Assembly: GCA_963806535.1 (NCBI GenBank)
Contig: CAWDYC010000003.1
Location: 160,001-224,000, forward strand
Direction: 5' to 3'
DNA from: Candidatus Bathyarchaeota archaeon
GTDB taxonomy: Archaea; Thermoproteota; Bathyarchaeia; Bathyarchaeales; Bathycorpusculaceae
Length of the DNA stretch: 64,000 nt
Shown: piece by piece, positions 1-64,000 of the stretch
How positions within the stretch are numbered: position 1 is the first letter of the stretch
How the letters are laid out: the number at the start of each line of letters is the position of its first letter
Made by a program: the position numbers and the translations under genes
The notes under the pieces: model-generated
Databases searched by the model: none
Told to the model about the DNA's origin: nothing
The model's input: only the letters and a program-made list of their open reading frames with translations

Positions 1-2
1 CT

Positions 3-860
3 GCAATTCCAGCCAAAGTCGCAGGCGTCCCAAGAATTGTAGTTTGTTCACCATCAGACCAAAAAGGCAAAGTTAACCCACTTGTTCTAGTCGCCGCTGA
101 CATATGCGGAGTCGATGAAATTTACAAGGTTGGTGGAGCACAAGCCATAGCCGCTTTAGCTTACGGAACCAAAAGTATAAAACCTGTACGAAAAATTGTT
201 GGTCCAGGCAGCAAATATGTAACGATGGCGAAGGTTTTGGTTTCGACTGATGTTGCGATTGATATGCCGGCTGGCCCAAGTGAAGTGTTGGTTTTGGCTG
301 ATGAGTTGGCTGATGCACGACTTATCGCTTTTGACATGGTTTCGCAGGCTGAACACGGGGGAGACAGCGTGGCTGGACTCATAACAACTTCAGACAAGCT
401 TGCTTTGAAAGTTCAACTGAGCCTTACAACAGTTGTCGCTTTAGCAGAGAGAGGCGAAAAAGTCTGTGAGGCACTATCAAAATACGGCTTCATAATAGTC
501 TGCAAAACCATGGAGGAAGCTGTCAGTTTGGTGAATCAGTTTGCTCCCGAACACTTAGAAGTCATGACTGCAAAGCCCAAAGAGATTGCTGAGAAATTAA
601 CGGCTGGATTAATACTGTTAGGTCCATACAGCCCCGTTGCATTAAGCGATTATGGAAGCGGAACAAATCATGTATTGCCCACAGGCGGCTTTGCACAATC
701 ATTCTCAGGACTTTCCGCAATGGATTTTACGCGGCGAGTAAGCATCGTTGAAAGCTCAAGAACAGGTCTTGAGCGAGCAAAAGACAGCATCAAAGTTATG
801 GCGGAAGCCGAAAATCTTCCAAATCACTACAAAGCTATACAGGCAAGGTTTGAAAAATGA
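3..860 (+). CDS. hisD: histidinol dehydrogenase (5'-truncated by window edge)
   Basis: Frame open from base 3: KVGGAQAIAALAYGT..KIVGPG, DMPAGPSE, QAEH, APEHL, DYGSGTNHVLPT motifs. Confidence 0.97.
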   Translation, partial: AIPAKVAGVPRIVVCSPSDQKGKVNPLVLVAADICGVDEIYKVGGAQAIAALAYGTKSIKPVRKIVGPGSKYVTMAKVLVSTDVAIDMPAGPSEVLVLADELADARLIAFDMVSQAEHGGDSVAGLITTSDKLALKVQLSLTTVVALAERGEKVCEALSKYGFIIVCKTMEEAVSLVNQFAPEHLEVMTAKPKEIAEKLTAGLILLGPYSPVALSDYGSGTNHVLPTGGFAQSFSGLSAMDFTRRVSIVESSRTGLERAKDSIKVMAEAENLPNHYKAIQARFEK

Positions 861-1976
861 GTGCAACCTACAAAAAATGGTTAAACGATAAACTTGTGAA
901 GCTTCAAGCAATAGCTTGCTATACGGCGGGAGCTTCACCTGAAACGGTAGCGAAGCAACTAGGCATCACTACGAAGCAAGTAGTCAAACTAAATTTCAAC
1001 GAGAACCTTTTCTTGCCAAGAGTTAAGCAGGCTAAACTAATTAAGGAGTTGGCTGAAGAGATTGATTTGCGACTGTACCCTGAAGATGAAGACGCCAAGC
1101 TACGAGAGAAGCTTAGCACTTACATTGGAGCGCCAAAGGACAACATTGTTATTGGAAACGGCAGCGACGAGCTAATTGACCGAATCGTAAGGCTATTCTG
1201 TAGAAAAAGGCGAAGCTGCCCTTTCATTTTCTCCAACTTTTGCTATACCTCCACTCTGCGTTAAAAGGCAAGAGGGCGAATACGTTACTGTACCTCTTCT
1301 AAACAACCTACAACTTGACGTAAAAGGGCTGCTCTCAAAGTTTTCAGATAAGACAAGGCTACTATACATTTGCTCCCCAAACAACCCCACTTCAACACAA
1401 TATAAAATGGAAGATGTTGAAACTTTAGCCAAAGCCTTCCCAGGAATAGTCATATTAGACGAAGCCTACGGCGAATTTGCAGAATACTCATTTGTGCCAC
1501 GAATCAGTAAGTTCCAAAACATGATTATTCTGAGAACGTTCTCGAAAGCATTCGGTTTAGCAGCTCTTAGACTAGGTTATGCGGTTGCGAACCCTGAGTT
1601 AGCAAGAATTCTGACGGAAAAGGCGCCTTTGCCCTATCCAGTAAGCGCTTTCACCTTAAGAATGGGTTCCAAAATGCTGGACAACGTTAGCTTGATGATG
1701 GAGTCTGTTAAGCAAGTGAAAGGTGAACGGGGAAAATTGATAAAGGCACTAAACGAAATAGATGGCGTACAAGCGTTTGATTCACAAGCCAACTTCCTGC
1801 TGATTAACACTGAAAAACCCGCTGACGAAGTTAACGAGAAACTGCTCAAACGGGGTATCATGCTCAAGAAATGGGGCAAAATCCTGCAGTACAATAATTG
1901 TTTCCGAGTAACAGTAGGCTTGCCAGAAATGAACAAAAAACTAATTGAAGCATTAAAACAAATTCAAGAGGAATAA
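857..1976 (+). CDS. hisC: histidinol-phosphate aminotransferase (frameshift near 1200)
   Basis: ORFs 857..1264 (KLNFNEN, GNGSDELI) and 1407..1976 (LDEAYGEF, RTFSKAFGLAALRLGY); position in his operon. Confidence 0.93.
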
Positions 1977-1977
1977 A

Positions 1978-2554
1978 ATGAGGACAGAAGAAGTTTATCG
2001 CAAAACCAAAGAAACCGAAGTTAAAGTAAAAGTGAACTTAGACGGGGAAGGAAAAGCCAACATAAACTCAGGCGTGCCCTTCCTTGACCACATGCTCACG
2101 TCCTTAGCCACACACAGCCTAATCGACATAACTGCCTCAGTCAAAGGCGACTTGGTACACCACTCAGTCGAAGATTTAGCAATCGGGCTTAGGTGAAGCA
2201 TTAAGCAAAGCCTTAGGCACAAGAGAAGGCATCACGCGATTTGGCAACGCAGCCGCACCTATGGATTGCTCCTTAGCATTTGCAGCCGTCGACTTGGTAA
2301 AACGACCTTACTTCAAAATTGACCTCAAACTCAAAGGCAAGAAAGTAGAGAACATGCCAACCGAAGACATCAACCACTTCTTCGAATCCCTCGCCACCTC
2401 ACTGCAGGCAAACGTCCATATTTTCGTTGAATATGGAAACAACGATCACCACAAAGCAGAAGCCGCCACCAAAGCCCTCGCCCTCTCATTAAGACAAGCA
2501 ATAGCCCTTGACCCCAGACGAAAAGGTGTACCCAGCTCCAAAGGAGTCATCTAA
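1978..2554 (+). CDS. hisB: imidazoleglycerol-phosphate dehydratase (frameshift near 2186)
   Basis: RKTKET, FLDHML, HHSVED, NDHHKAEA, PSSKG motifs across two ORFs. Confidence 0.95.
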
Positions 2555-2556
2555 AC

Positions 2557-3163
2557 GTGGCCAAAGCAGTCATTTTCGATTACGGAGTAGGCAATTTGCT
2601 AAGTCTGAAAACTGCTTTAGAAAAAGCAGGCTTAGACGACATCAATTGGAACTTCATCAAAAGAATTAGCCGAAGCTGATGCAATAGCTTTGCCAGGTGT
2701 CGGAGCTTTCACTCCAGCAGCGGCTAAACTGAACTCAGTCAAAGAAACGATTGTTGAGAAAATTCAGAGCGGGACTCCAATGATTGGAATTTGTTTGGGT
2801 TTGCAACTTTTCTTTGAAAAAAGTGAAGAAGGACCAGGAAATGGCTTATCTCTCTTCAAGGGCAAAAACGTTAGCTTACCAAATACCGTTAAGGTCCCTC
2901 ATATGGGCTGGAACACGTTAAACATTGTAAAACAAAACGAACTTTTCGACGGCATAGCTGAAGGCTCGTTTGTTTACTTCGTCCACTCACTCTACCCCGT
3001 ACCTGTTGACAAAAAAATTGTTTGCACACAAACAGAATACGGCACAACATTTACTTCAGCAATAGCCAGCAAAAACATCTACGGCACCCAATTTCACCCA
3101 GAAAAATCAGGCGATTTAGGCTTGAAAATCCTCAAAAACTTCGCTAAAGTAGTGGTAAGGTGA
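2557..3163 (+). CDS. hisH: imidazole glycerol phosphate synthase glutaminase subunit (frameshift near 2640)
   Basis: GTG start at 2557 (MAKAVIFDYGVGNL), PGVG, GICLGLQ, PHMGWN, QFHPEKS. Confidence 0.95.
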
Positions 3164-3170
3164 TTTTGTT

Positions 3171-3896
3171 ATGCAGTTAATTCCAGCAATTGATCTGATG
3201 AATGGTAAAATTGTGCGTTTATCCAAAGGGGATCCTAAAACTGCCAAAGTTTACGAAGAAAAATTTGGAACCCCATTAGAAGCTGCAAAACGGTGGCGAG
3301 ATGAAGGCGCAGGAAAATTGCACATAATCGATTTAGATGCAGCTTTTGTATTGGGCAATAATCATTCGGTTATCGCTGAGATTGCAAAAAATGTCAAATT
3401 ACCAATTCAAGTCGGCGGCGGAATACGCAACTATGAAACAGCAGAAAAAATCTTCCAAACAGGCATAACCCAAGTAATCCTAGGCGCCTTAGCCTTTAGT
3501 GATCCATCAGCAATCGGAAAATTCAGAATAAATTTGGCAGAGATTCAGTAATTGTTGCTTTGGACAATAAGGAAGGGTATCATTATGGTTGAGGGCTGGA
3601 AAACCGCAACTTCGATGAATGTTGACGAAGCGCTTGAAAAATACACTCAACTCGGTGTAAGTCATTTTCTGATTACGTCTATAGCTCAAGATGGCATGCT
3701 TAGCGGTCCTGATCTACAAACACTCAGTGCAGCCGCCCTGTATCCTAACGCCAAAATCGTCGCGGCAGGCGGAATAGGCAGCTTAGGAGACTTAGTGGCA
3801 CTCAAGGAAATCGGGGTAGAAGGCGCAGTCATCGGAAAAGCCCTCTATGAAGGCAAATTTACTCTAAAAGAAGCAATTAAAATTATAGGAGCCTAA
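3171..3896 (+). CDS. hisA: ProFAR isomerase (frameshift near 3520)
   Basis: [36 protein letters not shown] motifs. Confidence 0.95.
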
Positions 3897-3898
3897 AA

Positions 3899-4702
3899 AT
3901 GCCGTTAGCCAAACGTATTATTCCGTGCCTTGATGTTGATCACGGAAAAGTTGTCAAATGTATAAACTTTCTAAATCCAAAATGTGCAGGCGACCCAGTT
4001 GAAATGGCAAAACAATACTCAGACGAAGGCGCTGACGAACTGGTTTTTCTCGACATTACCGCGTCCTCTGAAAAAAGAGACATTCTCCGAGGCGTTGTCG
4101 AAGGCGTAGCTAAAGCCATTAGTATCCCTTTCACTGTTGGCGGCGGAGTCAGAAATGTTTCTGATGCAAGGTTGGTTTTGTGCAGCGGAGCCGACAAAGT
4201 GTCCGTTAACACAGCAGCCGTGGAAAACCCAAGAGTCATCACTGAATTGGCAGATGTTTTCGGAAGACAATGCGTGGTCTGTGCCATTGATGCAAGAAGA
4301 AATCGTGCACCAATCGAAGGCAAAATTATGATCGATACAGCTGAAGGAAAATTGTGGTTTGAAGTCGTCACTTACGGAGGCCGAAAACCCACAGGAATAG
4401 ACGCAATAGCATGGGCCCAGCATGCAGAAAAGCTTGGAGCAGGAGAGTTCCTTGTAACTTCAATGGATAAGGATGGCACAAAAGACGGCTACGACATCGA
4501 GTTAACCCGAGCAATCTCAGAACGCGTTAACGTTCCAATCATCGCAAGCGGCGGAGCTGGAATCCCCAAACACCTCCTTGATGTATTCACCGAGGGAAAA
4601 GCAGATGCAGCTTTGGCAGCTTCAATTTTCCACTACAACCAGTATCCAGTTCCAATTGTGAAAGAGTACCTGCGTAAAGCCGGGGTGATTATTAGAAAAT
4701 GA
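3899..4702 (+). CDS. hisF: imidazole glycerol phosphate synthase cyclase subunit
   Basis: [47 protein letters not shown]. Confidence 0.97.
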
Positions 4703-5031
4703 CAACAAAAGATGTACTGGAAAAGCTTGATTTCACAAAAGGCAACGGGCTCATTCCTGTGGTTGTTCAAGATGCCAAAACCAAAGAAATACTTATGCAA
4801 GCATACGCGAACCGAGAAGCTGTCGAAAACACACTCAAAACTCTCAAAGCAACATATTGGAGCCGAAGCAGAAACGAACTTTGGGTCAAAGGCGAAACCT
4901 CGGGGCACACCCAAAAAATCATCTCCGTTTCAACAGACTGCGACTACGACTCACTACTCTATGTGGTTGAGCAGACAGGACCCGCATGCCACACTGGCGA
5001 ATACACTTGCTTCTTCAACAAGTTATTATAA
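4699..5031 (+). CDS. hisI: phosphoribosyl-AMP cyclohydrolase
   Basis: [30 protein letters not shown]. Confidence 0.96.
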
Positions 5032-5135
5032 AATCGAAGCTCTCAATAATCAAGATTTTTGGTTTCCTATCAACTGTCTCTTCATTATTTTTTCTTGAAA
5101 AGGCTTAAGTCTGCGTAGTTCTTAATTAAAGAACC

Positions 5136-5465
5136 ATGGAAATCGAACTTGAAAAACTGCCAAAGATTCTTAGAAAAAAGGACTTAGAGAAAAATCTAGC
5201 TGAAATTTGCAGAAAAAATAATATTGTTTTTTTGGCAGTCTTTGGGTCTTTTGTCAGAGGCGAACAAAACAGCAAAAGCGATATCGATATTGCCATCGAG
5301 TTTAATAAAAGCAAAAGAAAAACTCTGGTAGACCTCATCCGCTTAGAAGATGAGTTGAGCGGAATTTTCAAAAGAAAAGTCGATTTAGGAATTTTTAGCA
5401 GCTTAAACCCTTACATCGTTGAAGATGTGAAGAAAGAGATGCTCGTTATTTATGAAGAAAAATAG
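5136..5465 (+). CDS. minimal nucleotidyltransferase (MNT) antitoxin
   Basis: GS-X10-DXD motif (GSFVRGEQNSKSDIDI); overlaps a downstream HEPN gene. Confidence 0.88.
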   Translation: MEIELEKLPKILRKKDLEKNLAEICRKNNIVFLAVFGSFVRGEQNSKSDIDIAIEFNKSKRKTLVDLIRLEDELSGIFKRKVDLGIFSSLNPYIVEDVKKEMLVIYEEK

Positions 5466-5797
5466 AGTTTACCTAAATCACATTTTAGAAGCAATTTCTG
5501 GGCATAGAAAACTTTTTGCAAGGTGTGTCAGAATAAGAATTTTTCCATAATAGAGAGAAACAATATGCTGTCTTGCGAGCGTTAGAGATAATTGGTGAGG
5601 CAACCAAGAATCTTAATAGTGAGTTAAAGGCAAAAAGACCTGATGGTGATTGGAAAAACATTGCTGGAATGAGGGATAAATTGATTCATGCTTATTTTGG
5701 TGTTAATCTGCCTTTGGTTTGGGAAACTGTAAAAAAAGACCTGCCTCCGCTTAAGAAACAGGCGTCTAAAATACTTGAAGATATTAAGGATTCTTGA
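5452..5797 (+). pseudogene. HEPN/DUF86 (HepT-like) ribonuclease toxin, disrupted
   Basis: ATG 5452 (MKKNRVYLNHILEAI), frameshift near 5500, in-frame TAA at ~5534; C-terminal RX4HXY motif (RDKLIHAY). Confidence 0.75.
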
Positions 5798-5857
5798 TAG
5801 CAAGCTCTTGTAGTTAATCCTTTTAAACAAAAATGACGTCTAGTCTTCTGGAGAGTT

Positions 5858-6922
5858 ATGAGAAAAATGTCGCTTCATGAAGCCATGCTTTATGAAAAGC
5901 AAGCTGAAAACAAAGTAAAATGCTGTTTATGCGCCCGACGCTGCCTCATAAACGATGATGGGCAAGGATTCTGTTTAGTAAGAAAAAACCAAGGCGGCAC
6001 ACTCTACTCACTTAATTATGCCAAAGCAGTTTCCGCCGGCGTCGACCCGATTAGCAAAAAACCACTTTCACATTTCAACCCAGGCGCATTAGTTATGTCT
6101 GTTGCGGCGGCAGGCTGCAATTTCCGCTGCCAATTCTGTGACAACTGGATGATAAGCCAAGACAAAGAAATCTCCGGCAAGCTTTTTCCTCCAGAAGAAG
6201 TAGTCAAGTCTGCTCTGGATAACCAATGCCAAGGAATAAGCTACACATACACTGAACCAACCATTTTCATGGAGTACGCATATGACACAGCTAAGCTTGC
6301 GCATGAAAAGGGTTTGTTTAACACATTTGTCACGAACGGGTACATGACGCCTGAAGCCGTAAAAACTATCGCGCCTTATCTGGATGCAGTAACAGTTGAT
6401 TTTAAAGGCGGAGCAGATCCCGACTTCTACAAGTCCGTAATGGCCGTGCCCAGTGTTGAACCAATTTATGAAAGCCTAAAAGAACTAAAGCTAAACGGCG
6501 TCCACATAGAGATTACCAATTTGATTGTTCCGAAAACAGGCGACTCCATGGACAGAATACGGGCAATGGCAATTTGGATCAGAGATTACTTGGGCAAAGA
6601 CACGCCTTTTCATCTGCTTCGTTTTCATCCAGAATATAAATTGACGACAATTCCCGCGACCAGCGTTGAGGAAATGGAAAGAGCACTATTGACCGCAAAG
6701 AACCAAGGACTAAATTATGTTTACATTGGAAACGTACCTGGACACCCTGGTGAGAACACTTATTGCCCAAACTGTGATACAGCAGTTATAAAACGCAACA
6801 GCTTCGACATCATCCAGTGGAACCTAACTCCAGACATGCGATGCCCAGTCTGTGGAAACCAAATCCCAATCAAAGGCAAAGTCTACCAAAACAACCTACG
6901 CTACCCCTACTCACTTTTTTAG
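5858..6922 (+). CDS. amrS: AmmeMemoRadiSam system radical SAM enzyme (PFL-activase-like)
   Basis: VKCCLCARRC, DPISKKPLSHF, GCNFRCQFCDNW (CX3CX2C), YTYTEP, YVYIGNVPG, C-terminal CPxC pairs. Confidence 0.85.
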   Translation: MRKMSLHEAMLYEKQAENKVKCCLCARRCLINDDGQGFCLVRKNQGGTLYSLNYAKAVSAGVDPISKKPLSHFNPGALVMSVAAAGCNFRCQFCDNWMISQDKEISGKLFPPEEVVKSALDNQCQGISYTYTEPTIFMEYAYDTAKLAHEKGLFNTFVTNGYMTPEAVKTIAPYLDAVTVDFKGGADPDFYKSVMAVPSVEPIYESLKELKLNGVHIEITNLIVPKTGDSMDRIRAMAIWIRDYLGKDTPFHLLRFHPEYKLTTIPATSVEEMERALLTAKNQGLNYVYIGNVPGHPGENTYCPNCDTAVIKRNSFDIIQWNLTPDMRCPVCGNQIPIKGKVYQNNLRYPYSLF

Positions 6923-6926
6923 CACA

Positions 6927-7303
6927 TTTTTTCTTTGTGTTTTAGATTGGTTTCTTAATTTGAAGCTTGTTTCGTTTGCAGGTTGCGTCTTTAAATGTAA
7001 GAAAATGGAAAAATCTGGAAGAATCTGGAAAAAAAAGGAAGAAATAAATGGCGTAAACTTTCAAGAAATGAAGCTTAAGCGTCTCTACTGCATTTTCTTA
7101 CGCAAATTTGTTTTTGTGTTTCAGGCTGTATTCTTGGTTTGGAGCTTGATTCGTTTGCAGGTTGCGTCCCTAAACGCAAGAAAATGCAAGAAAAAGGAAA
7201 AAAATGGAAGAATCAATTATTGACGGTTTTTTGTGCAGTTTCTGCTCTCTTTGTTTTGAGTTGTTTTCTTGTTTTAAAACTTGTTTTGTCTTTAGGATGC
7301 GTC
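6927..7303. repeat. three degenerate direct repeats (~60-90 bp units)
   Basis: Core AGCTTG(T/A)TTCGTTTGCAGGTTGCGTC at 6964-6989 and 7143-7168; weaker copy at 7278-7303. Confidence 0.75.
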
Positions 7304-7370
7304 ACTATCCGTCTCTAAACGTCACAGAAAGTCACTAAACGTCACCAAAAGTCACTGAAAGTCAAAAATG
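7301..7370. repeat. 10-bp tandem repeat x7 (consensus GTCACNRAAN)
   Basis: gtcactatcc gtctctaaac gtcacagaaa gtcactaaac gtcaccaaaa gtcactgaaa gtcaaaaatg. Confidence 0.85.
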
Positions 7371-7398
7371 TGCAATTTTTTTGCCGAAGAAAAGTAAC

Positions 7399-7644
7399 TT
7401 AACACAAAGTGCAAATTATGAAATAATCCCTAAAGTTATCGATTTCTAAATTGTGACTTCTAACGTAATCTTGCAACTCATTAAAATCTGATTCCTTAGC
7501 TATAGCCGTATCAGTCAGGACAACGTAACCGTCGGTTTTAAAGTCCCAGATTCCCCATTCGATGAATCCTTTGAACACCTTTGGATGATAAGTGCGAAAT
7601 TTCTTGGAGACCTCAATAGCGTCTTCAAAATCCATGCAAACCAA
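7399..7644 (-). CDS. hypothetical protein
   Basis: 81-aa ORF with protein-like composition; no motif recognised. Confidence 0.5.
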   Translation of the reverse strand: MVCMDFEDAIEVSKKFRTYHPKVFKGFIEWGIWDFKTDGYVVLTDTAIAKESDFNELQDYVRSHNLEIDNFRDYFIICTLC

Positions 7645-8221
7645 CCTTATGAATAATAATACTGTTTTGTGTATATTTTAAAGTGTTGTGACTACAATAT
7701 GTGACAACTTTATTAACTTTTCAAATTGCAGCGTCTTTAGCCGAAAAAAATTGGCTACGAGTCCAACTTTTCACGAAATAGAGAAGGAGGGAGAAAGATT
7801 AAATTTTAATCTTTTTCCCCTGCTTCTAACTAACTACTACTGACTACTTCTCTCATCTAACTACTCTCCCCTACTCTCTCTCCTTTAGCACACATAAGAC
7901 AGACAAACAAAGACAAACAGACATGCTGAAATAGTGAAGCAAAAACACCTCGCTTAGTGAGGAACATCACCCTAAAGGGCACCCCCCTCACAAGCAAGGG
8001 CTCTGTTTTTTCACAACAAAGCCGGTTTACGAAGAAAGAAAGCGTGGTTTAAAGTCTAAAATATTAAGCAATTCGCTACTTCTTTTTATTTAGTCTAACT
8101 TACCGCGCAATAGGGCTACTTCAGGCTTTTCTAGCAAACTTTTTTATATTTATTGAAACAAACTAAGCGAGTTATGGCACGTATCAATAGCGTGCTACCG
8201 AAGAAACATTAAGGGATAAAC

Positions 8222-8725
8222 ATGAAAGTCAAAGTTTGGAAGCTTCTAGGTTTAATGCTCATTGCGATTTTTGCTTTGTCAGCAGCCAACGCAAGTGCAA
8301 CACCTACTATGTCAAGTATGGCTGGTACGTATGTCGAACAAACTTCAAGCGGAACAGGATACAATATAATTCTTTATGAAAATGGCACAGCACTATTTAG
8401 TACACATTCCGGCACATGGGCTATAACCAACTCAACCACTTTCGAAGGCATATATAGCGTACTAGGCATAACTCAAGACGATTATTTCACAATCACAAAC
8501 AACGGTTTCACCGCAGTTCAAACAGGAAACGTGTACGTTAAAACTACGTCTGCGTCATCAAGCCCAACTGCATCTGCTTCCGCTAGCCCGACAACTTCTG
8601 CAACTTCTACTCCGACAGTACCTGAGTTCAGCAACGCAGCACTCATTTCAGTTGCGGCAGCAATAATGGCTGTAACCTTATGCACAGTTGCATTGAAAGC
8701 GAACAAAAAAACCTCCCCAAGATAA
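8222..8725 (+). CDS. secreted Ser/Thr-rich surface protein with PEF-CTERM-like sorting signal
   Basis: N-terminal signal peptide, S/T linker, VPEFS followed by a TM helix and basic tail. Confidence 0.8.
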   Translation: MKVKVWKLLGLMLIAIFALSAANASATPTMSSMAGTYVEQTSSGTGYNIILYENGTALFSTHSGTWAITNSTTFEGIYSVLGITQDDYFTITNNGFTAVQTGNVYVKTTSASSSPTASASASPTTSATSTPTVPEFSNAALISVAAAIMAVTLCTVALKANKKTSPR

Positions 8726-9089
8726 AATAGATGAAACTGCATAATAAAAAACTGAAAGTTCTCCTTTCTTTTTTTACATTAACGAATTTCGGGACAAGCC
8801 AGCGCGCTTGACCGAAGCTTTTCATATCTTTGCTCTATTGACGTTTTCCCTGAAGTCTTTCTCATCCAGAAACTGCGCGTTAGGGCTGATAAAGCTCATT
8901 ACGCGCGTCGAAAAAAGGGGTAGGTACCTACCTTAGTACTAGGTATTAGGTACTATCAAGTATCTTGCCCTGCTTTTATTCAAGTAAAACAGCGTAGTAT
9001 TCTGCTCTGTTCAGCGTATTCAGTATCAGTTTTGGTGGTGGTGATTAAATTTTAATCCCACAAAGCAAAAAACCTGAGATTTAAGTCCT

Positions 9090-9166
9090 AGAAATTAGTC
9101 TTATTAAGGCTGAGCAGAACTGAATCTATGAAAGTGCCCAGCTGATGACCAAGTACTCTGCATTGG
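9090..9166 (+). repeat. 77-bp direct repeat, copy 1 (duplicate of the upstream region and first codons of the cofE-like gene)
   Basis: Matches 12410-12486 at 76/77 positions (C9150 vs T12470). Confidence 0.95.
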
Positions 9167-12034
9167 GCAAATAGAATTTCGCGTTTTTTGTGTTTCATTT
9201 TTGTTTAACTTTCGGTTTTTGAAACCAAGAATAAAAATACTTGAAATTGCTAACGTGATGAATAATAACAACGCTACTGACGGAAACTCTGGGACAGTGG
9301 CTGGAGAAGTAGTAGGCTGTAATTGGGTCGGCTGGGAAGTTGCTGAAGGCGCGATTGTAGATTTAGGTGAAGTGGTTGGAGTGACTGTTGGAGCAACTGT
9401 TGGTGAAGTTGAAGGAGTTGCTGTCGGAGTGCTCCTAAAGCAATAACTACGGTATGGCTACTATGATGGTACGTAAAAGTTATTATCCAATTATTTCCCT
9501 CTAAAAAGGAATTATAATTAATTGTAGCAGTGTCTAACATGACATTGAGCTTCGAAATATCTGGGATAAGTGATTGTGGAATGCAAACTTGGGTACAGCC
9601 TGTTGTTCCCGCAGTTCCCGAAACGCCGAAGCTTAATTCGTTTGTTGTTGAGTCAAATGTTAAGCTTGTTAGCGTTGAATTTGAAGTTACAGAGAAAACA
9701 TTTTGATTCTTGATTATTAAAAGGTGCAATTGCAAAGTTGTTTGTCGCACTTACATCAGAGTAAACGCCGTTTCCTGGACAAGTCGCTTTTATGATATAG
9801 TTGCCTGAAGCAGAAGGCATCCAAACTACAGAGAAACTTCCATTATCGCCTGTGTCCACATAAGCTAAATCTTGCCAAGTTGATCCAGCTGTTACACTAT
9901 AGGATAACTGTATTCCAGTGTAAGATATGGCTGTTCCATTATACGTTAAATTACCTTGAATTTCAACGTTAAATCTGGAATTTGTGGTTGAGCTAATGCA
10001 ATCAAAGGATAAACTAGGAGACGGCAAAATTGGTGTAGGCGTGGGCGTTGGAGTTGGGATTGGAAGAGTAATAAGTGTTGTTTGGTTTCTCGATGGCAAA
10101 TAATGTAAGGTGTTGTTCACAAAGTTTTGTCCAGGAAAGTTAAGGCTTAGCGTCCATGTACCGCTCTCTGTTGGAGTAAAACTGAGGTTTAGAGAGCCAT
10201 CGGAGTTGGAGTTCAAAAGGTTGTTTATGACAGTTCCATCTGGGCTTGTTATTGAGAATGTAATATTGTTAAAGACTGAGGATGTTGGCGGTGCAGGTAT
10301 AACTGACATATTGACATGGACATTTTGATAGATTTGAACTGGGTTAGGAGCTGCGTTTAGTTTGCATTGGGTCGTTATGGGTTGTTCAATGGGAGTGGGA
10401 CTAGGTGTAGGCGATGGAGTTGGAGAAGCGGTTGGCGAAACAGTTGGAGTAGGTGATGGAGTAGAAGAAGGAGTTGGAGTTACAGTTGGACTAGGAGTGG
10501 GAGAAGGCGATAAAGAACCAAAAGCGTATACATTGCCATCGCTTGAGCCCACGTAGACAATACCATCGGCAATAGCTGGAGACGACCAACCCACAGAGCC
10601 GCCCGTTTGGTAACTCCACAAGCTGTTTCCGATGGAAGTACCAAAGGCAAAGAAAGTTCCATTATTTCCACCTATGTAGACCGAACCATCGGTTACAGCA
10701 GGCGAAGAAAATTCCACACCACTTGTTGGGAAATTCCACAACACATCTCCGCTTGAAACGCTCAACGCATAAATTTGACCCCCACCCCCGTTGCTGGAAG
10801 AACCCACGTAAATAACACCGTTAGCAATGGCGGGAGATGAAAAAACTGAGCCATCTGTTTTGTAGCTCCATATTTTGCTTCCAGTAGAAGCGTTCAAAGC
10901 GTAAATGCTTCCATAGCCTGATGTGTCGCCGCCGATGTAAACTACGCCATTGACAACCGCAGGAGACGAACAAACTATGTCACCTGCTACGTAACTCCAC
11001 AGCTTAAGCCCCGTATTAGCATTCAATGCATAAACAGTCCCATCGCTCGCACCTACGTAAACTATTCCGCCGACCACAGCTGGAGATGAGCGCACAGCCC
11101 CGCTGCCCGTTGCGTAGTTCCACAACCTAGCTCCAGTCGATGCATTTAAAGCGTAAACACTCGCATCGTAAGATCCTATAAAGACTACTCCGTTCACAAC
11201 AGCGGGAGATGACTCAAGGTTACTACCTGTTTGATAGCTCCACAACTTGGCCCCAGTATAAGCATTTAAGGCATAAACTATTCCGTCCCACGAACCCACG
11301 TAAACCACACCGTTGACTACAGCAGGACTAGAGTCCACCGAACCATCAGTTTGGTAACCCCACAGCTTAGCCCCCGTAAAAGCATCCAAAGCGTAAACCC
11401 ATTTGTCCCCTGTGCCTATGTAGACTAAGCCTCCAGCTACTGCAGGAGAAGAAGTAATGAAGCTACCCGTTCCGTAAGTCCATAAAGTTTGGCTTGTAGT
11501 AGGACCAGAAGATGTAGAATAACCAGAATGGGCTACCCCATTGTGGAACATAGTCCAGGATTCAGGGTCCACTCTTACCAACAAATCACTGCCTCCAACA
11601 CTCGGACTGTTATTTGAGTCTCCGCTATAAGAGGCCATGACGCTCACAATTCCAGAATTCGTTTCAGTGAATACCGTCGTAGAATTCCCAGAAATTAGTG
11701 GTGTTAAGATAGAGCTGAACATACCTGTGTTGCTTGTTGTGGTCCAGTTTATTGTTCCCGTGGGATTGGACCCAGACACTGTAGCAGTGCAGATAACACC
11801 AGAACCAACGAAAGCAGGATTAGGAGAACAGGAAACAGACAAGAAAGAAAGCGTTTGCCCCAGCGAATCAAAACCAGATACTTTGGCATTAGATGAACCC
11901 GCATAGACTATGCCGTTTGCAATAGCGGGTGAATTGTCTCCCAACGCCATTTTGAAAGACCCACTAAAACCAAAAAACAACGAACATAACAAAAGAGTAG
12001 TCAAAAACAAGGTGAACCAGTAATTTTTTCTCAT
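9104..12034 (-). CDS. multidomain surface protein: Ig-like + PQQ-type beta-propeller + Pro/Thr linkers + PEF-CTERM-like anchor (2 frameshifts near 3' end)
   Basis: Signal peptide; ~8 SSPAV..G.VYVG..D..VYAL.A.TG..LWSY repeats; PT runs; last frame ends VPEFPS-TM-basic. 3' end approximate. Confidence 0.85.
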
Positions 12035-12409
12035 TTTCCTTTTCCCCGAGGCATACGTTCACATCAATTTGAACAAGTGAACAAGCGCTACTTAGTCACT
12101 TCAGTTTAAGAACTATTAAAGGCTTATTTCAAATATCATAATATCGAGTTCTCGTTTAACAGTTATCTCTAAAACATTTCAAGTGATAATAAGTTGCAGA
12201 TTCTACTCGTAACCTTTGATAATCAAGATTACGGTTATTTGTGTTCAGGCTGGAATATTTACACTTTAGATAACCCTAACAGCAACAGACTTTGGAATTA
12301 CCCAACAAGCAACCTTAATAACGATATACTAATAGAAGCCGATACTCTCAGCAAAACAAAATGCGACGAACATCAAATCGTTTTTCGAGAGAGAAAGAGA
12401 AAAAAAATC

Positions 12410-12486
12410 AGAAATTAGTCTTATTAAGGCTGAGCAGAACTGAATCTATGAAAGTGCCCAGCTGATGACTAAGTACTCTGCATTGG
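12410..12486 (+). repeat. 77-bp direct repeat, copy 2
   Basis: Matches 9090-9166; contains ATG 12465. Confidence 0.95.
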
Positions 12487-13315
12487 CGTTAACAACCAGT
12501 TACTGGAAACCCGGCGACAACTACATCGACAAAATAACAAGCGCTTTAAATGGCAAAATTGAAAATGGCGATTTTGTTGTTGTTTCAGAGAAGGCAATTT
12601 CAACAGCGTTAGGCAACATGGTTGATGAAAGCAATGTAAAACCAAACCTAAACGCAAAGTTTATGGCTCATTATTGGATGAGACTTGTCTGGGGCTATCC
12701 TCTTGGAATATTAAGCCACTTTGGTCCACGTCTACTTGCACAGATTAAGGAAGTATCCGCTTGAGTCTGGCAGCCGCCACAAACAAGTAGCTCTTCAATA
12801 TGCGGGTTTTTGGCAAGTCGCTCATGTTTGGTTCTGAAGGAGGAATCGACGGCTCCAACCTACCCTACTCATATCGTGAGCTTGCCACTGAAAAATCGCA
12901 GATGAAATAGCGAAAAAAATTCAAAAAGAAATTCGGTTGAAATTGCAGAAAGAGTGTTTGCGTTATAATTGCTGACACAGATAAAACTTACAGGTTCAGG
13001 AATTTCTTTTTTACTCCAAGACCAAAACCGCTCAAAGGCATACATTCATTCGGCGGAGCCGCCACGTACATTATTGGTCGGATCTTAAATTTCAAAAAAA
13101 GTTCAACCCCACTGGCGGTTGCAGGCTGCAATCTTCAGGCAAGCGAAGCGTTAACCATCACCAACATAGCTGACAAAGCCAGAGGACCAGGTTCAGGCGC
13201 TACAGTTTGGGATATGGCAGCAAGGTTTCAAGTGGACATTAACGGTGTAAGCTGGGAAATGCTGTCCAAAATCAGGCATAAACCATTAGTTATTGTTAGA
13301 AAAAAATTAGCTTAA
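12465..13315 (+). CDS. coenzyme F420-0:L-glutamate ligase family protein (several frameshifts)
   Basis: YWKPGD, GDFVVVSEKAIS, EGGIDGSNLP, IADTDKTY, GPGSG motifs across frames. Confidence 0.7.
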
Positions 13316-13421
13316 CAAATGCAAAAAGAAACAAATAATAGTTTAGTTGAAAGAACCTTTTGGTATAGTAAAACATAAAAACGTGGCTTGAACGCTCATA
13401 GCGGAACGGTGGAAAATAGTT

Positions 13422-14929
13422 ATGGAAGAAGCAATACAGAAACTTGACGCATTCTTCAACCCACATTCAGTAGCCGTTATCGGCGCCACAAAAAAAGTTG
13501 ACAAAGCAGGTCACGTCATTTTCAAAAATTTTGCAACTAACAAGGAACGCGGAGTTTTCAAAGGAGAACTCTACCCTGTTAATCCAGGCGAAGATTCAAT
13601 TTTAGGTTTCAAATGTTACCACTCACTATGTAATATTCCAAGCGAAGTCGAATTAATTGTTGTTATCATTCCTGCTAAAGCTGTACCCGCCATCATGGAA
13701 GAAGCTGTTTCCAAAAAAGTCAAAGCTGCAATCATAATCAGCTCAGGCTTCAAAGAAGTTGGCAACACAGAACTTGAAGAACAAGTTGTAGCTAGCGGCG
13801 AAAAAAGGCGGAATACGCGTTTTAGGACCCAACTGCTTAGGCAGTCTACTACTCAAAAACAGGAATTGACACGCTGTTCCTACCAGAAACAAAAGTTTTA
13901 ACCACAGGCGAAGAAGTGGTGGCTACTCCAAGACCATTGCCAGGCAACATTGCCATGATCACCCAAAGCGGCGCCTTCGGAGTCGCAGCCCTAGACTACT
14001 TGACTGGGCGCCAGATGGGCGTCAGCAAATTCGTGAGCTTCGGAAACAAATGCGACGTCACTGAATCCGACATTCTTCATTACCTACTCCACGACAAAGA
14101 AACCAAAGTCATCCTTGTTTATTTGGAAGATGTCAAATCTGGACGGGAATTCCTAAGGATAGCCAAGAAAGTTACGGCTAAAAAACCCGTCGTCGTCATC
14201 AAGTCAGGTAGAAGCGCGGCAGGCTCAAGAGCCGCTGCTTCACACACAGGCGCCATTGCAGGCTCAGACAAAATCTACGATGCCGCGTTTGAGCAGGGTG
14301 GAGTTATTAGAGCTCGTGACATGGAGGAGTTTTTTGACATCGGAAAAGCCTTAGCCATGCAGCCGCCAGCCATAGGCAAAAACATTGGTATACTTACCGA
14401 TGCAGGTGGACCAGGCGTCATGACCGTTGACGAATGCGAAGCTTTAGGCTTAACAGTGGACCGTTTCTCTGATGAAGCAATTCAGAAATTCCAGGAACTA
14501 AAAGACCAAAATATCATCTTAAAGATTGCAGCTACCTCAAATCCCGTTGACCTTACCGGTTCAGTGACTGATGACATGTTTGTTATGGCTGCTGACTTGA
14601 TGTTCCAAGACCCACAGATCTACGGCATAATCCTTCTTGGGCTTCATCATATGCCAGGACTCCGAGAAGTATACATTGACGGCATAGTGAAAGTAGCCTC
14701 AAATTACACTAAGCCCATCGTCATGTGCGACATTGGCGAAACAGAAATGGCCCTCTACACACGCTCACGCTTTGACAAACTCGGCGTTCCCTCGTTCTCA
14801 TCGCCTGAGGATGCAGCACGCGCCATGAAAGCGCTTGTAACCTACGGCGCATACCTAAAAAGAAACAATTGCGCAGACGAATACATTGCATCCTTAAAGA
14901 AAACGGGCAGCACTACAGGTCAACGATAA
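13422..14929 (+). CDS. acetate/acyl-CoA ligase (ADP-forming) alpha subunit (frameshifts near 13800-13850)
   Basis: FFNPHSVAVIGA, ISSGFKE, TQSGA, SFGNKCD, KSGRS..G..AAASHTGA, NPVDLTG. Confidence 0.9.
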
Positions 14930-15346
14930 CAGTTACTTCATTGCCATCCACTATCTTCAGGCGTTCACGCAAATACCAAGGAGCAATAACCTCTAAAACA
15001 TCGCTTGGATAATGGGGAACTTGTGGAATAATAATTGCACAATCTAAACCATCTATAGACGCTTTGATTAACGTTCCCTTGCAGTAGCCCTTCTCTGGGT
15101 AAATCTCAAGATGATTGGCGTTTTTAAGCAGTTTTTTTTGCTTTTCGCACTTCTTTTGATCAGACGGATGTTTAATGTTCCACTGTACGGTGTAAAACCA
15201 AGTTTTTCCTCTATCTGCCTTTTAACCCATGGCAATTCAATAAATTTGCGTCCTTCGCCCTTGCCAGAAAAAACAGTGCCTTTGAACACTATTTTTTGCA
15301 AAGCGATAGCCTTCAAGAGGCTTAATGTTTTTGTTCTTTTAGCCAT
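14913..15346 (-). CDS. ribK: CTP-dependent riboflavin kinase (frameshifted)
   Basis: GTVFSGKGEGRKF, LGFTPYSGTLN; downstream frame LEVIAPWYLRERLKIVDG. Confidence 0.8.
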
Positions 15347-15694
15347 TCAGCTACTCTGGTTAGAACAGGATCAGTTGATATGTCAACGACTGGCACAATC
15401 ATTTTTTCTTTAGTTTCAATCGTCTGCGCATATTTTGGCATAAGCGAGTAACCTACAAAGGTCCAGTAAACCTTGCCGTTTTCTAAGAGTTCTTTAGCCA
15501 CTACAGCTGTTGAAGCGGGAAGCGGAAAATACAGGAAGACAACGCCGTCAACCCAGTATAGCCCAGCTAGTTTGCCGCCTGCTATCACCGATGTGAATCT
15601 TGCGATGTCTTCAGGCGTGTTGAAAAAAGTTTTTTCCATAATTACAATTTTCTTAAAAGGCTCATATGTAGATTGATACTTCAGGTTTACTCAT
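15322..15694 (-). CDS. hypothetical protein
   Basis: ORF 15322..15639, extended to ATG 15694 through one frameshift; overlaps ribK. Confidence 0.65.
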
Positions 15695-15811
15695 AACCTT
15701 ACACCAATTAGTTAGCTATTGTGTCGGCGGCTCCCTTTTAATTTTGTCATAAATTTAGAAAAAGTTATAGCGTAGGCGAACATTAAGCCTTCACTAACAC
15801 ATACATCTTGG

Positions 15812-16914
15812 ATGGTTAATCGTTTCATGCCTGAAATTCGCGTAGCACTTATCGGCGTTGGCAACAGCGCATCAGCCCTGATTCAGGGAACCCAATACTA
15901 TAAAGACGCAAAAGAAAACACGACCGTGCCAGGACTAATGCACGTAAACTATGGTGGATACCACATCAGAGATATCCATTTTGTTGCCGCCTTTGAAGTT
16001 AACAAAGACAAAATTGGCAAAGACCTCTCAGAAGCCATCTGGGTTAAACCTAACGTGCTGCGAAAAATTCGCTGATGTCCCAATTTAGGCGTAAAAGTTT
16101 CTCCAGCCCCAATCCTTGACGGCGTCGCACCTCACATGCGAGAAACCTTCAACGTTTACGACGACAGCAAAACCACCAAAGAAAGCGTCGTCAAAGTTCT
16201 CAAAGAAACCAAAACACAAGTTCTCGTTAATTATCTTCCAGTCGGAAGCCATGACGCAGTCCGATTTTATGCTCAATGCGCAATTGATGCGGGATGCGCC
16301 TTTGTGAACTGCATGCCTGAATTCATCGGCTCAGACAAAACGGGGAGTGGCCAAAGAAATTCGAGAAAGCAGGTTTACCAGTTCTTGGTGACGACATAAA
16401 AAGCCAAGTTGGCGCCACAATTCTTGCACCGCACTCTTGTTCGGTTATGTTTAGACCGAGGTGTCATTGTGGATGAAACTTACCAGCTTAAATCTTGGCG
16501 GAGACACAGACTTCCAAAACATGACTGTGGAAAACCGTCTTACCTCAAAACGCATCAGCAAAACCGAAGCCGTCACAAGCCTTGTTCCCTACGCTTTGCC
16601 AACAAGAATTGGACCATCAGATTTCGTGCCTTTCCTGAAAAACAAGAAAATCTGCTACATCTCACTTAAAACCCGACGCATTCGGCGACCGCCCAATTAA
16701 CATCAGCGTCAAACTGGAAGTGGAAGATTCCCCAAACAGCGCAGGCGTAGTCATCGATTTGATTCGTGCAGCAAAAATTGCATTAGACCGCAAAATTGCT
16801 GGTGCCCTGCTAAGCATGCCGTCTTACGCGTTTAAGCATCCGCCTGTTCAGGTGCCTGATTCACAAGCTCGGCAATGGACGGAAGATTGGATAGCAGGCA
16901 AACGAGAACGCTAA
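15812..16914 (+). CDS. ino1: myo-inositol-1-phosphate synthase (multiple frameshifts)
   Basis: [63 protein letters not shown]. Confidence 0.9.
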
Positions 16915-16999
16915 GCCGTTCCCACTTTTCTTCTTTGTGAAACCTTTTAATGTTTGAATTGAACAGGATAAATACATCAATATTTAGAAGGTTCAAATC

Positions 17000-17434
17000 A
17001 TGGTAAAAGTTGAAGCATACGAAGTGCCAGAAGGCCTTTACTACTCTAAAGATTTTGAATGGATAAAAATCGAAGGCGACAAAGTTCGCATGGGCATCAC
17101 CGACTACGCGCAGAAATCGCTTAGAGAAATTGTTTACGCTGAATTGCCAAGCGTTGGAACAGAAGTGAAACAAGGCGAGCCTTATGGAACACTGGAATCT
17201 GTTAAAGCCGTTTCAGACCTTGTTGCAGCCATAAGCGGAACAATCCAAGAAGTTAACGAAGAAGTCCAATCAAAACCCGAAACTCTCAACGAAGACCCAT
17301 ATGAAAAAGGCTGGTTAATTGTTGTTAAACCTTCAAACTTGCAGGCAGAGCTTGCAAACCTGATGGATTTCAACGGCGCTGTTGAGTGGCATAAAGCTCA
17401 AGCCCAAAATCAAATAAGCAGAAGGCAAAGTTGG
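17000..17434 (+). CDS. gcvH: glycine cleavage system H protein (lipoyl carrier)
   Basis: GITDYAQ, LESVKAVSD (lipoyl Lys), NEDPYEKGW; as given it reads in frame into the next gene. Confidence 0.9.
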
Positions 17435-18782
17435 ATGGCAAGACGCATAATTGTTATTGGAGCTAACGCATCAGGCGTAGAGGCAGCTTCAGCCGCACGC
17501 AAAAAAGACCGCACAGCCGAAATCACATTGGTCACTCAAGAAAAAAATGCAGGTTACTCACGCTGCGGCTTACCCTTTGTCATTGGCGGGCAAATCGCGA
17601 AATTTACCGACTTAATTGTTTACCCACCAGCATACTTTCAAATGTTAAAGCTCAATTTACGCTGCGAAACAAAAGCCACAGCAATCAACACCAAAGAAAA
17701 AACCGTAACCATCGCATCCAAAGAGGGAGCCACCGAAGTTTTGCCCTACGACAGCCTAGTAATTGCTACTGGCGCTGACTCTTTCATGCCGCCGATTAAA
17801 GGCAAAGAAAAAGCTGGAATCCTAAGCCTCCGAGGCATCGAAGACGGCGAAAAAATCGATGCCGCAGTCAAAGCAGGCGCAAAATCAGCAGTTATTATGG
17901 GTGCTGGCTTAATCGGTTTGGAAGTCGGCGTGGCTTTGATGGAGAAAGGCTTGAAAGTTACTGTCGTGGAAATGCTGCCGCAAATTTTGCCTCAGTTGCT
18001 TGATGCTGACATGGCAAAGCATGGTTCAAGAACATTTAGAACAGAAAGGCATGCGCATATTAACCAGCAAAGGCGTCGAAGAATTCCTTGGTGAAGACAA
18101 AGTTACAGCAGTTAAAGCAGGCGGCGAAACGATTGAGGCTGACCTGTTCATCAGCGCTTTCGGCGTGAGAGCAAACACAAAGCTCGCAGTTGATGCTGGA
18201 ATTCCGTTGGGTGAAACCCGCGCAATTAAAACTAATGGACGCATGGAAACAGACGTAAAAGATGTTTACGCTGTCGGCGACTGCGCTGAAGCCCCAAACA
18301 TAATCACTCATCGCCCCATGTGCGCTCAACTTGGCACCATTGCGGTTCGTCAAGGCAAAGTAGCTGGAGCAAACGCTGGAGGAGACTATTCACAGTTTTC
18401 AGGGATTTTAGCTTCCGCAGTCACAATGCTTTTTGAGATTGAAGCAGGAAACACAGGCTTAACCGAAACAGCAGCTGCACGCAACCGAATCGAAGTCGTC
18501 ACTGGAGCCATCAGCAGCAAGACCAAAGCAGATTATTTCCCAGGCGCCAAACCAATCAAAGTAAAACTTGTTGTTGAAAAAGAATCCCAACGCATCATCG
18601 GCGGACAAGTCATCGGCGGAGAAGAAGTGACCCAACGCATAAACTGCCTCAGCTTCGCCATCCAAAAAGGCATGACCGTACGAGAACTCGCCAAAGCAGA
18701 CACAGCCTATGCGCCACCGCTCTGCGAAACATGGGAACCCATGGTTCTAGCCGCAGAAATGGTACTAATGAAACTGCGGTAA
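17435..18782 (+). CDS. FAD-dependent pyridine nucleotide-disulfide oxidoreductase (CoA-disulfide reductase/NADH oxidase family; frameshift near 18020)
   Basis: IIVIGANASG, YSRCGLP (redox Cys), ATG, GAGLIGLE, YAVGDC, YAPP. Confidence 0.88.
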
Positions 18783-18876
18783 ATACAATTTTCTTATTTC
18801 TTTTTTAGAGTTTGAGGCTGTTCTTTTTAACCTAAAACTTATATTTTATGACGCGAAATCAAGAAGTGGTGTCTTT

Positions 18877-19095
18877 TTGACTTGTTGGAAATGGTTCAAT
18901 AGTGTTTTAAAAGAAGCGGATGTGCAGTTAACAAGCGACAATCAGGAAAAGGTTGACAAAATCATTCACAAATACATTGGCGATCAATCTAGTTACGGAC
19001 ATTGTTCTCCAGATTGGAAGAAGGCGAGTAAAGAAATTAAGTCAAATTCAGAAATGAGAAACGAACTCGTCTCAAAACTAAAAGCAATGAAGTAA
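18877..19095 (+). CDS. hypothetical protein
   Basis: 72-aa ORF with upstream TATA-like and GGTG elements. Confidence 0.55.
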   Translation: MTCWKWFNSVLKEADVQLTSDNQEKVDKIIHKYIGDQSSYGHCSPDWKKASKEIKSNSEMRNELVSKLKAMK

Positions 19096-19155
19096 CTTCG
19101 CAGCACAGTTTCTTTTAAACCTGACGAACTAAGGAATTTGGTTATCCTCTATCAA

Positions 19156-19886
19156 TCATTTTGGATGACCAGCCACTGTGAGGTAAATTACGCTCTCTTC
19201 TTCTCCATCTAAATCTAAGATTGAGTTAATTTCGTCGTCAAAGAAAGCTCCGACTTGGCAGGACCCACAAGTGATACTTGTGGCTGCTAAAGCCAGATTT
19301 TGTGCAATGTGTCCAGCGTCCAAGTAAACGTATCTGTAGGCTCTTTGAGCATATTTCCATTTTGACCTGTTAAACATAGCTGTCCAGATGAAGACCACTG
19401 GAGCGATTGCACATATCGTCTGATCTAAGGCTGCATGAGCTATAGCATCGCCAAAATTTCCAGTCTTAATTTCTTCTAAACTGTGATCTTTTATGTTGTA
19501 ATGGTAAATGCCTTTATCCACATCTTCGACGTTATTTACTCCAACGTATGTCTCGATTGGATATAATGCGCCAGCTGACGGAGCATTACGAAAATCGTAG
19601 CCATGTTCTATTCTTTGGATACCGGTAGACGCCCAAAGCAGAAAACCCAAATCTAATTTACTCAATGGTTGGGAAGAAAAGGCGCGTAGTACTTCGTCGT
19701 CTTTGTAGAGCATCAATGAAGGTAGCAGATACCTCTGATACCTGACTTGGCAATCTTACTATTTTGCTGTGTATGATAGCTTTTGTAAGTCTCTGGCTTG
19801 TTCGACCAATCCAAGTTGCCGCCAAAACCTTGGTTGCGAACATATTTGGTTTCTTTCTGAAAATTGTCTCCAACAGGTGTTCCCAT
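19156..19886 (-). CDS. SagB/ThcOx family nitroreductase-fold dehydrogenase (frameshifted)
   Basis: QRRRS, RNAPSAGALYPIE, KYAQRAYRYVYLDAGHIAQNL. Confidence 0.88.
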
Positions 19887-20274
19887 AATTTAACCTCTTC
19901 TTGAATTAGTTTTCTCCAGAGTTAGAACAAGTCTATTCAAAATAAACGATGTCAAATAAGTCGCCAATCATTCTCTTTATCTGAAGTTGTATTTAATCAA
20001 ATTGTTTTCTAAGCTTTATGAAGTGCCGGTTTTGTTTTTTCAAAAGAGACCATCTAAAAATAGACATTAGCCCATTTTAAGGAAAACTATTGTTGCGTTA
20101 GAGTTACAAAGCTTCATGTTAAGGCATTCATAATAGGATTTGGCGTAGGAAACAAGCTGTTGTTTTTAAGATGTTAATTCTGAAGTTTTAAGTTGAAATA
20201 TGAAAAAGAACTAGACCATTGCTAAACGCTTTTATCTTACAAATCTCGCTTGAAAGTCCATAAAGGTTTGACCT

Positions 20275-20454
20275 ATGGTCGAAATTAAAGTCAGTGAAAA
20301 ATGCACTGGATGCGAAACATGCGTAAACGTTTGCCCAGTCTGTGTTTACGAGATGAAAGACGGCAAATCTGTTCCTGTTAGAGTAAGCGATTGCGTAGTA
20401 TGCCGAACATGCGAATCTTCCTGCCCAGAAGGCGCTATAACGGTAACAGAATAA
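20275..20454 (+). CDS. 2[4Fe-4S] ferredoxin (59 aa, absent from ORF track)
   Basis: Hand translation MVEIKVSEKCTGCETCVNVCP...DCVVCRTCESSCPEGAITVTE: two CxxCxxCxxxCP motifs. Confidence 0.93.
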   Translation: MVEIKVSEKCTGCETCVNVCPVCVYEMKDGKSVPVRVSDCVVCRTCESSCPEGAITVTE

Positions 20455-20642
20455 ACTTTTGTGCACCAAATAGAAAAGCCACTAGATTAGAGCAAAAAGA
20501 AACCCTTTTTACCTTACTTTTTTCTTCTAATGAAATATGGTTATTTTTAGTTTTTTCCGGCTGTATCTGGTTTGCCAAACATTTTCCGAGTCTTTATTTT
20601 GTTGTGTTTTTTAGATGGATAAGTTGCCTGATGGCACTGGTT

Positions 20643-22457
20643 TTAGATGAGGTAGGCTTCTGTGATGTATCTGCGCACAACCCATTGAGTCTGGAAATAA
20701 TAGGCTATTTTTGCAATTGAGTTTTTCATGAGTGTTATCCAAGCATCTTTCTGCGTGTAGAATGTGGGGATGATCAGGTATTCGAGTTTGCTGTAGAGGT
20801 CTTGGAGTTCTAATTCTCTTCTTTCACTTTCGACCAGCAGTTCTGAGGGATGAGGACCTATCGCCCAGCCAGTTACACCTTCGATGCAGCCTTCCATCCA
20901 CCAACCGTCTAGAACACTGAAGTTTACAACGCCGTTGTGGGCTGCTTTCATGCCGCTGGTTCCAGATGCTTCAAAAGGTGGCAAAGGAGTGTTAAGCCAG
21001 ACATCAACGCCTGAGGTAAGTTTGGCTGCAATATCCATGTTGTAGTTTTCTAAGTAAACTATGCTGATTTGGTCTTTCAGTTTATTTGCATAGTCATGTA
21101 TTTGTTTTATGAGTTTTTTGCCGTCGGTGTCGTTTGGATGTGCTTTTCCAGCGAATATCATTTGGATTTTTTCTTTCCGATTAATATCGGTTAACCTGTG
21201 CAGGTCAGAGAAAATTAACGTTGCACGTTTGTAACCTGTAAATCTTCTAGCAAAACCTAATGTCAAGGCTTGTGGATCCAATTGGACCCCGTTGGCTTTT
21301 TCAACGTAAGCTAGTAGGTTTGCTTTTGCTTTAGTGTGTGCATCCCATACATCTCGGTTGGGAATTTCGCTTGCTTTTGCAAGCAGAATAGGTTCGTTGG
21401 TCCAGCCTGGAATGTATTTGTCGAAGAGCTGTCTGAAATATACGTTCGTCCATGTGAAAGAGTGAACTCCGTTAGTGACTGCTCTGATGTATCTACCTGG
21501 AAAAAGTTTTCTCGAGAAATCCACATGTGCCAAAGAAACCCCGTTAATGTATTTGCTCAAGTTTAACGCCAGAAAAGCCATGTTTAGATTTTCTGTTCCA
21601 GCATATTGCTCCATGTCAGCCCGCAAGTATTCGTTCCCTAAAACCTGTTGGACAAGATCATATGAGAATTGGTCAAATGCAGCTTCAACAGGGCTATGTG
21701 TGGTGAAAACACAGAGGTTTCGAACTTTCTCTGAATCCATGCCGTTCTCTTTCAGCAGTTCAAGCGTTAAAAGGCTGGAGTGGCCTTCGTTCATATGGTA
21801 CTTTCTGATTTTGAACGGCAGTTTTTTCAGAAGCCTTGTACCTGCAATTCCCAAAACGATCTCTTGTTTTAATCTGTAGGTTTTGTCGCCGCCATACAGT
21901 GAATCTGTGATTCTTCTGTCTTCAGGAGCATTTCCCTCCATGTCGGTATCCAAAAAGAGGATCGGAACCATACCGCCCGTGATGCTCTGGTATTCATAGA
22001 GCCAAGCTTGCACTTTAACTGGGCGCCCTTCAATATTCACTGTAACTGTGTTAGGCATTCGGCTAAGGGTTTTTGCAGGGTCCCATTCGTCTGGGAACTC
22101 AAGTTGCTCTCCTTGCTCAGTTATTTTTTGCCTAAAGTAGCCTTTTCTGCTTGCAAGCGTGATGGCAACCATCTGTAGGCGCAGGTCTGCACTGGATTTC
22201 ACTATGTCCCCTGCTAAGACGCCTAAGCCTCCGCTGTAGGTTGGCATGTTATTGGATACGCCTATTTCCATGGAGAAATAAGCAATTCGAGGGTCTTCTT
22301 GGAAGTGGCGTCGGCAGTTTTCACTGCAGAAGCAGATTTTTTTGCCGCCAAAACTATCGCATGCTGCTTGGACTCCTGCAACAGGGTTCTCCGTATCAAT
22401 CTGGATTCCACAAACGGGGCATCTTAGAGAAGCAGGATTATCCAAAGCAGGCACCAT
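20643..22457 (-). CDS. alpha-glucan phosphorylase with N-terminal YHS/TRASH domain
   Basis: AYFSMEIG..YSGGLG, HMNEGH, FARRF..YKR, FEASGTSGMKA, LDGWW; N-terminal CPVCG...FCSENC. Confidence 0.92.
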   Translation of the reverse strand: MVPALDNPASLRCPVCGIQIDTENPVAGVQAACDSFGGKKICFCSENCRRHFQEDPRIAYFSMEIGVSNNMPTYSGGLGVLAGDIVKSSADLRLQMVAITLASRKGYFRQKITEQGEQLEFPDEWDPAKTLSRMPNTVTVNIEGRPVKVQAWLYEYQSITGGMVPILFLDTDMEGNAPEDRRITDSLYGGDKTYRLKQEIVLGIAGTRLLKKLPFKIRKYHMNEGHSSLLTLELLKENGMDSEKVRNLCVFTTHSPVEAAFDQFSYDLVQQVLGNEYLRADMEQYAGTENLNMAFLALNLSKYINGVSLAHVDFSRKLFPGRYIRAVTNGVHSFTWTNVYFRQLFDKYIPGWTNEPILLAKASEIPNRDVWDAHTKAKANLLAYVEKANGVQLDPQALTLGFARRFTGYKRATLIFSDLHRLTDINRKEKIQMIFAGKAHPNDTDGKKLIKQIHDYANKLKDQISIVYLENYNMDIAAKLTSGVDVWLNTPLPPFEASGTSGMKAAHNGVVNFSVLDGWWMEGCIEGVTGWAIGPHPSELLVESERRELELQDLYSKLEYLIIPTFYTQKDAWITLMKNSIAKIAYYFQTQWVVRRYITEAYLI

Positions 22458-22573
22458 CGAAGAAAAACCATTCGTTCAACATTGATATATGTGTATTGCT
22501 AGGATGTAAGCGCTCGCAGCCTTTAGTGTATTAGATTTTCTTGTTGAAACCGCGTTGAGCGGTCAACTTTTGT

Positions 22574-23032
22574 TTATTCTATTTTGGATATTCCCGGCTG
22601 AGTGAACGGCTCAGTAAAACCGACGAGGAGTTTTCCGAAAGTGTTGATATGATTTTCTTCTTCAGCAAGAATTTCTTCAAGTAGCCGTCTTGTTGTGTAA
22701 TCGCCTTCTTGTGCTGCGACTTGAATTGCCTGTTTGTAGAGGTTTATGGCTTTTTCTTCATCTTGCTCGTCTTGTTTTAGCATTTCGATGAGGCTGCCTG
22801 TGACGAAAATCGGGTCTGGTTTGGTTGTGGGTACGCCGTCTAGGTAGTCTAGGCGTTCTGCAAGGCGTTCGGCATGTTTCATTTCGGCGATGGCGGTTTT
22901 GCGGAAAATGTCTTCTACAAGTGCGCCGTCCATGCCTGTGACTTGAACGTGCTGCCACATGTATTGTATGCTGACTTGGAGTTCACGGGCTATGCCTTTG
23001 TTTAAAAATTCTAAGAGTTTTTGAGAAACCAA
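22574..23032 (-). CDS. ferritin-like (bacterioferritin-type) protein
   Basis: E..QY, EMKHAE, E..EEENH di-iron motifs. Confidence 0.85.
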   Translation of the reverse strand: MVSQKLLEFLNKGIARELQVSIQYMWQHVQVTGMDGALVEDIFRKTAIAEMKHAERLAERLDYLDGVPTTKPDPIFVTGSLIEMLKQDEQDEEKAINLYKQAIQVAAQEGDYTTRRLLEEILAEEENHINTFGKLLVGFTEPFTQPGISKIE

Positions 23033-23410
23033 AAAATATCACCACAAAAAATTAGGTTGGTTTGATATATAAATTAAACTCAACCAATGCCGACTGACTG
23101 ATTACTACTCTTCTCACTCTCAGTTCAGAATATACCTATGCCTCTATGCAAACAAACACAATTGCACATTTGAATTTGCTTACCTCATGGACAACAAACC
23201 CCACTGAAGAATCACTTAAACCCAAGAGATTAATGGATTCAGAATTCATAAACTACATATTTCCGATTTAACAGGTAAATTCTCACATTAGGGTCATATG
23301 CAACACAAGGAGCCAAAAAATAGCAAATTCCAAAACGTAGCAATCTATACGAAGAGCTTTAACTAAGACTGAAACTGTTGCGAACTGACTCAGGATTATC
23401 AGAAAAAAAT

Positions 23411-24517
23411 ATGCTAACTCAACTGGTCGTATCTGTATCAATTGCGCTTCAATTTGCGGCGGCAATCTACGCGTTACTACTCATTAAGGTGACAGGTAAA
23501 CAATATGCTTGGATATTGATTTCAGTAGCCCTTTTCCTCATGGGAATAAGACGATTGATTCCATTATATTATTCGATTGTTACACCTGCTAGCTACCCTC
23601 TCGACCTAACCAATGAATTAATTGGACTTTCCCTATCTTTACTAATGCTGCTCGGGGTGATTGGAATTGGCCCAATATTTAACGAGCGTAAACAAATTCA
23701 GAAAAGACTCCATCAATACTCCCAAGAACTAGAAAAAACAGTTGAAGCCAGAACAATAGACTTAAAAGAAGCAAACTCCCGTTTATTAAGCGCTAAACGA
23801 CTTGCAACCATAGGTGAACTTGCTGGAATGGTTGGACATGACCTTCGCAATCCGTTAGCAGCTATAAAAAACGCTACCTATCTTTTGAAAAAGAAAAGTG
23901 CTAATATTTCTGAAACCGACGCTAAAGCGATGATTGAAATCATCGAGAAAGGAATTGACCATTCAGACAAGATTATTTGTAATCTTCAGGATTATTCTGG
24001 TGAAATTCATCTGAAACAAAAAGAAACCGGGCTTAGGAATTTGCTGATTCAGGCTTTGGCTAAGGTGAAAATCCCTGAAAAAATAACAATTATGAATAAT
24101 ATTCCAAGCGAAATCAGCATAAAAATAGATCCGGATAAGATAGAGTGCGTTTTCGTCAACATCAGCAAGAATGCGATAGACGCAATGCCCAACGGAGGAA
24201 CATTTATTGTAAAGTACAAACAGGTATTGGAAAACGTTGAAATCTCCTTTGCCGATACTGGCGTTGGCATTCCTGAAGAGATCCTGCCGAAGATTTTCAA
24301 TCCATTGTTCACTACGAAGGCACAGGGCATGGGCTTCGGATTAGCCATAAGTAAACGGATAGTTGAAGCTCACGGAGGAAAAATTATATTTGTAACCTCA
24401 AAAGGAGAAGGAACAACGTTCACGGTAACGTTGCCTTTGGAGTCTAAACTGAGAACTGAGGATGCAAAGGTCTGGGTAGACCAACCAGAACCCATGTCAG
24501 CAATTAATGACCAATGA
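23411..24517 (+). CDS. membrane sensor histidine kinase
   Basis: 3 N-terminal TM helices; GHDLRNPL H-box, NAIDAM, DTGVGI, FTTK..GMGFGL. Confidence 0.92.
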
Positions 24518-24735
24518 AAAACTGACCAACCCCAACTTCTTAAAGATACTCAGCTTAATTGCATTTTCCACTTCACTCGAAATTACTCCGTCCTGTGTGC
24601 CATATCTTTCAAATTGATGTTTGGATTTTTTGAATACAAACTCTTCTAAAAGTTGAGAAACAAAATTCTAATATTAACCAATGCAATTTCTTAATCCAAA
24701 CAGCTTAAATTGGGCATAACATAAGCAAACTGTGC

Positions 24736-24810
24736 GGGCCAATCGTCTAGCCTGGTTAGGACGTTGGCTTTACACGCCAAAGGTCGCCGGTTCAACTCCG
24801 GCTCGGCCCA
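24736..24810 (+). tRNA. tRNA-Val (anticodon TAC)
   Basis: GGGCCAA..TCGGCCCA acceptor stem (one A-C mismatch), D-arm, anticodon arm TTGGC-TTTACAC-GCCAA, T-arm GCCGG-TTCAACT-CCGGC. Confidence 0.95.
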
Positions 24811-25062
24811 CTCCTGATTCCCAAAAGCAGCTTGATTTAAGGTTTTTTGATTTTGTTGACCGTTACTAAATTCCGTAACGCCGTTACAGTTTTCCGTAAC
24901 GTTTAACCCAGAGTTATCAAGCAAAGCAAGTGCATCGCGCATTTGTGCTTTTTTGGCTTTTATGCGATGACGCAATACACGACTATAATCTGCATCAAAG
25001 CTTTCAGGGGACTCTAAGAACTTGTAGTTCGTATTTTGCTTAGCATTTTTTCCATTCCTCAA
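24767..25062 (-). CDS. integrase N-terminal fragment (intN)
   Basis: Reads into the att core as WAEPELNRRPLACKA, the same peptide that starts intC. Confidence 0.8.
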
Positions 25063-25565
25063 TTAATGCAAGAAGCTAATCGTCTATTTAACACCTTGAT
25101 TGTACGCATTTTTACGCTATTAACTTTTTACGGTGTTTAATCACCGTGCGGAAGCACACCGCCTTTTAACTCAGAGGTGAAAAGGCATCAGTTGGCTTCC
25201 CTGTTTAGGGGCCCATTTTGCTTTGTTGTTTCTACGACGTTCAAAAGCCGTGTAGAAAGCAACAGTGCCACTCAGGCTTGAATAGCAAAAAGACAAAACA
25301 ACTTGCCAAAACCTTATTTGTGCTAATAATCCTCAAAACGTAATGCTTATAAAGTAAAGTGTAGTGTACATATATTAAAACAAACGCTACCTATAGAGTT
25401 AAGTGTCCGCCGCTCTAAAAGTGCGCCTTGTTAATGAAACATGGAAGGCTTAAAAAATGTGCGGACACGAGAAATATACAACAAAAAAAAGTAAAATTTT
25501 TACAACTAAGCTGGTTTTTTCATCCAGATTAAATGACACCGAACTTTCATTTGGAATGACGCCGA

Positions 25566-26375
25566 ATGCAGAGCTCACCGCTGCGAAAAAGGAGGAACAA
25601 GAGCATGCATAATATTTGGATGCGTAAAATGGAAAACTTTGACAAGGGCTTGGTTAGCTTCCAAAAATTTGATTTAGGATTTATTGGCAATCAAGTTTCC
25701 GTTGCTATTAAGACCTACGATAAGGAAGGGCTTAATCATCAGGGACCACTTGAGAATATTATGGGTCTTGTAGCAGAATTGGCTTTTGAAGAATGGCTAA
25801 AAAGTTTTGGTGGAGTTCGTGGAAAGGATTACGAATGGAACGAACGCAGAGAGGATTATTGGAACAATGACCCAAGATCTTGGGATTTCAGGTTGCTCAA
25901 GAATGGTTTAACTTTTGAAATCGGAGCGGCAAAACCTAATCATCATTTGGCCGTAATGAAAGACGCAGCGCATAAAAAAGAATCTAATTATTTTGTTCAG
26001 GTAAGGATCATTTGGTTTAACTGTAAAATCAAGGTTTTAGATAAATGGTACGTTATTAACGCCAACTCATATACTCCCTTGGAAATAAAGGGCTCAGAAG
26101 AAATAAAATCCCTTGAAGCAGCCCAAGGAATAATCCAGAATGACACAATAGGCGAGGCGCAGATCTGTGGCTTCGATAAAGTCGGCACGATTGTTAAACA
26201 AGAGAATGGTTGGGTGTTTAGCAAAGCAGGCCAAAGGGAAACACCTTTCTCAAACGGCTTCATGAAGGAATTAAGCAATTTGTGCACAAGAAGCGATTTA
26301 GCAGCCATCATAAGGCGTGCCCTCGGTCTCCGCGAAGATAACAAAGAAAGTGAAGCACGACCTTACGGCATTTAA
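25566..26375 (+). CDS. hypothetical protein, possible PD-(D/E)xK restriction-endonuclease-like nuclease
   Basis: GLVAELAF...WDFRL..GLTFEIG spacing resembles the nuclease core (canonical Lys not evident); start uncertain. Confidence 0.45.
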   Translation: MQSSPLRKRRNKSMHNIWMRKMENFDKGLVSFQKFDLGFIGNQVSVAIKTYDKEGLNHQGPLENIMGLVAELAFEEWLKSFGGVRGKDYEWNERREDYWNNDPRSWDFRLLKNGLTFEIGAAKPNHHLAVMKDAAHKKESNYFVQVRIIWFNCKIKVLDKWYVINANSYTPLEIKGSEEIKSLEAAQGIIQNDTIGEAQICGFDKVGTIVKQENGWVFSKAGQRETPFSNGFMKELSNLCTRSDLAAIIRRALGLREDNKESEARPYGI

Positions 26376-26426
26376 AAGCCGTGTAAAACTGAGCGCGCCA
26401 TTTTGAAAAAATACAATCTACTGTTG

Positions 26427-26975
26427 CTAAAGTAATGTTGACAAATATGAGAAATTAGCCACGACCAAGGATATCACAAGTAAGGAAAGGAATAAGACTA
26501 AGAACGTTAAAGGGATCCAACGCTCAACCAAAGTAAGCTGTGGATATCTCGTTTTTTGGCTTCCCTGGTTTAAGTAATCCCATTCTTTGGCAAATGCAGC
26601 CACAGGCAATCTTTTTTCCATTTCGTGAATTACTTTGAATTTTGCTTCACTCAGTACTCTATAACATTTAATACTGTTATTCCAAATCAGACAAAAAACA
26701 ATTCCAGAAATAGACACGAGGGCAACCCACCAAAAGTACATGTTGCCAATTGGTTTGCTAACCTGAGATAATACACCAATTATCGTTATCAAAGCCGAAA
26801 CAAGGGTTAAATAAAACGTATTTGATTTGGAACGACGCTCAGAATTATTATCAGCCATTTCAACATATAATTTATACTGCTCAAGCAAATGGTCGTTAAA
26901 TTTCTCGCCATAAGTCTTTTCCTCAATTGGAAAAAGCTTAGTTTCTTTGATACCCGTCATCTCGTTGTTAGTCAT
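26427..26975 (-). CDS. 3-TM membrane protein (RipA/octameric-membrane-protein-like), putative effector
   Basis: LLEQYKLYVEMAD..SERR..N.FY motif, three hydrophobic helices, KFKVIHEMEKRLP; 4 bp downstream of the TIR gene. Confidence 0.65.
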   Translation of the reverse strand: MTNNEMTGIKETKLFPIEEKTYGEKFNDHLLEQYKLYVEMADNNSERRSKSNTFYLTLVSALITIIGVLSQVSKPIGNMYFWWVALVSISGIVFCLIWNNSIKCYRVLSEAKFKVIHEMEKRLPVAAFAKEWDYLNQGSQKTRYPQLTLVERWIPLTFLVLFLSLLVISLVVANFSYLSTLL

Positions 26976-26979
26976 CTTT

Positions 26980-27462
26980 TCACGGAGAATTAATTTCTCG
27001 GTCTATATCTTTTAAATTCCAATTCAATATAGGTGCTTTGTTGTCTTTCATAGCTTCTGGAATAGCATGATTTTTATCACGATTAATTCTAACACCAATG
27101 ACCTTCTTTCCTTGTCTGTAGGCTTCATCTATTTCCCAGTTTACCGCATTCCTCTCTGCGGTCTTTTCACCTATCATAACCACAACTACGCTCGTCTGAG
27201 CAATTCTTTGTTTGCAGTTTGTCCTCCATTTTTCATCAAATGGTTCTTTAACTGAGTAGTCCCTGAACTCAAGGTCATAATTATCGTTCTTTGCCTGCGA
27301 GCGCAAAAGGTCTACTTGAGCTTCATCATCAACATGAAAACTTATGAAAACGTTACGAAGCCGAGCTCGTTCTGCCTCATCAACAGTCCTATCAAAAGCT
27401 GCCTCTGATTCTCCAACACCTTTTGATGAACCAAGGCTATACCCGAAACTACCCCCACCCAT
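26980..27462 (-). CDS. ThsB-like TIR-domain protein (MTH538/DUF1863-like) with Gly-rich N-terminal extension
   Basis: NVFISF, DYS, SVVVVMIG, VNWEI (catalytic Glu), GKKVIGV; ATG 27462 follows a GGTGG SD-like motif, giving MGGGSFGY. Confidence 0.85.
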   Translation of the reverse strand: MGGGSFGYSLGSSKGVGESEAAFDRTVDEAERARLRNVFISFHVDDEAQVDLLRSQAKNDNYDLEFRDYSVKEPFDEKWRTNCKQRIAQTSVVVVMIGEKTAERNAVNWEIDEAYRQGKKVIGVRINRDKNHAIPEAMKDNKAPILNWNLKDIDREINSP

Positions 27463-27519
27463 GATTACCACCATTTTGTTAAAGTCATGTTATCGCTTTT
27501 AAGGTTTTTAAGACTTACC

Positions 27520-28158
27520 TTAGCGGTGATTTGAAGATTTTGAAAGACCATTTTCTGCAGCTATGCGTTCTTTGCAAGAAATACATTCTCCGCACGATTT
27601 CTCGGTCCCAGCATGGCAAGAGTAGGTCAAATTAAGCGGCAATCCATGTTTCCGAGCAAGCATTAAAGAATCAATCTTATCCAAATTTATCAAAGGAGCA
27701 AGAATTGTAATGTTTATGCCTAAGGCAAGGCTCAGCGTTTTTTGTGTTTGTGCCAAGAAATCCTTTGTTTGATCGGGAAATATTGGATTTGCTAAGATAC
27801 CCGTTGCAACAACGTAAGCTCCCTTATCATATCCATAGGCTGCGCCGAAGGTTAGGAAAAGTAGATTCCGCGTAGGAGTGAAGGCTTCCTTTTCAATATC
27901 CAAATCTTTGTTTGTTAGACCGCTTGGTACAATTCTGCCAAAGTCGTGTGCGTTTATTCTTTCGGGAGTTAACTTAAGATAATTACAGATTTTCTGACAG
28001 GATGACCATTCCTCTTCACAGGCAAGTTGTCCATAATCTACAAATAATGGAAAAACTCTGTGCCCTTTCATTTGTAATTGTTGCATAATAACAGAGGAGT
28101 CAACTCCACCCGAGCAAAGAACTACGACTCTCAATTCCTCTTCCTCATATAATTCCAA
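27520..28158 (-). CDS. QueC-family (7-cyano-7-deazaguanine synthase-like; Cap9-like) ATP pyrophosphatase
   Basis: SGGVDS PP-loop, DYGQ, PTRNL, PD, SCH..CGECISC Zn motif. Confidence 0.9.
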   Translation of the reverse strand: MELYEEEELRVVVLCSGGVDSSVIMQQLQMKGHRVFPLFVDYGQLACEEEWSSCQKICNYLKLTPERINAHDFGRIVPSGLTNKDLDIEKEAFTPTRNLLFLTFGAAYGYDKGAYVVATGILANPIFPDQTKDFLAQTQKTLSLALGINITILAPLINLDKIDSLMLARKHGLPLNLTYSCHAGTEKSCGECISCKERIAAENGLSKSSNHR

Positions 28159-28832
28159 ACAGCCATGTCAAATGTTGCCATTAGTAAGCCTCTCTCCTCG
28201 CACAGTTCTTTGAGAATATCCTCAAGCTCAAGGTATATTCTGGGAGTAACAGATTTTATCTGCAGTCCATTAAGCGCGTTAATCTTTGTCAGAAATGAAA
28301 TAATGTGTGTGTCAATTATTGCGAGTTTTTTAGAATAACCTATATTTCTCAAAAAATGAGATGCTTCCTTAAGACCAATTCCAGAAATATTCTTAATTAG
28401 TGATGATCTTGCATCTTCCTCTGAACTAGAATGAGCCAAAACGCAATGCAACCATGTTTCCTCAGAAGATATGATTGTTGCTGACTTTGTAATATTTTTG
28501 GAGCGAACATTAGGGAAACGATATTTTCTTAGTTCACCATCGGTTTTCTTGGGAAAATAAATTGGCTTTGAAAGCTCTTTAGCAATTATCTTGTCGGCTA
28601 AAGGATTATCAGCTATCCATTCAACGGACAGATAGCCTCGTCTTATCAAATGCCTTACTGCTGAAAAAGCAAGCTCATATGGAACATTACTTGACAAGAT
28701 ACAAAGACATAGTTCATGCCACAAATCAGTTTCTGTCATAAGGTCCCATTTTCGATTTTCAAAGTGGAGAGCTGGTATTGTTGAGTATTCTAACAAAACG
28801 CCGTTAAATGTTTCATTATCTGCAATGAGCAT
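28131..28832 (-). CDS. N-glycosylase/DNA lyase (8-oxoG glycosylase OGG-like; Cap11-like)
   Basis: ELCLCILS, YRFPN.R, HhH motif GIGLKEASHFLRNIG, AIIDTHI. Confidence 0.85.
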   Translation of the reverse strand: MLIADNETFNGVLLEYSTIPALHFENRKWDLMTETDLWHELCLCILSSNVPYELAFSAVRHLIRRGYLSVEWIADNPLADKIIAKELSKPIYFPKKTDGELRKYRFPNVRSKNITKSATIISSEETWLHCVLAHSSSEEDARSSLIKNISGIGLKEASHFLRNIGYSKKLAIIDTHIISFLTKINALNGLQIKSVTPRIYLELEDILKELCEERGLLMATFDMAVWNYMRKRN

Positions 28833-28946
28833 TGGTTGAATCTCGGTTTTTATCTTTACATTTAGAATGCGCTAAAAATATATATCCTTAACTATTTTTC
28901 ATTTAATTAATTTTGATCACTTTTTATTGCATTATAGATAAATATT

Positions 28947-29957
28947 CTAAAATTTATCTATTCTATTAAGAATATCGTCACCAATTTGAACCTTCAGAGA
29001 AGCACGTAAATTGTCATAACGTATCATATTCTGCATTTTGACAACAAAGTCTTGATAATATAGCAGATTATGCAATAAAGCCCTGTCTAAATAGGCTGAT
29101 GATGCCAATTTAGGATTGCTGCAGATTCTACATTTGCAATTAATCAAATCAAGATGTGAAAAATCTTTTATTGTGTCGTCTCCGGGGTCCAAAATATGTT
29201 CGATCCAATCTAAGCTGTCGAAACTGTCAGAACCGCAATACGCATAAATTAACATTGAAATAGGGTTTCCACAACCTAAGACATGTAAAAGAAACCTTTC
29301 ATCACTTTTGTCAAGAATGTGTCTGATTTCAGTAAGAGTTTCCGCTCTTTCCAAAATGCCTTTACCGCAATCCCTTTCAGAAACAGCAATACCACAACAC
29401 AAACTGGAATACTCATCAATAAAATCACTAACTAATGCCAATTGATGGTCAACTGATTTTCCATGAAGGATCGGCAGAAAAATATTTCCACCACAGAAGG
29501 CTGATGATTCAACCGCTGCTTGCACTACATTTTCTTGGTATTGTTTAACGTTCTTGGTATTTTCCGCGGTTGGAAGAATATCGAAGCCGGTAAAGATATC
29601 CATCGTGACCTGAGAAATAACGCTTTTGTATGCTTTCATATCCCAAGTTGGATCATTCTTATTATCGCTCTCAAATACGCCGCTATCCAAAAGTAAAAAG
29701 CCTTGTTTTCTAAATTCAGCGATGCTTTGCTTAAGTTTTTCTTTTTCTTCGAGTTTGTTAATATCATAAGCTGAAAGCAATAATCGCGGATACTTATTAT
29801 GTTTTAGCATGTAAAAAAGTTCAGTCAAAGAAAATCGGTTTTTAGTACTGGACAACGATGGAAAATAGGTTGGAGTATTGAAGACCTTATTTTCAAATTT
29901 TATCTCACAAATCCTTGCAAGTTTCCCATTTTTATGTTGTATTGTTGCTTTATTCAA
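28947..29957 (-). CDS. tRNA-guanine transglycosylase (TGT)-fold protein (Cap10/DpdA-like)
   Basis: TPTYFP, LLDSGVFE, PILHG, HVLGCG, FDS, CKCRIC...HN Zn site; no C-terminal PUA domains. Confidence 0.85.
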   Translation of the reverse strand: MNKATIQHKNGKLARICEIKFENKVFNTPTYFPSLSSTKNRFSLTELFYMLKHNKYPRLLLSAYDINKLEEKEKLKQSIAEFRKQGFLLLDSGVFESDNKNDPTWDMKAYKSVISQVTMDIFTGFDILPTAENTKNVKQYQENVVQAAVESSAFCGGNIFLPILHGKSVDHQLALVSDFIDEYSSLCCGIAVSERDCGKGILERAETLTEIRHILDKSDERFLLHVLGCGNPISMLIYAYCGSDSFDSLDWIEHILDPGDDTIKDFSHLDLINCKCRICSNPKLASSAYLDRALLHNLLYYQDFVVKMQNMIRYDNLRASLKVQIGDDILNRIDKF

Positions 29958-30106
29958 CTAAGGCACTCCAGATCCTTATTTCAATAGTTCCTATTTGTAG
30001 GGTTATATTATAAAGAATTAACTACTAAATAGAATTATACAAAGAAACTTACCTTGAAAAGTTAGAAATAAATGATTTACTAAAGGATAGTCTGTGTGGA
30101 AGACAT

Positions 30107-30580
30107 TTGAAGAGGCTAACTTTAAGCGTAGCTCAAACAGCAATTTTCGCTTCTATTTATGCTGTTTCATCGATTTTGCTTGGGCCACTGGGATATTCAT
30201 GGATTCAGTTACGGATTGGAGAAGCCTTGACTCCCCTGCCGCTACTTTTTGGAATTCCTGCAATGGCTGGATTAACCATCGGGTGTTTTGTTACCAATTT
30301 AACGAGCCCAGTGGGTTTGCCTGACATGGTTTTCGGGCCCTTACTGACTCTAATTGCCGCATTTCTTTCTTGGAAATTAACATTTGGCAAACGCATTTTA
30401 GCTTGTTTATATCCGGTTATCATAAATGCAATAGGCGTAAGTGCCTATCTTTCATCTTTCTATGGCGTCCCATACTTGGTCACCGTTTTGACCGTTGGCG
30501 CTGGAGAGTTTGTTGCTGCAGTTATTATTGGATATCCAACATTATTGGCGTTAAGAAAATTTATGGGTAATAAAAAGTAG
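30107..30580 (+). CDS. QueT-family queuosine-precursor transporter
   Basis: IQLRIGEAL..LP, GLTIGCFV.N..SP.G..D..FG signature; ~5 TM helices. Confidence 0.85.
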   Translation: MKRLTLSVAQTAIFASIYAVSSILLGPLGYSWIQLRIGEALTPLPLLFGIPAMAGLTIGCFVTNLTSPVGLPDMVFGPLLTLIAAFLSWKLTFGKRILACLYPVIINAIGVSAYLSSFYGVPYLVTVLTVGAGEFVAAVIIGYPTLLALRKFMGNKK

Positions 30581-30712
30581 AGATTCTTTTGTTTCGTCGT
30601 GACTTTACTCAGGCCTCAAATCCCTCGCTCACTCAATGAGGGTACGTCATAGTGAGTTGTGCACGTGATTGAACACCGTGCAAAAGCGTAGAGCCGTGAG
30701 CTTTGGAGCCAT

Positions 30713-31236
30713 CTATGAAATCTGACTAATACATTCCTGCAACAGTTGCCGATAAGTTGCTTGCCAACCGTTTGAAGGGAATGGTATAGATATTTTGTTC
30801 AGTAATCTCTCGCCAAAACCGGCTTCTTCAAGTGCAAGCTTGACTGGGGCAAATAAATTATTTTTCAAAATAATGATTCTTTCTGGCTGAAGGCTTCTAA
30901 TATCATTTACAAGCCTTGGAATTTGATCTTTTAGAACTCTGTTTTTTCCGCAATAGGCAACTTGTTGACTGGTCTATAGCTGGCATCTATCAAGAAGAAT
31001 CCTCTTGATTGGAACTCTTTTAGCTGGGTGTTTTTGTCAGTGCCGACAGGTAATTTGCCACAAGGAATTTTCAATGCTTTCATTGTTTCCCTGAATAAAC
31101 AGCCACGACCGGTTGCTGACTCAAAATAAAAGTATCCGCCGCCTTCGGGTGGTGACTCGCCAATAAGAAGGAATTCAATGTCTTTGCCTATTCGTCGTGG
31201 GTCATATTTGTCCCTTGCTTCAATATAGTCTTGCAT
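30713..31236 (-). CDS. uracil-DNA glycosylase superfamily protein (frameshift in A-run near 30945)
   Basis: LLIGESPP..G.YFY, GFFLID; second frame ..LQPERIIIL...IPFPS.GWQ to TAG at 30713. Confidence 0.65.
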
Positions 31237-31625
31237 GTCAACAGCTACGGCTTCTGATTTATTAGATTTAGCGGATAAATACGATGATTCTTTGTCGCCA
31301 ACTTGTTTAATCTTAATAGCCTATGTACTTGTACGGTGATTGAACACCGTGAAGAAGCATAGGCCGTAGTAAAAAGCGGAGATTAGCATTAACCGATCAA
31401 GTCAAACATATTTGAAGCCTAATATGTTTCAGGGAGCTTGCATTAGCACCTTAAAGCACTGTTGTGTTTCTGTACGGTGTTCAAACACCGTGGCTAAACA
31501 TAGGCTAAGGACAAAGGCGACGGAAGACCAAGCATGGTCGAATCCTACTTAAGCTATGATCCAGTTGAACTGCTAAAATATTCGACCGGCTTTCTCGACC
31601 GAAAAAATCAAAATGAGTCATTTTT

Positions 31626-31829
31626 TTACTTATGCCAGAGCCTACTTAATAGATAGATTACAGCGGTAGCTGCAAGCAGCACTGGAACTATGAACACATT
31701 AGCTTCCATCCACTGCCAAATTGGTCCCGGTAACCCAAACATACCTATGCCATAACCAGCTAAGACTACAATCCAAACAAAACTATACAGGGCGATTACT
31801 GCAATCCATACCTTCATGAGCTTACGCAT
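31626..31829 (-). CDS. small 2-TM membrane protein
   Basis: MRKLMKVWIAVIALYSFVW...; two hydrophobic segments. Confidence 0.55.
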   Translation of the reverse strand: MRKLMKVWIAVIALYSFVWIVVLAGYGIGMFGLPGPIWQWMEANVFIVPVLLAATAVIYLLSRLWHK

Positions 31830-31917
31830 TTTCTCACTTTTGAAACCACTTATAATCCATAGGTTATCCATCAACCACATAAAAGCTTTTGACTTATCCG
31901 TGCAAGAGGACACAAGG

Positions 31918-32067
31918 TTGCCGAAGCGATATGTTAACATAAAATTGCCTGTTGAGCTTGCAGACGAAGTTGACAAAATCGTGGATAAGAAGCTTCTGGG
32001 ATACCGCAGCAGAGGAGAATTTGTAGCGGAAGCGGTGAGAGACAAGCTAATCCAAGTTAAAAAATAA
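31918..32067 (+). CDS. ribbon-helix-helix (CopG-like) DNA-binding protein
   Basis: YVNIKLPVELADEVDKIV..GYRSRGEFVAEAVR; TTG start after GAGGA. Confidence 0.8.
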   Translation: MPKRYVNIKLPVELADEVDKIVDKKLLGYRSRGEFVAEAVRDKLIQVKK

Positions 32068-32331
32068 TTAACCTAAACGACCTTACAGACTATACATGGC
32101 TTTTAAACGCCGTAAAAGATACTAAAACAAAATTGGTCCTTAAAGAGCAAAATCAGCCGATTGCACTTTTGTACCTTTAGGCAAAAAAGCGGTGTGCTCC
32201 TGTACGGTGTTCGATCACCGTAAACAAAATCTGCGTTCCCTCAGCGTCTAATCTTATTCAATTGCGATGAACCGAGTGTTTAGTCAAAATACTTACCCTA
32301 AAGTCTTATATTAAGAAAGCACAACTAAAAA

Positions 32332-32892
32332 TTGATGAGCCTACCTACACTTGATCCAGCAGAGTTTGAAACTCTACGATCCACTTTAGTAAGCACTTAC
32401 AACTCACAAACTACCGCTCATGTAGGATATATAATAGCTTTTGCCATAGGCATCGCAGCCATTCTTTACCAAATTGACTTTAAGACTTTCTTTAAAGACT
32501 ACCCATCAAAAAAGCAGCGTTATCCTTTATTTTATGTTCCATTAAGTGGTCTAATTGGAGGAATCGTCTTCCTTTTTTACCGCGTAATTTTCTGGGCTTA
32601 TATGAGTACGTATGTCTTACGTGTACCCGCTACACAAGTTGCAGCATTGCTTGCTGCGTATGCAAGTGATCCAACTGTCACTGAGATTTATGCGATTCAA
32701 CTTAGCTGCACTCAAAAATTTGTTGGAACGCACAGTTTAGCCAGCACTTTTTACTCTTTTGCAAGTAATTCTCTTTTAGATTCTACGTTATTATTTTTGG
32801 GGTTTTCCATCATTGCGTTCTTAATAACTTTGCTATTAGACTACATTTTGTACAAAAAGAAAGATACACCCGTTAAGAAGAACAACAACTAA
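32332..32892 (+). CDS. hypothetical 3-TM membrane protein
   Basis: 186-aa ORF with three hydrophobic helices. Confidence 0.6.
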   Translation: MMSLPTLDPAEFETLRSTLVSTYNSQTTAHVGYIIAFAIGIAAILYQIDFKTFFKDYPSKKQRYPLFYVPLSGLIGGIVFLFYRVIFWAYMSTYVLRVPATQVAALLAAYASDPTVTEIYAIQLSCTQKFVGTHSLASTFYSFASNSLLDSTLLFLGFSIIAFLITLLLDYILYKKKDTPVKKNNN

Positions 32893-32977
32893 ACTCTAAG
32901 TTCATTTGACGACTACTGCCCAGTTATATTCATATGGATACGATTCTGCGGGTTAAGGCCGCCAAGCGAAAAACGTT

Positions 32978-33859
32978 TCAGTTTACTCCATTTTCCATTG
33001 TAGCTAAAGCACTCAAGGTTCGGTCCCTAAGCTCTTTGAACGATGGGCTCCAGTAATGGCGTATAAATATGGACGGTGGTATTCTGCCTTGCAACAAATC
33101 CACCTCTTCTTTTATCAGACCGTTTCTAACCATGAATGTGCCAAAGCTGTCTCTAAGTTCATTTATTCTACACCGCATTTTTTTTCGTTGCAACCGTTTG
33201 AGTATTGCATTGTAACCGACTGGTTGGCTTTTTGCAATCTCATCAATTAGGTTTTTTGGCACAATCGATATGTACACATTCTTCGTACCGCGTAAGAACA
33301 GCTTTTTGAATTGAAAGTGCTCCAAAAGCCCATCAGTATTAAGGTAGCAGTCTAACTTGCCTTCTTTTGACAACTCGATTATTTTGTTAAACGAATTTAC
33401 AGCCTCTTCCTTACGCAAACCACTTAGACGCAAATATTCTAAAAGCACCTTTTCCTCAGGTTTAAGCAAAGGCTGTACAGCAGATACCACTCCCATAAAT
33501 CACTATTATGGTTATTGTACAATCGACTGAAAGAGGAGAAGGCATCCCGCTTACGCCACTTAATCCCATAACTTTTTAGAGCTGCCCTGAACTCCTCATG
33601 AAAACCAAGATACTTACAAAGCGCAATCAAAGACTTAATTGAATTATCCCTTAATGACTCTGGAATTGCATCGATATCCCTGAGATTGCCGTATAAAATG
33701 TGATTGTACTTTTTCGTATAGGTCATGATGGTGTGAGCATAGGACTTTGCATATTTTTTGAAAACCCACACCTTAAATTCTGCCCAGTCAAGGTCGCGTA
33801 TGCCTGCTTCGAGGAGCGCTTTACACGCCAAAGGTCGCCGGTTCAACTCCGGCTCGGCC
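32978..33859 (-). CDS. tyrosine integrase catalytic fragment (intC; frameshift near 33495)
   Basis: SGLR..EA (Arg), RGTK (Lys), ELR, LLQGR, RHY (Tyr); begins within attR. Confidence 0.88.
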
Positions 33860-33909
33860 AACCACCATTCCTGCTAAAGGCTGAATCAAGAAGGTTTAGG
33901 AAAAGACTA

Positions 33910-35505
33910 TTATCTAATGATCTTTGCTTTCTTGGCTCTTATCAATAGTTCAAACCCAACGGCAGCAACTACCACAACCACAATAGCAACTGCTATTTCA
34001 AAGTCTGCTTGTGGCCAACTTGAGTCTGCATGATTTTGACTTTTTAAAGCTACAGCGAAAGGTGAGGGAGTAGCAGTGCTAAATGGACTTGATGTTTCTG
34101 TTGGGGCAGGTGTTGGATTTGGAGATTGATTAATGTTGGAGTTTTGATATGGCGTTGGAGTTGGATTTGTGTTTGGGTTTGATGAAGGCGAGGGAGTTGG
34201 TGATGGCGTAACGATAGGGGTTGGGCTAGTTTTTGGAGTAGGCGTTGGAGTTGTGGTTGGAATTGGGGATGGTGTTGCAGTCGATTTTGGTGTTGGTACT
34301 GGGGTAGGTGAGGCAGTGGGAGTTGGCGTTGGGAAGGAAATGTAATTTGGAACTATCGGAGCGGTTGGGTCTGGCGCAGTTAGGAAAGGCACAAAAGTTA
34401 CTTGGTTTGAGATTATTTGGGCGATGGTTTGTTGATCAGTTGTTCCCCACCAATTAGAAGCCATATTTACGTTTAAAGAATATTGATAGTTTTTGACAAT
34501 GTTATTGTTGGTTATGGAGACTGGTCCATATTTGCCTAGGGTGTTCAATCCGACAGTGTTATTGATGATTGTGTTGTGTTGAATAGTTGCTGAGACTGGA
34601 GACATAGGTCCCGTGAACAAAATGCCGATGTTGTTACCAATGATGAGATTTCTTTCGATTGTTGTTGTTCCATCATATAGGTTAATGGCTGTTTTGCATC
34701 CGAATATGGTGTTGTCTGCTATGTAGGTGTTGCTTCCTGAAGCCAAGATTCCTGTGCCTAGATAGTAGCTTAATGTTATTCCTTGTTCGATGGTGTTATT
34801 CTCGATTACAGGTGTGCTTGTAAGAAAACCTGAGCCAAGTATTCCACCGATGATGTAGTTGTTGATTATGGTTGGTGAAGCATCATTTACTGTTTCAATA
34901 TCTCCGGATAAAGTGTTGCTTGCGATTATCGGCGAGCCACTGGTTACTGTAATTGCGTTGCCATCATCCGCGTTATAAGAGGGAGTGATGGTGCAATTGC
35001 TTATTTTGGGCGAGGCGCTACTTGTGGATATAGAGACGGAATGAAGAATTGAGTTTTCAATTATGCAGCCCTTACTATTTTGTTCATTCCAGCTTTGGCT
35101 GCCAGCAGTGAAAACGATATTTCCATCGCCTGAGGAAACAAAAACTATTGGGCAGTTGTTTGTTCCTCGTGCATATAGGATGCCGTTTACCTGCAGATTG
35201 TACCCGTTTAAGTTAATGGTTGCGCCCGCTTCGACTGTTAAGGTTGTTCCACTGCTTACAATAACTGGGGAGTTAAGATAATATGGACTGTTACTTTGCG
35301 TCCAAGAGGTATCCACATTTATTAGACCCCCAACATTTGTGCCGTTTTGCGCCAAGGTAAAGGGTATGGCTCCAGCCAAAATTAATGAACAAGAGATTAT
35401 GGCAACTAAACATAGGCTTAAAAGTATTTTATTCAAACCATGTTCTCCTTTTAGCGAATCTTTTGCAAAATCGGGAAGCAAAAATAGATTTACTGATTTG
35501 CCCAT
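33910..35505 (-). CDS. right-handed beta-helix surface protein with Pro/Thr linker and C-terminal TM
   Basis: Signal peptide, DTSWT..SPY, Asn-ladder repeats, NWWGTTD, PT run, TM+KK; real start may be ~80 bp downstream. Confidence 0.8.
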   Translation of the reverse strand: MGKSVNLFLLPDFAKDSLKGEHGLNKILLSLCLVAIISCSLILAGAIPFTLAQNGTNVGGLINVDTSWTQSNSPYYLNSPVIVSSGTTLTVEAGATINLNGYNLQVNGILYARGTNNCPIVFVSSGDGNIVFTAGSQSWNEQNSKGCIIENSILHSVSISTSSASPKISNCTITPSYNADDGNAITVTSGSPIIASNTLSGDIETVNDASPTIINNYIIGGILGSGFLTSTPVIENNTIEQGITLSYYLGTGILASGSNTYIADNTIFGCKTAINLYDGTTTIERNLIIGNNIGILFTGPMSPVSATIQHNTIINNTVGLNTLGKYGPVSITNNNIVKNYQYSLNVNMASNWWGTTDQQTIAQIISNQVTFVPFLTAPDPTAPIVPNYISFPTPTPTASPTPVPTPKSTATPSPIPTTTPTPTPKTSPTPIVTPSPTPSPSSNPNTNPTPTPYQNSNINQSPNPTPAPTETSSPFSTATPSPFAVALKSQNHADSSWPQADFEIAVAIVVVVVAAVGFELLIRAKKAKIIR

Positions 35506-35555
35506 TCTGTTTTCCTCACAAAACTTTCTATTTTTTTTGAATTAAAAGCATTCTC

Positions 35556-35595
35556 GTCAAGAATTCTTAACGAACAGTAGTCAAACTTTCTTGAC
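35556..35595. promoter_or_regulatory. tandem palindromic operator GTCAAG-N4-CTTGAC x2
   Basis: GTCAAGAATTCTTAAC (35556) and GTCAAACTTTCTTGAC (35580); same arrangement at 42526/42550. Confidence 0.65.
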
Positions 35596-35644
35596 TAAAC
35601 TTTTCTGCTGTTTCTTCCCTGAAAGCTAGAATTAAATGCCTGAA

Positions 35645-35668
35645 GGTTCAACTCCGGCTCGGCCCACT
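35645..35668 (+). repeat. third, 24-bp copy of the tRNA-Val 3' end (att remnant)
   Basis: GGTTCAACTCCGGCTCGGCCCACT identical to 24789-24812. Confidence 0.9.
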
Positions 35669-35705
35669 TCTTTTAGGAAAGTTGATCTTTAAAATACGGT
35701 CTTAG

Positions 35706-36200
35706 TCACATAGGTTTGCCGTCTTTGCAGAAGTATTGCATTGGCTTTGCTTTGGTAAGATTATAGTTCTTGAAAATTTGGCATCCGTTACACATACATG
35801 TCTTGCTAAAATCGAGGTCTTTGCAAACAGAAACGCCGTAAGCACAGTATGGTCCAGGCATATCTTCCGCTTTGGGCGCCATGCCTGCAAATTGATCTTT
35901 GGGAGCATTCTTCATCATTTCATCGCTCATGCTCTGCATCTGCTCTCGTGACATGCCTCTCGCCTGCTCGGGGTTCATATTTTTCAACATTTCTAGGTTC
36001 TTCATCATTCCCGGACTCAGGAACTGCTGCATCATCTTCCCCGGATTCTCTATCATGTCATTTCTAGCAGCTATCTTTGGTTTGGCACATTCGCTACCAG
36101 TTTGAACTGAACAAGTTATGCATTTGCACTGAGTAATCACATCATAGGTTGGCTGAATAATAATTTCTTTCTTTCGACCAAAAAAATCCAAAAAATTCAT
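35706..36200 (-). CDS. DUF2769-like Cys-rich protein with Met-rich insert
   Basis: CKCITC..C, YCAYG.S.C..CMCNGC, YFC..G. Confidence 0.65.
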   Translation of the reverse strand: MNFLDFFGRKKEIIIQPTYDVITQCKCITCSVQTGSECAKPKIAARNDMIENPGKMMQQFLSPGMMKNLEMLKNMNPEQARGMSREQMQSMSDEMMKNAPKDQFAGMAPKAEDMPGPYCAYGVSVCKDLDFSKTCMCNGCQIFKNYNLTKAKPMQYFCKDGKPM

Positions 36201-36416
36201 CTCCGATCTAACTTGATAGACCTACTTTGAAATTTATTATTATCTCTATTAAATGTTTTGCGATTTTTGGGTGATACAAAGAAGCAGAGACTAAAATTAA
36301 CGAGCCTGCGACGGAATGTTTGATCTAGTATAATTTCAAGAAACCACGATTCTAATTTAATGAACCTCTAGAAGCTTAAAAGGCAATTCTAACAAATAAG
36401 AAAACAGGAGAATTGT

Positions 36417-36764
36417 ATGGATTTAGTTGCATTATTAATACAAATTGTTGTAGGAATAATAGTTATTGCGCCTATACTTTGGCTAGTTGGAAGAGCATTA
36501 GTTGGCAAAGGAAAAGCAAAATTCACAGACGCTATTTGGATAGTTGTTCTTGGAACAATTATTGGTGCTGTAGTAGGGATCTTCGTAGGCAGCTTGGTAT
36601 CAGCGATAATAATGTTTGTTGTTTGGCTGGCTTTAATAAAACACTTTTTCGATTGTGGATGGCTGAAAGCGTTCGTAATAGCAGTAATTTCAGTAATAGT
36701 CTTCATAGTCATAGTCGCTTTATTGGCACTCATCGGCATCGGCATAATAGCACTGGGTTTCTAA
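36417..36764 (+). CDS. small multi-pass membrane protein
   Basis: 115 aa, ~4 hydrophobic helices, SD AGGAG upstream. Confidence 0.75.
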   Translation: MDLVALLIQIVVGIIVIAPILWLVGRALVGKGKAKFTDAIWIVVLGTIIGAVVGIFVGSLVSAIIMFVVWLALIKHFFDCGWLKAFVIAVISVIVFIVIVALLALIGIGIIALGF

Positions 36765-36943
36765 GCAAATATCCCTTTTATTTTTTCCTCAAATTAACTC
36801 GGGCTTGGCCCATATTATCGACCCAAGTCCAAAGCGGTCTGAGCCTCATGGAACCTAACAGAAAAGAAGAGGGCTGAGATTATCAGGTCTCTCAAATTGA
36901 GGTTTGTGCACTTGCTTTACAAAAAAATTGGGGAAATTACCTT

Positions 36944-38456
36944 TTATTTGGTTTGGTTCCAATAATTGACATGTTGGTATCGTCCTGCTGTCGGGTATGT
37001 TGGGTCATCGTAAATTATATCTAGTTTTGACCCGTATTTGGCAAGAGACTCTTGCAGGGCATTCCAAACCTGATGCGAAGAGTTGTCGGGTTGCCATAAA
37101 CCCCAAATGTGATCGTTTGGATTTCGCATGCCCCAACCATATTCTTGAGGCAATACCAAAGCGTCTTGGGCTTTTGCATTGTTGGTTTCTTTAGGGTTCT
37201 GCACCACGTCAGTCCAGAACTTCTGGAGAGCCGCAAAGTGCGCTTCTTGTAAAAGCCCAATACCAGTACTATTGGGAGAGTAGTTGAAGATTACAACGTA
37301 TTCGGCGCCGCTTTCGTATGTTTGGCGCATTTCATTGTACATTTGGTTACCGCTTTGCAAGTAAGGTGGCGCCATGCTCTCCCACGTTATCATTGTACCC
37401 CAACTTTTGTTCTGCATGTCCGCTGCTCCTCTTACTAATGCAATGTCCTGGGTGACTGATTGGTTCCATCCAAGCTGGCCGAGTACAACGTCGTAGCCGC
37501 CTTGGTAGTCAAACCATTCGAGAGCATAATCTGAAGTGAAGAGCTTAACGGCTGATTGATTGCCAATTGAACCTAAAGTGGTTTGCTCGTAGCTTACAAA
37601 GCTGTTTGCCGCCTCAGCATACGTTTGTATTGGTCTTGAATCCCAGACTTCTTGATAGGGTTCAAACTGAGAAATATTTCCCTCATCGGTTACCAAAGTG
37701 CCGTTTTGGTCTTGTACGATGCCGTTCGGCTGGTATACAAATGGTCCCTTACCCACGGATCCAGTGAGCTACGTGGTAAGTAATGGTGCCGTTTGGATAA
37801 TAAATAGTCGTAAAAAACTGTGGAGTATAGGGAACCGTTATAGTAGCATTCGTACCTGCGACGATACCGGTGCTTGGAATATTGACGACTGTATTGTAGT
37901 TAATGGTTATTTGTCCTGAAGGAGAAAAGGTTTCTGATGTAGAGTTAGAGATGCCGTGCACTTCGTTTACTAAAAGGGATCCATCTGAATCTTTAATAAT
38001 CGCCTTTGTCCCGTTGTCGATAAGATGTACTTGTCCATCAATCATTTTCCCGCCAAGTTCATCACAGTAATATAACCCCAAAAAATGACCGCCCCAACGG
38101 GCTTGAGAAACGCTAAGCAAAGAATCACAAACCTTTTCATCGCCATTTGCACCGTAATAGACAATAATATTTAACCCAGAATTAACAGCATAATCACATA
38201 TTTGCTCTGTTGCATTGAGGTTTTGTATCAGGTCACCCGAGTCCAAAACAAACAAGTTGGTGTAATTCTTGACTCTATCAATTAGTTGGTTTGCTTCGGT
38301 GGTTGAATTTCCGCAGTAGGTGACGCCGACGTAAAACGGCTTCTTGCTCGCCACAGGAGCGGTTGAGGAGCCGTAAATTTCTAGGGTGGCAAACGCTGAT
38401 ACGACAATAACAAGGATTATGACCAGCGACAAAACTGTTGCCCAGCGTTTTTTCAT
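36944..38456 (-). CDS. secreted/membrane-anchored hypothetical protein (frameshift near 37760)
   Basis: MKKRW..TM; FYVGVTYCG, DELGGKMID, YALEWFDY.GGYD, RGAA..Q.K.WG across two ORFs. Confidence 0.7.
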
Positions 38457-38593
38457 CCTTACGCCTCGATCCATTGCAAATCTGTCCCTTGAGTATCTTG
38501 CCATTGCGAATGAGGCTTATTGCTCTCCTTAAAGAACAAAAGTTTTCCTCCAAAAGAACAGACAAAAGTTATCGGTGCTTGGCTAAACATGGG

Positions 38594-39766
38594 TTAACCA
38601 ACGCACCAGCCAAATCGTTTCACGTCAAGTGGCGAAACTTTCTCTTCTATCATCAGGTCACGCAGGCAAACTGGGTCAGTTTCCAAGAAGTCTCCTGTGC
38701 ACGCATACGCTCTGCCTCGGCATCCCCCGCATGTTTCTCGGTACTCGCAGGTTCCGCATTTGCCTTTCAAGACGCTTCTTTGCCTGAGCATATTGAGCGT
38801 TTTTGAGTTGTACCAAATATCTGTTAGGCTTTGCTCTCGGATATTTCCGACTTTTATAGGCAGAAAAGTGCAGGGGTAGATGTCTCCATTTGGACGCAGG
38901 CTAAAATAGAATATCCCAGCGTGGCATCCGACTGCGTTATGTATCCAGAACTCTTTAATCAGCAAATCCTTCGGTTTAGAGTCGTGTGCTTTGTGCATTT
39001 CCATGGCGATTTCAGGGTATAGCGGTAGCCCGCCTGACATGGTAAAGACCATTTCTGACTCTTCCTGCTTCGCCTGCAGGTATCGTATTAAGTTGATTCG
39101 CTGCTTCATTGTCATTGCTTGATCCATCACATCGTGTCCTCGCCCCACAGGAACCAGATCGTAGACGGCAACTTCATCCACGCCCAAGCTGTCCAGAAAC
39201 TCTATTCGCTTAGGTATCTCGTCGCAAGTGTCTTTCAGCGCCATCGTAGTAACAATAACTTCCAAGTCCATATCAAGGCACGCTTTGATTGCCGCTACGC
39301 CTCTTTTGAAACTGCCCGGTACGTTTCTGAGGTAATCGTGTTTTTCAGGGTAAACCGAGTCGATTGGTATTCCTACGGCTTTAATTCCTGCATCCCGAAG
39401 TTCCAAGGCTACTTTGTGAGTCATTAACAAGCCGTTTGAAAGCATAGCGGTTATGATTCCTCTGTCGTCGCAGTACTGGGCAAGCGTTGTCACGAACTCT
39501 TTTCGCAGAAGAGGCTCGCCTCCGCTGAAAATCATTGCTTCAGTTCCCAGCGCCTTCATCTCATCAATGACGCGCATTGCTTCATTGAGGTTAAGCTCAT
39601 CAGGCATAGCTTCCCGAGCTGAAACGTGACAGTGGAGGCAACGCAAGTTACAGGCTTTGGTTACAGCGTAGGAGACAATAAGCGGGGTGTTTTGGGTTCC
39701 TTCCAAACCCTTGCCTAAGAGTTTCTGCCTAAGCATTAACTCAAGCATTTTAAGTCCAGTTCCCAC
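38594..39766 (-). CDS. radical SAM / SPASM domain protein
   Basis: CNLRCLHC, SGGEP, CHAG..PC, CGTC..TCGGC..DPVC. Confidence 0.9.
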   Translation of the reverse strand: MGTGLKMLELMLRQKLLGKGLEGTQNTPLIVSYAVTKACNLRCLHCHVSAREAMPDELNLNEAMRVIDEMKALGTEAMIFSGGEPLLRKEFVTTLAQYCDDRGIITAMLSNGLLMTHKVALELRDAGIKAVGIPIDSVYPEKHDYLRNVPGSFKRGVAAIKACLDMDLEVIVTTMALKDTCDEIPKRIEFLDSLGVDEVAVYDLVPVGRGHDVMDQAMTMKQRINLIRYLQAKQEESEMVFTMSGGLPLYPEIAMEMHKAHDSKPKDLLIKEFWIHNAVGCHAGIFYFSLRPNGDIYPCTFLPIKVGNIREQSLTDIWYNSKTLNMLRQRSVLKGKCGTCEYRETCGGCRGRAYACTGDFLETDPVCLRDLMIEEKVSPLDVKRFGWCVG

Positions 39767-39788
39767 ATTACCCCCGCCTGTTTTTTGC

Positions 39789-40772
39789 TTAAGCCTTGTT
39801 TAGATTTTGAGGTCGAATGAGCCAAAGTTGGATTAGTCTGCGTAGCAACCATGCAACTGCAAAGACAACTGAGACCGCAATTATTACAATCATCATGTTA
39901 GATCCAATGTCAAAGTCTGCAGTGGTAACTTTTGGCGGCGACAGGTCAGTTAAGGTAATATCTTGAATTGTCGAGTATCCATCATGCCCAATGTAGTATT
40001 CTGTTCCATTTTCTATATTGCCCTGCGGATTTTGCACTCCATGAAGCACGTCAACGCTTTGTTCATAACCGTTAACGTAGAGGTGTATGCCTGTGGAAGT
40101 ACGGGCAAACTCAACCTCAACCCACTGATTTAACGGAACCGGCTGAGTAGTCACTATCTCGTTGAAGCCTCCGCTGTCAGTTAACACGAAACCGCTAAGT
40201 GCACCTTGAACGTAGCTTTCGCCGCTTGCAGGTACACCAGCTCTTATGGCTAATCCGAGGTCTCTTACGGTGTTTTGCCAATCAGCTGCTTGATCTGGAT
40301 GGTCGCATTTAACGAGAATGTTATTGTAGGTTGCGTTTTTGTATCCTGGAACGTTAATCCATGCGGTAATGTCAACGTATTTTTGGATGTCAAGGTTTGT
40401 TGAGACTGGAATGTAAATTGGCTGTGGTGTTGGCGGGAAGCCGACTATGAATTTTATGGGGATATACACAAAGTTGGTTCCGTTAAACTCCATTGCTTTT
40501 CCAAATTTGCCGTCTACTAACGTAGGATTGTATTCTACAATGCCTGGATTGACGCCTGTTTTGTCAGGGGTTATCACGTTGGAGCCGCTTGGTTGAAACT
40601 CGCTTAGCGACCAGCTACCGACTACGGTTCCGCTGCTTTGTGCTCTTACGTTCGTCAATAGGATTGTGCTAAGTATAGTTGCCGTGAGTAAAAATATAAT
40701 TAACATTTTTACACTGCTGTTGTTAACGTTCACAATTTTCATTTCTATCGCCCAAACAACCAAATTATGCAA
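39789..40772 (-). CDS. LamG/concanavalin-like surface protein with C-terminal TM
   Basis: Signal peptide, GKFGKAMEFNG, ITAWIN, LNQWV, LYVNG, C-terminal TM. Confidence 0.7.
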   Translation of the reverse strand: MHNLVVWAIEMKIVNVNNSSVKMLIIFLLTATILSTILLTNVRAQSSGTVVGSWSLSEFQPSGSNVITPDKTGVNPGIVEYNPTLVDGKFGKAMEFNGTNFVYIPIKFIVGFPPTPQPIYIPVSTNLDIQKYVDITAWINVPGYKNATYNNILVKCDHPDQAADWQNTVRDLGLAIRAGVPASGESYVQGALSGFVLTDSGGFNEIVTTQPVPLNQWVEVEFARTSTGIHLYVNGYEQSVDVLHGVQNPQGNIENGTEYYIGHDGYSTIQDITLTDLSPPKVTTADFDIGSNMMIVIIAVSVVFAVAWLLRRLIQLWLIRPQNLNKA

Positions 40773-40926
40773 GCGGCTTATTACTCTCCCTAAAGAACAG
40801 ATTGTTCTTTTAGGAGAACACTAATTTGTAGTTTTGAGAAAGTTAACTTGAAAAAGAAAAGATAAGTTCGGCTCAGCCGCTTTTTAATTCGTGTTATCGT
40901 GCCAAGTTCTTTGACGGGCCTTTGTC

Positions 40927-42435
40927 TTATTCGTCTTTTATAATTACGATTTTGAGCACTACGATAAATATTGTTACAGTGATTAAGGCAGCTATTACTC
41001 CGTATATTACTTGAATCCAACTTGATTGCTCCAGAGTCTGGCTGTATTGAGCTATGGGGCTTGCGGAAGGAGGATTCGGGGTCTGTGATGTTGGCATCGT
41101 TTCGCCGCTTGCAGGGTTAACTATAACAGAGTTAACAGTAATGTTGTTTGTTTGTGTGGCTCTAGTTTTTGTTGAGTTTGGGTAAGGAGCTGGCGTTGGT
41201 GTTGGACTTGGGGAAACTGAGGGAGTTGGCATAGGGGATTGGTGAAGTGCGGTGTAGGAGCTGGAGAGACGCCTGAGGAAGCGAACGCATACAGTGAAAA
41301 GTTAAAGTTGCCTATGTAGACCATGCCGTTGGAAATTGATGGAGAAGCCCAATCAATAAGTCCAGTTGTGTTGTAACTCCATAGTTTTGTACCGTCTGCT
41401 GCGTTCTAAAGCGTACAAATAATCATCTCTTGATCCAAAGTAAACTACGCCGTTAGAGATTGTAGGGGAAGACGATACATCATCGCCAGTTCGGTAACTC
41501 CACAGTTTGTTTCCATTAGCGGCGTTTAGAGCATACACATTCTGGTCATACGTTCCCACGTAGATTACACCGTCAGCGACGGCAGGTGACGAATCTCCTC
41601 CTGTGCCTACTCTGCAACTCCACAATAAAGCTCCGGTTGAAGCATTAAGAGCATAAAATAAGCTGCTTAATGAACTAACGTAGACTACATTGTTCACAAC
41701 AGCTACTGATGCGTAAACATAGTTGTGTGTTGAGAAAAACCACAGAACATTTCCTGTTGAAGCGTTCAAAGCATAAACGTTTCCATCAGCCGAACCTTCA
41801 TACACTACACCAGCAACCAAGGTAGGGGACGATTGCACAACTTGTCCTGTTTGATAACTCCATAATTTGCTTCCATCAGTTGCGTTCAAAGCGTAAATGC
41901 TGTAATCATTTGAACCAATGTAGACTACGCCATCGGCAACAGCGGGGGACGAACGAACACGATTCCCTGTCTGATAACTCCAAAACATCTGCCCTGAACT
42001 TGAATTGAAAGCGTAAACTTTGCCATCGTCAGAACCCACATAGACTACGCCATCTAAAACTGTGGGGGATGAAAAAATTGGGCCGCCAGTGTGATTGGTC
42101 CACAATATTGCTCCTGAAGTAGCGTTTAAAGCAAAAAAATCACCATTTTCTTGACCAATGTAAAGGGTGCCATTAACAATGGCTGGAGTGGAGTCAATTG
42201 CATTTGTTGTGTTGAATATCCATTGTGGCTGACCCATATTTGGGCCTGGTGAGGTTGTGTAACCTGAATGTCCTAAATCGTTGCGGAACATGGGCCAAGA
42301 GTTGGAATCGCAACTACTAGTGTAACCGCTCTGGGTATCTCCAAACGCTGTTTTGAAATTATCAGCAAAAGCAGAACATAACAGGCATATCAAAAGCAAA
42401 ACCAAAAACGAGACAGATACTAACTTACTTTTCAT
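40927..42435 (-). CDS. PQQ-type beta-propeller surface protein (frameshifts near 41400 and 41240)
   Basis: WPMFR, repeated SSPAV..GVVY.GS.D..YALNA, PT linker, C-terminal TM. Confidence 0.85.
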
Positions 42436-42525
42436 TTAATCTTCTCCAAAAGTTTTCAAAATGTAACAGGCTTCCATCTGTTTTCCCTAATGTTTTCTAA
42501 ATTGTTTTACTGTAAAAGCGTTCTC

Positions 42526-42565
42526 GTCAAGGTTTCTTGACTGAGTTTAGTCAAAGTTTCTTTAC
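42526..42565. promoter_or_regulatory. tandem palindromic operator GTCAAG-N4-CTTGAC x2
   Basis: GTCAAGGTTTCTTGAC (42526) and GTCAAAGTTTCTTTAC (42550) between divergent surface-protein genes. Confidence 0.65.
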
Positions 42566-42611
42566 GACAATGCTTTAGAACCAATTCTAGTCGCTAATAC
42601 TTGGTGACAGA

Positions 42612-44649
42612 ATGAGCAAATTATCGACGAGTTTGTTCTTAACGACTTTATTGGTTGTTTCTTTGGTTATGGTTGGAAATGCGCAGTTTGGTGAAGCGCA
42701 GGCCTCAGGCAATAGTGTCAGCGGAATTATTGTTACAGACACTACTTGGAACCAAGCAGGCAGCCCTTATACTTTAATTGGAAATATTTTGGTCAATAAT
42801 GGGGTGACTTTAACTATTCAGTCAGGAACCACGGTGAATATTGGCGGTTATTACTTAATGGTAAACGGCACCCTACAGGCAATCGGAACAAGCACAAACC
42901 CGGTCACTTTCAATAGCAACTCAAGTTATTATTCTGGTTCATCTTCGTCTTCAGGAATTATCATAACCCAATACAGCAAGGGCTGGAACAGCCTAACGTC
43001 GACAGGCACTATAATTCAGTATGCGTTAGTTAATTCGCAATTGACAGTCAGCAATTTGGCAGAATTAGACCAAGATACAATCAATTTTGGCATAAACGTA
43101 CAATCAAACGTAAATGCAATTCAAAATGGAACGGCGATAATTTCAGACAACACAATTAAAGGATCAATTACGGTTGGCAACGCTTTAGGCAGTGCCATTA
43201 TCACAAACAACACTATTTCAGGCGGCGGAATTTCTTTTGGGTCGATGAATGCACCAAGTGTTAAGGTTATTGGCAACACAATATCTGGTTGCGGGACAGG
43301 AATAAGCGTGGGTTGCTGGGGAGGATTCAATAGTTCTACTCAGGTAATCGATAACAACTTGATATTTAACAGCACAATTGGCATCAACCTTGCTGATTGG
43401 GAAGGAGGCGGCCCTGCGGTTGAAAACAATACAATTACCAATAATACAATTGGAATTTGCGTCGCTTATCCTTGGGGAAACAATCAACCAGTACTTAACG
43501 CACCCATAGTATACAACAACCTTGGCGGTAACTCGAAATACGACTTTCAGAATCAGCAGCCGACAACAGTTAACGCAGCATACAATTGGTGGGGAACAAC
43601 CGACACTCAAGCAATAAGCCAAGTAATCTATGACTACTACGACGACTTCAGCATCGGAGTAGTTAATTACGCACCATTCTTGAATGCTTCAAACACCCAA
43701 GCTTCAATTGAGTCGGGACCAACGACCTCTCCAGTCATGCCTAACCCAACCCCGACGCCACAGACACCAATTGTAACACAAACCAACCTTAATGTTACTC
43801 CTAACCCAGTAGGTGTGGGCCAGATAGATGATAAACTTTGGGCTCAACCAATTGCCCCCATTAAGTAACGGCACATACAGCAACGTATGGAGCAACATAA
43901 CCATCGGAATAACCCTTCCAGATGGACAGCATGTAACATTGGGACCGTTTATAACTAATGCGACTGGAAGAGCAGCAGCCGTATACACGCCAACTCAAAT
44001 TGGAAATTTAACTTTTCAAGCATTTTCTTCAGGCGAAATACTTCAAGGATTATTCTACGAACAATCAAGCAGCAATATAGTTACTTTATCAGTGCAACAG
44101 CAACCAATACCAAGCTCTTCCCCTTCACCCACACCCACAACAACTTCTATAGAAAGCAAAAGCCAATCCTCAACTTTACGTGCAACAACTGACAAAGGCG
44201 CAATAGTTGATCTACCCATTAACGGTGACATTAACAGTTCACAGATGTCTAATGTCATTATTGCAACAAATCAGTCAGCAACATCCACAATCATATCGTT
44301 TACCCTAACAGGCCAAAGCGGCACAACGGGATTTAGCAACATAATAATCTCCAAGAACACAATTCCATACGGAAAGATACCTGCGATCTACATTGACAAC
44401 CAATTAGCTTCAAATCAGGGTTACACACAAGACGACAACAACTATTACGTTTGGTATTCGACCCATTTCAGCACGCATCAAGTATCAATTGTTTTCACCG
44501 GAGGCGAACAGGCCACGTACAATGGGTCTCAGTCACAGGCAAGCATCCTTGAAATAGCCTATGGAGTCGCGGCTGGCGCAGCAATTGTTATAGCAATTGT
44601 TGTTGTACTAATGCTGATAATGAAAAGCAAAAAAATCGAGGCATATTAA
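42612..44649 (+). CDS. beta-helix + Ig-like surface protein with C-terminal TM (frameshift near 43825)
   Basis: DTTW..GSPY, Asn-ladder, YNWWGTTD, TPNPVGVGQ, THFSTH, TM+KSKK. Confidence 0.8.
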
Positions 44650-45017
44650 AAAAGTTTGCCGGATCAAGTCTGACTCGACCTACTTCATTTCAGCGTTGCA
44701 ATTTAATCTTAAGCTTAATGAAATTCAAATACCTAATGATAGTTCGGATCGTGGCGTCTTTTTATTTTTTTTCGGTTTTATCGATCAAAAAGTCAAGAAC
44801 GTTCAGGTTATTCAATAAAAAAAGGATTGTTGAAAATCAGGCCCAAGGTTTCTTGACAGATTTCAGAAATTCAAAAGCCTTTATTCAAACCCAAATTTGC
44901 TATTAGGGTTACATTTGGGTAAATCAATAATAACCTTTTAGCGCAATGGATTTCTGAAAAGCAGGTTTTTCTAATTTTTGAGAATAATTAAAGTAACAAT
45001 TCAAGGAAAAGAGAACA

Positions 45018-46409
45018 ATGATTCAACTCGCAACAAGAAGAAAAACAATTATTACGATTGCAGCGCTCACAGCGATAATTCTTGTTCTTTCCAGTTTTTC
45101 GCCAACAGTTCATTCTCAAACTGGTAGCAACTCTACTATCCCCTGCACAGTAAACACCTATGGAAATGCGTGGGATGGAGCGTTGTCTTTTGATCTTTCA
45201 GGAACCTATGATGCCTTGGTGGTTATGGACACTAACGGAACCGTAATAAACATGCGCGAATCTGGCACCACTTACGGACCAGCATACAACATTGATCCTG
45301 ACATTTTGCTATTCGAAGGTGAACCTCAAGTTAGTGACCCTAACTCTGCCTGGCCAACTTGGGCTACGCATCTATGGAATTTAACTTCAGACACAACTGA
45401 AGACTTTCTTGAGGATCTTAGCGAACATGATATCCAATATGATCCAGTCAACAACACTTTTCTGACTCTCCAAGACTACGTCATGCAAGTCGGAAACAAC
45501 TTGATCCTCACTGACAAAATTGTACAGGTTGACTCAAATGGCAATACACTTTGGACATGGGACATCTATGATCACATACCAATCACAGAGGCCTCTTCAT
45601 ACAATCAAACCGATGTAGTCAATGGACAAACGGTAGAGGATTTCAGCCATGCAAACGATCTCGATTGGAACTACAACGACAACGTCATATACCTTAATTT
45701 ACGAAACACCAACACCTTCTACAAGATTAACCAAACAACGGGAAACATAATTTGGGCTTGCGGTGAATTTGGCAACTTCACGCTTTTGAATGCCAATGAT
45801 AAGCAAGTTTCTAGTTTATGGTATGGTTGTCATGATGTCAAGGAAGTGGCCCCAGATGTCTTCACAATTTTTGATAACGATTATGACAATAATACTAACC
45901 AAAATAATTGTCGCAGCCAGATGATAGAACTGACACTAAATGAAAAAAACATGACCGCTTACGTGAACTGGAGTTGGGAAGCTCCCACGCAATATTGGAA
46001 CGAATATGGAGGCGCGGCCGTAATTCTGCCAAACGGCGATTATTTAGGCGATTTTGGAGATCCAACACACCAATTTCCTCAAAACCAACCTTGGAACTTC
46101 AATAACACGGGAGCAGTTCTGGTTGAAGTGAATCCTGCAGGACAAGTAGTTAGAACATGGACGTTTCCAGTAGGATGGTATAGCTATCGAGTTAACCCAG
46201 TAATCAACCTAGCCTTTGCAGTCACCCCGTCTCCAACTGCATCAGCAAGTCCGACACCGCCAAATACGAATAATTCGCAAACAGTCAACGAAACCATAGC
46301 ACTTGCAACAGTAATCGTTATAATCACAGTCTTTGCCGCCCTAATCTACCTAAGAAAAAGAACTAACCTTATAAAATTGATAAAGAAAAAAGATAGCAGC
46401 CAATCTTAA
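45018..46409 (+). CDS. arylsulfotransferase (ASST)-like beta-propeller surface protein
   Basis: EHD, WTWD..DH, DFSHAND, LNLRN, GCHD, FDN, LPNGD, YR motifs; signal peptide and TM. Confidence 0.75.
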   Translation: MIQLATRRKTIITIAALTAIILVLSSFSPTVHSQTGSNSTIPCTVNTYGNAWDGALSFDLSGTYDALVVMDTNGTVINMRESGTTYGPAYNIDPDILLFEGEPQVSDPNSAWPTWATHLWNLTSDTTEDFLEDLSEHDIQYDPVNNTFLTLQDYVMQVGNNLILTDKIVQVDSNGNTLWTWDIYDHIPITEASSYNQTDVVNGQTVEDFSHANDLDWNYNDNVIYLNLRNTNTFYKINQTTGNIIWACGEFGNFTLLNANDKQVSSLWYGCHDVKEVAPDVFTIFDNDYDNNTNQNNCRSQMIELTLNEKNMTAYVNWSWEAPTQYWNEYGGAAVILPNGDYLGDFGDPTHQFPQNQPWNFNNTGAVLVEVNPAGQVVRTWTFPVGWYSYRVNPVINLAFAVTPSPTASASPTPPNTNNSQTVNETIALATVIVIITVFAALIYLRKRTNLIKLIKKKDSSQS

Positions 46410-46608
46410 GACATTTCCACAAAAAGCTACATCAAACTTTTCCACAACATCCGAAAGTTTTTAGAGGTAATCATGAAGAAAAATGGGTTCAGTCTTTGGC
46501 AATATTCAAAAAAGGACATTTTCAATCAGCCAAATTTTTATATATAACTTTCTTTAGCGCTAGTATTGATCTTTTCCTAATCTCAAAACGTTTCAAGCAG
46601 GAGGTGAG

Positions 46609-47061
46609 ATGAGAATGTCTGATGAGAAAATGATTCCGCAAAAACCCGTTCTTGAAGTCTTATGTGCTATACAAGGCGCTTTGGGGGAAGAAAATCAGAA
46701 AGTCTTCGCGAAAGCTAGTATGGCGATGGGAAAAGCCTGGGGAAAAACTATTCCTGCAGCCGAAAACTCTGATGCCTTGATGAATCAAATCGCAAAATAC
46801 CTACGTGACGATTTGAAGCTTGCTCAAAGCATAACTGTTGAAAAGCAAGGACAAGAATATATCATGAAAAACCGGGGCTGCTATATTTGTCATGGAAAAA
46901 TGGTAAAAGAAAGATTTGACATTAAACCTGCCTGCGCTATGTCTATGTTTCCAGTAGGTGCGCTTTCAGAAAACCTCAAAATCAGAAACGTCCGCCTAAA
47001 AGAAATTCGTAAGCCAGGCCCAATGGGCGACTGCGACTGGGTCTATGAGATCGGAAATTGA
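46609..47061 (+). CDS. hypothetical protein, V4R-like Cys-containing fold
   Basis: GGAGGTG SD; CYIC..C...CDW pattern. Confidence 0.6.
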   Translation: MRMSDEKMIPQKPVLEVLCAIQGALGEENQKVFAKASMAMGKAWGKTIPAAENSDALMNQIAKYLRDDLKLAQSITVEKQGQEYIMKNRGCYICHGKMVKERFDIKPACAMSMFPVGALSENLKIRNVRLKEIRKPGPMGDCDWVYEIGN

Positions 47062-47162
47062 CACTCAACGCTTTTTTTATAATGTATTTACCCCCTTATG
47101 AGGTTTAGGTTGGGGGCAAACACTTTGTATTAATAATAAAAAAAAACGGATTGTAAAAACTG

Positions 47163-48404
47163 CTATTTCCGTTTTCTAAGAACTACAACTGCGGCAACAA
47201 TTATTACGACTAAGACAACTATTATGATTGCGTAGTATACGATTGATGGGATACCTGTATTGCTTGATGTACTGTTTGAGGCTTGACCGACCGCGTAAAG
47301 GTTGCCGTCATAAGAGCCAAAGTATGCCACTCCATTAACTACTGCGGTTGATGAGTAGATGTTGCCGCCTGTTTGGTAGCTCCATAGGAAGTCGCCTGTT
47401 TGAGCATTAAGCGCATAGGTCTTGTTATCGAGGGAACTAATGTATTCAACGTTACCGATGATTGCTGGAGCAGTGTAGACTCCACCGCCGGTGGTGTAAT
47501 GCCACTTTGTAGCACCCGTTGATGCATCGAGGGCGTACACGTTGTTGTCGAAGGAGCCGCCTGTGTAAACTATTCCATTAGCGTAGGCTGGGGAATCTTG
47601 GACACATTGTTCGTAGCCAGTTGTAACGTGCCATACTAAGGCTCCAGTATTAGCGTTTAATGCGTAAGTTTGGTTATCAAAGCTGCCTACGTAAAGATTA
47701 CCATTTGCGACTACTGGCGAGGACTCCACAACACTTCCTGTAGTGAAATTCCATTTTTCAACACCTGTTGTAGCATCAAGGGCATAGACTTTGTGGTCAT
47801 ATGAGCCAAAATAAACTATACCATTGGATACGGCAGGAGAAGAGATAACGTAGCCGCCCGTTGTAAACTTCCATATTAATGCGCCATTGTTAGCATTTAA
47901 CGCGTAAAGATTATTGTCATTTGAGCCAACATAAACTACGCCATTAGAGACTGTTGGGGGAGATTCAGCTTTGTTTCCAGTGGTATAATTCCAAATTAAA
48001 ACACCATTTTGTGCGGTTAATGCATAGATGTTGTGGTCATCTGAGGCAATGTAAACTAGATTGTCTGTTACAGCTGGTGAACTGTAAATTGTTCCATGTG
48101 TTGCAAAATCCCATATTTTCGAGCCATTTGTGGCGTTTATTGCATACAAGTTATGATCAAAAGAAGCTACGTAGACAATGTCTTTGGCTACTACTGGGGA
48201 AGACCAGACTGCGTTATTTGTTTTAAAGACCCAAAGAGTTTGATTAGTGGTGGGACCTGACCCAGATGCATAGCCTGTATGTGCTTGGTCGCCGTGGAAC
48301 ATAGCCCAAGAAGCTTCTTGCTGAGCATTAACAGTAATCATGAACATCGAAACTGTAGAAAAACATAAAATAGCCAAAATTAACATACCATAAAATTTCT
48401 TCAT
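47163..48404 (-). CDS. PQQ-type beta-propeller surface protein
   Basis: WAMFHGD..HTG, eight PQQ-like repeats, C-terminal TM+RKRK. Confidence 0.9.
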   Translation of the reverse strand: MKKFYGMLILAILCFSTVSMFMITVNAQQEASWAMFHGDQAHTGYASGSGPTTNQTLWVFKTNNAVWSSPVVAKDIVYVASFDHNLYAINATNGSKIWDFATHGTIYSSPAVTDNLVYIASDDHNIYALTAQNGVLIWNYTTGNKAESPPTVSNGVVYVGSNDNNLYALNANNGALIWKFTTGGYVISSPAVSNGIVYFGSYDHKVYALDATTGVEKWNFTTGSVVESSPVVANGNLYVGSFDNQTYALNANTGALVWHVTTGYEQCVQDSPAYANGIVYTGGSFDNNVYALDASTGATKWHYTTGGGVYTAPAIIGNVEYISSLDNKTYALNAQTGDFLWSYQTGGNIYSSTAVVNGVAYFGSYDGNLYAVGQASNSTSSNTGIPSIVYYAIIIVVLVVIIVAAVVVLRKRK

Positions 48405-48587
48405 AATAATCCTAACTTATCCTAACTCAATAGTATTTAATAAGCCATTTTGGTCACATATCTCTTGTCCCTAAAGCATCAGGGTTTTTGTAGAATCGAA
48501 TCAAGCTTCTTACTTTCCTATAAAATTTAAAAATAATAAAGTTTAAGAAAACCGCAGGTTGTTCCTATTTCTGGCTGATTGCAAAAT

Positions 48588-49001
48588 ATGAAAAAGAAAG
48601 CATTCATATCTGGACCTATTCTAGGCATGGAAACCAATCAAGGTTACAGAGGAACAATAACTGAGATACTGGATAGATTTGGTTTTGATGTAATTGATCC
48701 GTGGAAAAGAGAGAAAATTCTATATCAAGTAGATGAGAGATGCTGGTGGGATAAGGTTCCGACGTTTGACTTTATCCAGAGGGACCTAGACGATGCCGAC
48801 AGATGCGACCTCATGGTTGTTTATCTGCCGATTCTATCTGCTGGAGCTTGCATGGAAATGTTTTACGCAAAACGCAACGGAAAGAAAATCATTGTGATTT
48901 CAGAAATTAAATGTTTGAGCCCATGGATTGTAGCACATTCTGACATAATCGTAAACAGCCTTGACAATCTTGAGGATGCACTAAAGAAGATACAAATCTA
49001 A
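48588..49001 (+). CDS. nucleoside 2-deoxyribosyltransferase-like protein
   Basis: FISGPI, IDPW, RDL....CD, SAGACME. Confidence 0.7.
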   Translation: MKKKAFISGPILGMETNQGYRGTITEILDRFGFDVIDPWKREKILYQVDERCWWDKVPTFDFIQRDLDDADRCDLMVVYLPILSAGACMEMFYAKRNGKKIIVISEIKCLSPWIVAHSDIIVNSLDNLEDALKKIQI

Positions 49002-49011
49002 TCTCAAAAAA

Positions 49012-49209
49012 CTATATTGTTTTTTGATTTATGTCGGTCCACTCGTGACCGCAGTTTTTACATTTGAAAGTAACTCTAATGTTTTCAACATGTATTTCCT
49101 TAACACTACCATGGAAACCGTGTTCTTGAACCTCGTATGCCTCAAGCACCTCTTTTTTCGCCTCCACATCGTCAAACAGTTTTTTGCAAGACGGACATCT
49201 TCTAAACAT
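49012..49209 (-). CDS. small zinc-ribbon protein
   Basis: CPSC...CKNCGHEW. Confidence 0.65.
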   Translation of the reverse strand: MFRRCPSCKKLFDDVEAKKEVLEAYEVQEHGFHGSVKEIHVENIRVTFKCKNCGHEWTDINQKTI

Positions 49210-49426
49210 CTTTTAAGCCCACCTCAATCGCTTCAACGTCTCATTAAATATATTTGTGATTATGAAAAGAGATTATAAATTCCTTAAGAAGTTAGTTCAT
49301 GAAAGGTATTGCTTGTTATTCCTTGAAGCGCTTATTGGTGCTTAAGTGTAGTCACATAATTTTAATAGTAATTACAGATGCTAAGTAATTAGTTTCTGAA
49401 ACAGGGTTTGCTTGGAGGTGAACTAT

Positions 49427-49582
49427 TTGTCTGATGAATGTAAAAAGACTGGTCCACGTATAACTGTGCCTGAGCCTGAAATGACTAAAGATAAAAAATA
49501 TAAGTGCCCGATAGACCAGGAGGTTTATGACAACAAAAACGATTATGAAGCGCATTGTAAAGAAGAGCATGATGTACTTTAA
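49427..49582 (+). CDS. 51-aa zinc-finger-like protein (absent from ORF track)
   Basis: GGAGGTG SD + TTG; MSDECKK...YKCPIDQEVYDNKNDYEAHCKEEHDVL. Confidence 0.65.
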   Translation: MSDECKKTGPRITVPEPEMTKDKKYKCPIDQEVYDNKNDYEAHCKEEHDVL

Positions 49583-49889
49583 AATGAAAAGAATTGAATA
49601 GCCTTTTGCTTAAGCATACGATACTGTGCAATGAGCTTGTTTTACGTTGTTTGCTTATCTTATGGCTTCATCTATTTTTTGGTCACGTTTAGTTCTCGTG
49701 ACTTCTTTAAAAAGCTCCAAGCACTCTTCCTTGGTCGGTGCTTCAATGCCTATGCTGCCATAAGCGCCTATGTCAATTCTGTATTTTCTGTCTCTCTCTC
49801 TCTATCGTCAATTGATTGTTCCGTAAATCTTCCCCCCCTCTCTCATTATCTTTTCAGACAATGAATGGTTTATCATACGATCTGAGAAT

Positions 49890-50672
49890 TTATAAGGTTA
49901 ATGCCGACTCACCGATACGTTCAACCATTTTTTTTGGGTTAAAAACTATGAACCTAGAGTTTCGCATGTATCTACCTACTTTAGAAACTAGCCCCGCTGC
50001 ATCAGTTCCAAGTTTACAGATCAAAGCATGCTCAAACAACCCCAGTTCTTCAATGCCAATGATGTCTCTGTTTAATCTGGTTCGTTCAAGTACAGTTTCT
50101 ATTTCTCCTTGCGATGCCCCTAAAATAATTAATCTGTCTAGAAGAGACTGTTGCCATAAATGGATTTTTTCAATTTGAGGAGCTGATAATTCAGCGTTCA
50201 AAGCCTCGCTTTCCTCATCGTTTAGGCGAGTCACTTTGATCGTTAATGGTAAATTCTCCTTGAAGCCGAAGATTTCCGAGATTTTTTGTAAATCAATTTT
50301 TTTGCCATCGGTTAATTGAGCTTGTAAATATGCAACGGGTATAGTCGCTTGGATTACTTTTGGTTCAAAAATGCCTAAGTCTATTTTTAATTCTTGAGTT
50401 GCTGTGTCAATTTTTGAGATGTACCCTTTTAAAATAGAAAACTTGTTAACTTTCTTTATGCTTATCGGAGAAGTGCCAATTTTTTTGTTGATATAGCTTG
50501 TTGCAATAACTTCGTCTTCTCCAGAAATGAAAACTTTAACCCAGTTACCAGCAGAATTTCCCAAAACCTTAACGTCAACGCTTAAGTTTTCAAATTCAGA
50601 TTTCAGCAAGTCATCTATTAGCTTTAATTGACGAGCATTAGAAGTTTTAATAAGCAATGTTACGTCGGTCAT
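49890..50672 (-). CDS. DUF2110-like protein
   Basis: SGEDE, DIIGIEELGLFEH..CK.GTDA.G; conserved archaeal position downstream of tfe. Confidence 0.7.
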   Translation of the reverse strand: MTDVTLLIKTSNARQLKLIDDLLKSEFENLSVDVKVLGNSAGNWVKVFISGEDEVIATSYINKKIGTSPISIKKVNKFSILKGYISKIDTATQELKIDLGIFEPKVIQATIPVAYLQAQLTDGKKIDLQKISEIFGFKENLPLTIKVTRLNDEESEALNAELSAPQIEKIHLWQQSLLDRLIILGASQGEIETVLERTRLNRDIIGIEELGLFEHALICKLGTDAAGLVSKVGRYMRNSRFIVFNPKKMVERIGESALTL

Positions 50673-50673
50673 G

Positions 50674-51198
50674 TTAATTTCCTAACAAATTAGTTATTTC
50701 TTCATGTAGCTTTCTAACTCTTTCCGCCGCTTCGTCCTTGTTCTCCATCTGAAGCTTCTTTATCTCTAACTCAATTGGAACCCGTTTCGACTGGTCAATA
50801 AGCTTATCGGCATATGAAACAATCTTTTCCTCCAACGTGACGGGCACATACACGTCTTTTGGCCAACCAAACGCTTCAGCTTCTTCCGCCGTTATTCCTG
50901 CGCCTACATGGCTCCGAATTATCCTGACCAATGATTCAGGCAAACCTTCAGAAGCAGCCATATTCGCACCTACAACACCGTGGTTAACGCCATGAGCCTT
51001 AGACCGACCAAGATCATGTAAAAGAGCCCCAACTTCAACAAGTTCACGATCCACTTTTAAGCCTTTTTTTTCAATTTTCTCTGCAATTTCGACTGCTAAT
51101 TTTGCAACCACTTCACAGTGGCGGATAACAATTGGCGGACAATGGTTTGCGCGGAGTAGTTCGATCGCTTGCTCCCTTGAAGGAAGCTTATTATTCAC
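50674..51198 (-). CDS. HD-domain (HDIG) phosphohydrolase
   Basis: H..V, ALLHDLGR, HG..G, HVGAG, EEKIVSYADK. Confidence 0.88.
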   Translation of the reverse strand: MNNKLPSREQAIELLRANHCPPIVIRHCEVVAKLAVEIAEKIEKKGLKVDRELVEVGALLHDLGRSKAHGVNHGVVGANMAASEGLPESLVRIIRSHVGAGITAEEAEAFGWPKDVYVPVTLEEKIVSYADKLIDQSKRVPIELEIKKLQMENKDEAAERVRKLHEEITNLLGN

Positions 51199-51703
51199 CG
51201 AGCTCTTTCCTCAACGTATCGACTTTCTCAGATAGTTTATCTATCATTTTTTCGTTTTCAAAATGTTCAAGTGGTTTGCTACAGTTGGAACAATGGAAAA
51301 CAAGTTCTACTGCTTCTTCAAATGGCACCCGTTTACATTCTGGGCTACCGCAATAATAGAAGTCATGGTTCTTTTCATATTCTAAGCGAACATTAAGTTT
51401 TTCTAGAACACGCCGTTTTTGACTTAAAATAAATCCTTCCAACTGGTCGGGTTGAAGTTTCCAATGAAAAATAAACCAGCCTGTTTTTGGATCACGAGTC
51501 CTTCTGAGACTTACAAGCGAGTGATCATAGAGCTTGTAAAGAATTTTGCGAACCGTATTTAAGCGAATGCCGGTTTTATTGGCGATTTCGTCGTCAGTTA
51601 TCTCATCCACGCCTTTGAGGTGCTCGATAAGTATGACAGCTTCCTGGTCACCAAGCGCCAAAGCTACTTTCAATAAGGTTGCATCATCAATTGTCGATAA
51701 CAT
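51191..51703 (-). CDS. tfe: transcription factor E
   Basis: TDDEIA..G..LN.VRK.LY.L, GWFIF.W, Zn ribbon, F.EA.E..FHC..C. Confidence 0.93.
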   Translation of the reverse strand: MLSTIDDATLLKVALALGDQEAVILIEHLKGVDEITDDEIANKTGIRLNTVRKILYKLYDHSLVSLRRTRDPKTGWFIFHWKLQPDQLEGFILSQKRRVLEKLNVRLEYEKNHDFYYCGSPECKRVPFEEAVELVFHCSNCSKPLEHFENEKMIDKLSEKVDTLRKELGE

Positions 51704-51770
51704 AATCTAATATTCCTTTTAATAATACATATTATTGCAACATGGTGTAATAAAACTCTTCTTACAAATG

Positions 51771-52358
51771 TTAACTAAATTCAGGGCTACTTTTAATTTC
51801 TTTACCTCGCTTCTGAGGAACAATTTTGATTTTTGCTTTCTCAAAATCTGACCCTAACTCTTTGCCTTCAAAAAACCTGTCTAAAAATATTGCAAGCGCA
51901 GAACATTCTGAATGCGGTTGATTCCCCACAGACACATTGAAATCAGAGACACCGCTTGAATAAAATTCACCGGGAACTTTCTGACTTCCAACAACAACCA
52001 AAATATCTTTTTTTAAGTTTTTTATTCGGTTTAAAACATCACTTGTTTGAATGTTTTCTCCATAAGCAGTTAAATGGACAACAGCGCCGTTACTTTTTTT
52101 CCAGTCGTGAACAACTTTTTTCCAGGGTGTGCCCATTTCAAATTTGAAGTTTCCACCCCATCGAGTAGTTATCTTATTTACGGTTTGTTCTATACTGGAG
52201 TCTTCCACATCGGAGAGGATGAAGCCTGAAGCGCAAAGTGCCCTTGCAGTTAAGGCTACATGGGTAGTTAACCGGACATCCCGTTGTGGCCTATGTCCCC
52301 ATCTTAAAACAGAAACTTTTGGTAAGTCATTTCTTGGGTTCTGTTTCGAATTTTCCAT
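51771..52358 (-). CDS. trm56: tRNA (cytidine(56)-2'-O)-methyltransferase
   Basis: GHRPQRD.R.TTHVALTARA, WGG, VHLT.YG, VG.QKVP, VGNQPHSE. Confidence 0.93.
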   Translation of the reverse strand: MENSKQNPRNDLPKVSVLRWGHRPQRDVRLTTHVALTARALCASGFILSDVEDSSIEQTVNKITTRWGGNFKFEMGTPWKKVVHDWKKSNGAVVHLTAYGENIQTSDVLNRIKNLKKDILVVVGSQKVPGEFYSSGVSDFNVSVGNQPHSECSALAIFLDRFFEGKELGSDFEKAKIKIVPQKRGKEIKSSPEFS

Positions 52359-53600
52359 TTAAGTCTTCCACTTTTCTTCTCACTTGCTCACTTAAGTCTA
52401 ATGGCGCTCCAAAGACAACCTCGATTGAATCATTGGTGTAATTTTCTTTTGTGACATCAGTTTTTTCATGAAGCCACGAAATAAAGGGCATACACTTACC
52501 GGTCAACGGAACGGATAACTTTGCTTCAACATAGTTCTCAAGAATTTTCAGAATTTCCTTTTTCAGTAAATCAAGGTTTATTTGGCACTTTGCTGAGATT
52601 AAAATGGGATTTTTCGTTTTCTCTTTCAAATATTCCAATTTCTGTTCACGTTCAACGTCATTTATCAAGTCTATCTTGTTTAGCGCAGTTATGGTTGGTA
52701 TGCCAGACGCGCCTAGACGGTCGATTGTCTCCAAACAAACCTTGTGCTTCATCTCAATTTTTTCCATCGGCTCACTTAAATCTAGCATCAGTATTATCAA
52801 ATCTGAAAAAATAGTTTCTTCAAGAGTAGAATGAAACGCTTCAATCAAAGCTAATGGTAAACGATCAATAAAACCGACAGTGTCGGTTAACAGAAACTTG
52901 CGGTTTGAAAACTCTATCATACGCGTCGTAGTTGAAAGAGTAGTGAATAATGCTTTGTCAACTTCCACAGTTTCTTCGGTTAAAACATTAAATAAAGAGC
53001 TCTTGCCGGACTTTGTATATCCAGCAAGGGAAACGGTCAAAAAACCCAGCTCAGTTCTTCTCTCCCGATGAAGAACTCTTTTTTCTCGAATTTTTTTTAG
53101 CTTTTTTAGGATAGTTTGGACCTGCCGTTTTATGGCATCACGGTAAACATCTGCTTCATAGGCTCCGAGACCCATAAAACCAGGCTGCTCACTTCCTTTT
53201 GCCAGTTTTACTTTTTCTTTCGCATGTTTGAGTTCATTTCGCACAGTTGCCAATTGAATCTGAAGTTGCGCTTCAGTTGTAGTGGCTCTATGGGTAAAAA
53301 TTTCGAGTATAAGTTGAAATCGGTCTATAACTTCGACCTTTGTTGCTTTTGCTAAATTGTATGTTTGGCGAGTTTTTAGATTGTTGTCAAAAATTACTTT
53401 CCCCGCGCCCGTTTCCTCAACCATCTGGGTGAGTTCTTCAACTTTTCCAGCGCCTATTTGGTAGCGTGCATCAGGCGGACGAGTTTGTTCTAAAGTTCCC
53501 ACAACTGTGTAACCAGCAGCTTCGGCTAAACGTTTAAGCTCGTCTAAACTTGACTCTTCACGGTTCAGGCGACGTTGAACTATGACGGCTTTCGTTTCGA
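52327..53600 (-). CDS. hflX: GTPase HflX (start approximate)
   Basis: IDRF.LILEIF, GYTKSGKS, LFTTL, DTVGF, NKID; frame continues upstream of 53502 (ELKRLAEAAGY). Confidence 0.93.
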
Positions 53601-54102
53601 AGCCGCCTCCTCGCCTTTATCAATTTGAATGACATCTCCCAAAGTTAATTCTTGACTAGCAGAACGAGGAAGAGGAGTGCCCTTTTCTTCAGAAATCGGA
53701 ACAAGCAACTTGATTTTTAACATATGCTCAAGCTTTGAGGCAAGCTGATTGTTAGGCGCCATCTTGCCAACTTCAAGATTTCTCAAAACTGAAGCTTTCT
53801 CATTTATTCTTTTACCTAATTCTTCGTGGGTGAGACACTAGTTTTTCCCGTGCTGCTCGTATGGTATTTGCGTAGTCTTCCGTGACTTCTTGAGTTAATT
53901 GCACATTAGCGACCATTGGTTTTCTTGAAACCATGCTAATTGGTGCCTGCGGTTTTTTGATAGCTTGTCTGGGAGCAGCTGGTTCTGCATAAACTATTTT
54001 TCCATGTTTTGAGCATTCAACGCAAACAGTTAGTCTTGCTCCTTCAATTACTGCTGTGATTGGTTCATCGTGAATTTTGTGTCCGCAGACTTCGCATCTC
54101 AA
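53580..54102 (-). CDS. archaeal multiprotein bridging factor 1 (frameshift near 53835)
   Basis: CEVCG..VC..C Zn ribbon, IRAARE HTH, KLE..L.I.L, LTLGD. Confidence 0.88.
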
Positions 54103-54187
54103 TGTAGGCTTTCACCTTTTAACTGTCTTTATTATATTGTTATGTTTATACTTGTCGAAACAACAAAAAAGTAATGATGGTGAAAAT

Positions 54188-54649
54188 ATGGATAACACGC
54201 TTGGCAAATTGAGGGCTATTGCTGATTACCAGTTTGGGAAAGGGGTAGGCGCAAAGTTGTTTTCCGAAGATATCCAGGTTCAATATTCTCCAAGAACTGG
54301 TAGAATACGTTTTATCAACTTAAACGGTGAAAGATTAGCTACTCTACGTCCAACTGACGGCTTGCTTTCTTTAAGCATTAAAGCAGCCAAGTTGATGTCG
54401 GAAAATACTTCTTTTGCAAAGTGTTTTGTAACGATACAAAATGAGGTTTCAAAGTTTATTGCTAAGGGAGGAGACGTTTTTGCCGTTCACGTTGTTAAAG
54501 TTGATCCCGACATACGCGCTAAAGACGAAGTCATTGTGAAAGATGAGTCGGGAAATGTTTTGGCGGTTGGTCGAACGCAGCTTTCAAGCGCTGAGATCGT
54601 TGCTTTTAAAACCGGCGTAGCTGTTAAAGTCAGACACGGAATAAAATAA
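54188..54649 (+). CDS. PUA-domain RNA-binding protein
   Basis: IADYQFG, ATLR..DG, G.DVFA.HV, DEV......LAVG, GVAVKVR. Confidence 0.85.
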   Translation: MDNTLGKLRAIADYQFGKGVGAKLFSEDIQVQYSPRTGRIRFINLNGERLATLRPTDGLLSLSIKAAKLMSENTSFAKCFVTIQNEVSKFIAKGGDVFAVHVVKVDPDIRAKDEVIVKDESGNVLAVGRTQLSSAEIVAFKTGVAVKVRHGIK

Positions 54650-54795
54650 ACTATTCAGATGATTTTTTCTTGTTTTTCACTTCAATTTTAATCATTAGAC
54701 AAGCGTCTATGTTTTATGATTAGTTATGAACAAATCACAACTTCATTTATATTTAGCTGCGCAACTAACTAATTATAAAATAAAATGGTGAAAAT

Positions 54796-54894
54796 ATGTT
54801 TGCAATGATCGATTTAGCTTCAATAGGTGTAATAGTCGCTCTATTCGCAGTTGTACTATACAACATCAGATCTGAACTCAAAATCAAAGCTTAA
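54796..54894 (+). CDS. 32-aa single-TM small protein
   Basis: GGTGA SD + ATG; MFAMIDLASIGVIVALFAVVLYNIRSELKIKA. Confidence 0.45.
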   Translation: MFAMIDLASIGVIVALFAVVLYNIRSELKIKA

Positions 54895-55287
54895 ATCAAA
54901 AAGCTGTCGAGGATGAGGAACATGGAATTCAAAAACATACAAGAAGCATTGAGGTACATAAGTCATCAAGCAAAAACCTATCCAAGCGAAATAGAATACT
55001 ATGCATCGGAAGAATACAAAAAAATCTATCCCGAGCTCTGTCGTCTAAATCGTTTACTTCAAGCTGCATATCGCGTTCATAATTAATTCCGAGGCTCAAA
55101 ATACACACATTAAAGCTTGAAAAAAGGACAAATCTAGGTCCTTGATGTCGCATCCTATTTTGTTCTCTTTTTTTAAATTGAGTGGTTAGCAAATAGAATT
55201 TGGGAAAGATTTGAGTGAAAATCTGGTAAATCAATTAATAATTTGTCTCGTAAAAGAAGTAGAAAACAAGCAAAGAAGAGAGTAAGA

Positions 55288-55590
55288 ATGAAGCAGGCAC
55301 AAGTGTATAGATTGGATTTAACCAAAATAAATGGCAAAGGAGACTTCGCCTGCCCCAGATGTGGAGCAGCCATATCTCCAGATGATTGTACAGAAGAGGC
55401 ATACTCCATTCTGGAAGCGAAAGTCGATAACCAAGGTTTGAACGAGTTGGAGATCCAGTGCAACTCGTGTTCAAGTTTTCTCTACCTAACTGGTTTTTCT
55501 TTGCTGCAGGAGCTTTTAGAAAAAGATGGAGAGAAACTTGTGAATAAGAAAAAGAAGAAACTCAGAACCTCCATTAATCAAACAAGATAG
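55288..55590 (+). CDS. zinc-ribbon hypothetical protein
   Basis: GDFACPRCG..ISPDD, IQCNSC..L.LTGF. Confidence 0.7.
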   Translation: MKQAQVYRLDLTKINGKGDFACPRCGAAISPDDCTEEAYSILEAKVDNQGLNELEIQCNSCSSFLYLTGFSLLQELLEKDGEKLVNKKKKKLRTSINQTR

Positions 55591-55911
55591 TATCTTACAA
55601 TAATTTTCATGGCAACGATGAAGGTTAAGTTTACTCAAGGTATTCGTTGCTTTTTTGTTAAAATATTATAGGCATTACGCTCCTTACCAAACATGACATC
55701 CTGGCGTGGATTTCTCGAAAAAACACGTCATCCATGCCAAATTGACAAGTCTATGTTAAGAATTAGCTCCAAGACAAAAGTCGTTCCAGCCAAGTTTACC
55801 GAGTGTAATCACAATAGACTGCAAAGATGATCTTTACAAGACATTAGTTGAGGTTAATTGCAAAATTTTTGTTCAAAATTTGTTATATTTCACCTAACAC
55901 TATTACGGTGT

Positions 55912-56141
55912 TGCAGGTCGGGGAGCACGCTTTAATCGTGATGCATTGAGGCAATGAGTGTGTCAATTAAAACAGCGAAAAATTGATGCGCGACAAAAAC
56001 ATTGCTTTGATGGGCTGGGCATTACAATGTTGCAGTGAGGTTATGAGCAGCGTGGTCAAAACGGTGAAAGACCATGTTGCGACTAAGACATAGCCTCAAT
56101 GGACCGCGAACATAAAAGTTAAGGCTCAGACCCAACCTGTA
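55912..56141 (+). ncRNA. putative structured non-coding RNA with two tandem pseudoknotted domains (family unrecognised)
   Basis: 5'/3' closing helix; two units offset by 89 nt with identical element lengths and compensatory changes; TATA-like box at 55883, pyrimidine tract at the 3' end. Confidence 0.7.
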
Positions 56142-56306
56142 CTTTCTTCTCAAAAGAAATATCATGTTCGCTTTTTGGTTTGAAAATATGGAATGATGAA
56201 GAAAAGTCCATTAAACTGTTGAGAACAAAATTCAAACGAATAGCTTAGAAAAAAGTTAAGTTTATATCAATTACTACAGCAGAATAGTTCTTGGAAGTTA
56301 GACTAT

Positions 56307-56672
56307 ATGCATAAGCGCATGAATCCTCGAGAGCAAAAACGTATGATGCAACGTATGGGCATGAACATGGACACGGTGCCCGACGTTCAACAAGTAATTA
56401 TCAGGACAAATAACAAAGACATAGTAATTGATGAGCCAGAAGTCGCAATTTTAGAAGTTCAGGGGCAAAAAATGTACCAAATCATCGGTGGGCAAGTTTC
56501 AGAGCAAGCGCCATCAAAACGTCAATCTGCAGCCGCTGCTCAGCCAACCTTTTCTGAGGAAGATGTAAGGTTGGTGGCAGATCAAACTGGCAAAAGCTTG
56601 GAAAAAGCAAAAGAAGCACTTGAGGAGTGCCAAGGAGATTTAGCAAAAGCAATCCTGCTACTTCAATCTTAA
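56307..56672 (+). CDS. nac: nascent polypeptide-associated complex protein
   Basis: MNPR...MM.RMG, NAC domain, C-terminal EEDV.LVA.QTG..GDLA.AI. Confidence 0.93.
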   Translation: MHKRMNPREQKRMMQRMGMNMDTVPDVQQVIIRTNNKDIVIDEPEVAILEVQGQKMYQIIGGQVSEQAPSKRQSAAAAQPTFSEEDVRLVADQTGKSLEKAKEALEECQGDLAKAILLLQS

Positions 56673-56709
56673 GTTTCAAGGTTATATCTGAGATATCATA
56701 TTAATCTTC

Positions 56710-57648
56710 ATGAAGGGCTTGGCAGTGCTTCAAAACGTAGATGTAGCTGTAGTTGGACACCTCTGTATCGACACAATAATATTGCCATCCAGAACAGCGT
56801 CGTTTGTTGTTTTAGGAGGAGCAGCAACATACACTTCTTTTGCAGCCAAACGTTTGGAAGCAACAGCCTCTGTGATTTCGAAAGTCGGCGGGAGTTTTCC
56901 AGATGCTTATTTGTGGTGGCTCAAACAAGAAGGTATTGATATTTCAGGAGTTACAAAACGGGCGGATGAGTCGACAACATGTTTTGAATTGACCTACAAC
57001 TTGGACTTATCTGAAAGAAATCTGAAACTGAAAAGCAAAGGAGCACCAATCGGCTTAGCTGATGTTCCAAGAGATTTGCAGGCAAAAGCCATCCACATCG
57101 CACCTATTGCCAACGAAGTGTCACTCGAAGTAGTTGAGCACCTCAAGAAATGCGCTGATGTTTTATCAATTGATCCACAAGGGCTACTTCGAAGCTTCGA
57201 CGAAGCAGGAAACGTGACGGAAAATGCCTCCGTTGACAGTCAAATATTTGGTCTAATTAACATTTATAAGTCATCACAAAACGAAATTTACCAATTAACT
57301 GGCGAATCAGAATTAAAACCTGCAATAAGAGCGATTCATGATGTTGGAGTTGAAACCGTCATAGTCACGATGGGCGCAAAAGGCTCATTGCTTTCAGTTG
57401 AAGGAGCACAATATAATATTGCAGCGTGCCCTTCACAAGTTTTTGTTGACCCAACAGGCGCAGGAGATGTTTTCATCGGCGGTTTCCTAACAGAATACCT
57501 GCGACAAAAAGATTCGACTTGGTGTGCCTGCGTTGGTTCAGCTGCTGCTTCGGTTGTTGTGGAAGGATTAGGTCCTACCTATTTTGGCAAAAAAGAAGAA
57601 ATTTATCGCAGAGCCAAAACTTTGTATGAAAAAGAACTTAAGCAATAG
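56710..57648 (+). CDS. PfkB-family carbohydrate kinase
   Basis: GGAATY, DPQG, VTMGAKGS, DPTGAGD. Confidence 0.9.
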   Translation: MKGLAVLQNVDVAVVGHLCIDTIILPSRTASFVVLGGAATYTSFAAKRLEATASVISKVGGSFPDAYLWWLKQEGIDISGVTKRADESTTCFELTYNLDLSERNLKLKSKGAPIGLADVPRDLQAKAIHIAPIANEVSLEVVEHLKKCADVLSIDPQGLLRSFDEAGNVTENASVDSQIFGLINIYKSSQNEIYQLTGESELKPAIRAIHDVGVETVIVTMGAKGSLLSVEGAQYNIAACPSQVFVDPTGAGDVFIGGFLTEYLRQKDSTWCACVGSAAASVVVEGLGPTYFGKKEEIYRRAKTLYEKELKQ

Positions 57649-57686
57649 CGTATATGTTCGTAGTAAAATGTACTGAGGCTTTGAAC

Positions 57687-57893
57687 ATGGGTCGCATAGA
57701 AAAAGGACAAAAATGCACTGTGACAGGCTGCGGCAAAGAAGCTGCCCGCTCAATATCAGCTGACAAAGTTAGGGGTGCCGGCTTAAGTGTTGGCAGCAAA
57801 GAAAGCCGCGCTTACATCTGCAAAGATCATTATAAAGAATTCAAAAAGAAGACTAAGAAAGACAAAACGCTCGAGAAATGGCGTTACGGTTAA
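57687..57893 (+). CDS. small conserved zinc-binding hypothetical protein
   Basis: CTVTGC...YICKDHYK; co-oriented between pfkB and thrS. Confidence 0.7.
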   Translation: MGRIEKGQKCTVTGCGKEAARSISADKVRGAGLSVGSKESRAYICKDHYKEFKKKTKKDKTLEKWRYG

Positions 57894-57908
57894 GAAGAGT
57901 GAAGTACC

Positions 57909-59807
57909 ATGCGAATACTACAGTTACACTCTAACTTTATAGTTTTCAAACCTGTTCAAAAAGAAATAGCTATTGCTGAGGAAGCGGAACAAAAAGAAAA
58001 CCGCGTAGAAGAGGTTGTCGTTTTATTTACGGCCATTGAAGAAGGCGACAATATCCAAATTGGGCATAAAGCCATTGATGATGTGCGGGCTTTTTTAGGT
58101 AAACAAAAGACAAATCGCATTCTCATTTACCCGTTTGCTCATTTAAGCAGTAATCTTTCTCAGCCATCGGAAGCTCTCAAAATAATTAAAGATATGGAAG
58201 GCTATGCTAAAGAGAAAGGAATTGAGACCCACAGAGCTCCTTTTGGCTGGAACAAACAATTCACGATCTCCATCAAAGGGCACCCGCTTGCTGAGCAAGC
58301 ACGCTCCTATGCGCCAACGGTAGTTACTGTTGAGACACAAGCCGAAGGCGTATGCAAAAAAGAGGAAGAGCCAGTTTCCGCTGCACTTAAAGCTGAAGAT
58401 AAAATGCAGTCGTTCTGGCACGTTATTTTGCCTGACGGTTCTTTGGTTCCTGTTGAAGAATTCAAGTTTAAGGGTCATGTTAACCTGCAAAAGTTTTCTC
58501 AGTATGAAATTAAGAAGGCTAGGGCAGTGACTCAGATGCCGCCTCATGTTACATTGATGAAGAGGCTGGAAATAGCAGATTACGAGCCTGGAAGTGACCC
58601 TGGAAACATCCGTTGGTACCCTAAAGGACGCATGATAAAGTCTCTGCTTGAGCAATATGTTAGCACAAAAGTAGCGGCTTACGGTGGAATGGAAGTAGAA
58701 ACCCCAATCATGTACGATTTCAACCATCCAAGCCTCAAAAGTTACTTAAACCGTTTTCCAGCCCGCCAATACGTGCTAAAATCAGAAGACAAAGAACTTT
58801 TCCTACGTTTCGCAGCCTGCTTTGGCCAATTCCTAATGGCACACGACGCGCAATTCAGCTATAAACAGCTCCCAATCAAACTATACGAATTAACTCGCTA
58901 CAGTTTCCGGCGAGAAAAAAGCGGCGAAGTCGTCGGCTTAAAGCGTTTACGAGCATTCACAATGCCCGACTGCCACGCCTTCTGCACCGACCTTGACCAA
59001 GCCAAAAAGGAATTCATGATTCGATTCAACCTCTGCATAGATGTCCTAACCAACATAGGCTTCACTAAAGACGATTATGAAATAGCCATGCGTTTCACAA
59101 AAGCCTTTTACGATGAACACAAAGATTTCATTGCTGAACTTGCAACAACGTTTGGCAAACCTATGCTCGCTGAAGTTTGGAATGAACGCTTCTTCTACTT
59201 CGTCCTGAAATGGGACCTGAACTTCGTTGACAATCAAGACAAAGCCGCTGCCCTTAGCACAGACCAAATAGATGTGGAAAACGCTCAACGCTATGGAATA
59301 ACTTACGTTGACGAAAAAGGCGAAAAACAATACCCGCTAATCTTGCACTGCTCTCCAAGTGGCGCTATCGAACGGGACATTTACGCATTACTGGAGAAGG
59401 CTTACCGAGAGCAGATGACTGGTAAAGCACCGATGCTACCGCTTTGGCTTTCGCCAACTCAAGTAAGGCTGATTCCAATATCTGATAAGTTCTTGGATAA
59501 GTTGGATGAGCTTGCCAAGCAAATAGGTTCACATTACATAAGAGTAGACATTGACGACAGCGCATCAACTTTGCAAAAGAAAATCCGGGAAGCAGAGCAA
59601 GAGTGGATACCATACATTATTGTTGTAGGCGAAAAAGAAGTTGAATCAGGCATGCTGTCCGTTAGAGATCGCGAGCTTAAAGGTCAACAACAGAACATGA
59701 CAACTGACCAGTTGATAGCGAAAGTCACCGAGAAAATCGCTGGCAAACCTTTCAAGCCTCTCCCGTTGCCCGTCTATTTGTCTAAGAGACCACAGTTCCA
59801 CGGTTGA
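57909..59807 (+). CDS. thrS: threonine--tRNA ligase (archaeal type)
   Basis: YPFAHLS editing domain, LRFAACFGQF, FRRE..GE..GL.RLR.F.MPD.H, HCS.SG.IER. Confidence 0.97.
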   Translation: MRILQLHSNFIVFKPVQKEIAIAEEAEQKENRVEEVVVLFTAIEEGDNIQIGHKAIDDVRAFLGKQKTNRILIYPFAHLSSNLSQPSEALKIIKDMEGYAKEKGIETHRAPFGWNKQFTISIKGHPLAEQARSYAPTVVTVETQAEGVCKKEEEPVSAALKAEDKMQSFWHVILPDGSLVPVEEFKFKGHVNLQKFSQYEIKKARAVTQMPPHVTLMKRLEIADYEPGSDPGNIRWYPKGRMIKSLLEQYVSTKVAAYGGMEVETPIMYDFNHPSLKSYLNRFPARQYVLKSEDKELFLRFAACFGQFLMAHDAQFSYKQLPIKLYELTRYSFRREKSGEVVGLKRLRAFTMPDCHAFCTDLDQAKKEFMIRFNLCIDVLTNIGFTKDDYEIAMRFTKAFYDEHKDFIAELATTFGKPMLAEVWNERFFYFVLKWDLNFVDNQDKAAALSTDQIDVENAQRYGITYVDEKGEKQYPLILHCSPSGAIERDIYALLEKAYREQMTGKAPMLPLWLSPTQVRLIPISDKFLDKLDELAKQIGSHYIRVDIDDSASTLQKKIREAEQEWIPYIIVVGEKEVESGMLSVRDRELKGQQQNMTTDQLIAKVTEKIAGKPFKPLPLPVYLSKRPQFHG

Positions 59808-59885
59808 TAAATGAAACGTATGGTTCATTGACGCAAAATATATCAAACAATTGAACAGTATGAAACATCAAGAAGTGTAAACCAA

Positions 59886-60770
59886 ATGGACAAAGAATTA
59901 CAAGTCTACATAGACGGACAATTCTATCCAAAATCACAAGCCAAAATTTCCGTCTATGACCACGGGTTCCTTTACGGAGACGGAGTTTTTGAAGGAATCC
60001 GAGAATACAACGGCGTTGTCTTCAAATTGAAAGAGCATATTGACCGCCTTTACCGTTCAGCACACGCCACAATGTTGCAAATCCCATTAACAAAAGAAGA
60101 AATGATTCAAGCCGTCGTTGAAACTTTAAGAAAAAACAAAATGAAAGACTCTTACATACGCTTGGTAGTCAGCAGAGGAGTTGGAGACCTCGGCTTAGAC
60201 CCACGCAAATGCCCCAAACCCACAATCATAATCATCACTGACACAATTAACATACGAGCAGGCAACGCCAAAGAAACAGGCATCACAACCATGTTCTCAT
60301 GGGTCCGCAGAAACCCAGTTGACGCGACCACGCATGAAGTAAAATCGCTTAATTATCTAAATAGTGTGTTAGCAAAAATTGAAGCAAACGTGTGTGGCGT
60401 TGACGAAGCAATCTGTCTTGAAGGCAGCGGTTGCATTGCTGAAGGGGTCGGCGAAAACGTTTTCATAGTTAAGAATGGCGAATTGCTGACACCGCCAAGT
60501 TCAACAGGAGCACTTGCAGGCATCACCGCCGAAGCAATCACAGAACTCATCGTCAAAATGGGTTGGAAGTTGACAGTTACGAATTTAACGCCGTTCATGA
60601 TGTTTACCGCTAACGAAGCATTCTTCACCGGAACAGCCATGGAAATGGTACCCATACGGGAAGTCAACAAACGCATAATCGGCACAGGCAAACCAGGACC
60701 AATCACAAAGAAACTAATGGCGGAATTCCAAAAAGTCATCGAAGACACAACACAAGGCACAAAAATCTAA
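59886..60770 (+). CDS. ilvE: branched-chain amino acid aminotransferase
   Basis: DHGFLYGDGVFEG, KSLNY, EG.GENVF, LAGIT, FFTGTA.E. Confidence 0.93.
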   Translation: MDKELQVYIDGQFYPKSQAKISVYDHGFLYGDGVFEGIREYNGVVFKLKEHIDRLYRSAHATMLQIPLTKEEMIQAVVETLRKNKMKDSYIRLVVSRGVGDLGLDPRKCPKPTIIIITDTINIRAGNAKETGITTMFSWVRRNPVDATTHEVKSLNYLNSVLAKIEANVCGVDEAICLEGSGCIAEGVGENVFIVKNGELLTPPSSTGALAGITAEAITELIVKMGWKLTVTNLTPFMMFTANEAFFTGTAMEMVPIREVNKRIIGTGKPGPITKKLMAEFQKVIEDTTQGTKI

Positions 60771-60969
60771 ATTTCTTTATTTTTTGATTTTTACGTTTCC
60801 TCACAAATCCTCCTAAGCCGTTGAAGGTTTATTCCAATTCGAATCGGCGGCAGAAAGACTGTTCAAGTGTGTCCCTTGCTATTGACGTAGACGGGGTCGA
60901 ATCCTGAGACGTTAAGGATTCAATGAATTAGCTAAAGAAATGAGTAAGCTGGCTGCCCCTTTACCCAAT

Positions 60970-63900
60970 TTACTGTCCAATGTATGAAGTGCTTGCCATC
61001 ACGTCGTCGATGTAGAATGCAGGCTCACCGTTGGCAGGGTAAGCATAAGAGTAAATGCTGATTAAATCGAAGGCTGTTTCCGAACCATTATTGAAGTTTC
61101 CGTTCACAACTGGTTCAGCGTTATAGTAAAGCGTGAAGCTATTAGAAGTTAGAGCAATTTCTAAAGAGAACCACGTGTTTGCGGTAACGTTTACTGTTTG
61201 AGAGTAGGTATAGTAGTGTGTGTGGCTTGTGCAGTTGTAATAGTCTATTCTACACTGATTTGCTGCTAAGTTTAGCATAGGCCTAATGTAATCCCCACTT
61301 TGAGAGTCCACCTCAGCCAAAGTGAAGTATCCGCTTCCTGAAATGTCAGCTAGGTTCATGTAAAATCTAAAGTCTAACGAAGATTGGGCAAGGACGCTTT
61401 TAGTCAGGAAGGCGTATTTGTAAGCAGGTTTAGCTGGGAAATAAACGCTGCAGTTTCCCGTGTGTGCTTGTGCAGTGGAGATTGTTGGCATCACGCTGGG
61501 TGGGTTACCAAAGTATGTATCCCAGTTGCTGAAGTCGCCCGATTCAAAGCCGTCACTAAATATTGGCGGCGGCGTCTCAACAGTTAAGGTTGCGTTGTTT
61601 GAGCTTACACTTGCGCCTGCGTCGTCGGTGCTGTCGGCATAGACGGTGGCGCCTGATAAGTCAATATCTGTGGTTCCGCTGCCAGTCACATTAAACCAAA
61701 GTGTAGCCAAAACACCCGATGAACTCGTAGATGTAGCTTCAGCTCGAATAACCTCACTCAGTCCCCCGTTTAAGACACCATTAACGTTATCAAACAAGTC
61801 AGGCGAATCACCAATAAAACTGGTTGAGCCCCCAACCGAATTATTAGCTAAGAAGCCGCCTTCCTGTACCGCCAGCAACTGCATCACACTGCTGTTCCAG
61901 GACACATCGGGCAGAGACCAACCCCAAATATTCGATGCATTATCTATTCTGACGTCAACTTGAATGGTTGAGTTAATAGGGTTCGGGCTAGGACCAACCG
62001 ACCAAACAGTATTGTTTGCGCCACCCTCAACTGCGCTAACAACCCCAGAAGGCGCTGATAAGTCGTCTGTAAGACTTCTTTGATTGATGGTTTTTGTTAG
62101 ACTATACGTGGGGTTGTAGTACTTGATGTAGGCTGCAACAAATTTAATAAAATCTGTGCCATCGACCTTGCCGTCACAGTTAATGTCAGCCAACGGATTA
62201 AGAGTTCCGCTACCCGCATAGTATTTAATGTAAGCTGCACAGAAATAGATGAAATCTGTACCATCAGCTATGCCATTAGGAATACGTTGAGTCTGACCAG
62301 GAAGAGGCGCATACGTATTATTGGTAGAATCGACGTCTAACCCACCTGAATTGTCTGCTAGCGACAAAGCTGCAAAGCCGCTTCCCGTTAAACAGTCATT
62401 AATATTGTTTCTAATATAACTGGCAAAAACACTCATAGCTGAATCAGCCCCAACATTCCTGATTAAATTTGAATCAGTAATTATCCAAAGCAGATTCATC
62501 GGATCCAAATTTTGTCCCTTCGGCGGCAGGTTTCCACTATATCCAACAGCCCACAACTGCAAATTAGGCATACTTCCCCATTCATCGATCGACGGCGGCC
62601 TATCCACCAAACCCACATCAAACAAACCGCTAGCTACTCCGCTATACACGGCATTATCAGAATCCCACGCTACACCAACCCCGCTGATTGAACCAGAGCC
62701 CAAACCATTATAGTACTGCGGAAAACTTGAAGCTGCTCTCGAGGCAACAGAAAAAAGCGTGGAAGAAGAGCAACCTACGGAGAGACTAGGAGTGGATTGA
62801 GACCCAACGTTTACTGGGAGAGTAGAGTAGCTGCCGATTGGTTGGCCAGAATTAGTGGTGGCTGTGAATTTAACGGTGTAATATCCAGTAGTCGACCAGC
62901 GGTGATATGCAACTACGTACATGTCGTGTGAACTGCTTACATGGTTTGTCGAGCCGTCTCCCCAGTCAAAGACATACGTTAGAGGGTAGTCTTGAGTATT
63001 AGCAGTTGTGTAGGCAAGAAAGGCGTATAGCGTATTACTGTCTATTTTTGTATAGACTATATTGTTGGATGTAATAGTATTCGTCACAAGAGAGGCAACG
63101 CCAGCAAATAGAGAATAAGGACCAAGAATGCTAGGTCCTGTATTAGAAGAGGGAAAATAAGCATAAGTCAAGGTCTGAGAATAATCAACAGTGCAAAGCG
63201 CGATTGGATATGTATCCATATCTTGACCGTTGTCTTGAGGCAAAGCGTAGTATCCAATGGTTACCTCAAAATTGAAATTTAAAGAATATATCCCAAATTC
63301 ATCCGTAGGCGGAATCAATTGGAATGGACACTGCAGGGAAACTCTATCGCTTCCACTCGTATAAGTTGGTTCATAGTCCTGTTCAATGTAAGCTCCGTTA
63401 TGACCATTGGCATCTGATCTGTAACCTGTCGCTATGCCATTTCCATCGGAGCTTTGTACGAGATATGCAAGTGCTGATAGCGAAATACCATCGTCTGGAA
63501 TCATGGTTAAAAGAAAACCAGCCATATTGGCTATATTCGGTGAATAAATTGTACCGCCTCCAGCAGGATTGGAAGCATAATTTAAGTTTGAAAACTGCCA
63601 CTGCGAGTTCATCTGGCCGCTGACAGGATTGGTTCCTGATACGCTTATTTTTACATTCATAGGCCACATTACTCCCGATCCGTACTGACCAGAGCCAGGA
63701 TATGCGTCTACGAGTATAGAAGGAACGTAAACTAAGTTTGCTCCATATCCTCCGTTGCTACTGTAGGCAACTGAATATGCTACCTTCGCTACAACTTGTC
63801 CGGCGTACTCATCATGGCCGTACTCTTGAGCATCACTCGGACCTATTATCTGCTGAATCCCCGGAGTCGTCGTCAAACCCGGCTCAGAATAATAATCTGC

Positions 63901-63990
63901 TCTAACTTGCTTTAGTTCTAATGGCATCCAAACAGCCATAAATAAAATGGCTATTAAGAAAAATACCGACCACTTTCTCCGTTTATCCAT
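60970..63990 (-). CDS. large secreted modular protein: PKD-like, PBP-like, dockerin-like, cohesin-like and C-terminal beta-sandwich domains
   Basis: Signal peptide; FDWGDGS; duplicated DGTDFI.F.AAYIKYY with ADINCDG; cohesin-like V.EGGFL...SGVLATLWF; FSDGFESGD. Confidence 0.75.
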   Translation of the reverse strand: MDKRRKWSVFFLIAILFMAVWMPLELKQVRADYYSEPGLTTTPGIQQIIGPSDAQEYGHDEYAGQVVAKVAYSVAYSSNGGYGANLVYVPSILVDAYPGSGQYGSGVMWPMNVKISVSGTNPVSGQMNSQWQFSNLNYASNPAGGGTIYSPNIANMAGFLLTMIPDDGISLSALAYLVQSSDGNGIATGYRSDANGHNGAYIEQDYEPTYTSGSDRVSLQCPFQLIPPTDEFGIYSLNFNFEVTIGYYALPQDNGQDMDTYPIALCTVDYSQTLTYAYFPSSNTGPSILGPYSLFAGVASLVTNTITSNNIVYTKIDSNTLYAFLAYTTANTQDYPLTYVFDWGDGSTNHVSSSHDMYVVAYHRWSTTGYYTVKFTATTNSGQPIGSYSTLPVNVGSQSTPSLSVGCSSSTLFSVASRAASSFPQYYNGLGSGSISGVGVAWDSDNAVYSGVASGLFDVGLVDRPPSIDEWGSMPNLQLWAVGYSGNLPPKGQNLDPMNLLWIITDSNLIRNVGADSAMSVFASYIRNNINDCLTGSGFAALSLADNSGGLDVDSTNNTYAPLPGQTQRIPNGIADGTDFIYFCAAYIKYYAGSGTLNPLADINCDGKVDGTDFIKFVAAYIKYYNPTYSLTKTINQRSLTDDLSAPSGVVSAVEGGANNTVWSVGPSPNPINSTIQVDVRIDNASNIWGWSLPDVSWNSSVMQLLAVQEGGFLANNSVGGSTSFIGDSPDLFDNVNGVLNGGLSEVIRAEATSTSSSGVLATLWFNVTGSGTTDIDLSGATVYADSTDDAGASVSSNNATLTVETPPPIFSDGFESGDFSNWDTYFGNPPSVMPTISTAQAHTGNCSVYFPAKPAYKYAFLTKSVLAQSSLDFRFYMNLADISGSGYFTLAEVDSQSGDYIRPMLNLAANQCRIDYYNCTSHTHYYTYSQTVNVTANTWFSLEIALTSNSFTLYYNAEPVVNGNFNNGSETAFDLISIYSYAYPANGEPAFYIDDVMASTSYIGQ

Positions 63991-64000
63991 TTTATCTCTC

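Follow-up and report, generated by a model that had tools for sequence, protein, structure and literature searches.

The dif modules of Acinetobacter plasmids are tied to pdif sites and to XerC/XerD, and integrons to the recombinase IntI, an attI site and long, structure-defined attC sites, one after each co-oriented cassette. The archaeal locus described here resembles the former in that discrete accessory modules of a small mobile replicon are flanked by short dyads whose centre is 6 bp, and in that related replicons hold different modules between the same sites. It differs in that its sites have no counterpart in the host chromosome and no evident link to Xer, in that the arms are symmetric and 7-9 bp long and gene-free clusters of sites occur as well, and in that they are carried in an archaeal host, on an element integrating into a tRNA gene. 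As with integron cassettes, a single-gene insert has a site behind its stop codon, and the varying unit is a gene plus one site. Unlike in integrons, genes lie in both orientations, and neither an IntI-type recombinase nor attI was found in the element, whose ORFs yielded only Phage_integr_3 by Pfam. Nor do the sites look like attC-type hairpins: they are short (20-bp), clustered dyads conserved in sequence, with weak hairpins and with genes on both strands. The linker or boundary sequences of lambdoid phages are likewise short and conserved, lie between exchangeable modules and possibly serve as recombination homology, whereas the sequence here is a dyad that reaches eight copies per element and stays symmetric through change. 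The palindromes are best explained as copies of one double-stranded dyad site, the hallmark of a small family of elements that integrate into tRNA genes within a single genus of Bathyarchaeia.

A tRNA-Val element with eight copies of one palindrome

The window (the whole stretch of DNA analysed, 64,000 nucleotides from the genome of a Bathyarchaeia archaeon, G000) holds a 9.05 kb element in a tRNA-Val gene, with defence genes aboard (Table 1). Its att repeats are 45 nt long, and attL and attR are identical at 44 of the 45 positions; the att core corresponds to the 3' portion of the tRNA, starting in the anticodon loop, and has no sequence relation to the palindromes. The N-terminal integrase ORF (24691-25062) extends into the tRNA, and the C-terminal part is frameshifted by a 1-nt deletion near 33483 relative to the homologue in genome G123. 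Both here and in the related element of genome G019, the integrase block is bracketed by inverted groups of sites.

Table 1. Features of the element, in window coordinates.
Feature	Position	Strand	Remark
tRNA-Val(TAC), integration target	24736..24811	+	last 45 nt = attL (24767-24811)
Integrase N-terminal part, split SSV-type	24812..25062	-	homologous to int(N) of G019 and G020
Site A1	25129..25148	.	with B1, left 125-bp end, mirror of B3-A5
Site B1	25233..25252	.	core of a longer imperfect palindrome
Nuclease-like gene, predicted PD-(D/E)xK-type fold	25605..26375 (ORF from 25566)	+	between B1 and B2
Site B2	26364..26383	.	over the stop of the nuclease-like gene; 8xMP stop 44 nt away
Defence-type block	26427..30580		8xMP, ThsB-like TIR, QueC, Ogg-HhH and TGT (DpdA-like) on -; QueT on +
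Conserved non-coding block X	30605..30655	.	
Site A2, degenerate	30661..30680	.	left arm minus one base
UDG-like gene, split into two ORFs	30713..31236	-	
Site A3	31332..31351	.	
Conserved non-coding block Z, A3 to A4	31352..31472	.	
Site A4	31473..31492	.	inverted relative to A3
Conserved non-coding block Y	31520..31600	.	
Small membrane-protein gene	about 31626-31832	-	divergent from RHH gene
RHH gene, 50 aa	31918..32067	+	TTG start
Site B3	32095..32114	.	inverted relative to B2
Site A5	32203..32222	.	inverted relative to A1
Membrane-protein gene, 186 aa	32332..32892	+	missing at the same place in G123
Integrase C-terminal part, Phage_integr_3	32978..33817	-	Pfam match
attR	33818..33862	+	44/45 identical to attL

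A sequence-only reading of the window had reported eight copies of a 20-base palindrome, five of type A (A1 to A5) and three of type B (B1 to B3, the last in reverse), and all eight were found at the positions it gave. Its type A pattern, TACGGTG-N6-CACCGTR, matched exactly at A1, A3, A4 and A5, and its type B pattern, TACGRCR-N6-AGCCRTG, at B1, B2 and B3. The fifth type A site, A2, is present but degenerate, one base short in its left arm, and was missed by pattern and matrix scans alike. The spacers are related as described, TTYRAW in one orientation fitting 8/8 when read from the sequence. All eight copies are intergenic except B2, and the sites do mark module borders, as had been claimed.

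The sites are also exclusive to the element. When the 12 contigs (2.95 Mb) were searched by regular expression, types A and B occurred only at C3:185129-192222 (window 25129-32222). Allowing up to two mismatches, the type A pattern gave 8 strand-matches, corresponding to 4 sites; shuffled sequences averaged 0.27 and never exceeded 3, with 0/100 reaching 8. A weight matrix trained on 20 sites, all from other genomes, produced 7 matches of at least 14 bits in the 2.95 Mb, all of them inside the element, and 3, 3 and 1 matches in three shuffled genomes. A looser dyad pattern picked up 4 further palindromes genome-wide, their arms unrelated to the sites.

Conservation and folding of the sites

The consensus of the dyad is roughly T-K-YACGGTG-WWY|RWW-CACCGTR-M-A, and the conserved unit extends past the 20 bases first noted, with a T at -2 in 48/62 half-sites. 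A GCTTCTG/CAGAAGC-like flank lies on one or both sides of the sites, and the sites can be oriented by how similar their flanks are: A1 and A5 with their flanks are inverted over 57 nt (74%), A3 and A4 over 43 nt (77%), forming a 191-bp unit with 43-nt inverted ends, and B2 and B3 over 23 nt (91%), while A2 and A3 are direct copies with an identical spacer. Sites are about as well conserved as the best islands, amid flanks that are only about 70% identical, which argues for recognition of the sequence itself. Moreover, the dyad is kept through changes in the arms. The arm pair 8-17 is UA in 21 cases, CG in 5, GC in 1 and UG in 1, and broken in 0, and the arms of the orthologous site 3' of the integrase stop differ between G019 and contigs L053 and L056, each of the three versions being symmetric.

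Such symmetric changes would also be expected of folded single strands, either RNA hairpins with a role in termination, processing or stability or attC-like DNA hairpins, and many sites do lie just past stop codons (A2 by 33 nt, B3 by 28 nt, L053:1406 by 31 nt and G123:5810 by 26 nt). Longer stems can be drawn at A3 (-13.1 kcal/mol) and B1 (-9.6 kcal/mol). We nevertheless consider this explanation very improbable. Canonical stems have just 6-7 bp and -5.5 to -6.1 kcal/mol, B2 reaches -4.9 kcal/mol (z -0.85) and B3 -2.0 kcal/mol (z -0.49); overall, six of the eight sites folded at -2.0 to -6.1 kcal/mol, and A4 with its flanks at -8.5. Beyond the shared consensus, flanks of the same site are no more complementary (4.8/16) than flanks with shuffled partners (5.06). 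The strand on which U-G pairing would replace a C-A mismatch does not track the direction of the neighbouring gene, the arm sequence is itself conserved beyond what pairing would demand, and the only Rfam matches were to tRNA.

Related elements with other genes between the same sites

Outside the window, clusters of the sites were confined to a few metagenome contigs and to related elements from three further species of this genus. Among 332 family genomes, clusters were present only in G000, G019 and G123, with one strict and one B-like site in G149; 14 other family genomes matched at one or two sites each, with unrelated spacers, and a reversed control pattern matched in 13 of the 332. A scan of all species representatives returned clusters only in the G019 and G123 records. 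Within the genomes G019, G123 and G149, no strict site falls outside the elements.

The sequence-only reading had suggested looking for elements with different genes between the same sites, and G019, G123, G149 and the contigs L050, L053, L056 and L072 turned out to be such cases. Between its sites G019 holds genes for an AbrB-like protein, a 269-aa protein, an HNH protein and a 152-aa protein together with a tRNA-Ser; G123 holds a type I R-M system and the TM+RHH pair; G149 holds genes for proteins of 346, 322 and 245 aa; and L053 holds one for a 103-aa zinc-ribbon membrane protein. With other genes lying between the same sites in relatives, the sites look like module joints. Relatives of the nuclease-like gene exist in 2/331 other genomes, with no sites around them. 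The defence-type (Dpd) block is 72% identical to that of G110 over 4102 nt, and the palindromes bordering it in G110 are of another kind.

An unlikely reading, in our view, is that the palindromes are selfish repeats, akin to MITEs or REP/BIMEs, which multiply in the intergenic DNA of the element and come to lie at borders merely where insertion is tolerated. Like REP/BIME-RAYT systems and MITEs, they are intergenic palindromes, often placed after genes, in inverted pairs and clusters, with presence/absence polymorphism. Conserved backbones have or lack them (G019 versus G020, and an X-Y gap with none, one or two); they are tightly packed, with A3 and A4 141 bp apart from start to start and, in G019, sites d and e 58 bp and f and g 82 bp apart; and copies are near-identical across species while their flanks have diverged. 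What sets them apart from such repeats is the lack of chromosomal copies, with zero in the G000 chromosome and the strict sites of the relatives confined to the elements. No target duplication was seen by eye, the host's three Y1 transposase copies belong to IS200-like units with end hairpins that bear no relation to the sites, and scans of the genome collection turned up no autonomous MITE partner. In G149 the A3-Z-A4 unit is conserved whole.

The sites could instead be regulatory or architectural (operators, insulators or terminator-associated elements) for some DNA-binding protein acting in trans, with exchange proceeding only through patches of homology; we regard this as possible but doubtful. 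A 20-bp dyad with an A+T-rich centre is typical of dimer binding, the flanks behave as a sequence motif rather than a site-specific stem, hairpins are weak, and several breakpoints fall off-site (see below). Clusters also lie in divergent promoter regions: A1 and B1 between the integrase and nuclease-like genes, and sites a to c of G019 between integrase and AbrB, with 47 nt separating the end of c from the AbrB start. In G020, a close backbone without sites, the orthologous promoter region works without them, however, with an int-AbrB spacer of 82 nt as against 300 nt and three sites in G019. Against the regulatory reading stand further sites at the 3' ends of convergent genes and across a stop codon, variant symmetric arms next to canonical ones in a single element (L056), the host chromosome free of such sites, and the lack of a regulator common to site-bearing elements.

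Candidate binding proteins and recombinases

The alternative offered by the sequence-only reading, that the sites are operators of the element's own 50-aa RHH protein, fails, since close RHH homologues occur without sites and sites without RHH; we give it almost no credence. The likeness is to operators that small RHH proteins of archaeal viruses and plasmids bind, such as those of SSV1 F55 and CopG, with an RHH gene of about 50 aa, an SSV-type integrase and several copies of one short site; F55, a small RHH protein of SSV1, reportedly binds several promoters of its virus. An RHH gene 92% identical to the window's is present in G123, and, by our own reading, each arm is itself nearly palindromic, the arm spacing being as for a dimer of dimers. 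Unlike in the F55 and CopG cases, regulator and sites do not co-occur across relatives. With tblastn at E values up to 10, no RHH homologue was detected in the site-holding 20-kb loci of G019 and G149, and, G123 apart, 13 genomes of the genus have homologues of 74-90% identity, with a strict dyad with a related spacer in 0/13 of them. At 11 homologue loci, taking 1.5 kb on each side, a dyad site was present in 0/11. In the window and G123, sites lie downstream of the RHH gene, outside its promoter region. A loose regular expression gave 4 non-dyad matches in 3 of those 11 loci; G100 and G101 have one strict dyad each, its spacer unrelated, and G149 carries its one related site in the C1 element, on a different contig.

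That the sites belong to a tyrosine recombinase already in view, either the SSV-type integrase, whose core or arm sites they would be, or host XerA, for which they would be pdif-type, dif-like sites, is very improbable, despite the layout of arm, 6-bp centre and arm and the site groups bracketing the integrase block. Among 12 loci with integrase relatives, sites occur in only 2/12, which are G123 and G149 themselves, and 7 of the 12 were checked and have no recurring 7-6-7 palindrome. Two integrase subfamilies with different tRNA targets (Val in the window, Arg in G019) carry the same sites, and a distinct dyad, CGTTAC-N8-GTAACG, adjoins att in the window, G019, G020 and L016. As for dif, one report describes archaeal dif sites as near-perfect inverted repeats of 11-6-11 (PMC2958812); the sites here have a 6-bp centre and 7-bp arms plus the conserved T at -2. 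All six PF00589 matches in the genome lie outside the element. Neither regular expression nor matrix found a dif-like counterpart in the host genome, which is 91.75% complete, so that dif may lie in the missing part; with no site-like sequence elsewhere in this 92%-complete genome, the sites are unlikely to mimic a chromosomal dif.

The proposal of an integron- or pdif-like array stands as regards module borders, different cargo and one junction within a site, but not as regards a recombinase link or a dif counterpart. The sites are linked to no recombinase of the integron or Xer type, and site-bearing elements have no protein family in common besides integrase, so no recombinase can be named.

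Breakpoints and a possible role as module joints

In a three-way alignment, the single site of G149 joins the X/A2 left flank of the window to its A3/Z right flank. This junction falls inside the site, so that the window has a 671-bp insert consisting of the UDG-like gene and one copy of the site. In L053, two direct sites with identical 20-base cores and almost identical near flanks are 523 bp apart, with one gene between them. Both comparisons are consistent with the gain or loss of one gene plus one site. Ordinary recombination that deletes between 16-20-bp repeats would yield the same junction as in G149.

At least four other breakpoints fall away from sites. The indel of the 186-aa gene relative to G123 starts about 45 nt past A5; the HNH gene lies between Y and a B-site flank in G019 and after a B-like site in L072; the 152-aa/tRNA-Ser block of G019 ends about 90 nt from site g; and in G110 the Dpd block has no palindrome at its left border. 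Invertible segments, as in a shufflon, would show alternative orientations between inverted sites within a population; across three independent assemblies, the G019-type element is collinear.

We tentatively favour a reading in which the dyads are recognised in trans and act as recombination joints between modules. In its favour count the confinement of the sites to these elements, the different cargo around them, the junction inside the G149 site and the direct pair in L053, the positions just behind stop codons, the bracketing of the integrase block, the shared sites of two integrase subfamilies, the symmetry kept through arm changes and the conservation of the site sequence. The sites would be bound by a protein, and exchange may be site-specific rather than by short-homology recombination, and may be ongoing today. 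The recognising factor would be sequence-specific, would come in trans from the host or from a helper element, and would be distinct from both the RHH protein and the SSV-type integrase of the element. Exchangeable blocks would be the nuclease-like gene, the Dpd/TIR genes, the UDG-like gene, TM+RHH and the integrase block; recombination between direct copies would add or remove one gene and one site, and larger blocks would be bracketed by inverted copies. Several observations count against this joint reading. The window's copy of the element is decaying (the integrase frameshift, the broken UDG-like gene and the damaged A2), spacers vary between sites within one element, blocks X and Y are adjacent in the site-free G020, and gene-free clusters with 45-82 bp spacing, such as a-b-c of G019, are not predicted by a simple cassette model. 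The lack of any similar site in the host chromosome would also be odd for a host DNA-binding enzyme.

A stronger form of the module-joint reading, which we think rather unlikely, would make the system the archaeal equivalent of dif modules or integron cassettes. A recombinase acting in trans, from host or helper, would use the 20-bp dyads to insert, excise and invert defence genes, the integrase block included, among small elements of Bathyarchaeia that integrate into tRNA genes. If this were true, the G098 and G110 lineages would share the X/Y framework and the GCTTCTG-type flanks, with other dyad specificities. Both G098 and G110 have other palindromes at the corresponding place between blocks X and Y.

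Palindromic sites of the window element

All eight palindromes listed by the sequence-only reading, each with 7-bp arms around a 6-bp spacer, were found at their positions when the sequence from 24800 to 32600 was read. The three type B sites match the pattern proposed for them, and the spacers are related as claimed, i.e., all read TTYRAW in one orientation. The type A pattern, TACGGTG-N6-CACCGTR, is exact at four sites, but the fifth, A2, is damaged, its left arm being one base short. With up to two mismatches allowed, this pattern gives eight strand-matches, which correspond to four sites; shuffles average 0.27, and none of 100 reaches eight. A regular-expression search of the whole genome (2.95 Mb in 12 contigs, with the window at C3:160001-224000) confined both types to window positions 25129-32222, and a weight matrix built from 20 sites of other genomes returned seven matches of at least 14 bits, all inside the element (shuffled genomes gave one to three). 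Because both scans match here only, the earlier observation stands, including its statement that there are no sites outside the element. A B-like dyad elsewhere on the contig (C3:336333) has unrelated flanks and was taken as a chance match.

The conserved unit extends beyond 20 bp: 48 of 62 half-sites have T at position -2, and the sites are flanked on one or both sides by a GCTTCTG/CAGAAGC-like motif. An extended hairpin at each site was considered and rejected, the flanks being no more complementary within sites (4.8 of 16 positions) than with shuffled partners (5.06). The flanks are thus a sequence motif and not a stem private to each site. With their flanks, A1 and A5 are inverted relative to each other over 57 nt (74% identity), A3 and A4 over 43 nt (77%), and B2 and B3 over 23 nt (91%), while A2 and A3 are in direct orientation. 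The A1-B1 pair, 104 bp apart, is mirrored by B3-A5, 108 bp apart, and in an excised circle the inverted site groups would bracket the integrase block.

That the sites work as folded single strands appears improbable. Canonical sites fold weakly (-5.5 to -6.1 kcal/mol), as do B2 (-4.9 kcal/mol, z -0.85) and B3 (-2.0 kcal/mol, z -0.49), and a search of Rfam retrieved nothing but tRNA, apart from two far sub-threshold rows attributable to chance. The arms change with their symmetry preserved: arm pair 8-17 is UA in 21 cases, CG in five, GC in one and UG in one, with none broken, and double changes occur in five of nine arm pairs, a count reached in 34 of 500 shuffles (the number of pair types was reached in 13 of 500). 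Since the sites are related by descent, these statistics are modest support, on the side of exchange at the sites. The orthologous site 3' of the integrase stop codon occurs in three distinct symmetric arm versions, in genome G019 and metagenome contigs L053 and L056.

The element, its integrase and its cargo

The last 45 nt of the target tRNA gene are repeated at the far end with 44 of 45 positions identical, and the two copies bound a 9.05-kb insert whose SSV-type integrase gene is split into two halves, the usual state of such genes after integration. Compared with genome G123, the C-terminal half has lost 1 nt near 33483, and a break divides the UDG-like gene into two ORFs; with these two lesions, the element looks immobilised and decaying. 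Coordinates are collected in the table.

Features of the window element and counterparts elsewhere (L010, G019 locus; L012, G149 locus; L103, G110 locus; L104 and L106, further loci; C3, C4 and C8, contigs of the window's genome)
Feature	Window position	Position elsewhere	Remark
Integrase half	24691-25062		Phage_integr_3; antisense to tRNA end
tRNA-Val(TAC)	24736-24811		integration target
Tandem 21-nt repeats	24860-24901	L010 9366-9410; L106 about 5985-6020	
Type A sites A1, A3, A4, A5	25129, 31332, 31473, 32203		exact
Type A site A2	30661		damaged
Type B sites B1, B2, B3	25233, 26364, 32095		
Small putative ORF(s)	25457-25612	L010 10133-10299	51 aa; two of 27 aa in G019
Dpd/TIR block	26427-30580	L103 5180-9246	8xMP, ThsB-like TIR, QueC, Ogg-HhH, TGT (DpdA-like), QueT
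Block X	30605-30655		
Break in UDG-like gene	30868-30931		two ORFs
Block Z	31352-31472		
Block Y	31520-31600		
Counterparts of X/Y/Z		L010 11840-12240; L103 9270-9520 and 10917-10973; L104 9570-9910; L106 9400-9600	
Other integrase half	32978-33861		Phage_integr_3; ORFs
Repeat of tRNA end	33818-33862		45 nt
Near-palindrome		L010 13331-13389	59 nt
Integrase C-terminal half; second att copy		L012 11941-13034; 15662-15699	G149
Y1_Tnp matches		C3:355938-356300; C4:112617-112979; C8:17991-18353	outside window; 121.2 bits each

Tandem 21-nt repeats forming CGTTAC-N8-GTAACG dyads lie 50-90 nt from the att core, within the coding region of the integrase N-terminal half, and have been kept in the window, G019, G020 and L016. 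Binding sites related to the integrase are one possible explanation, a repeated peptide motif another.

The first cargo gene encodes a 256-269-aa protein whose predicted model resembles PD-(D/E)xK nucleases. Its best structural match is I-Ssp6803I (Z 7.7 over 116 aligned residues), and the Holliday-junction resolvases Hje and Hjc come next (6.4-6.8); as every Z value is below 8, support for a PD-(D/E)xK-type assignment is moderate. The search for related loci with this protein retrieved no relative, and BLASTP detected no similarity between the 269-aa proteins of the window and G019. Both lie near phage proteins in a protein atlas, without a common family, which we regard as a lead only. Upstream of the nuclease-like gene is a small putative ORF with an apparent counterpart in two G019 ORFs, both with a G-x-x-x-P-x-E-like motif.

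The second cargo, the Dpd/TIR block, joins genes for 7-deazaguanine modification of DNA to a pair made up of a TIR gene and a membrane-protein gene, and recurs in G110 with 72% nucleotide identity over 4102 nt. It is followed by the broken UDG-like gene, whose product has one partial relative among 119 other genomes, by a divergent pair consisting of a small membrane-protein gene and a 50-aa ribbon-helix-helix (RHH) gene, and by a gene for a 186-aa membrane protein.

Distribution of the sites

The strict dyad ACGGTG-N6-CACCGT was searched in 332 genomes of the family, and clusters were confined to the window's genome (four sites), G019 (four) and G123 (three), with one strict site in G149. Another 14 genomes have one or two strict sites with unrelated spacers, and a reversed control pattern matches 13 genomes. 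Across all prokaryotes, at one genome per species, clusters were confined to the records of G019 and G123, and of 17 loci retrieved, 14 had just one match and belonged to unrelated bacteria or a haloarchaeon. The viral collection held no clusters, only four single matches on contigs of 56-61% G+C. A metagenome scan yielded 31 loci: ten were compared by BLAST (six related, four unrelated), another four turned out to be G019-element copies, and the remaining 17 were judged by site count and G+C alone. The related short contigs are L046/L053, L050, L056 and L072. The sites are real and particular to this family of elements. In the literature, covered mostly at abstract level, no description of comparable sites in elements of archaea was found.

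The idea that different genes lie between the same sites was borne out by the layouts of G019, G123 and G149, where the cargo differs from that of the window. The G019 element (5.6 kb, in tRNA-Arg, with 44-nt att repeats and eight sites) carries, in order and with sites between, the integrase N-terminal half, an AbrB-like gene with a 269-aa protein, an HNH gene, a 152-aa protein with tRNA-Ser, and the integrase C-terminal half. The G123 element carries a type I restriction-modification system and a TM+RHH pair, with five sites adjoining the integrase stop codon, and G149 has two sites among unassigned genes.

Two further observations concern these elements. In G019, the 152-aa RHH-like gene is immediately preceded by a near-palindrome of 59 nt, rich in GTGTACACA, which probably serves this gene as its operator. 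In G149, an intact tRNA-Val immediately follows an integrase C-terminal half, and 2.6 kb farther downstream is another att copy, which suggests tandem or remnant elements at this tRNA.

Breakpoints and the sites

Small integrative elements with defence genes are hot spots of gene turnover, and, to our knowledge, how archaea swap such cargo is largely unknown. The reading we rank first, and hold tentatively, is that the sites would be recombination joints between modules; the stricter version within it, a dif-module or integron-like mechanism, is unlikely. Two junctions fit. A three-way alignment places block X to the left of the single G149 site, as before A2, and block Z to its right, as after A3; the window therefore has a 671-bp insert comprising the UDG-like gene and one site copy, and this insert lies between two direct sites of equal spacer. 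In L053, a 103-aa gene is framed by two direct sites that share the same core and differ little in their near flanks. Many sites also lie directly 3' of stop codons.

Several other breakpoints, however, fall off the sites, and the proposed cassette shuffling is supported in part. The indel of the 186-aa gene begins about 45 nt past A5; the HNH gene is on opposite sides of a B-like site in G019 versus L072, and its place in G019 is inside a linker rather than at a site; L056 carries the 152-aa/tRNA-Ser block at another position than G019, where the ends of the block are about 90 nt from site g; and the Dpd block of G110 has no palindrome at its left border. Sites also occur in clusters without genes, some related backbones are without sites, spacers vary within one element, the G019-type element is collinear in three assemblies, and the copy in the window is in decay.

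It is conceivable, if doubtful, that the sites are instead regulatory or architectural sites of a trans factor, and still less likely that they are selfish palindromic repeats; if either were so, they would extend the catalogue of archaeal mobile elements modestly. The sites form a sharply defined cis element that is family-specific, kept across species and found at module borders around varying cargo, and whether archaea exchange cassettes thereby becomes testable with reads and simple binding assays. Among known systems, the sites were set beside dif modules, the attC sites of integrons, SSV1 F55, REP/RAYT units and the linkers of lambdoid phages. For Thermococcales, dif was identified through its conservation (PMC2958812).

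REP-like units of a host Y1 transposase were also considered and set aside, the end hairpins of the three IS200-like copies being unrelated to the sites. The copies on C3 and C8 do not differ over 486 bp, and the C3 unit has GC-rich end hairpins.

Candidate binders

The sites are most likely double-stranded recognition sites of a factor supplied in trans, whose binding is predicted. In an all-against-all ORF comparison, the integrase alone was common to every site-bearing element, and any sequence-specific binder therefore comes from outside the element. The genome encodes six proteins of the PF00589 type, all of them outside the element.

That the palindromes are sites of this integrase, or Xer sites, is very improbable. 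Among 12 loci with integrase relatives, sites occur only in G123 and G149 themselves, and G020 is without them, its integrase sharing 78% identity with the G123 enzyme and sitting in the same tRNA-Val. The window and G019 elements use different tRNAs, and it is the other dyad, CGTTAC-N8-GTAACG, that adjoins att. Mimicry of dif is opposed by the host genome, 91.75% complete, in which no similar site occurs.

Least probable of all is the alternative raised by the sequence-only reading, operators of the RHH protein, which the distributions of RHH genes and sites contradict. The site-bearing loci of G019 and G149 have no RHH homologue (E up to 10). Conversely, besides G123, another 13 genomes of the genus encode RHH homologues of 74-90% identity, and none of the 13 has a strict dyad of related spacer: G100 and G101 have one strict dyad each, with an unrelated spacer, and the related site of G149 is on a contig other than that of its RHH homologue. 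Dyad sites were absent from all 11 RHH loci examined.

Conserved non-coding blocks

The comparisons also brought to light three conserved non-coding blocks beside the palindromes, X, Y and Z, common to elements with differing integrases. At least nine elements of the genus contain such blocks, and one of these (G098) has a different, unsplit integrase beside tRNA-Cys. X and Y are present in G110, G098, G126, G020 and G017; in G098 and G110 they enclose other palindromes, and G020 has none there. In a search with X and Y, 15 of 120 genus genomes matched at E up to 0.01, and six of the seven low-scoring loci read were chance matches. The blocks could possibly be an origin, a regulatory hub or an RNA. 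A small ORF in Y (MVE...) was rejected as a gene, as it has stops or frame changes in G149, G098, G126, G110 and L053. Within Y, GGTCGAAT and ATTCGACC form an inverted pair, separated by about 38 nt.

What the first reader, a model, noticed from the sequence alone, without database searches (positions are those of the whole stretch)
26427..30580. Candidate new antiviral system: type IV CBASS ancillary trio wired to a TIR enzyme and membrane effector instead of a CD-NTase
Seen: a co-oriented run TGT-fold > OGG-type glycosylase > QueC > ThsB-like TIR (catalytic Glu intact) > 3-TM protein, with a divergent QueT, on a mobile element. No cGAS/DncV-like cyclase or ThsA is present in the element. Established: QueC (Cap9), TGT (Cap10) and N-glycosylase (Cap11) define type IV CBASS; ThsB TIRs make NAD-derived signals in Thoeris. 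Inference: a CBASS-IV/Thoeris hybrid in which deazaguanine chemistry controls TIR signalling or NAD cleavage and triggers a pore-type effector. I cannot confirm from sequence alone that it is undescribed.
Basis: partly seen in the sequence, partly recalled or inferred. Interest (0 to 1): 0.92.

Follow-up and report, generated by a model that had tools for sequence, protein, structure and literature searches.

The report
Archaeal TIR defence with deazaguanine-tagging helpers
A small mobile element in an archaeal genome carries a TIR-enzyme plus membrane-protein antiviral module together with three helper genes known from type IV CBASS that probably tag the TIR protein with a deazaguanine base; this layout was already noted in a 2025 preprint, but an accompanying transporter gene seems not to have been described.

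Summary
On the minus strand, 29957..26427 encodes a Cap10-like TGT, a Cap11-like OGG glycosylase, a Cap9-like QueC, a ThsB-type TIR and a 3-TM protein of Pfam family 8xMP. QueT lies divergently at 30107-30580. All six genes sit inside a 9.05-kb element integrated in tRNA-Val.

The TIR protein starts M-GGGSFGYS. This is the same kind of Gly-rich N-terminal tail that Cap9 and Cap10 deazaguanylate on the CD-NTase of type IV CBASS. The tail accompanies Cap genes in all 12 Cap-positive genome loci and is clearly missing in 29 of 33 Cap-negative ones. Metagenomic sister loci carry the same tail on genuine CD-NTases.

The claim of novelty fails. Yirmiya et al. (bioRxiv, December 2025) already report Thoeris operons with cap9, cap10 and cap11, though they did not test them experimentally.

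Several points go beyond the main texts I could search:
- QueT is a conserved sixth gene, present in 36 of 70 loci with enough upstream sequence, and these loci form one Cap10 clade.
- The tail is shared across client enzyme types.
- The effector is an 8xMP protein.
- Hosts are mostly archaeal.
- The carrier is an integrative element with an SSV-type split integrase.

Verdict: a new member of a known, untested kind. Interest is moderate.

The parts
24736..24811 (+). tRNA-Val(TAC). Its 3' 45 nt (24767-24811) form attL of the integrated element.
   Evidence: ARAGORN and Rfam; direct repeat D1.
24812..25062 (-). 5' part of the split integrase gene (upstream portion of ORF 24691-25062, which runs through attL).
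   Evidence: In a circularised element the frame is open for 224 codons, from 25062 across the junction to 33442.
25566..26375 (+). Element ORF of 269 aa, function unknown, convergent with the effector gene.
   Evidence: No Pfam, PADLOC, NCBIfam or PHROGs hit. Atlas features resemble viral hypothetical proteins.
26427..26975 (-). Predicted effector: a 182-aa membrane protein of Pfam family 8xMP with three hydrophobic helices.
   Evidence: PF24838 5.2e-38. Hydrophobic segments at about 51-76, 78-102 and 147-182. AF2 model with pLDDT 87. Adjacent to the TIR gene in 35 of 45 genome loci.
26980..27462 (-). ThsB-type TIR protein of 160 aa. It has a roughly 35-residue N-terminal extension starting M-GGGSFGYS, the proposed deazaguanylation site at Gly2.
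   Evidence: PF08937 7.8e-20. Homologues start MGGG. The tail co-occurs with Cap genes. A tail HMM hits CD-NTase clients.
27520..28158 (-). Cap9-like QueC-family ATP-dependent ligase.
   Evidence: PADLOC QueC 5.3e-35. PDB Cap9 9nto_B 3.5e-20. Below the QueC equivalog cut-off, 124.1 against 150.3.
28131..28832 (-). Cap11-like OGG/AGOG-type HhH glycosylase.
   Evidence: PF22175 7.8e-36. PDB archaeal N-glycosylase/DNA lyase 3fhg 1.4e-20.
28947..29957 (-). Cap10-like TGT-fold protein.
   Evidence: PADLOC TGT 4.3e-23. Its only PDB hit is Cap10 9ntn_A. DSG, H225, D247 and the Cys/His zinc site are invariant in 49 homologues.
30107..30580 (+). QueT-family membrane protein (predicted 7-deazaguanine precursor transporter), divergent from Cap10 and inside the element.
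   Evidence: PF06177 1.4e-35. Present next to Cap10 in 36 of 70 loci with at least 700 nt upstream.
30931..32892 (.). Three small element ORFs of unknown function: 30931-31236 (-), 31626-32045 (-), 32332-32892 (+).
   Evidence: No Pfam or PHROGs hits.
32978..33861 (-). Integrase gene, middle and catalytic parts, in two overlapping frames (33439-33861 and 32978-33496).
   Evidence: PF16795 4.9e-8. phrog_5127 integrase 8.8e-10. 71% identical to an integrase beside the same cassette in L001.
33818..33862 (+). attR: the second copy of the 45-nt tRNA-Val 3' segment (44 of 45 identical).
   Evidence: family D1.

Best explanation
This is a Thoeris-like abortive-infection system whose signal-making TIR enzyme is controlled by the deazaguanylation machinery known from type IV CBASS. 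It is carried as cargo on a 9-kb integrative element in tRNA-Val of an archaeon, probably a Bathyarchaeia-like one.

Proposed mechanism, step by step:
1. After Met1 is removed, Gly2 of the TIR protein is amide-linked to 7-carboxy-7-deazaguanine by the Cap9-like QueC, using ATP. This gives an N-terminal 7-amido-7-deazaguanine (NDG). The step is inferred by homology with Cap9/CdnD.
2. The Cap10-like TGT-fold protein binds the NDG tail. It holds or primes the TIR, or transfers it to a target that is still unknown. Inferred.
3. The Cap11-like glycosylase acts as a negative regulator. Inferred from the published proposal.
4. On infection the TIR makes an NAD-derived signal, such as a cADPR isomer. 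Inferred from the ThsB family.
5. The signal binds the cytosolic face of the 8xMP protein, where RR and Glu residues are conserved. The protein oligomerises and damages the membrane. Inferred.
6. QueT, conserved beside Cap10 in one large clade, supplies the deazaguanine precursor. Inferred.

What is shown directly: the gene identities, the tail and its co-variation with Cap genes, the recurrence of the layout, and the boundaries of the element.
For: **Relation to Cap9 and Cap10.** The QueC is closer to Cap9 than to canonical QueC in the PDB. The TGT hits only Cap10, and the residues aligned to Cap10's H226/D248 pair are conserved. The genome has its own housekeeping QueC, which passes TIGR00364 at 196.8 bits against a 150.3 cut-off, and its own ArcTGT at 284 bits. 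The element copies are therefore extra paralogues.

**The tail.** The published Cap9/Cap10 substrate peptide is GGSGGSFGSGFDPR on Gly2 of CdnD (passages read). The window TIR begins M-GGGSFGYSLGSS, and most of its 120 listed homologues begin MGGG.

**Co-variation in 45 genome loci found with the TIR.** All 12 loci with Cap genes have the N-terminal extension. Of the 33 loci without Cap genes, 29 have a TIR starting directly at the TIR domain.

**A crude motif rule** finds the tail in 46 of 59 TIR ORFs in Cap-positive loci, against 3 of 30 in Cap-negative loci.

**80 metagenome loci found with Cap10:**
- 44 have a TIR after Cap9, and 36 of these are followed by 8xMP.
- 7 have a SMODS CD-NTase with the same tail plus a Cap17-like effector.
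- 2 have a divergent TIR.
- 1 has an HD-CE protein.
- 26 end at contig edges.

A tail HMM built only from TIR proteins scores 49-61 bits on all 7 CD-NTases. In the Cap10 tree the CD-NTase-linked rows nest among the TIR-linked rows.

**Independent statement in print.** Yirmiya et al. report the architecture and AF3 models, with ipTM 0.79 for ThsB-Cap10 and 0.62 for ThsB-Cap9.
Against: No experiment exists for any TIR-Cap9/10/11 operon. Yirmiya et al. only note and model them.

- Exceptions to the tail rule exist. L010, from a complete 0.8-Mb genome, and L015 have tail-bearing TIRs with no Cap10 nearby. L010's genome has no Cap10 at all.
- In the motif count, 13 of 59 Cap-positive TIR ORFs miss the rule. 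Nine are Gly-rich variants, two are second tail-less TIRs, one is L034 and one is unclear.
- The loci are related to one another and the searches were seeded with this family. The counts are therefore not independent samples.
- The signal molecule, and whether this TIR signals or simply depletes NAD, cannot be read from sequence.
- 8xMP has no solved relative and no PADLOC model. Its pore role is an analogy.
- No QueE (the CDG synthase) was detected in the host, so the source of the Cap9 substrate is open.
- The integrase reading frame is broken, so the element may no longer move.
Confidence: 0.72

Rival explanations
1. Two unrelated neighbours. QueT, TGT, OGG and QueC form a deazaguanine salvage or nucleic-acid modification cluster (Dpd-like, or for archaeosine) carried by the element. 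TIR and 8xMP form an independent two-gene Thoeris-like module that merely sits beside it.
For: TIR-8xMP pairs occur on their own in many genomes: 23 of the 33 Cap-negative loci have 8xMP next to the TIR. The OGG-like protein resembles real archaeal DNA glycosylases. The host has a QueT-QueC housekeeping pair, so QueT and QueC can work together in metabolism.
Against: The gene order TGT-OGG-QueC-TIR is fixed in 10 of the 11 genome loci that have TGT, and in the 44 metagenome loci with a TIR. The TIR gains its N-terminal tail only where Cap genes are present. The same tail sits on CD-NTases in sister loci. The TGT matches Cap10 and no tRNA or DNA transglycosylase structure at E <= 1e-3, and it had no other PADLOC hit. 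The QueC falls below the QueC equivalog cut-off.
Confidence: 0.1
2. The TIR is the killing effector itself, an NADase that depletes NAD once it is released or activated through deazaguanylation. 8xMP is then a membrane anchor, sensor or regulator rather than a signal-activated pore.
For: Bacterial TIR domains act as NAD-depleting effectors in several systems, as stated in Yirmiya et al. (section read). Nothing in the sequence distinguishes cyclase-type from hydrolase-type TIR activity. 8xMP has no demonstrated pore function.
Against: The TIR is a small stand-alone ThsB-type protein. Its best PADLOC and Pfam hits are ThsB, and its PDB relatives include ThsB1 cyclic ADP-ribose synthase. It is paired with a small membrane protein, as in Thoeris types with TM effectors. 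In sister loci the 8xMP slot is taken by SLATT proteins, which are known signal-activated effectors.
Confidence: 0.13
3. The cluster is a decayed, non-functional remnant on an immobilised element.
For: The integrase is in two frames (33439-33861 and 32978-33496). attR has one mismatch.
Against: All six cassette genes are intact open frames with conserved catalytic motifs. They are 64-82% identical at protein level to those of a second genome, L001, which fits purifying selection.
Confidence: 0.05

Closest known systems
[quoted passage not shown] 6G and S10B; passages read, figures and tables not seen)
   Same: A TIR (ThsB) plus an effector, preceded by cap10, cap11 and cap9 homologues. The TIR is proposed to contact Cap9 and Cap10 as the CD-NTase does.
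   Different: Their modelled example is from a Pseudomonadales bacterium. The one here is archaeal and on an integrative element. Their main text names no 8xMP effector, no QueT and no N-terminal Gly tail. Their supplementary tables could not be opened and may list some of these.
Type IV CBASS (CD-NTase with Cap9/Cap10, sometimes Cap11; Wassarman et al., preprint 10.1101/2025.04.06.647259, passages read)
   Same: Cap9-like, Cap10-like and Cap11-like genes, with a client enzyme carrying a Gly-rich N-terminus directly after Met1. Sister loci of this window (L071, L076, L079 and others) are true type IV CBASS with the same tail and the same QueT neighbour.
   Different: There is no CD-NTase in the element or the genome. 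The client is a TIR, and the effector is an 8xMP membrane protein rather than a CBASS Cap effector.
Type VII Thoeris (TIR + SLATT effector ThsH, signal canonical cADPR; Yirmiya et al., section read)
   Same: A small stand-alone TIR next to a small helical membrane protein. Some Cap-linked TIR loci (L102, L123) do use SLATT proteins.
   Different: The window's effector is 8xMP, not SLATT: its best SLATT match is SLATT_5 at E 0.55. The signal is unknown.
QatABCD (the QueC-like QatC deazaguanylates QatB; abstracts seen)
   Same: A QueC-family enzyme used for protein modification in defence.
   Different: The window QueC scores only 19.8 bits against the QatC model, whose cut-off is 280. There is no QatA, QatB or QatD.
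Dpd-type 7-deazaguanine DNA modification (a DpdA TGT paralogue inserting preQ0 into DNA; recalled, and in the listing)
   Same: A TGT-fold protein and a QueC on a mobile element.
   Different: The TGT matched only the CBASS-type TGT model in PADLOC and only Cap10 in the PDB. No DpdB/DpdC-like partners were found among the element's ORFs.

Membership tests
Type IV CBASS | A CD-NTase (SMODS) signal synthase in the operon | tested here: not met
   No SMODS or PADLOC cyclase hit in any element ORF. No PF18144 match in the whole genome, which is 91.75% complete.
Type IV CBASS | Cap9 (QueC-like) and Cap10 (TGT-like) ancillary genes | tested here: met
   PADLOC QueC 5.3e-35 and TGT 4.3e-23. Best or only PDB hits are Cap9 9nto_B and Cap10 9ntn_A.
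Type IV CBASS | Client enzyme with a Gly-rich N-terminus after Met1 (the NDG site) | tested here: met
   The TIR starts MGGGSFGYS, but the client is a TIR, not a CD-NTase. Chemical modification is not testable here.
Thoeris (TIR signalling systems) | ThsB-type TIR protein with conserved catalytic Glu | tested here: met
   PF08937 7.8e-20 and PADLOC ThsB 9.1e-19. E110 and E113 are invariant in 40 homologues. Which of the two is catalytic rests on the recalled WxxxE motif.
Thoeris (TIR signalling systems) | A conserved adjacent effector gene | tested here: met
   8xMP is next to the TIR in 35 of 45 genome loci, and in 36 of 44 metagenome loci that have Cap genes and a TIR.
Thoeris (TIR signalling systems) | Infection-triggered NAD-derived signal that activates the effector | not testable with these tools
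   Needs LC-MS and toxicity assays.
Thoeris with Cap9-11 (Yirmiya et al.) | TIR and effector in one operon with cap9, cap10 and cap11 | tested here: met
   Co-oriented run 29957..26427. The same order recurs in 10 genome loci and in the 44 metagenome loci with a TIR.
Canonical QueC (preQ0 synthase) | Score above the NCBIfam equivalog cut-off (TIGR00364, 150.3 bits) | tested here: not met
   124.1 bits. The genome's other QueC scores 196.8.
tRNA-guanine / archaeosine transglycosylase | Score above TIGR00432 (350 bits) or TIGR00449 (47.6 bits) | tested here: not met
   37.9 and 22.5 bits. A separate ArcTGT-like gene scores 284 bits on PF01702.
SSV-type integrative element | Direct repeats at a tRNA gene, with an integrase gene partitioned by integration | tested here: met
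   45-nt repeat. The frame is continuous for 224 codons across the circular junction. PF16795 integrase domain.
SSV-type integrative element | Intact integrase reading frame after excision | tested here: not met
   The catalytic part (32978-33496) is in a different frame from 33439-33861. Whether this is a sequencing error or a real frameshift is undecided.

The most novel reading that the evidence does not exclude
Cap10, Cap11 and Cap9 together with QueT form a portable regulatory cassette that is indifferent to its client enzyme. It recognises a roughly 35-residue N-terminal tag, a Gly-rich start plus one helix. That tag has been moved between at least three or four enzyme classes: SMODS CD-NTases, two TIR lineages and possibly an HD-CE protein.

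In a large, mostly archaeal clade the cassette brings its own QueT importer, which would feed 7-carboxy-7-deazaguanine (or a precursor) to Cap9. Antiviral priming would then depend on salvaged deazapurines.

The host here has a housekeeping QueT-QueC pair and no detectable QueE. That fits QueT delivering the QueC/Cap9 substrate.
Probability: 0.35. Interest if true: 0.6.

Novelty: new member of a known kind. Interest (0 to 1): 0.4.

Why it matters
Deazaguanylation of proteins was discovered only in 2025, and its downstream target is unknown. The same Cap9/10/11 module, recognising the same N-terminal tag, serves TIR enzymes as well as CD-NTases, often within one Cap10 clade. This argues that the modification regulates the client in a generic way and is not tied to nucleotide-cyclase chemistry.

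The archaeal TIR systems, the conserved QueT and the very short tag give concrete handles for experiments:
- mass spectrometry of Gly2;
- swapping the tag between clients;
- making defence depend on supplied precursor.

The locus also adds an example of signalling-based immunity carried by a small integrative element in uncultured archaea.

Tried and rejected
**Complex prediction.** I ran complex prediction on the Cap10-like protein (alignment A3) with the TIR (alignment A1). It returned 'no answer' with a score of 0.02, and the controls were not run. I do not use it either way.

**Solved relatives of 8xMP.** The sequence search of the PDB found none at E <= 1. Foldseek of a pLDDT-87 model against the PDB found nothing at E <= 0.001. 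A Pfam scan at E <= 10 gave only SLATT_5 at 0.55.

**Literature on 8xMP/RipA.** Four searches (include these) found no paper on the family. The name 'RipA family octameric membrane protein' comes only from an automatic Atlas cluster label. My link to Francisella RipA is recalled and untested.

**Other negative searches:**
- The viral-contig scan with Cap10 found no relatives.
- No preQ1 riboswitch or other Rfam family besides the tRNA was found in the window.
- QueE was sought with TIGR03365 and TIGR04508. The best scores were 29 and 21.6 bits, far below the cut-offs. The two best candidates turned out to be NrdG and a SPASM maturase. Other QueE models were not run genome-wide, so absence is not proven.

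**Rejected readings.**
- Housekeeping queuosine or archaeosine genes.
- Dpd-like DNA modification and Qat.
- Hidden CD-NTase in the 269-aa ORF: no hits.

**Limits on what I could see.**
- Supplementary tables of the papers were closed. Tables S1 and S3 of Yirmiya et al. and Table S2 of the Biochem J QueC paper may already list 8xMP or QueT neighbours.
- The Science version of Wassarman et al. was not held. Only the preprint was searched.

Full report
**What is there.** On the minus strand, in transcription order:

- A 336-aa TGT-fold protein, 28947-29957. Pfam TGT 1.8e-9; PADLOC's CBASS-type TGT model 4.3e-23.
- A 233-aa Ogg-HhH glycosylase, 28131-28832. PF22175 7.8e-36.
- A 212-aa QueC, 27520-28158. 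PF06508 1.4e-38; PADLOC CBASS-type QueC 5.3e-35.
- A ThsB-type TIR, 26980-27474. PF08937 7.8e-20; PADLOC ThsB 9.1e-19.
- A 182-aa membrane protein of Pfam family 8xMP, 26427-26975. 5.2e-38.

A QueT gene (PF06177 1.4e-35) lies divergently at 30107-30580. The membrane protein has three hydrophobic segments. Its AF2 model (pLDDT 87) has long helices at 26-71, 79-120 and 147-181.

**The element.** The 3' 45 nt of tRNA-Val(TAC) (24767-24811) are repeated at 33818-33862, with 44 of 45 bases identical. A third, partial copy lies at 35623-35667. The first two copies bound a 9,051-bp segment that contains all six genes, four ORFs without family matches, and an archaeal-type integrase (PF16795 4.9e-8; phrog_5127 8.8e-10).

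When the element is circularised in silico, the minus-strand frame is open for 224 codons, from 25062 across the junction to 33442. This is what an SSV-type integrase gene split by its own integration would show. The catalytic part (32978-33496) is in another frame, so the gene is either frameshifted or mis-sequenced.

A Bathyarchaeota MAG (L001) carries the same six-gene block, 72% identical in DNA over 4.1 kb, beside a 71%-identical integrase. The window's genome is archaeal: an archaeal proteasome beta subunit lies next to its housekeeping QueC.

**Not housekeeping genes.**
- The genome (2.95 Mb, 12 contigs, 91.75% complete) has a second QueC on another contig. That copy passes the QueC equivalog cut-off (196.8 against 150.3 bits). 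The element copy does not (124.1) and is about 30% identical to it.
- A 284-bit ArcTGT-like gene lies on a third contig.
- Among solved structures, the element QueC is closest to Cap9 (9nto_B, 3.5e-20), ahead of QueC 3bl5 (2.7e-14).
- The TGT-like protein hits only Cap10 (9ntn_A, 4.8e-5), and none of the many tRNA transglycosylases at E <= 1e-3.
- The residues aligned with Cap10's H226/D248 pair are invariant in 49 homologues, as are the DSG motif and the Cys/His zinc site.
- No SMODS CD-NTase is found in the element or in the genome.

**The key link: the N-terminal tail.** Wassarman et al. showed that Cap9 attaches 7-amido-7-deazaguanine to Gly2 of the CD-NTase. The N-terminal peptide of that enzyme is GGSGGSFGSGFDPR, and Cap10 binds the modified tail (preprint passages read).

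The window's TIR ORF reads MVVIMGGGSFGYSLGSS. Starting at the second ATG gives M-GGGSFGYS. Gene callers chose that start, and most of the 120 listed homologues are about 160 aa and start MGGG or LGGG.

I fetched 45 genome loci with the TIR family and annotated them with the window's proteins and with HMMs built from them.
- Twelve loci have Cap genes next to the TIR. In all twelve, the TIR has a 30-60-residue N-terminal extension with a Gly-rich start.
- Thirty-three loci have no Cap genes. In 29 of them the TIR starts directly at the TIR domain, M(R/K)NVFISF.
- The four exceptions are L006 (contig edge), L007 (Gly-rich upstream frame without a clear start), and L010 and L015 (clear tails). 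The genomes of L007 and L010 hold no Cap10 at all.

A crude motif rule finds the tail in 46 of 59 TIR ORFs in Cap-positive loci and in 3 of 30 in Cap-negative loci. Of the 13 misses, nine are Gly-rich variants such as MGAGG or MSGSG, two are second tail-less TIRs, one is L034 (a QueC 5 kb away) and one is unclear. The sequences are related to each other, so the Fisher p of 5.5e-10 is descriptive only.

**Sister loci.** A metagenome scan with a Cap10 alignment returned 80 loci. The gene after the Cap9 homologue is:
- a TIR in 44 loci, 36 of them followed by 8xMP;
- a SMODS CD-NTase in 7, followed by a Cap17-like effector;
- a divergent ThsB-type TIR in 2;
- an HD-CE protein in 1;
- unknown in 26, because the contig ends.

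The CD-NTases start MGGGSSYSGPS..EAE.IFKS, which is the same tail and helix as on the TIRs. An HMM built only from the first 35 residues of TIR proteins scores 49-61 bits on all seven.

In a Cap10 tree of 80 rows, the CD-NTase-linked Cap10s nest inside a 22-row clade (SH-aLRT 96) together with TIR-linked ones. At least five client changes are needed to explain the tree (quick search, midpoint drawing only, several long branches flagged). The scan was seeded with TIR-linked Cap10s, so these proportions say nothing about the wider family.

**QueT.** Of 70 loci with at least 700 nt upstream of Cap10, 36 have QueT.
- TIR loci: 20 of 50.
- CD-NTase loci: 5 of 5.
- Divergent-TIR loci: 2 of 2.
- HD-CE locus: 1 of 1.
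- Unknown client: 8 of 12.

QueT is nearly always divergent and directly upstream. In L122 it lies downstream of 8xMP instead. QueT-linked rows form one 39-row clade that includes the window (SH-aLRT 93).

The host also has a housekeeping QueT immediately upstream of its housekeeping QueC. No QueE was detected by two models, and the two best candidates are NrdG and a SPASM maturase. A QueT that feeds a QueC suggests transport of a QueC substrate such as CDG, which is also what Cap9 uses. This is inference only. QueE could be in the missing 8% of the genome or too divergent to detect.

No paper in the searchable library holds both 'QueT' and 'CBASS'. QueT or 'transporter' is absent from the main texts of the Wassarman preprint, the Yirmiya preprint and the Biochem J QueC-family paper.

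**Comparison with what is known.** The architecture is already in print. Yirmiya et al. [quoted passage not shown] 6G). They report AF3 models of a Pseudomonadales ThsB with Cap10 (ipTM 0.79) and Cap9 (0.62). They did not test these operons.

A search for 'Cap10' with 'Thoeris' returns only that preprint, a QatABCD structural paper and two reviews. One of the reviews mentions only the CBASS case.

The finding is therefore a new, archaeal member of a kind that is described but untested. It is not a type IV CBASS, because it has no CD-NTase. It fits Thoeris by its TIR and adjacent effector, and it works like type IV CBASS in its regulation.

The 8xMP effector is not SLATT by Pfam (SLATT_5 at E 0.55). 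It has no PADLOC model and no solved relative. Its conserved RR, Glu and Trp residues lie in the predicted cytosolic parts.

**Mechanism and confidence.** I rate the reading 'Cap9/10/11-regulated Thoeris-like system' at about 0.72 overall. Gene identities, recurrence, tail co-variation and element borders are shown. NDG on Gly2 of the TIR is a strong inference by homology. The nature of the signal, the pore action of 8xMP, the role of Cap11 and the role of QueT are inferred by analogy.

The rivals are less likely: two unrelated neighbouring modules, TIR acting as an NADase effector, and a decayed remnant. The reasons are given in their entries.

Complex prediction returned 'no answer'.

Noticed in passing
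window 25119-25159, 25233-25257, 26364-26388, 30665-30691, 31322-31362, 31463-31503, 32193-32221: A palindromic motif of the type TACGGTGTTCAAACACCGT recurs seven or more times in intergenic spots of the element (repeat families D2-D4). It could be a terminator hairpin or an operator site for an element regulator.
   Followed up: no
window 33863-35667: A third, partial copy of the att repeat lies at 35623-35667; its last 24 nt or so are identical. It bounds a second 1.8-kb segment holding a 531-aa NosD-like beta-helix protein (33910-35505). GC skew there is very high (0.407 at 34001-35000). This may be the remnant of a tandem integration.
   Followed up: no
L118:3603-5789: In one metagenome locus the gene after the Cap9 homologue is an HD-CE/HD-domain protein starting MGTPGIS. 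It is followed by a protein with squalene-hopene-cyclase-like repeats. This is a possible third client class for Cap9/10/11. The tail HMM did not hit it.
   Followed up: partly
L010 (complete 0.8-Mb archaeal genome) and L015: The TIR carries a clear M-GGG tail and, in L010, an adjacent 8xMP. No Cap10 was found within 7 kb, or anywhere in L010's genome. These are orphan tails without the modifying enzymes.
   Followed up: partly
G000 contig C5:27483-28632 (L126): A housekeeping QueT-QueC operon is present. No QueE was detected in the 91.75%-complete genome by two QueE models, while QueD and ArcTGT are present. The organism may salvage a QueC substrate.
   Followed up: partly
L119:7367-7777, L123:8165-9055, L102:6758-7687: Some Cap-linked TIR loci carry SLATT-domain effectors instead of 8xMP. 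Two also carry a second, tail-less TIR next to the SLATT gene.
   Followed up: partly
window 17000-18782: A glycine-cleavage H domain fused to a pyridine-nucleotide disulphide oxidoreductase is split over two overlapping ORFs, 17000-18094 and 18000-18782. This is either a frameshift or a sequencing error.
   Followed up: no
window 25566-26375: A 269-aa element ORF has no family match. By language-model features it resembles hypothetical proteins of tailed viruses.
   Followed up: partly

Follow-up and report, generated by a model that had tools for sequence, protein, structure and literature searches.

The locus described here raises the question of whether an archaeal TIR protein carries a 7-deazaguanine base on its N-terminal glycine, as the CD-NTase of type IV CBASS does. 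It lies in a stretch of 64,000 nucleotides from a Candidatus Bathyarchaeota archaeon (contig CAWDYC010000003.1), which we call the window and to which all coordinates refer. According to the accessible text of Wassarman et al. (10.1101/2025.04.06.647259), Cap9 is required to conjugate 7-amido-7-deazaguanine to Gly2 of the CD-NTase after methionine removal, and Cap10 binds the modified N-terminus, whose tail follows the motif M(G/S)G(G/S)GG; the solved CdnD peptide contains GGSFG. The preliminary description of this DNA had stated that Cap9 tags the N-terminal glycine of the CD-NTase and that Cap10 binds the product, in agreement with that text. On the analogy with type IV CBASS, the archaeal TIR with its Met-Gly-Gly-Gly tail is probably tagged in the same way.

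The idea that a TIR is deazaguanylated is already in print as a prediction. In the available part of Yirmiya et al. (bioRxiv, December 2025), cap9, cap10 and cap11 are found alongside TIR and effector genes (Fig. 6G), and AlphaFold 3 sets a Pseudomonadales ThsB on Cap10 (ipTM 0.79) and Cap9 (ipTM 0.62) in a manner like that of type IV CBASS. As far as that account goes, the window operon resembles these Thoeris operons in joining a ThsB TIR and an effector to cap9/10/11, with the TIR predicted to meet Cap9 and Cap10, and it differs in being archaeal, the example modelled there being a Pseudomonadales bacterium and a prediction only. The operon is a further, archaeal and mobile-element-borne member of the systems that combine a TIR with cap9/10/11. 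In the text accessible to us, a 2026 review (PMC13434031) describes the tag for CBASS, and a preprint on the QueC family (PMC13082051) makes no mention of TIR or Thoeris; the literature searched contained no published experimental test of a deazaguanine tag on a TIR.

Operon layout and helper proteins

We found five tightly packed genes on the minus strand, among which the TIR gene is the fourth:

28947–29957, minus strand: TGT-fold, Cap10-like protein, 336 aa (Pfam TGT, 1.8e-09; PADLOC TGT of CBASS IV, 4.3e-23)
28131–28832, minus strand: Ogg-HhH glycosylase, Cap11-like, 233 aa (Pfam Ogg-HhH, 7.8e-36)
27520–28158, minus strand: QueC-fold, Cap9-like protein, 212 aa, TTG start (Pfam QueC, 1.4e-38)
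26980–27462, minus strand: ThsB-type TIR gene, 160 aa from the ATG at 27462, with an alternative in-frame ATG at 27474 (Pfam ThsB_TIR, 7.8e-20)
26427–26975, minus strand: 8xMP/RipA-family membrane protein, 182 aa, predicted effector (Pfam 8xMP, 5.2e-38)

The last 28 nt of the Ogg gene are shared with the beginning of the QueC-like gene, and the 8xMP gene begins 4 nt past the TIR stop. Equivalents of cap9, cap10 and cap11 all stand in this one operon, and the gene order is the same in 12 complete genome loci. The trio is like that of type IV CBASS, which is recognized by Cap9 and Cap10 with an optional Cap11. Unlike type IV CBASS, the synthase here is a TIR and not a CD-NTase, and a domain search of all six operon and flanking proteins detected no SMODS domain. 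A role of the TIR as an NAD-depleting CBASS effector was considered and rejected, there being no cyclase.

When the QueC-like protein was compared with PDB sequences as a single sequence, its best match was Cap9 (9nto_B, 3.5e-20), with QueC 3bl5 at 2.7e-14; a family profile of the window protein and 13 relatives matched QueC 2pg3 (6.7e-30) and Cap9 (1.2e-28) about equally. Alignment with Cap9 paired S18/S23 with S16/S21, D117 with D129, Y115 with F127 and the RN pair with R97-N98, all of which are kept together with four cysteines. The Cap9 residues named by Wassarman et al. were invariant in 14/14 family members, F127 excepted (Y in locus L014, G in L018). With its ATP loop, zinc site and base-binding residues intact, the protein qualifies by sequence as a putative ligase. 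The TIR-linked QueC proteins have [FY]PDQT in common (YGDQT in L018), unlike Cap9 with YYD[CS] and housekeeping QueC with YPDC. The QatC model matched the window protein at 3e-4 only. We also ran the PADLOC QueC model over 401 genomes of the phylum, with matches in 96; among 30 of those loci that were retrieved, the TIR, TGT and Ogg neighbours were present in only 2 (the window's own and that of genome G287), the other 28 were housekeeping-like (25–33% identity), and type IV CBASS was not reached.

For the TGT-like protein, the sole PDB match of the single sequence was Cap10 (9ntn_A, 4.8e-05), and the profile of the window protein and 13 relatives placed arcTGT 1iq8 (3.9e-17) slightly ahead of Cap10 (3.7e-15). 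Cap10 H226/D248 correspond to H225/D247 and D122 to D126, invariant in 14/14 family members. Cap10 D73-S74 can be paired with D91-S92(-G93), likewise invariant in the family, through a shared DSG motif, at which the HMMER alignment is out of register, and Cap10 K154 had no clear counterpart in the alignment. The protein keeps the CxCxxC...H zinc set of arcTGT and the full arcTGT catalytic set, and in retaining an arcTGT-like zinc site it is unlike its type IV CBASS counterpart. Its predicted structure (pLDDT 90.3) returned only canonical TGT and arcTGT among the 50 Foldseek matches listed, Cap10 not being among them, so that the fold does not separate the TGT-like protein from those enzymes.

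All three helpers scored under the NCBI cut-offs for the housekeeping enzymes: the QueC-like protein reached 124.1 bits against 150.3, the TGT-like protein 37.9 bits against 350 in the arcTGT model, and the Ogg-like protein 133.6 bits against 183 in the NCBIfam N-glycosylase/DNA lyase model. By these profile scores the helpers are dedicated paralogues, apart from the housekeeping enzymes.

The 8xMP protein has three hydrophobic segments (about residues 51–74, 78–99 and 147–182), and the clusters that contain it in the atlas carry the name 'RipA family octameric membrane protein'. Its gene adjoins the TIR gene in 25/26 genome loci and would, as a candidate effector, provide the adjacent effector gene that characterizes Thoeris. 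Comparison with PDB sequences gave no match at E up to 1, and a literature search on 8xMP and the octameric membrane protein returned nothing relevant.

The TIR tail, its helix and the predicted complex

The TIR protein was modelled with AlphaFold from a 45-row alignment (mean pLDDT 75). Residues 1–15 were disordered, residues 16–33 formed a helix and the TIR fold began at residue 36, which gives two features ahead of the fold:

27418–27459, minus strand: Gly/Ser-rich tip, residues 2–15, with Gly2 as the predicted acceptor (pLDDT 30–35, as for residues 1–15)
27364–27417, minus strand: conserved amphipathic helix, residues 16–33, predicted docking element (helix in the model; E20, F23, E29)

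A flexible extension of about 30 residues had been expected from the preliminary reading; in the model the floppy character is retained for residues 1–15, whereas the extension is about 35 residues long and residues 16–33 are predicted to be helical. Within the helix, F23 is conserved in 45/45 rows, E20 in 43/45 and E29 in 41/45. The 45 rows were chosen among the 120 listed homologues for having the tail as their annotated start, which biases columns 1–4, and unbiased counts of the tail are those of the surveys of genome loci, the 120 homologues and metagenome loci given below. The top Foldseek matches of the TIR model were the B. cereus TIR 8fz9, EcThsB 8wcf and further ThsB chains. E110 (27133–27135) aligned with the glutamate of a V-x-x-E-I/V motif in four solved ThsB/TIR chains, which we take to be the catalytic glutamate of ThsB; by sequence the protein would thus be a ThsB-type TIR of the Thoeris kind, with a glutamate at the catalytic position. 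Searched against PDB, the 40-aa tail matched nothing but a designed repeat protein (E 0.12), and no CdnD chain.

To the extent that the type IV CBASS tail is described in the available source, the window protein is like it in that the signal synthase begins M-G/S-G-G/S and in the succession of tail and docking helix. Against the motif M(G/S)G(G/S)GG, the first six residues, MGGGSF, fit at positions 1–4 and have S and F at positions 5–6. Among 3243 host open frames of at least 120 codons, a single one had M[GS]G[GS] at its first ATG.

We then co-folded the TIR and the QueC-like protein from alignments of 45 and 14 rows, respectively. The pair scored 0.83 and the best of three controls 0.00; the mark is reached by 58/80 solved complexes and 2/110 mismatched pairs, a calibration that is rough here, where our own alignments were used, and the pass may partly reflect likeness to the Cap9–CdnD complex (9nto), which is already solved. 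Contact agreement between runs was at least 64% and the pLDDT of the partner at least 74. The predicted interface comprised residues 14–35 (lowest error at F23) and 151–160 of the TIR, and residues 7, 9, 27–28, 31, 113–116 and 143–170 of the QueC-like protein. According to the accessible text of Wassarman et al. (10.1101/2025.04.06.647259), defence was lost when M29, L104 and S135 in the CdnD-binding cleft of Cap9 were mutated together. By manual count on the alignment these positions correspond to Q27, V116 and G147, all three of which are in the predicted interface, a likeness to type IV CBASS at the level of the model. Helix 16–33 is thus predicted to dock into the cleft of the QueC-like protein. 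Tip residues 1–13 were outside the confident contacts and Gly2 was not placed in the active site. The co-folding suggested beforehand, carried out with the QueC-like protein, thus placed the helix confidently and not the tip.

The tail was then followed across relatives. A database search gave 582 TIR homologues at E 0.001, and the best 120 of these were examined. We found 88 annotated from the tail (three small residues after a start residue), 26 annotated longer yet with M, L or V at the tail spot, and 6 otherwise. The residue after the tail start was glycine in 101, serine in 10 and alanine in 3, and the tail was 35–40 aa long in 112/114. A scan of one genome per species yielded 26 loci, mostly archaeal (Bathyarchaeota, Nitrososphaerota, Thermoplasmatota and Hadarchaeota), plus one Brocadia and five Chloroflexota. 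A QueC-like gene stood just upstream in 14 of them, accompanied by a TGT-like gene in 13/14 and an Ogg-like gene in 12/14 (L002 is cut by a contig end and L018 is without Ogg). In each of the 14, a start codon (11 ATG, 3 GTG) stood 37–44 codons ahead of the first TIR strand; the residue after it was G (10), S (2), A (1) or T (1), and a Gly-rich run came next. Ten TIR–8xMP genome loci without helper genes had their start 3–8 codons before the first TIR strand; L006 is cut by a contig end, and L016 offers just ~180 nt upstream, too little to judge linkage.

The metagenome loci gave a similar picture, with the proviso that the best 80 of 143 relatives were kept, a choice that favours tail-bearing kin. 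A QueC match was found in 62 of these 80 loci, with a Gly-rich tail in 62/62; 57 followed the strict tail pattern, and of the five variants, two had GGR, one had M-V-GGSGS and two, identical to each other, had CTG. A further 13 of the 80 were too short upstream to judge. The conservation of the tail in QueC-linked TIRs, on which the preliminary proposal had been made to depend, therefore held in all 14 genome and all 62 metagenome loci, and judged from these sequences the Gly-rich tail is beyond chance. In a maximum-likelihood tree of the TIR domain (27 rows), 14/15 helper-linked rows formed one clade with L006 and L008 (support 84/83), and L018 lay outside it on a long branch. The distribution of tail and helpers needed only 3 changes, and the well-supported branches permit a single origin. 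Because tail and helpers are clustered on the tree, their co-occurrence amounts to a small number of events rather than 14, and what gives it weight is that several phyla have kept the tail.

Taking the established gene identities, conserved residues, tail conservation with helper co-occurrence and predicted helix–cleft complex as a basis, we infer a course of events that runs from methionine removal through covalent modification, capture by the TGT-like protein and TIR signalling to an effector role of 8xMP. The TIR would be translated from the ATG at 27462, and methionine aminopeptidase would bare Gly2. Helix 16–33 would dock in the cleft of the QueC-like enzyme and the 14-residue Gly/Ser tip would extend to its active site, where ATP-activated 7-carboxy-7-deazaguanine would be joined to the Gly2 amine to give an N-terminal 7-amido-7-deazaguanine (NDG). 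The TGT-like protein would take the NDG tip into its base pocket and hold or prime the TIR, and upon infection the TIR would make an NAD-derived signal by which the 8xMP membrane protein opens or assembles. We consider it likely that the locus is such a five-gene antiviral operon, in which a Thoeris-like core of TIR and 8xMP is joined to a type IV CBASS trio and the TIR is N-terminally deazaguanylated. The earlier suggestion that a CBASS-type tag had been transplanted onto a TIR gains support, at the level of sequence and model, from the helper genes, the linkage of the tail, the natural comparators and the co-fold.

A tail without a QueC-like gene bears on this reading. In five metagenome loci (L128, L131, L133, L136 and L137) a TIR with an MGGG tail and 8xMP occurred with a divergent TGT-like gene, and no QueC or Ogg was detected in the retrieved DNA, up to 5 kb on each side. 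The gene in question encodes a far-diverged TGT relative of ~290 aa that overlaps the TIR start (in L136, Pfam TGT at 4.4e-05, below the cut-off), and the loci are set in defence islands that contain CARF, Cas4-like, Eco57I-type and SNF2/PLD genes. L008, nested in the helper clade, is weakly similar: its TIR has a Gly-rich, degenerate and helix-less extension that is not MGGG, and a divergent TGT-like protein just upstream matched weakly (7e-08), while the window's TGT-like protein had no match in the L008 genome. The tail thus always accompanies a TGT-like gene and not always a QueC-like gene, and TIR–8xMP occurs naturally in three forms, with the trio and the tail, with TGT-like only and the tail, and with neither.

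Since a tail with TGT-like but without QueC exists, the tail alone is no proof of QueC-dependent tagging. Tail and helix could instead serve the TGT-like (and QueC-like) proteins as a handle for docking, with no base on Gly2; the TIR would then be regulated through non-covalent capture, or a free deazapurine would occupy the pocket. The five loci favour this, as does a co-fold that places the helix confidently and not the tip, and for the TGT-like-only loci a non-covalent or trans-supplied reading may apply. For the window we regard it as unlikely: the QueC-like protein has an intact ATP loop, zinc cysteines and base-binding Asp, a small residue occupies position 2 in 114 of the best 120 of 582 homologues, and in type IV CBASS, in the text available of 10.1101/2025.04.06.647259, deletion of Cap9 led to loss of the adduct and a weaker Cap10 complex.

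Because the TGT-like protein keeps all arcTGT catalytic and zinc residues, and QueC-less TGT-like relatives exist, it might also act as a transglycosylase that swaps the base-tagged TIR into RNA or DNA for guanine, a covalent conjugate that would place or fire the TIR and that the Ogg-like protein would cut off. We think this improbable for the operon.

Translation start of the TIR gene

N-terminal deazaguanylation of the TIR requires that Gly2 follow the initiating methionine. The TIR frame on the minus strand contains a TAA (27492–27490), then an ATG at 27474 (MVVIM...), a GTG at 27471 and the ATG at 27462, from which it reads MGGGSFGYSLGSS..., also written MGGGSFGYSLGSSKGVGESEAAF..., with the N-terminus MGGGSFGY. 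One further feature belongs to this region:

27468–27472, minus strand: SD-like GGTGG, 5 nt 5′ of the ATG at 27462 (read from the sequence and from genome SD statistics)

The GGTGG motif ahead of the second ATG had been noticed beforehand, and we confirmed it with a spacing of 5 nt on the minus strand. The 3′ end of the host 16S rRNA, found in its own genome, is ...GGATCACCTCCT, and the word upstream of the TIR, GGTGGTAATC, agrees with the ideal GGAGGTGATC at 8/10 positions (manual count). Upstream of the first ATGs of 1097 long host frames, GGAGG occurred 31 times versus 2 in the control window and GGTG 75 times versus 24. The SD peak of the host was at −14 to −11, and the GGTG of the TIR begins at −10, the edge of the peak; SD words serve only a minority of host genes.

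Translation from the ATG at 27474 would yield (M)VVIMGGG, in which the glycines are internal and no acceptor exists. This ATG is the first start codon of the frame, and an upstream ATG is also present in two close relatives (P0002, MVIAM...; L001, MGDCM...). We nevertheless consider this start very unlikely. The four extra residues are not conserved among relatives, and their equivalents are impossible in 10/14 QueC-linked loci, in which the tail start is the most upstream start of the open frame. GGTGG precedes 27462, whereas inspection of the sequence 5′ of 27474 revealed no SD-like word, and the public gene call for the TIR protein (P0001) is 160 aa, which places the start at 27462. In the two identical metagenome loci a CTG stands directly before the glycine codons just past a stop (CTG-GGA-GGA-GGG, two codons past the stop and 8 nt past GGAGAGG). 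The TIR would accordingly start at 27462, as conservation, the SD-like word and the 160-aa call suggest, and the glycine that had been expected at the N-terminus after methionine removal would be Gly2.

Mobile element, host pathway and related systems

The operon is carried by an integrated element of ~9 kb:

24767–33862: integrated element with the operon; a 45-nt repeat of the 3′ half of tRNA-Val marks its two ends
24736–24811: tRNA-Val, the basis of the element boundary
32978–33496, minus strand: integrase (archaeal phage integrase, 4.9e-08; phrog_5127 integrase)

The repeats (24767–24811 and 33818–33862) match at 98%. With regard to the supply of 7-carboxy-7-deazaguanine, a housekeeping QueC (contig C5), a 544-aa arcTGT frame and QueD were found in the host on contigs other than that of the operon. 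With TIGR03365, QueE (the CDG synthase) was not identified in the host genome, and the best small radical-SAM frame was NrdG2. That QueC, TGT and Ogg modify nucleic acid in a Dpd-like or tRNA 7-deazaguanine pathway, merely beside an independent TIR–8xMP pair, is highly improbable, for although the catalytic and zinc residues of arcTGT are all kept in the TGT-like protein, a QueT transporter gene adjoins the TGT-like gene and stand-alone TIR–8xMP pairs exist, no tail is seen away from helper genes, the genes form a single operon in which neighbours overlap or abut, the co-fold stands up to its controls, the host already has a housekeeping QueC and arcTGT, and a search of the 26 genome loci met QueT adjacency in L001 alone. 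A Dpd-like DNA modification island in particular was considered and rejected, the linkage of tail and helpers, the single operon and the co-fold being against it.

Other defence systems offer partial parallels to N-terminal deazaguanylation of the TIR. Qat is alike in aiming a QueC-family enzyme at the N-terminal glycine of a partner protein; unlike the window operon it is without a TGT-like or Ogg-like partner and without a TIR, and the active site of QatC is remodelled. In what is available on type II CBASS and Thoeris operons with Cap2/Cap3, a conjugation module is likewise common to CD-NTase and TIR systems, although its chemistry is ubiquitin-like and acts on a C-terminal glycine, not with a nucleobase on an N-terminus. 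If the tag is real, nucleobase–protein conjugation would be a portable means of regulation, passed among unrelated signal synthases (CD-NTase, TIR and, differently, QatB) and carried by mobile elements between bacteria and four or more archaeal phyla. The three natural TIR–8xMP arrangements provide a ready-made comparison for the function of the tag.

We further searched plasmids by tblastn with the TGT-like protein and obtained 16 records, 13 rhizobial and 3 from Bacillus, one of each of which was opened. The Bacillus mycoides plasmid encoded a classic type IV CBASS with QueC, a TGT-like protein and a SMODS cyclase that starts MGGSGGNNIPS. The Rhizobium plasmid encoded a TIR-TGT fusion, a HhH-GPD glycosylase, QueC, a 155-aa ThsB TIR that begins MGGGSSGSWS, and a Mrr_cat-like protein; its gene order is that of the window (TGT-Ogg-QueC-TIR), with the Mrr_cat-like protein in place of 8xMP. 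A strong SD lies 5–7 nt upstream of the start of both the cyclase and the Rhizobium TIR. Rhizobial plasmids of culturable bacteria thus carry a close analogue of the window operon. Both window helpers were nearer to their rhizobial TIR-linked counterparts than to those of the Bacillus CBASS: the QueC-like protein was 39% identical to the rhizobial one (3e-44) and 28% to that of the Bacillus CBASS (8e-22), and the TGT-like protein was 28% identical to its rhizobial counterpart over 321 aa (1e-36) and 27% to that of the Bacillus CBASS over 265 aa (3e-19).

An integrated element at tRNA-Val

When the surroundings of the defence operon were examined, we found that the 3′ 45 nt of a tRNA-Val gene (24767-24811) were repeated at 33818-33862 with a 98% match, and that an archaeal phage-type integrase gene lay just inside the second copy. 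The operon therefore sits on an integrated element of about 9 kb. A further, partial copy of the 45 nt was found at 35623-35667, and a second small element remnant possibly follows the first. The features of the region are as follows.

24736-24811, tRNA-Val
33818-33862, second copy of the tRNA-Val 3′ 45 nt
32978-33496, archaeal phage-type integrase gene
30107-30580 (+), gene for QueT, a queuosine-precursor transporter, divergent from the TGT-like gene
25119-25159, 25233-25257, 26364-26388, 30665-30691, 31322-31362, 31463-31503 and 32193-32221, palindromic repeat copies

The short palindromic repeats, with the core ACGGTGTT..AACACCGT, are dispersed over the intergenic stretches of the element, one of them lying between the ends of the converging 8xMP gene and 269-aa ORF. 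Four element ORFs, 25566-26375 (+), 30931-31236 (-), 31626-32045 (-) and 32332-32892 (+), matched no Pfam or PHROGs family. Among the 26 genome loci searched, QueT adjoined the TGT-like gene elsewhere only in L001, the closest relative; on contig C5, the housekeeping QueC is adjoined by a weak QueT-like match.

The QueC-like motif and related loci

The TIR-linked QueC-like proteins, archaeal and rhizobial, including that of the window (27520-28158), had in common the motif [FY]PDQT (YGDQT in genome locus L018), whereas housekeeping QueC has YPDC and CBASS Cap9 has YYD[CS] in its place. A tblastn search of plasmids with the window TGT-like protein revealed 13 matching rhizobial plasmid records. 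On the Rhizobium sophoriradicis plasmid (L057, 5566-9916) we found a bacterial counterpart with the gene order of the window operon. In it, an additional TIR domain is fused to the N-terminus of the TGT-like protein, and an Mrr_cat-like effector takes the place of 8xMP.

Five metagenome loci (L128, L131, L133, L136 and L137), embedded in defence islands, carry three genes, encoding a far-diverged TGT-like protein of about 290 aa, an MGGG-tailed TIR and 8xMP; QueC and Ogg were not found near them. Weak resemblance to this variant was seen at genome locus L008:6232-6777.

Start codons of the TIR genes

In two identical QueC-linked TIR genes of metagenome loci (L097:86 and L120:1277), CTG instead of ATG, GTG or TTG stands immediately 5′ of GGG. 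With a stop two codons 5′ of the CTG and the word GGAGAGG preceding it by 8 nt, CTG is probably the start. In the window, a 7-codon ORF in another frame (27465-27488, -), from ATG 27488 to TAA 27465, stops 2 nt short of ATG 27462 and probably arose by chance.

What the first reader, a model, noticed from the sequence alone, without database searches (positions are those of the whole stretch)
55912..56141. Unrecognised ~230-nt RNA with two tandem, covarying pseudoknot domains
Seen: two units offset by 89 nt share an identical layout. P1 is TGAGGCAATG/CATTGCTTTG vs TGAGGTTATG/CATAGCCTCA, followed by a single A. The 11-bp P2 has very different sequence but retains pairing (GTGTGTCAATT/AATTGATGCGC vs GCAGCGTGGTC/GACCATGTTGC). 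The loops are AAAA-CAGC-GAAA vs AAAA-CGGT-GAAA, and the bulge is GACWAARA. After P1 comes ATGG then GCTG vs ACCG, each complementary to its own loop tetramer: a compensatory pseudoknot. The ends pair (TGCAGGTCGGG/CCCAACCTGTA), G-U pairs favour the + strand, and a TATA-like box and pyrimidine tail flank it. It lacks the SRP, RNase P, tRNA and common riboswitch signatures I know. Inference: a new archaeal ncRNA class, tandem aptamer or ribozyme.
Basis: partly seen in the sequence, partly recalled or inferred. Interest (0 to 1): 0.85.

Follow-up and report, generated by a model that had tools for sequence, protein, structure and literature searches.

The report
Circular pseudoknot RNA of Bathyarchaeia
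A gene of an uncultured soil archaeon makes a small, tightly folded RNA that appears to be cut out and sealed into a ring by the cell's tRNA-splicing enzymes; it belongs to a widespread RNA family that we could not find described anywhere, and its job is unknown.

Summary
Window 55912-56141 (+) encodes a conserved structured RNA with two tandem units, each P1-P2 plus a 4-bp pseudoknot from the loop to the 3' tail. On 97 non-redundant homologues, 90.4% of pair cells are paired against 30-40% with slid partners, and all 4 pairs of pseudoknot 2 covary. Rfam has no match, even at E<=10.

The "pairing ends" are the outer helix of a canonical archaeal bulge-helix-bulge motif. Contigs from four environmental RNA libraries join 56129 back to 55929, exactly inside the two 3-nt bulges, and one 231-nt contig wraps a 201-nt circle. 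The mature RNA is therefore most likely a circle made by the splicing endonuclease and RtcB, both of which the genome encodes.

The family occurs across the class Bathyarchaeia with one, two or three units. It has its own TATA promoter and no conserved neighbouring gene. It is not a riboswitch for nac, and nothing shows it is a ribozyme. Its function is unknown. My best guess is a stable, modular scaffold that binds a protein or a ligand. No description was found in print.

The parts
55883..55888 (+). TATA box (TTATAT), 24-29 nt before the first base of the outer helix, preceded by an A-rich BRE-like stretch
   Evidence: sequence; in 97 of 97 homologous loci, positions -28, -27 and -26 before the helix are 100%, 100% and 99% A/T, and -34/-33 are 74-78% A.
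55912..56141 (+).
55912..55922 (+). 5' strand of the outer (exon-side) helix h of the BHB motif. It pairs with 56131-56141 and is not part of the mature RNA.
   Evidence: helix 1: 11 pairs, 9 with changes on both sides, 91.8% paired. In one search no laid piece listed in table 8 reaches left of 55929.
55923..55926 (+). 5' strand (GAGC) of the 4-bp central helix of the BHB. It pairs with GCTC at 56124-56127.
   Evidence: 97 of 97 sequences have GAGC (89), GAGT (7) or AAGC (1) opposite GCTC (64) or GCTT (33). helix 2: 100% paired in 26 one-unit relatives.
55927..55929 (+). 5' three-nucleotide bulge (ACG). Inferred cut between 55928 and 55929.
   Evidence: always 3 nt (AAG 50, ACG 42, ATG 4, AGG 1 of 97). 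table 5: the joints land on 55929.
55929..56129 (+). Mature RNA, 201 nt, joined 56129 to 55929 (circle)
   Evidence: The joint 56129->55929 ('goes back 201', both = 0) is in all 4 RNA runs: X4 has 1 contig, X5 2, X12 2, X13 2. X5 record 24 (231 nt) runs 56036-56129 then 55929-56065, so it has a 30-nt terminal overlap around a 201-nt circle.
55929..55935 (+). 5' strand of the junction stem Pc (GCTTTAA). It pairs with TTAAGGC at 56119-56125 once the ends are joined. The TCAG loop 56126-56129 holds the ligation site.
   Evidence: the circular MFE forms this stem. helix 3: in one-unit relatives the stem extends to 11 tested pairs, 9 of them with changes on both sides.
55944..56017 (+). Unit 1. P1a: 55944-55956 with 56000-56012. 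Single A at 55957. P2a: 55958-55968 with 55981-55991. 12-nt loop: 55969-55980. 8-nt A-rich bulge: 55992-55999. PK1: 55973-55976 with 56014-56017.
   Evidence: helices 3-6. P1a: 8 of 12 pairs change on both sides. P2a: 10 of 11. PK1 is invariant here but covaries, helix 6.
56018..56031 (+). Linker with a short hairpin (P3) between the units
   Evidence: helix 7: 4 pairs, variation on one side only, 87.3% paired. Weak support.
56033..56106 (+). Unit 2. P1b: 56033-56045 with 56089-56101. Single A at 56046. P2b: 56047-56057 with 56070-56080. Loop: 56058-56069. Bulge: 56081-56088. PK2: 56062-56065 with 56103-56106.
   Evidence: helices 8-11. P1b: 11 of 12 pairs change on both sides. P2b: 10 of 11. 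PK2: 4 of 4 (98.4% paired).
56128..56130 (+). 3' three-nucleotide bulge (AGA). Inferred cut between 56129 and 56130.
   Evidence: AGA 91, AGG 5, TGA 1 of 97. table 5: the joints leave from 56129.
56131..56141 (+). 3' strand of the outer helix h
   Evidence: helix 1.
56142..56151 (+). Pyrimidine-rich tract after the helix, a possible terminator
   Evidence: Downstream positions 1-9 are 68-89% A/T and G-poor. Only some of the listed loci show C/T runs. Weak.

Best explanation
Window 55912-56141 (+) is a free-standing gene whose only product is the 'intron'.

Shown or well supported:
- It has its own BRE/TATA promoter.
- The precursor folds so that its two ends form a canonical archaeal bulge-helix-bulge motif: an outer 11-bp helix, a 3-nt bulge, a 4-bp helix GAGC/GCUC, a 3-nt bulge, and an inner helix.
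- RNA contigs carry 56129 joined directly to 55929, the second/third position of both bulges. This gives a 201-nt circle.
- The circle holds two tandem modules. In each, a 12-13-bp P1 and an 11-bp P2 meet at a 1 x 8-nt A-rich internal loop. Four bases of the 12-nt P2 loop pair with the four bases that follow P1.

Inferred:
- The splicing endonuclease (two EndA paralogues in this genome) makes the cuts and RtcB seals them.
- After sealing, the halves of the motif re-pair as a GCUUUAA/UUAAGGC stem capped by the junction.
- P2 must fold back alongside P1 to reach its partner, which gives a compact two-helix module.

Guess at function (about 0.35). The ring is a long-lived, exonuclease-proof scaffold or decoy that acts in trans. 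Each module offers one binding site for a protein, or less likely a small ligand. The number of modules (1, 2 or 3) sets the valency.
For: Structure: (97 sequences; 90.4% paired against 30-40% slid; 52 of 71 pairs covary; PK2 4 of 4). (26 one-unit relatives; 89.5% against 28-42%; 43 of 55 pairs covary; PK 2 of 4; junction stem 9 of 11).

Local rather than swapped P1 pairing. The swapped version is 69.0% paired, and 463 of 500 shuffles do as well.

BHB motif. Both bulges are exactly 3 nt in 97 of 97 sequences, and the central 4 bp always pair.

Circle. The joint 56129->55929 is in 4 of 4 RNA runs from 4 studies. Relatives show the same junction in tables 5c and 7. X5 record 24 wraps 201 nt.

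The junction word is absent from this genome's DNA: G000 0 forward and 0 reverse.

Enzymes: two tRNA_int_endo genes, 96.1 and 71.7 bits; RtcB, 476.9 bits.

BHB definition, the broad-specificity alpha/beta enzyme in TACK archaea, and circularisation of excised pieces: passages of PMC7714728.

Own promoter. No conserved neighbour: (best cluster in 16 of 155 loci).

Module number varies. In one search, 54 matches are 210-239 nt long, 42 are 138-168 nt and 1 is partial, of 97. One search shows a three-unit form.

No Rfam family matches.
Against: - The RNA evidence is assembled contigs from environmental libraries, laid at >=80% likeness. Most come from relatives: only 5 of 67, 16 of 92, 0 of 11 and 2 of 127 laid contigs are >=99% alike.
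- Contigs cannot give strand, true ends, or the ratio of circular to linear forms. They also cannot exclude re-linearisation after circle formation.
- A head-to-tail joint could in principle arise from template switching or an assembly artefact. Against that, it falls on the predicted cut sites in four studies.
- No enzyme assay was possible.
- The exact cut position within a BHB bulge (after its second base) is recalled from the canonical tRNA 37/38 intron geometry, not taken from a call.
- PK1 and the inner BHB helix do not vary in the two-unit set, so they rest on analogy and on the one-unit relatives.
- The functional guess has no direct support. No partner protein, ligand or target was found.
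Confidence: 0.78

Rival explanations
1. A linear, roughly 230-nt ncRNA closed by the end helix, with a kink-turn (an L7Ae site) next to it.
For: The end helix covaries (helix 1). The conserved GGAGCA and GGCUCAGAC strings beside a 3-nt bulge look like tandem G.A pairs.
Against: The RNA contigs join 56129 to 55929. That cut falls between the supposed G and A of the kink-turn, and the contigs carry junction letters, not the end helix, before 55929 (tables 5, 5c, 7). The four bases next to the bulge always form standard pairs, including an A-U where G is replaced. A BHB needs this pairing; a kink-turn does not.
Confidence: 0.04
2. A cis-acting tandem riboswitch or leader that controls the downstream nac gene.
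For: It lies 165 nt upstream of nac on the same strand. Tandem aptamers are a known riboswitch layout (recalled).
Against: nac is not a conserved neighbour. The commonest neighbour cluster is in 16 of 155 loci, on the opposite strand, and is a DNA ligase. The second copy in this genome lies between an Hsp20 gene and a membrane-protein gene. The element has its own promoter, and the RNA is excised at both ends.
Confidence: 0.02
3. A self-cleaving ribozyme or a viroid-like / retrozyme-like circular replicon.
For: It is circular, highly structured and pseudoknotted, and its contigs occur in metatranscriptomes.
Against: It is encoded in chromosomal DNA of many genomes at 1-4 copies. Its ends sit in a protein-enzyme motif (the BHB), so no ribozyme is needed. 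No known ribozyme family matches at E<=10. None was found in 2.9 million viral contigs, with a pattern that finds 78 of 218 held loci. A new catalytic activity cannot be excluded by computation.
Confidence: 0.05
4. A selfish or relic BHB intron that became free-standing. It would be stable because it is circular, but would have no cellular function.
For: Distribution is patchy at CM sensitivity, for example family f1 14 of 35 and f6 2 of 25. Copy number and unit number vary. Neighbours vary.
Against: About 25-30 unpaired bases per alignment are invariant across orders of a class, while helices covary freely. That pattern indicates selection on a precise fold. The promoter is conserved. Some 'negative' genomes hold divergent copies (2 of 5), so patchiness is partly a detection limit.
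Confidence: 0.08
5. A circularly permuted gene of a known RNA (RNase P specificity domain, SRP, 5S, tRNA) that linear covariance models cannot see.
For: Permuted, BHB-processed genes of known RNAs exist in archaea: permuted tRNAs (PMC3978253, listing) and the Thermoproteus SRP RNA (recalled). This genome's RNase P match is weak, at 22 bits.
Against: SRP RNA (145.3 bits) and 5S rRNA (69.8 bits) are elsewhere in the genome. In one search, 110 of 151 genomes of the order scored over the RNase P cut-off. These include carriers of this RNA (G013, G017, G052, G054) and genomes where one search found none (G061, G037). ARAGORN calls nothing here. The tandem units present every permutation of a unit to Rfam, and nothing matched at E<=10.
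Confidence: 0.03

Closest known systems
BHB-excised circular RNAs of archaea: tRNA introns such as tRNA-Trp, circular pre-16S/23S rRNA, and the HVO_1309 5'-UTR intron of Haloferax (PMC7714728, passages read; PMC3326292, passages)
   Same: The same processing signal: a 4-bp helix between two 3-nt bulges, with cuts inside the bulges. The same predicted enzymes (EndA, then a ligase) and a circular product.
   Different: Those circles are by-products or intermediates of a host RNA whose exons matter. Here the 'exons' are only the two strands of the outer helix, the excised piece is the conserved part, and it carries a fold of its own with pseudoknot modules.
Circularly permuted, BHB-processed genes: permuted tRNAs (PMC3978253, search listing only) and the Thermoproteus SRP RNA (recalled, not seen in any call)
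   Same: A free-standing gene that depends on BHB cutting and ligation to give the functional RNA topology.
   Different: Those restore a known RNA. This one matches no known family, and SRP and 5S are encoded elsewhere in the genome.
Metazoan tRNA intronic circular RNAs, tricRNAs (PMC4536317, abstract start seen)
   Same: Stable circular non-coding RNA made by the tRNA splicing machinery.
   Different: tricRNAs come from tRNA genes of animals. This RNA has no tRNA host and has a conserved tertiary fold.
Tandem-aptamer riboswitches such as glycine, and repeated pseudoknot RNAs such as the ToxI type III antitoxin or tandem flaviviral xrRNAs (all recalled)
   Same: Repeated, independently folding structured or pseudoknotted modules in one RNA, with a variable number of modules.
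   Different: There is no expression platform and no regulated gene, no adjacent toxin gene, and no virus. No sequence or Rfam similarity. The topology is circular.
Circular isoforms of IS200/IS605 omega RNAs in archaea (PMC12558985, title and abstract start seen)
   Same: Structured archaeal non-coding RNAs, with pseudoknots, that are found as circles.
   Different: Those lie beside TnpB transposon genes. No transposase or TnpB was seen among the ten commonest neighbour clusters.

Membership tests
Archaeal BHB (hBHBh') splicing-endonuclease substrate with circular product | Central helix of 4 base pairs | tested here: met
   97 of 97 sequences have GAGC, GAGT or AAGC opposite GCTC or GCTT., helix 2: 100% of cells paired in 26 one-unit relatives. 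Window: 55923-55926 with 56124-56127.
Archaeal BHB (hBHBh') splicing-endonuclease substrate with circular product | Two 3-nt bulges on opposite strands flanking that helix | tested here: met
   the 5' bulge is 3 nt in 97 of 97 sequences and the 3' bulge is 3 nt in 97 of 97. Window: 55927-55929 and 56128-56130.
Archaeal BHB (hBHBh') splicing-endonuclease substrate with circular product | Outer helices h and h' with at least two Watson-Crick pairs each (definition from PMC7714728) | tested here: met
   h is 11 bp, with 9 of 11 pairs covarying. In the window h' is C-G, U-A, U-A (55930-55932 with 56121-56123). h' is invariant in the two-unit set, so it rests on sequence only. In family f21 it is interrupted by an internal loop.
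Archaeal BHB (hBHBh') splicing-endonuclease substrate with circular product | Product ends lie inside the bulges and are ligated to each other | tested here: met
   joint 56129->55929 in 4 of 4 RNA runs, and the wrapped 231-nt contig in X5. That the canonical cut follows the second bulge base is recalled.
Archaeal BHB (hBHBh') splicing-endonuclease substrate with circular product | Splicing endonuclease and RtcB ligase encoded by the organism | tested here: met
   two EndA-family genes. RtcB, though read in two adjoining frames.
Archaeal BHB (hBHBh') splicing-endonuclease substrate with circular product | Cleavage by the enzyme demonstrated | not testable with these tools
   Needs recombinant EndA and a precursor transcript.
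Any Rfam 15 family | Covariance-model match | tested here: not met
   at gathering thresholds the window gives only a tRNA at 24736-24810; 0 matches at E<=10 on 55700-56350.
Riboswitch (cis-regulatory aptamer) | Sits in the leader of a gene or gene class that is conserved downstream | tested here: not met
   no conserved neighbour in 155 loci; own promoter; excised at both ends.
Riboswitch (cis-regulatory aptamer) | Binds a small ligand | not testable with these tools
   Needs in-line probing or ITC.
Self-cleaving ribozyme / viroid-like replicon | Known ribozyme core, or RNA without a DNA template | tested here: not met
   no ribozyme family. DNA copies in many genomes; none on viral contigs.
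Self-cleaving ribozyme / viroid-like replicon | Self-cleavage in vitro | not testable with these tools
   Needs a transcription and cleavage assay.
Kink-turn (L7Ae-binding) RNA | 3-nt bulge followed by tandem sheared G.A pairs that stay intact in the RNA | tested here: not met
   The junction separates the supposed G (56129) from the A (56130). The neighbouring four bases behave as Watson-Crick/GU pairs.
tRNA / tmRNA | Cloverleaf or tRNA-like domain | tested here: not met
   ARAGORN finds no gene in L001 or L002. Only 7 of 60 loci hold any tRNA.
RNase P RNA (including a detached specificity domain) | Match to RF00373, or presence only where RNase P is reduced | tested here: not met
   no match; 110 of 151 genomes of the order scored over the cut-off, including carriers of this RNA and genomes where one search found none.

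The most novel reading that the evidence does not exclude
This is the first 'intron-only' gene family: a promoter-driven gene kept solely to feed a structured RNA into the tRNA-splicing pathway. It yields a class-wide circular RNA of Bathyarchaeia whose fold-back pseudoknot module is a new functional RNA fold. The module could be a ligand sensor, the core of a new ribonucleoprotein, or a new catalyst, and it is used in one, two or three copies per ring.
Probability: 0.5. Interest if true: 0.9.

Novelty: new variant of a known kind. Interest (0 to 1): 0.8.

Why it matters
Bathyarchaeia are among the most widespread uncultured archaea of soils, peat and sediments, and almost nothing is known of their RNA biology.

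In archaea, the circles that BHB cutting and ligation are known to yield come from a host RNA: excised tRNA, rRNA and mRNA-leader introns and rRNA processing intermediates. Permuted tRNA or SRP genes use the same pathway to restore a known RNA. Here a dedicated gene appears to exist only to make a folded ring. That would make the splicing endonuclease and RtcB pathway a biogenesis route for a stand-alone RNA class.

The module is sharply defined: two covarying helices of about 11-13 bp, roughly 25 invariant unpaired bases, and a covarying 4-bp pseudoknot. It is therefore a ready target for structure determination, ligand or protein fishing, and possibly for use as a natural, self-folding circular RNA scaffold.

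The finding also turns a sequence-only hunch into testable predictions: two exact cut sites and one junction.

Tried and rejected
1. Kink-turn reading of the conserved GGAGCA / GGCUCAGAC strings. This was my own first idea. I dropped it when one search put the RNA junction between the supposed G and A, and searches showed the adjoining four bases always pair.

2. The MFE structure pairs the 5' strand of P1a with the 3' strand of P1b. Tested on 97 sequences, this gives 69.0% paired, and 463 of 500 shuffles do as well. Rejected in favour of local P1a and P1b.

3. Plain mutual information with APC over all column pairs. It was dominated by the split of the family into two clades, so many non-pairs scored high. 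I did not use it beyond listing Watson-Crick-consistent pairs.

4. nac synteny and any conserved neighbour. None was found. The top clusters are DNA ligase, CBS protein, MFS transporter, ELP3-like radical SAM, SET-domain proteins and unknowns.

5. Link to tRNA genes. 7 of 60 loci hold a tRNA, and only one (L038) is within about 150 nt.

6. Link to a reduced RNase P. G000 has only a 22-bit, 189-nt match that lacks the specificity domain. But, 110 of 151 genomes of the order scored over the cut-off, carriers and non-carriers alike. G000's case is therefore probably an assembly gap or a chance match.

7. 5S and SRP identity. Both are encoded elsewhere.

8. Viral carriage. 0 of the viral contigs match a pattern that finds 78 of 218 held loci.

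9. Junction word in DNA.
- The 14-letter word occurs at 56 places in 49 of 401 genomes of the order, against 12 for the reversed control.
- All 5 places I fetched lie inside open frames of 195-517 codons. One is a GLGF protease motif.
- Where RNA loci were known (G074, G116, G162, G025, G163, G019, G022, G008), the word lies on other contigs.
- G000 has none.
- So the word is too short to be specific, and I saw no DNA copy of the joined form. The other 51 places were not read.

10. Parts without cover. Bins 55700-55915 and 56132-56251 had depth 0 in all four runs, and nac (56252-56395) had depths of 16 or less. Summed word depths over the RNA reached 4677 (X4), 4260 (X5), 515 (X12) and 354,926 (X13). 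The tool warns that contig depth cannot rank genes and that holes prove nothing. I therefore claim neither abundance nor absence of the flanks from these figures. They are only a hint that the RNA accumulates.

12. Literature. Seven full-text searches and passages of five papers gave no description of this RNA.

14. I did not scan metagenome contigs, did not search other archaeal phyla, and made no phylogenetic-profile search for a partner protein.
Full report
WHAT IS THERE

It has two units 89 nt apart. Each unit has a 12-13-bp P1, a single A, an 11-bp P2, and a 12-nt loop (AAAA-CAGC-GAAA in unit 1, AAAA-CGGU-GAAA in unit 2). Each also has an 8-nt A-rich bulge on the 3' side. After P1 comes AUGG and then four bases complementary to the middle of that unit's own loop.

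The + strand folds much better than shuffles (-81.3 kcal/mol, z -5.2). The - strand does less well (-63.1, z -3.0). Rfam 15 gives nothing: only a tRNA elsewhere in the window at gathering thresholds, and no match at all at E<=10 on 55700-56350.

IS THE STRUCTURE REAL?

The genome holds a second copy, 78% identical, 110 kb away and outside the window. A blastn of 61 related genomes found matches in 30, including 27 of 36 in the same genus.

A motif scan of one genome per prokaryotic species gave 105 stretches. Of the 80 listed, nearly all come from records titled Candidatus Bathyarchaeia or Bathyarchaeota. One exception, an Alcaligenaceae contig (L057), had no nhmmer hit and is a chance match. 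Two contigs titled Limnocylindrales and Methanocella carry full copies and are probably mis-binned.

From 124 full-length hits I kept 101 distinct sequences, and from these 97 that are under 96% identical. I aligned them.

On that alignment, the structure I wrote down from the window sequence has 90.4% of 6827 cells paired. With partners slid by 1-3 columns the figure is 30.0-40.0%. 52 of 71 pairs change on both sides, and none of 500 shuffles reaches any of the five measures.

Per helix:
- End helix: 9 of 11 pairs covary.
- P1a: 8 of 12.
- P2a: 10 of 11.
- P1b: 11 of 12.
- P2b: 10 of 11.
- PK2: 4 of 4 (CGGU/ACCG, CGGC/GCCG, CAGC/GCUG, CGAC/GUCG and wobble variants).
- PK1 (CAGC/GCUG): invariant here, which says nothing either way.

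The MFE alternative pairs P1a's 5' strand with P1b's 3' strand. It is no better than shuffles (69.0% paired; 463 of 500 shuffles as good).

THE FAMILY

I built a covariance model from the 97 sequences. It found the RNA in 76 of 151 genomes sampled from the same order. That includes 33 of 34 genomes in family f11 and 19 of 19 in genus g16. It found the RNA in 25 of 151 genomes sampled from the class, including families of other orders: f21 4 of 5, f23 3 of 3, f25 2 of 5.

The 97 matches fall into two sizes: 54 of 210-239 nt and 42 of 138-168 nt, plus one fragment. The short ones span the whole model with one unit deleted. Some genomes hold both sizes; G052 has one long and three short. G013 and four other loci have three units.

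The one-unit form is the only form matched in the other orders sampled. On 26 one-unit sequences, 89.5% of cells are paired, against 28-42% when slid. 43 of 55 pairs covary, and the pseudoknot now varies: CAGC/GCUG, CGGC/GCCG, CAAC/GUUG, with 2 of 4 pairs changing on both sides.

A one-unit model found nothing in 131 genomes of other classes of the phylum (strict filters). Two of five same-genus genomes that had looked negative hold divergent copies. Absences are therefore partly a detection limit.

THE TURNING POINT: THE ENDS

I first read the conserved strings beside the end helix as a kink-turn. The RNA data say otherwise. I laid the contigs of four metatranscriptome runs on 55700-56400. 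The runs come from four studies and are labelled wetland, sediment, wetland and peat.

In all four runs, contigs join 56129 directly back to 55929 ('goes back 201', no ambiguous letters; 1, 2, 2 and 2 contigs). Contigs of relatives show the same junction with their own letters (tables 5c and 7). What precedes 55929 is the 3' end of the RNA, not the end helix. One X5 contig of 231 nt runs 56036-56129 and then 55929-56065. It carries the same 30 letters at both ends, which is what an assembler with 31-letter words gives for a 201-nt circle. Many other contigs are 225-232 nt long. A joint of the three-unit form is also seen, in X13.

The two junction points explain the conserved strings. In order, the elements are:
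- 55912-55922 pairs with 56131-56141: the outer helix.
- 56128-56130 (AGA) is a 3-nt bulge.
- 55923-55926 (GAGC) pairs with 56124-56127 (GCUC): a 4-bp helix.
- 55927-55929 (ACG) is a 3-nt bulge on the other strand.
- 55930-55932 pairs with 56121-56123: the inner helix.

[quoted passage not shown] Both junction points lie after the second base of their bulge. That is the symmetric position I recall from the canonical tRNA 37/38 intron; it is recalled, not from a call.

Both bulges are exactly 3 nt in 97 of 97 sequences, and the central four pairs are always standard pairs (100% in the one-unit set).

The genome encodes two EndA-family proteins. Two paralogues are what the alpha/beta type of enzyme needs, the type that the same paper says is found mainly in TACK archaea and accepts a broad range of substrates. 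The genome also encodes RtcB.

The junction word does not occur in this genome's DNA. Elsewhere it is a short word that I found only inside protein-coding frames (5 of 5 places read).

THE MATURE RNA

Once joined, GCUUUAA (55929-55935) and UUAAGGC (56119-56125) can pair around a UCAG loop that holds the ligation site. The circular MFE forms this stem. In one-unit relatives the stem continues for 11 tested pairs, 9 of which covary. So the invariant strings serve twice: first in the processing motif, then in the junction stem.

In one-unit rings, P1 follows directly on this stem. The 3' strand between them is a 7-nt bulge, and four of its bases pair with the P2 loop. P2 (11 bp) must therefore fold back along P1 (13 bp) at the 1 x 8 internal loop. 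This fold-back is inference from the pairing geometry. In the window's two-unit ring, the junction stem, P1a, a short linker hairpin and P1b meet at a four-way junction.

WHAT IT IS NOT

- Not a leader of nac. Across 155 distinct loci, the commonest neighbour cluster occurs 16 times, on the opposite strand, and is a DNA ligase. The rest are unrelated.
- It has its own promoter. Positions -28 to -26 before the outer helix are 99-100% A/T in 97 loci, with an A-rich stretch just upstream.
- Not 5S or SRP RNA; both are elsewhere in the genome.
- Not RNase P RNA. One search gives no match, and this genome's only RNase P candidate, a 22-bit match, lies on contig C9. In one search, 110 of 151 genomes of the order scored over the cut-off, both with and without this RNA.
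- Not a tRNA or tmRNA.
- Not on viral contigs.

No paper in the searchable library describes it. The recent work on circular rRNA in uncultured archaea, including Bathyarchaeia, deals with rRNA only, in the passages I read.

HOW IT MOST LIKELY WORKS

The proposed steps, each with its basis:
1. Transcription from its own promoter. The promoter signal is shown; the start site is not mapped.
2. The precursor folds into the BHB. Supported by conservation and covariation.
3. EndA cuts at 55928|55929 and 56129|56130, and RtcB ligates. Inferred from the motif, the genes and the junction.
4. The ends refold into the junction stem, and the two pseudoknot modules fold. Supported by covariation.
5. The ring acts in trans. 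Inferred from the lack of any conserved neighbour.

For the function I can only rank guesses:
- A stable multivalent scaffold or decoy for a protein: about 0.35.
- A binder of a small ligand or ion: about 0.2.
- A new catalyst: under 0.1.
- No function, a selfish relic: about 0.1.
- Something else: the rest.

The variable number of near-identical modules, and the different pseudoknot letters in units 1 and 2 (which would keep the modules from mispairing), fit independent binding modules. Neither is proof.

LIMITS

- The RNA evidence is assembled contigs, mostly from relatives. It gives no strand, no true ends and no proportions.
- Contig depths cannot rank genes, so I make no claim of abundance.
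- No enzyme or probing experiment was possible.
- The search of earlier findings and the supplements were closed.

Noticed in passing
G000 contig C3:49296-49524 (locus L002 about 1496-1724), outside the window: Second two-unit copy of the RNA in the same genome, 78% identical. It lies between an Hsp20 gene and a small membrane-protein gene, with a histidine-kinase fragment upstream and an AsnC-type regulator downstream.
   Followed up: partly
L010 1499-1817 (-), also L135, L104, L102, L035: Three-unit versions. Unit 1 is duplicated, with the same CAGC/GCUG pseudoknot letters in both copies, followed by unit 2. A matching joint was seen in RNA contigs of run X13.
   Followed up: partly
Window 55842-55882 and the same stretch in homologous loci: Upstream of the TATA box there are further conserved blocks: T-rich at -55 to -52, and TTGT...ACAA-like inverted repeats around -45 to -31. 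They could be a regulator's binding site.
   Followed up: no
G000 C3:346685-347996 (-) (L209/L210): The RtcB gene matches in two adjoining frames (profile 1-335 in a 404-codon frame, 335-426 in a 93-codon frame). This could be a frameshift, an assembly error or a split gene.
   Followed up: no
G000 C9:153724-153912 (L032 1501-1689): The only RNase P-like match in this genome scores 22 bits and lacks the whole specificity domain. Relatives have full-length RNase P RNAs of about 300 nt scoring 180-243 bits. The real gene is therefore probably in an assembly gap (the genome is 91.75% complete).
   Followed up: partly
L045 (titled Limnocylindrales bacterium) and L107 (titled Methanocella sp.): Contigs binned to a bacterium and to a methanogen carry full-length copies of this Bathyarchaeia RNA. 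They are likely mis-binned contigs.
   Followed up: no
Window 54077-54649 (+): A 190-aa ORF made only of the C2 and PUA domains of archaeosine tRNA-guanine transglycosylase. It is a stand-alone C-terminal piece.
   Followed up: no
Window 24736-24810 (+): A tRNA gene, the only Rfam match in the window at gathering thresholds (60 bits).
   Followed up: no
L218 about 1501-1514 and four other loci: The 14-letter RNA junction word recurs in protein-coding genes of the order. One case encodes a GLGF motif of a trypsin-like protease. It occurs at 56 places against 12 for the reversed control, and this is unrelated to the RNA.
   Followed up: partly
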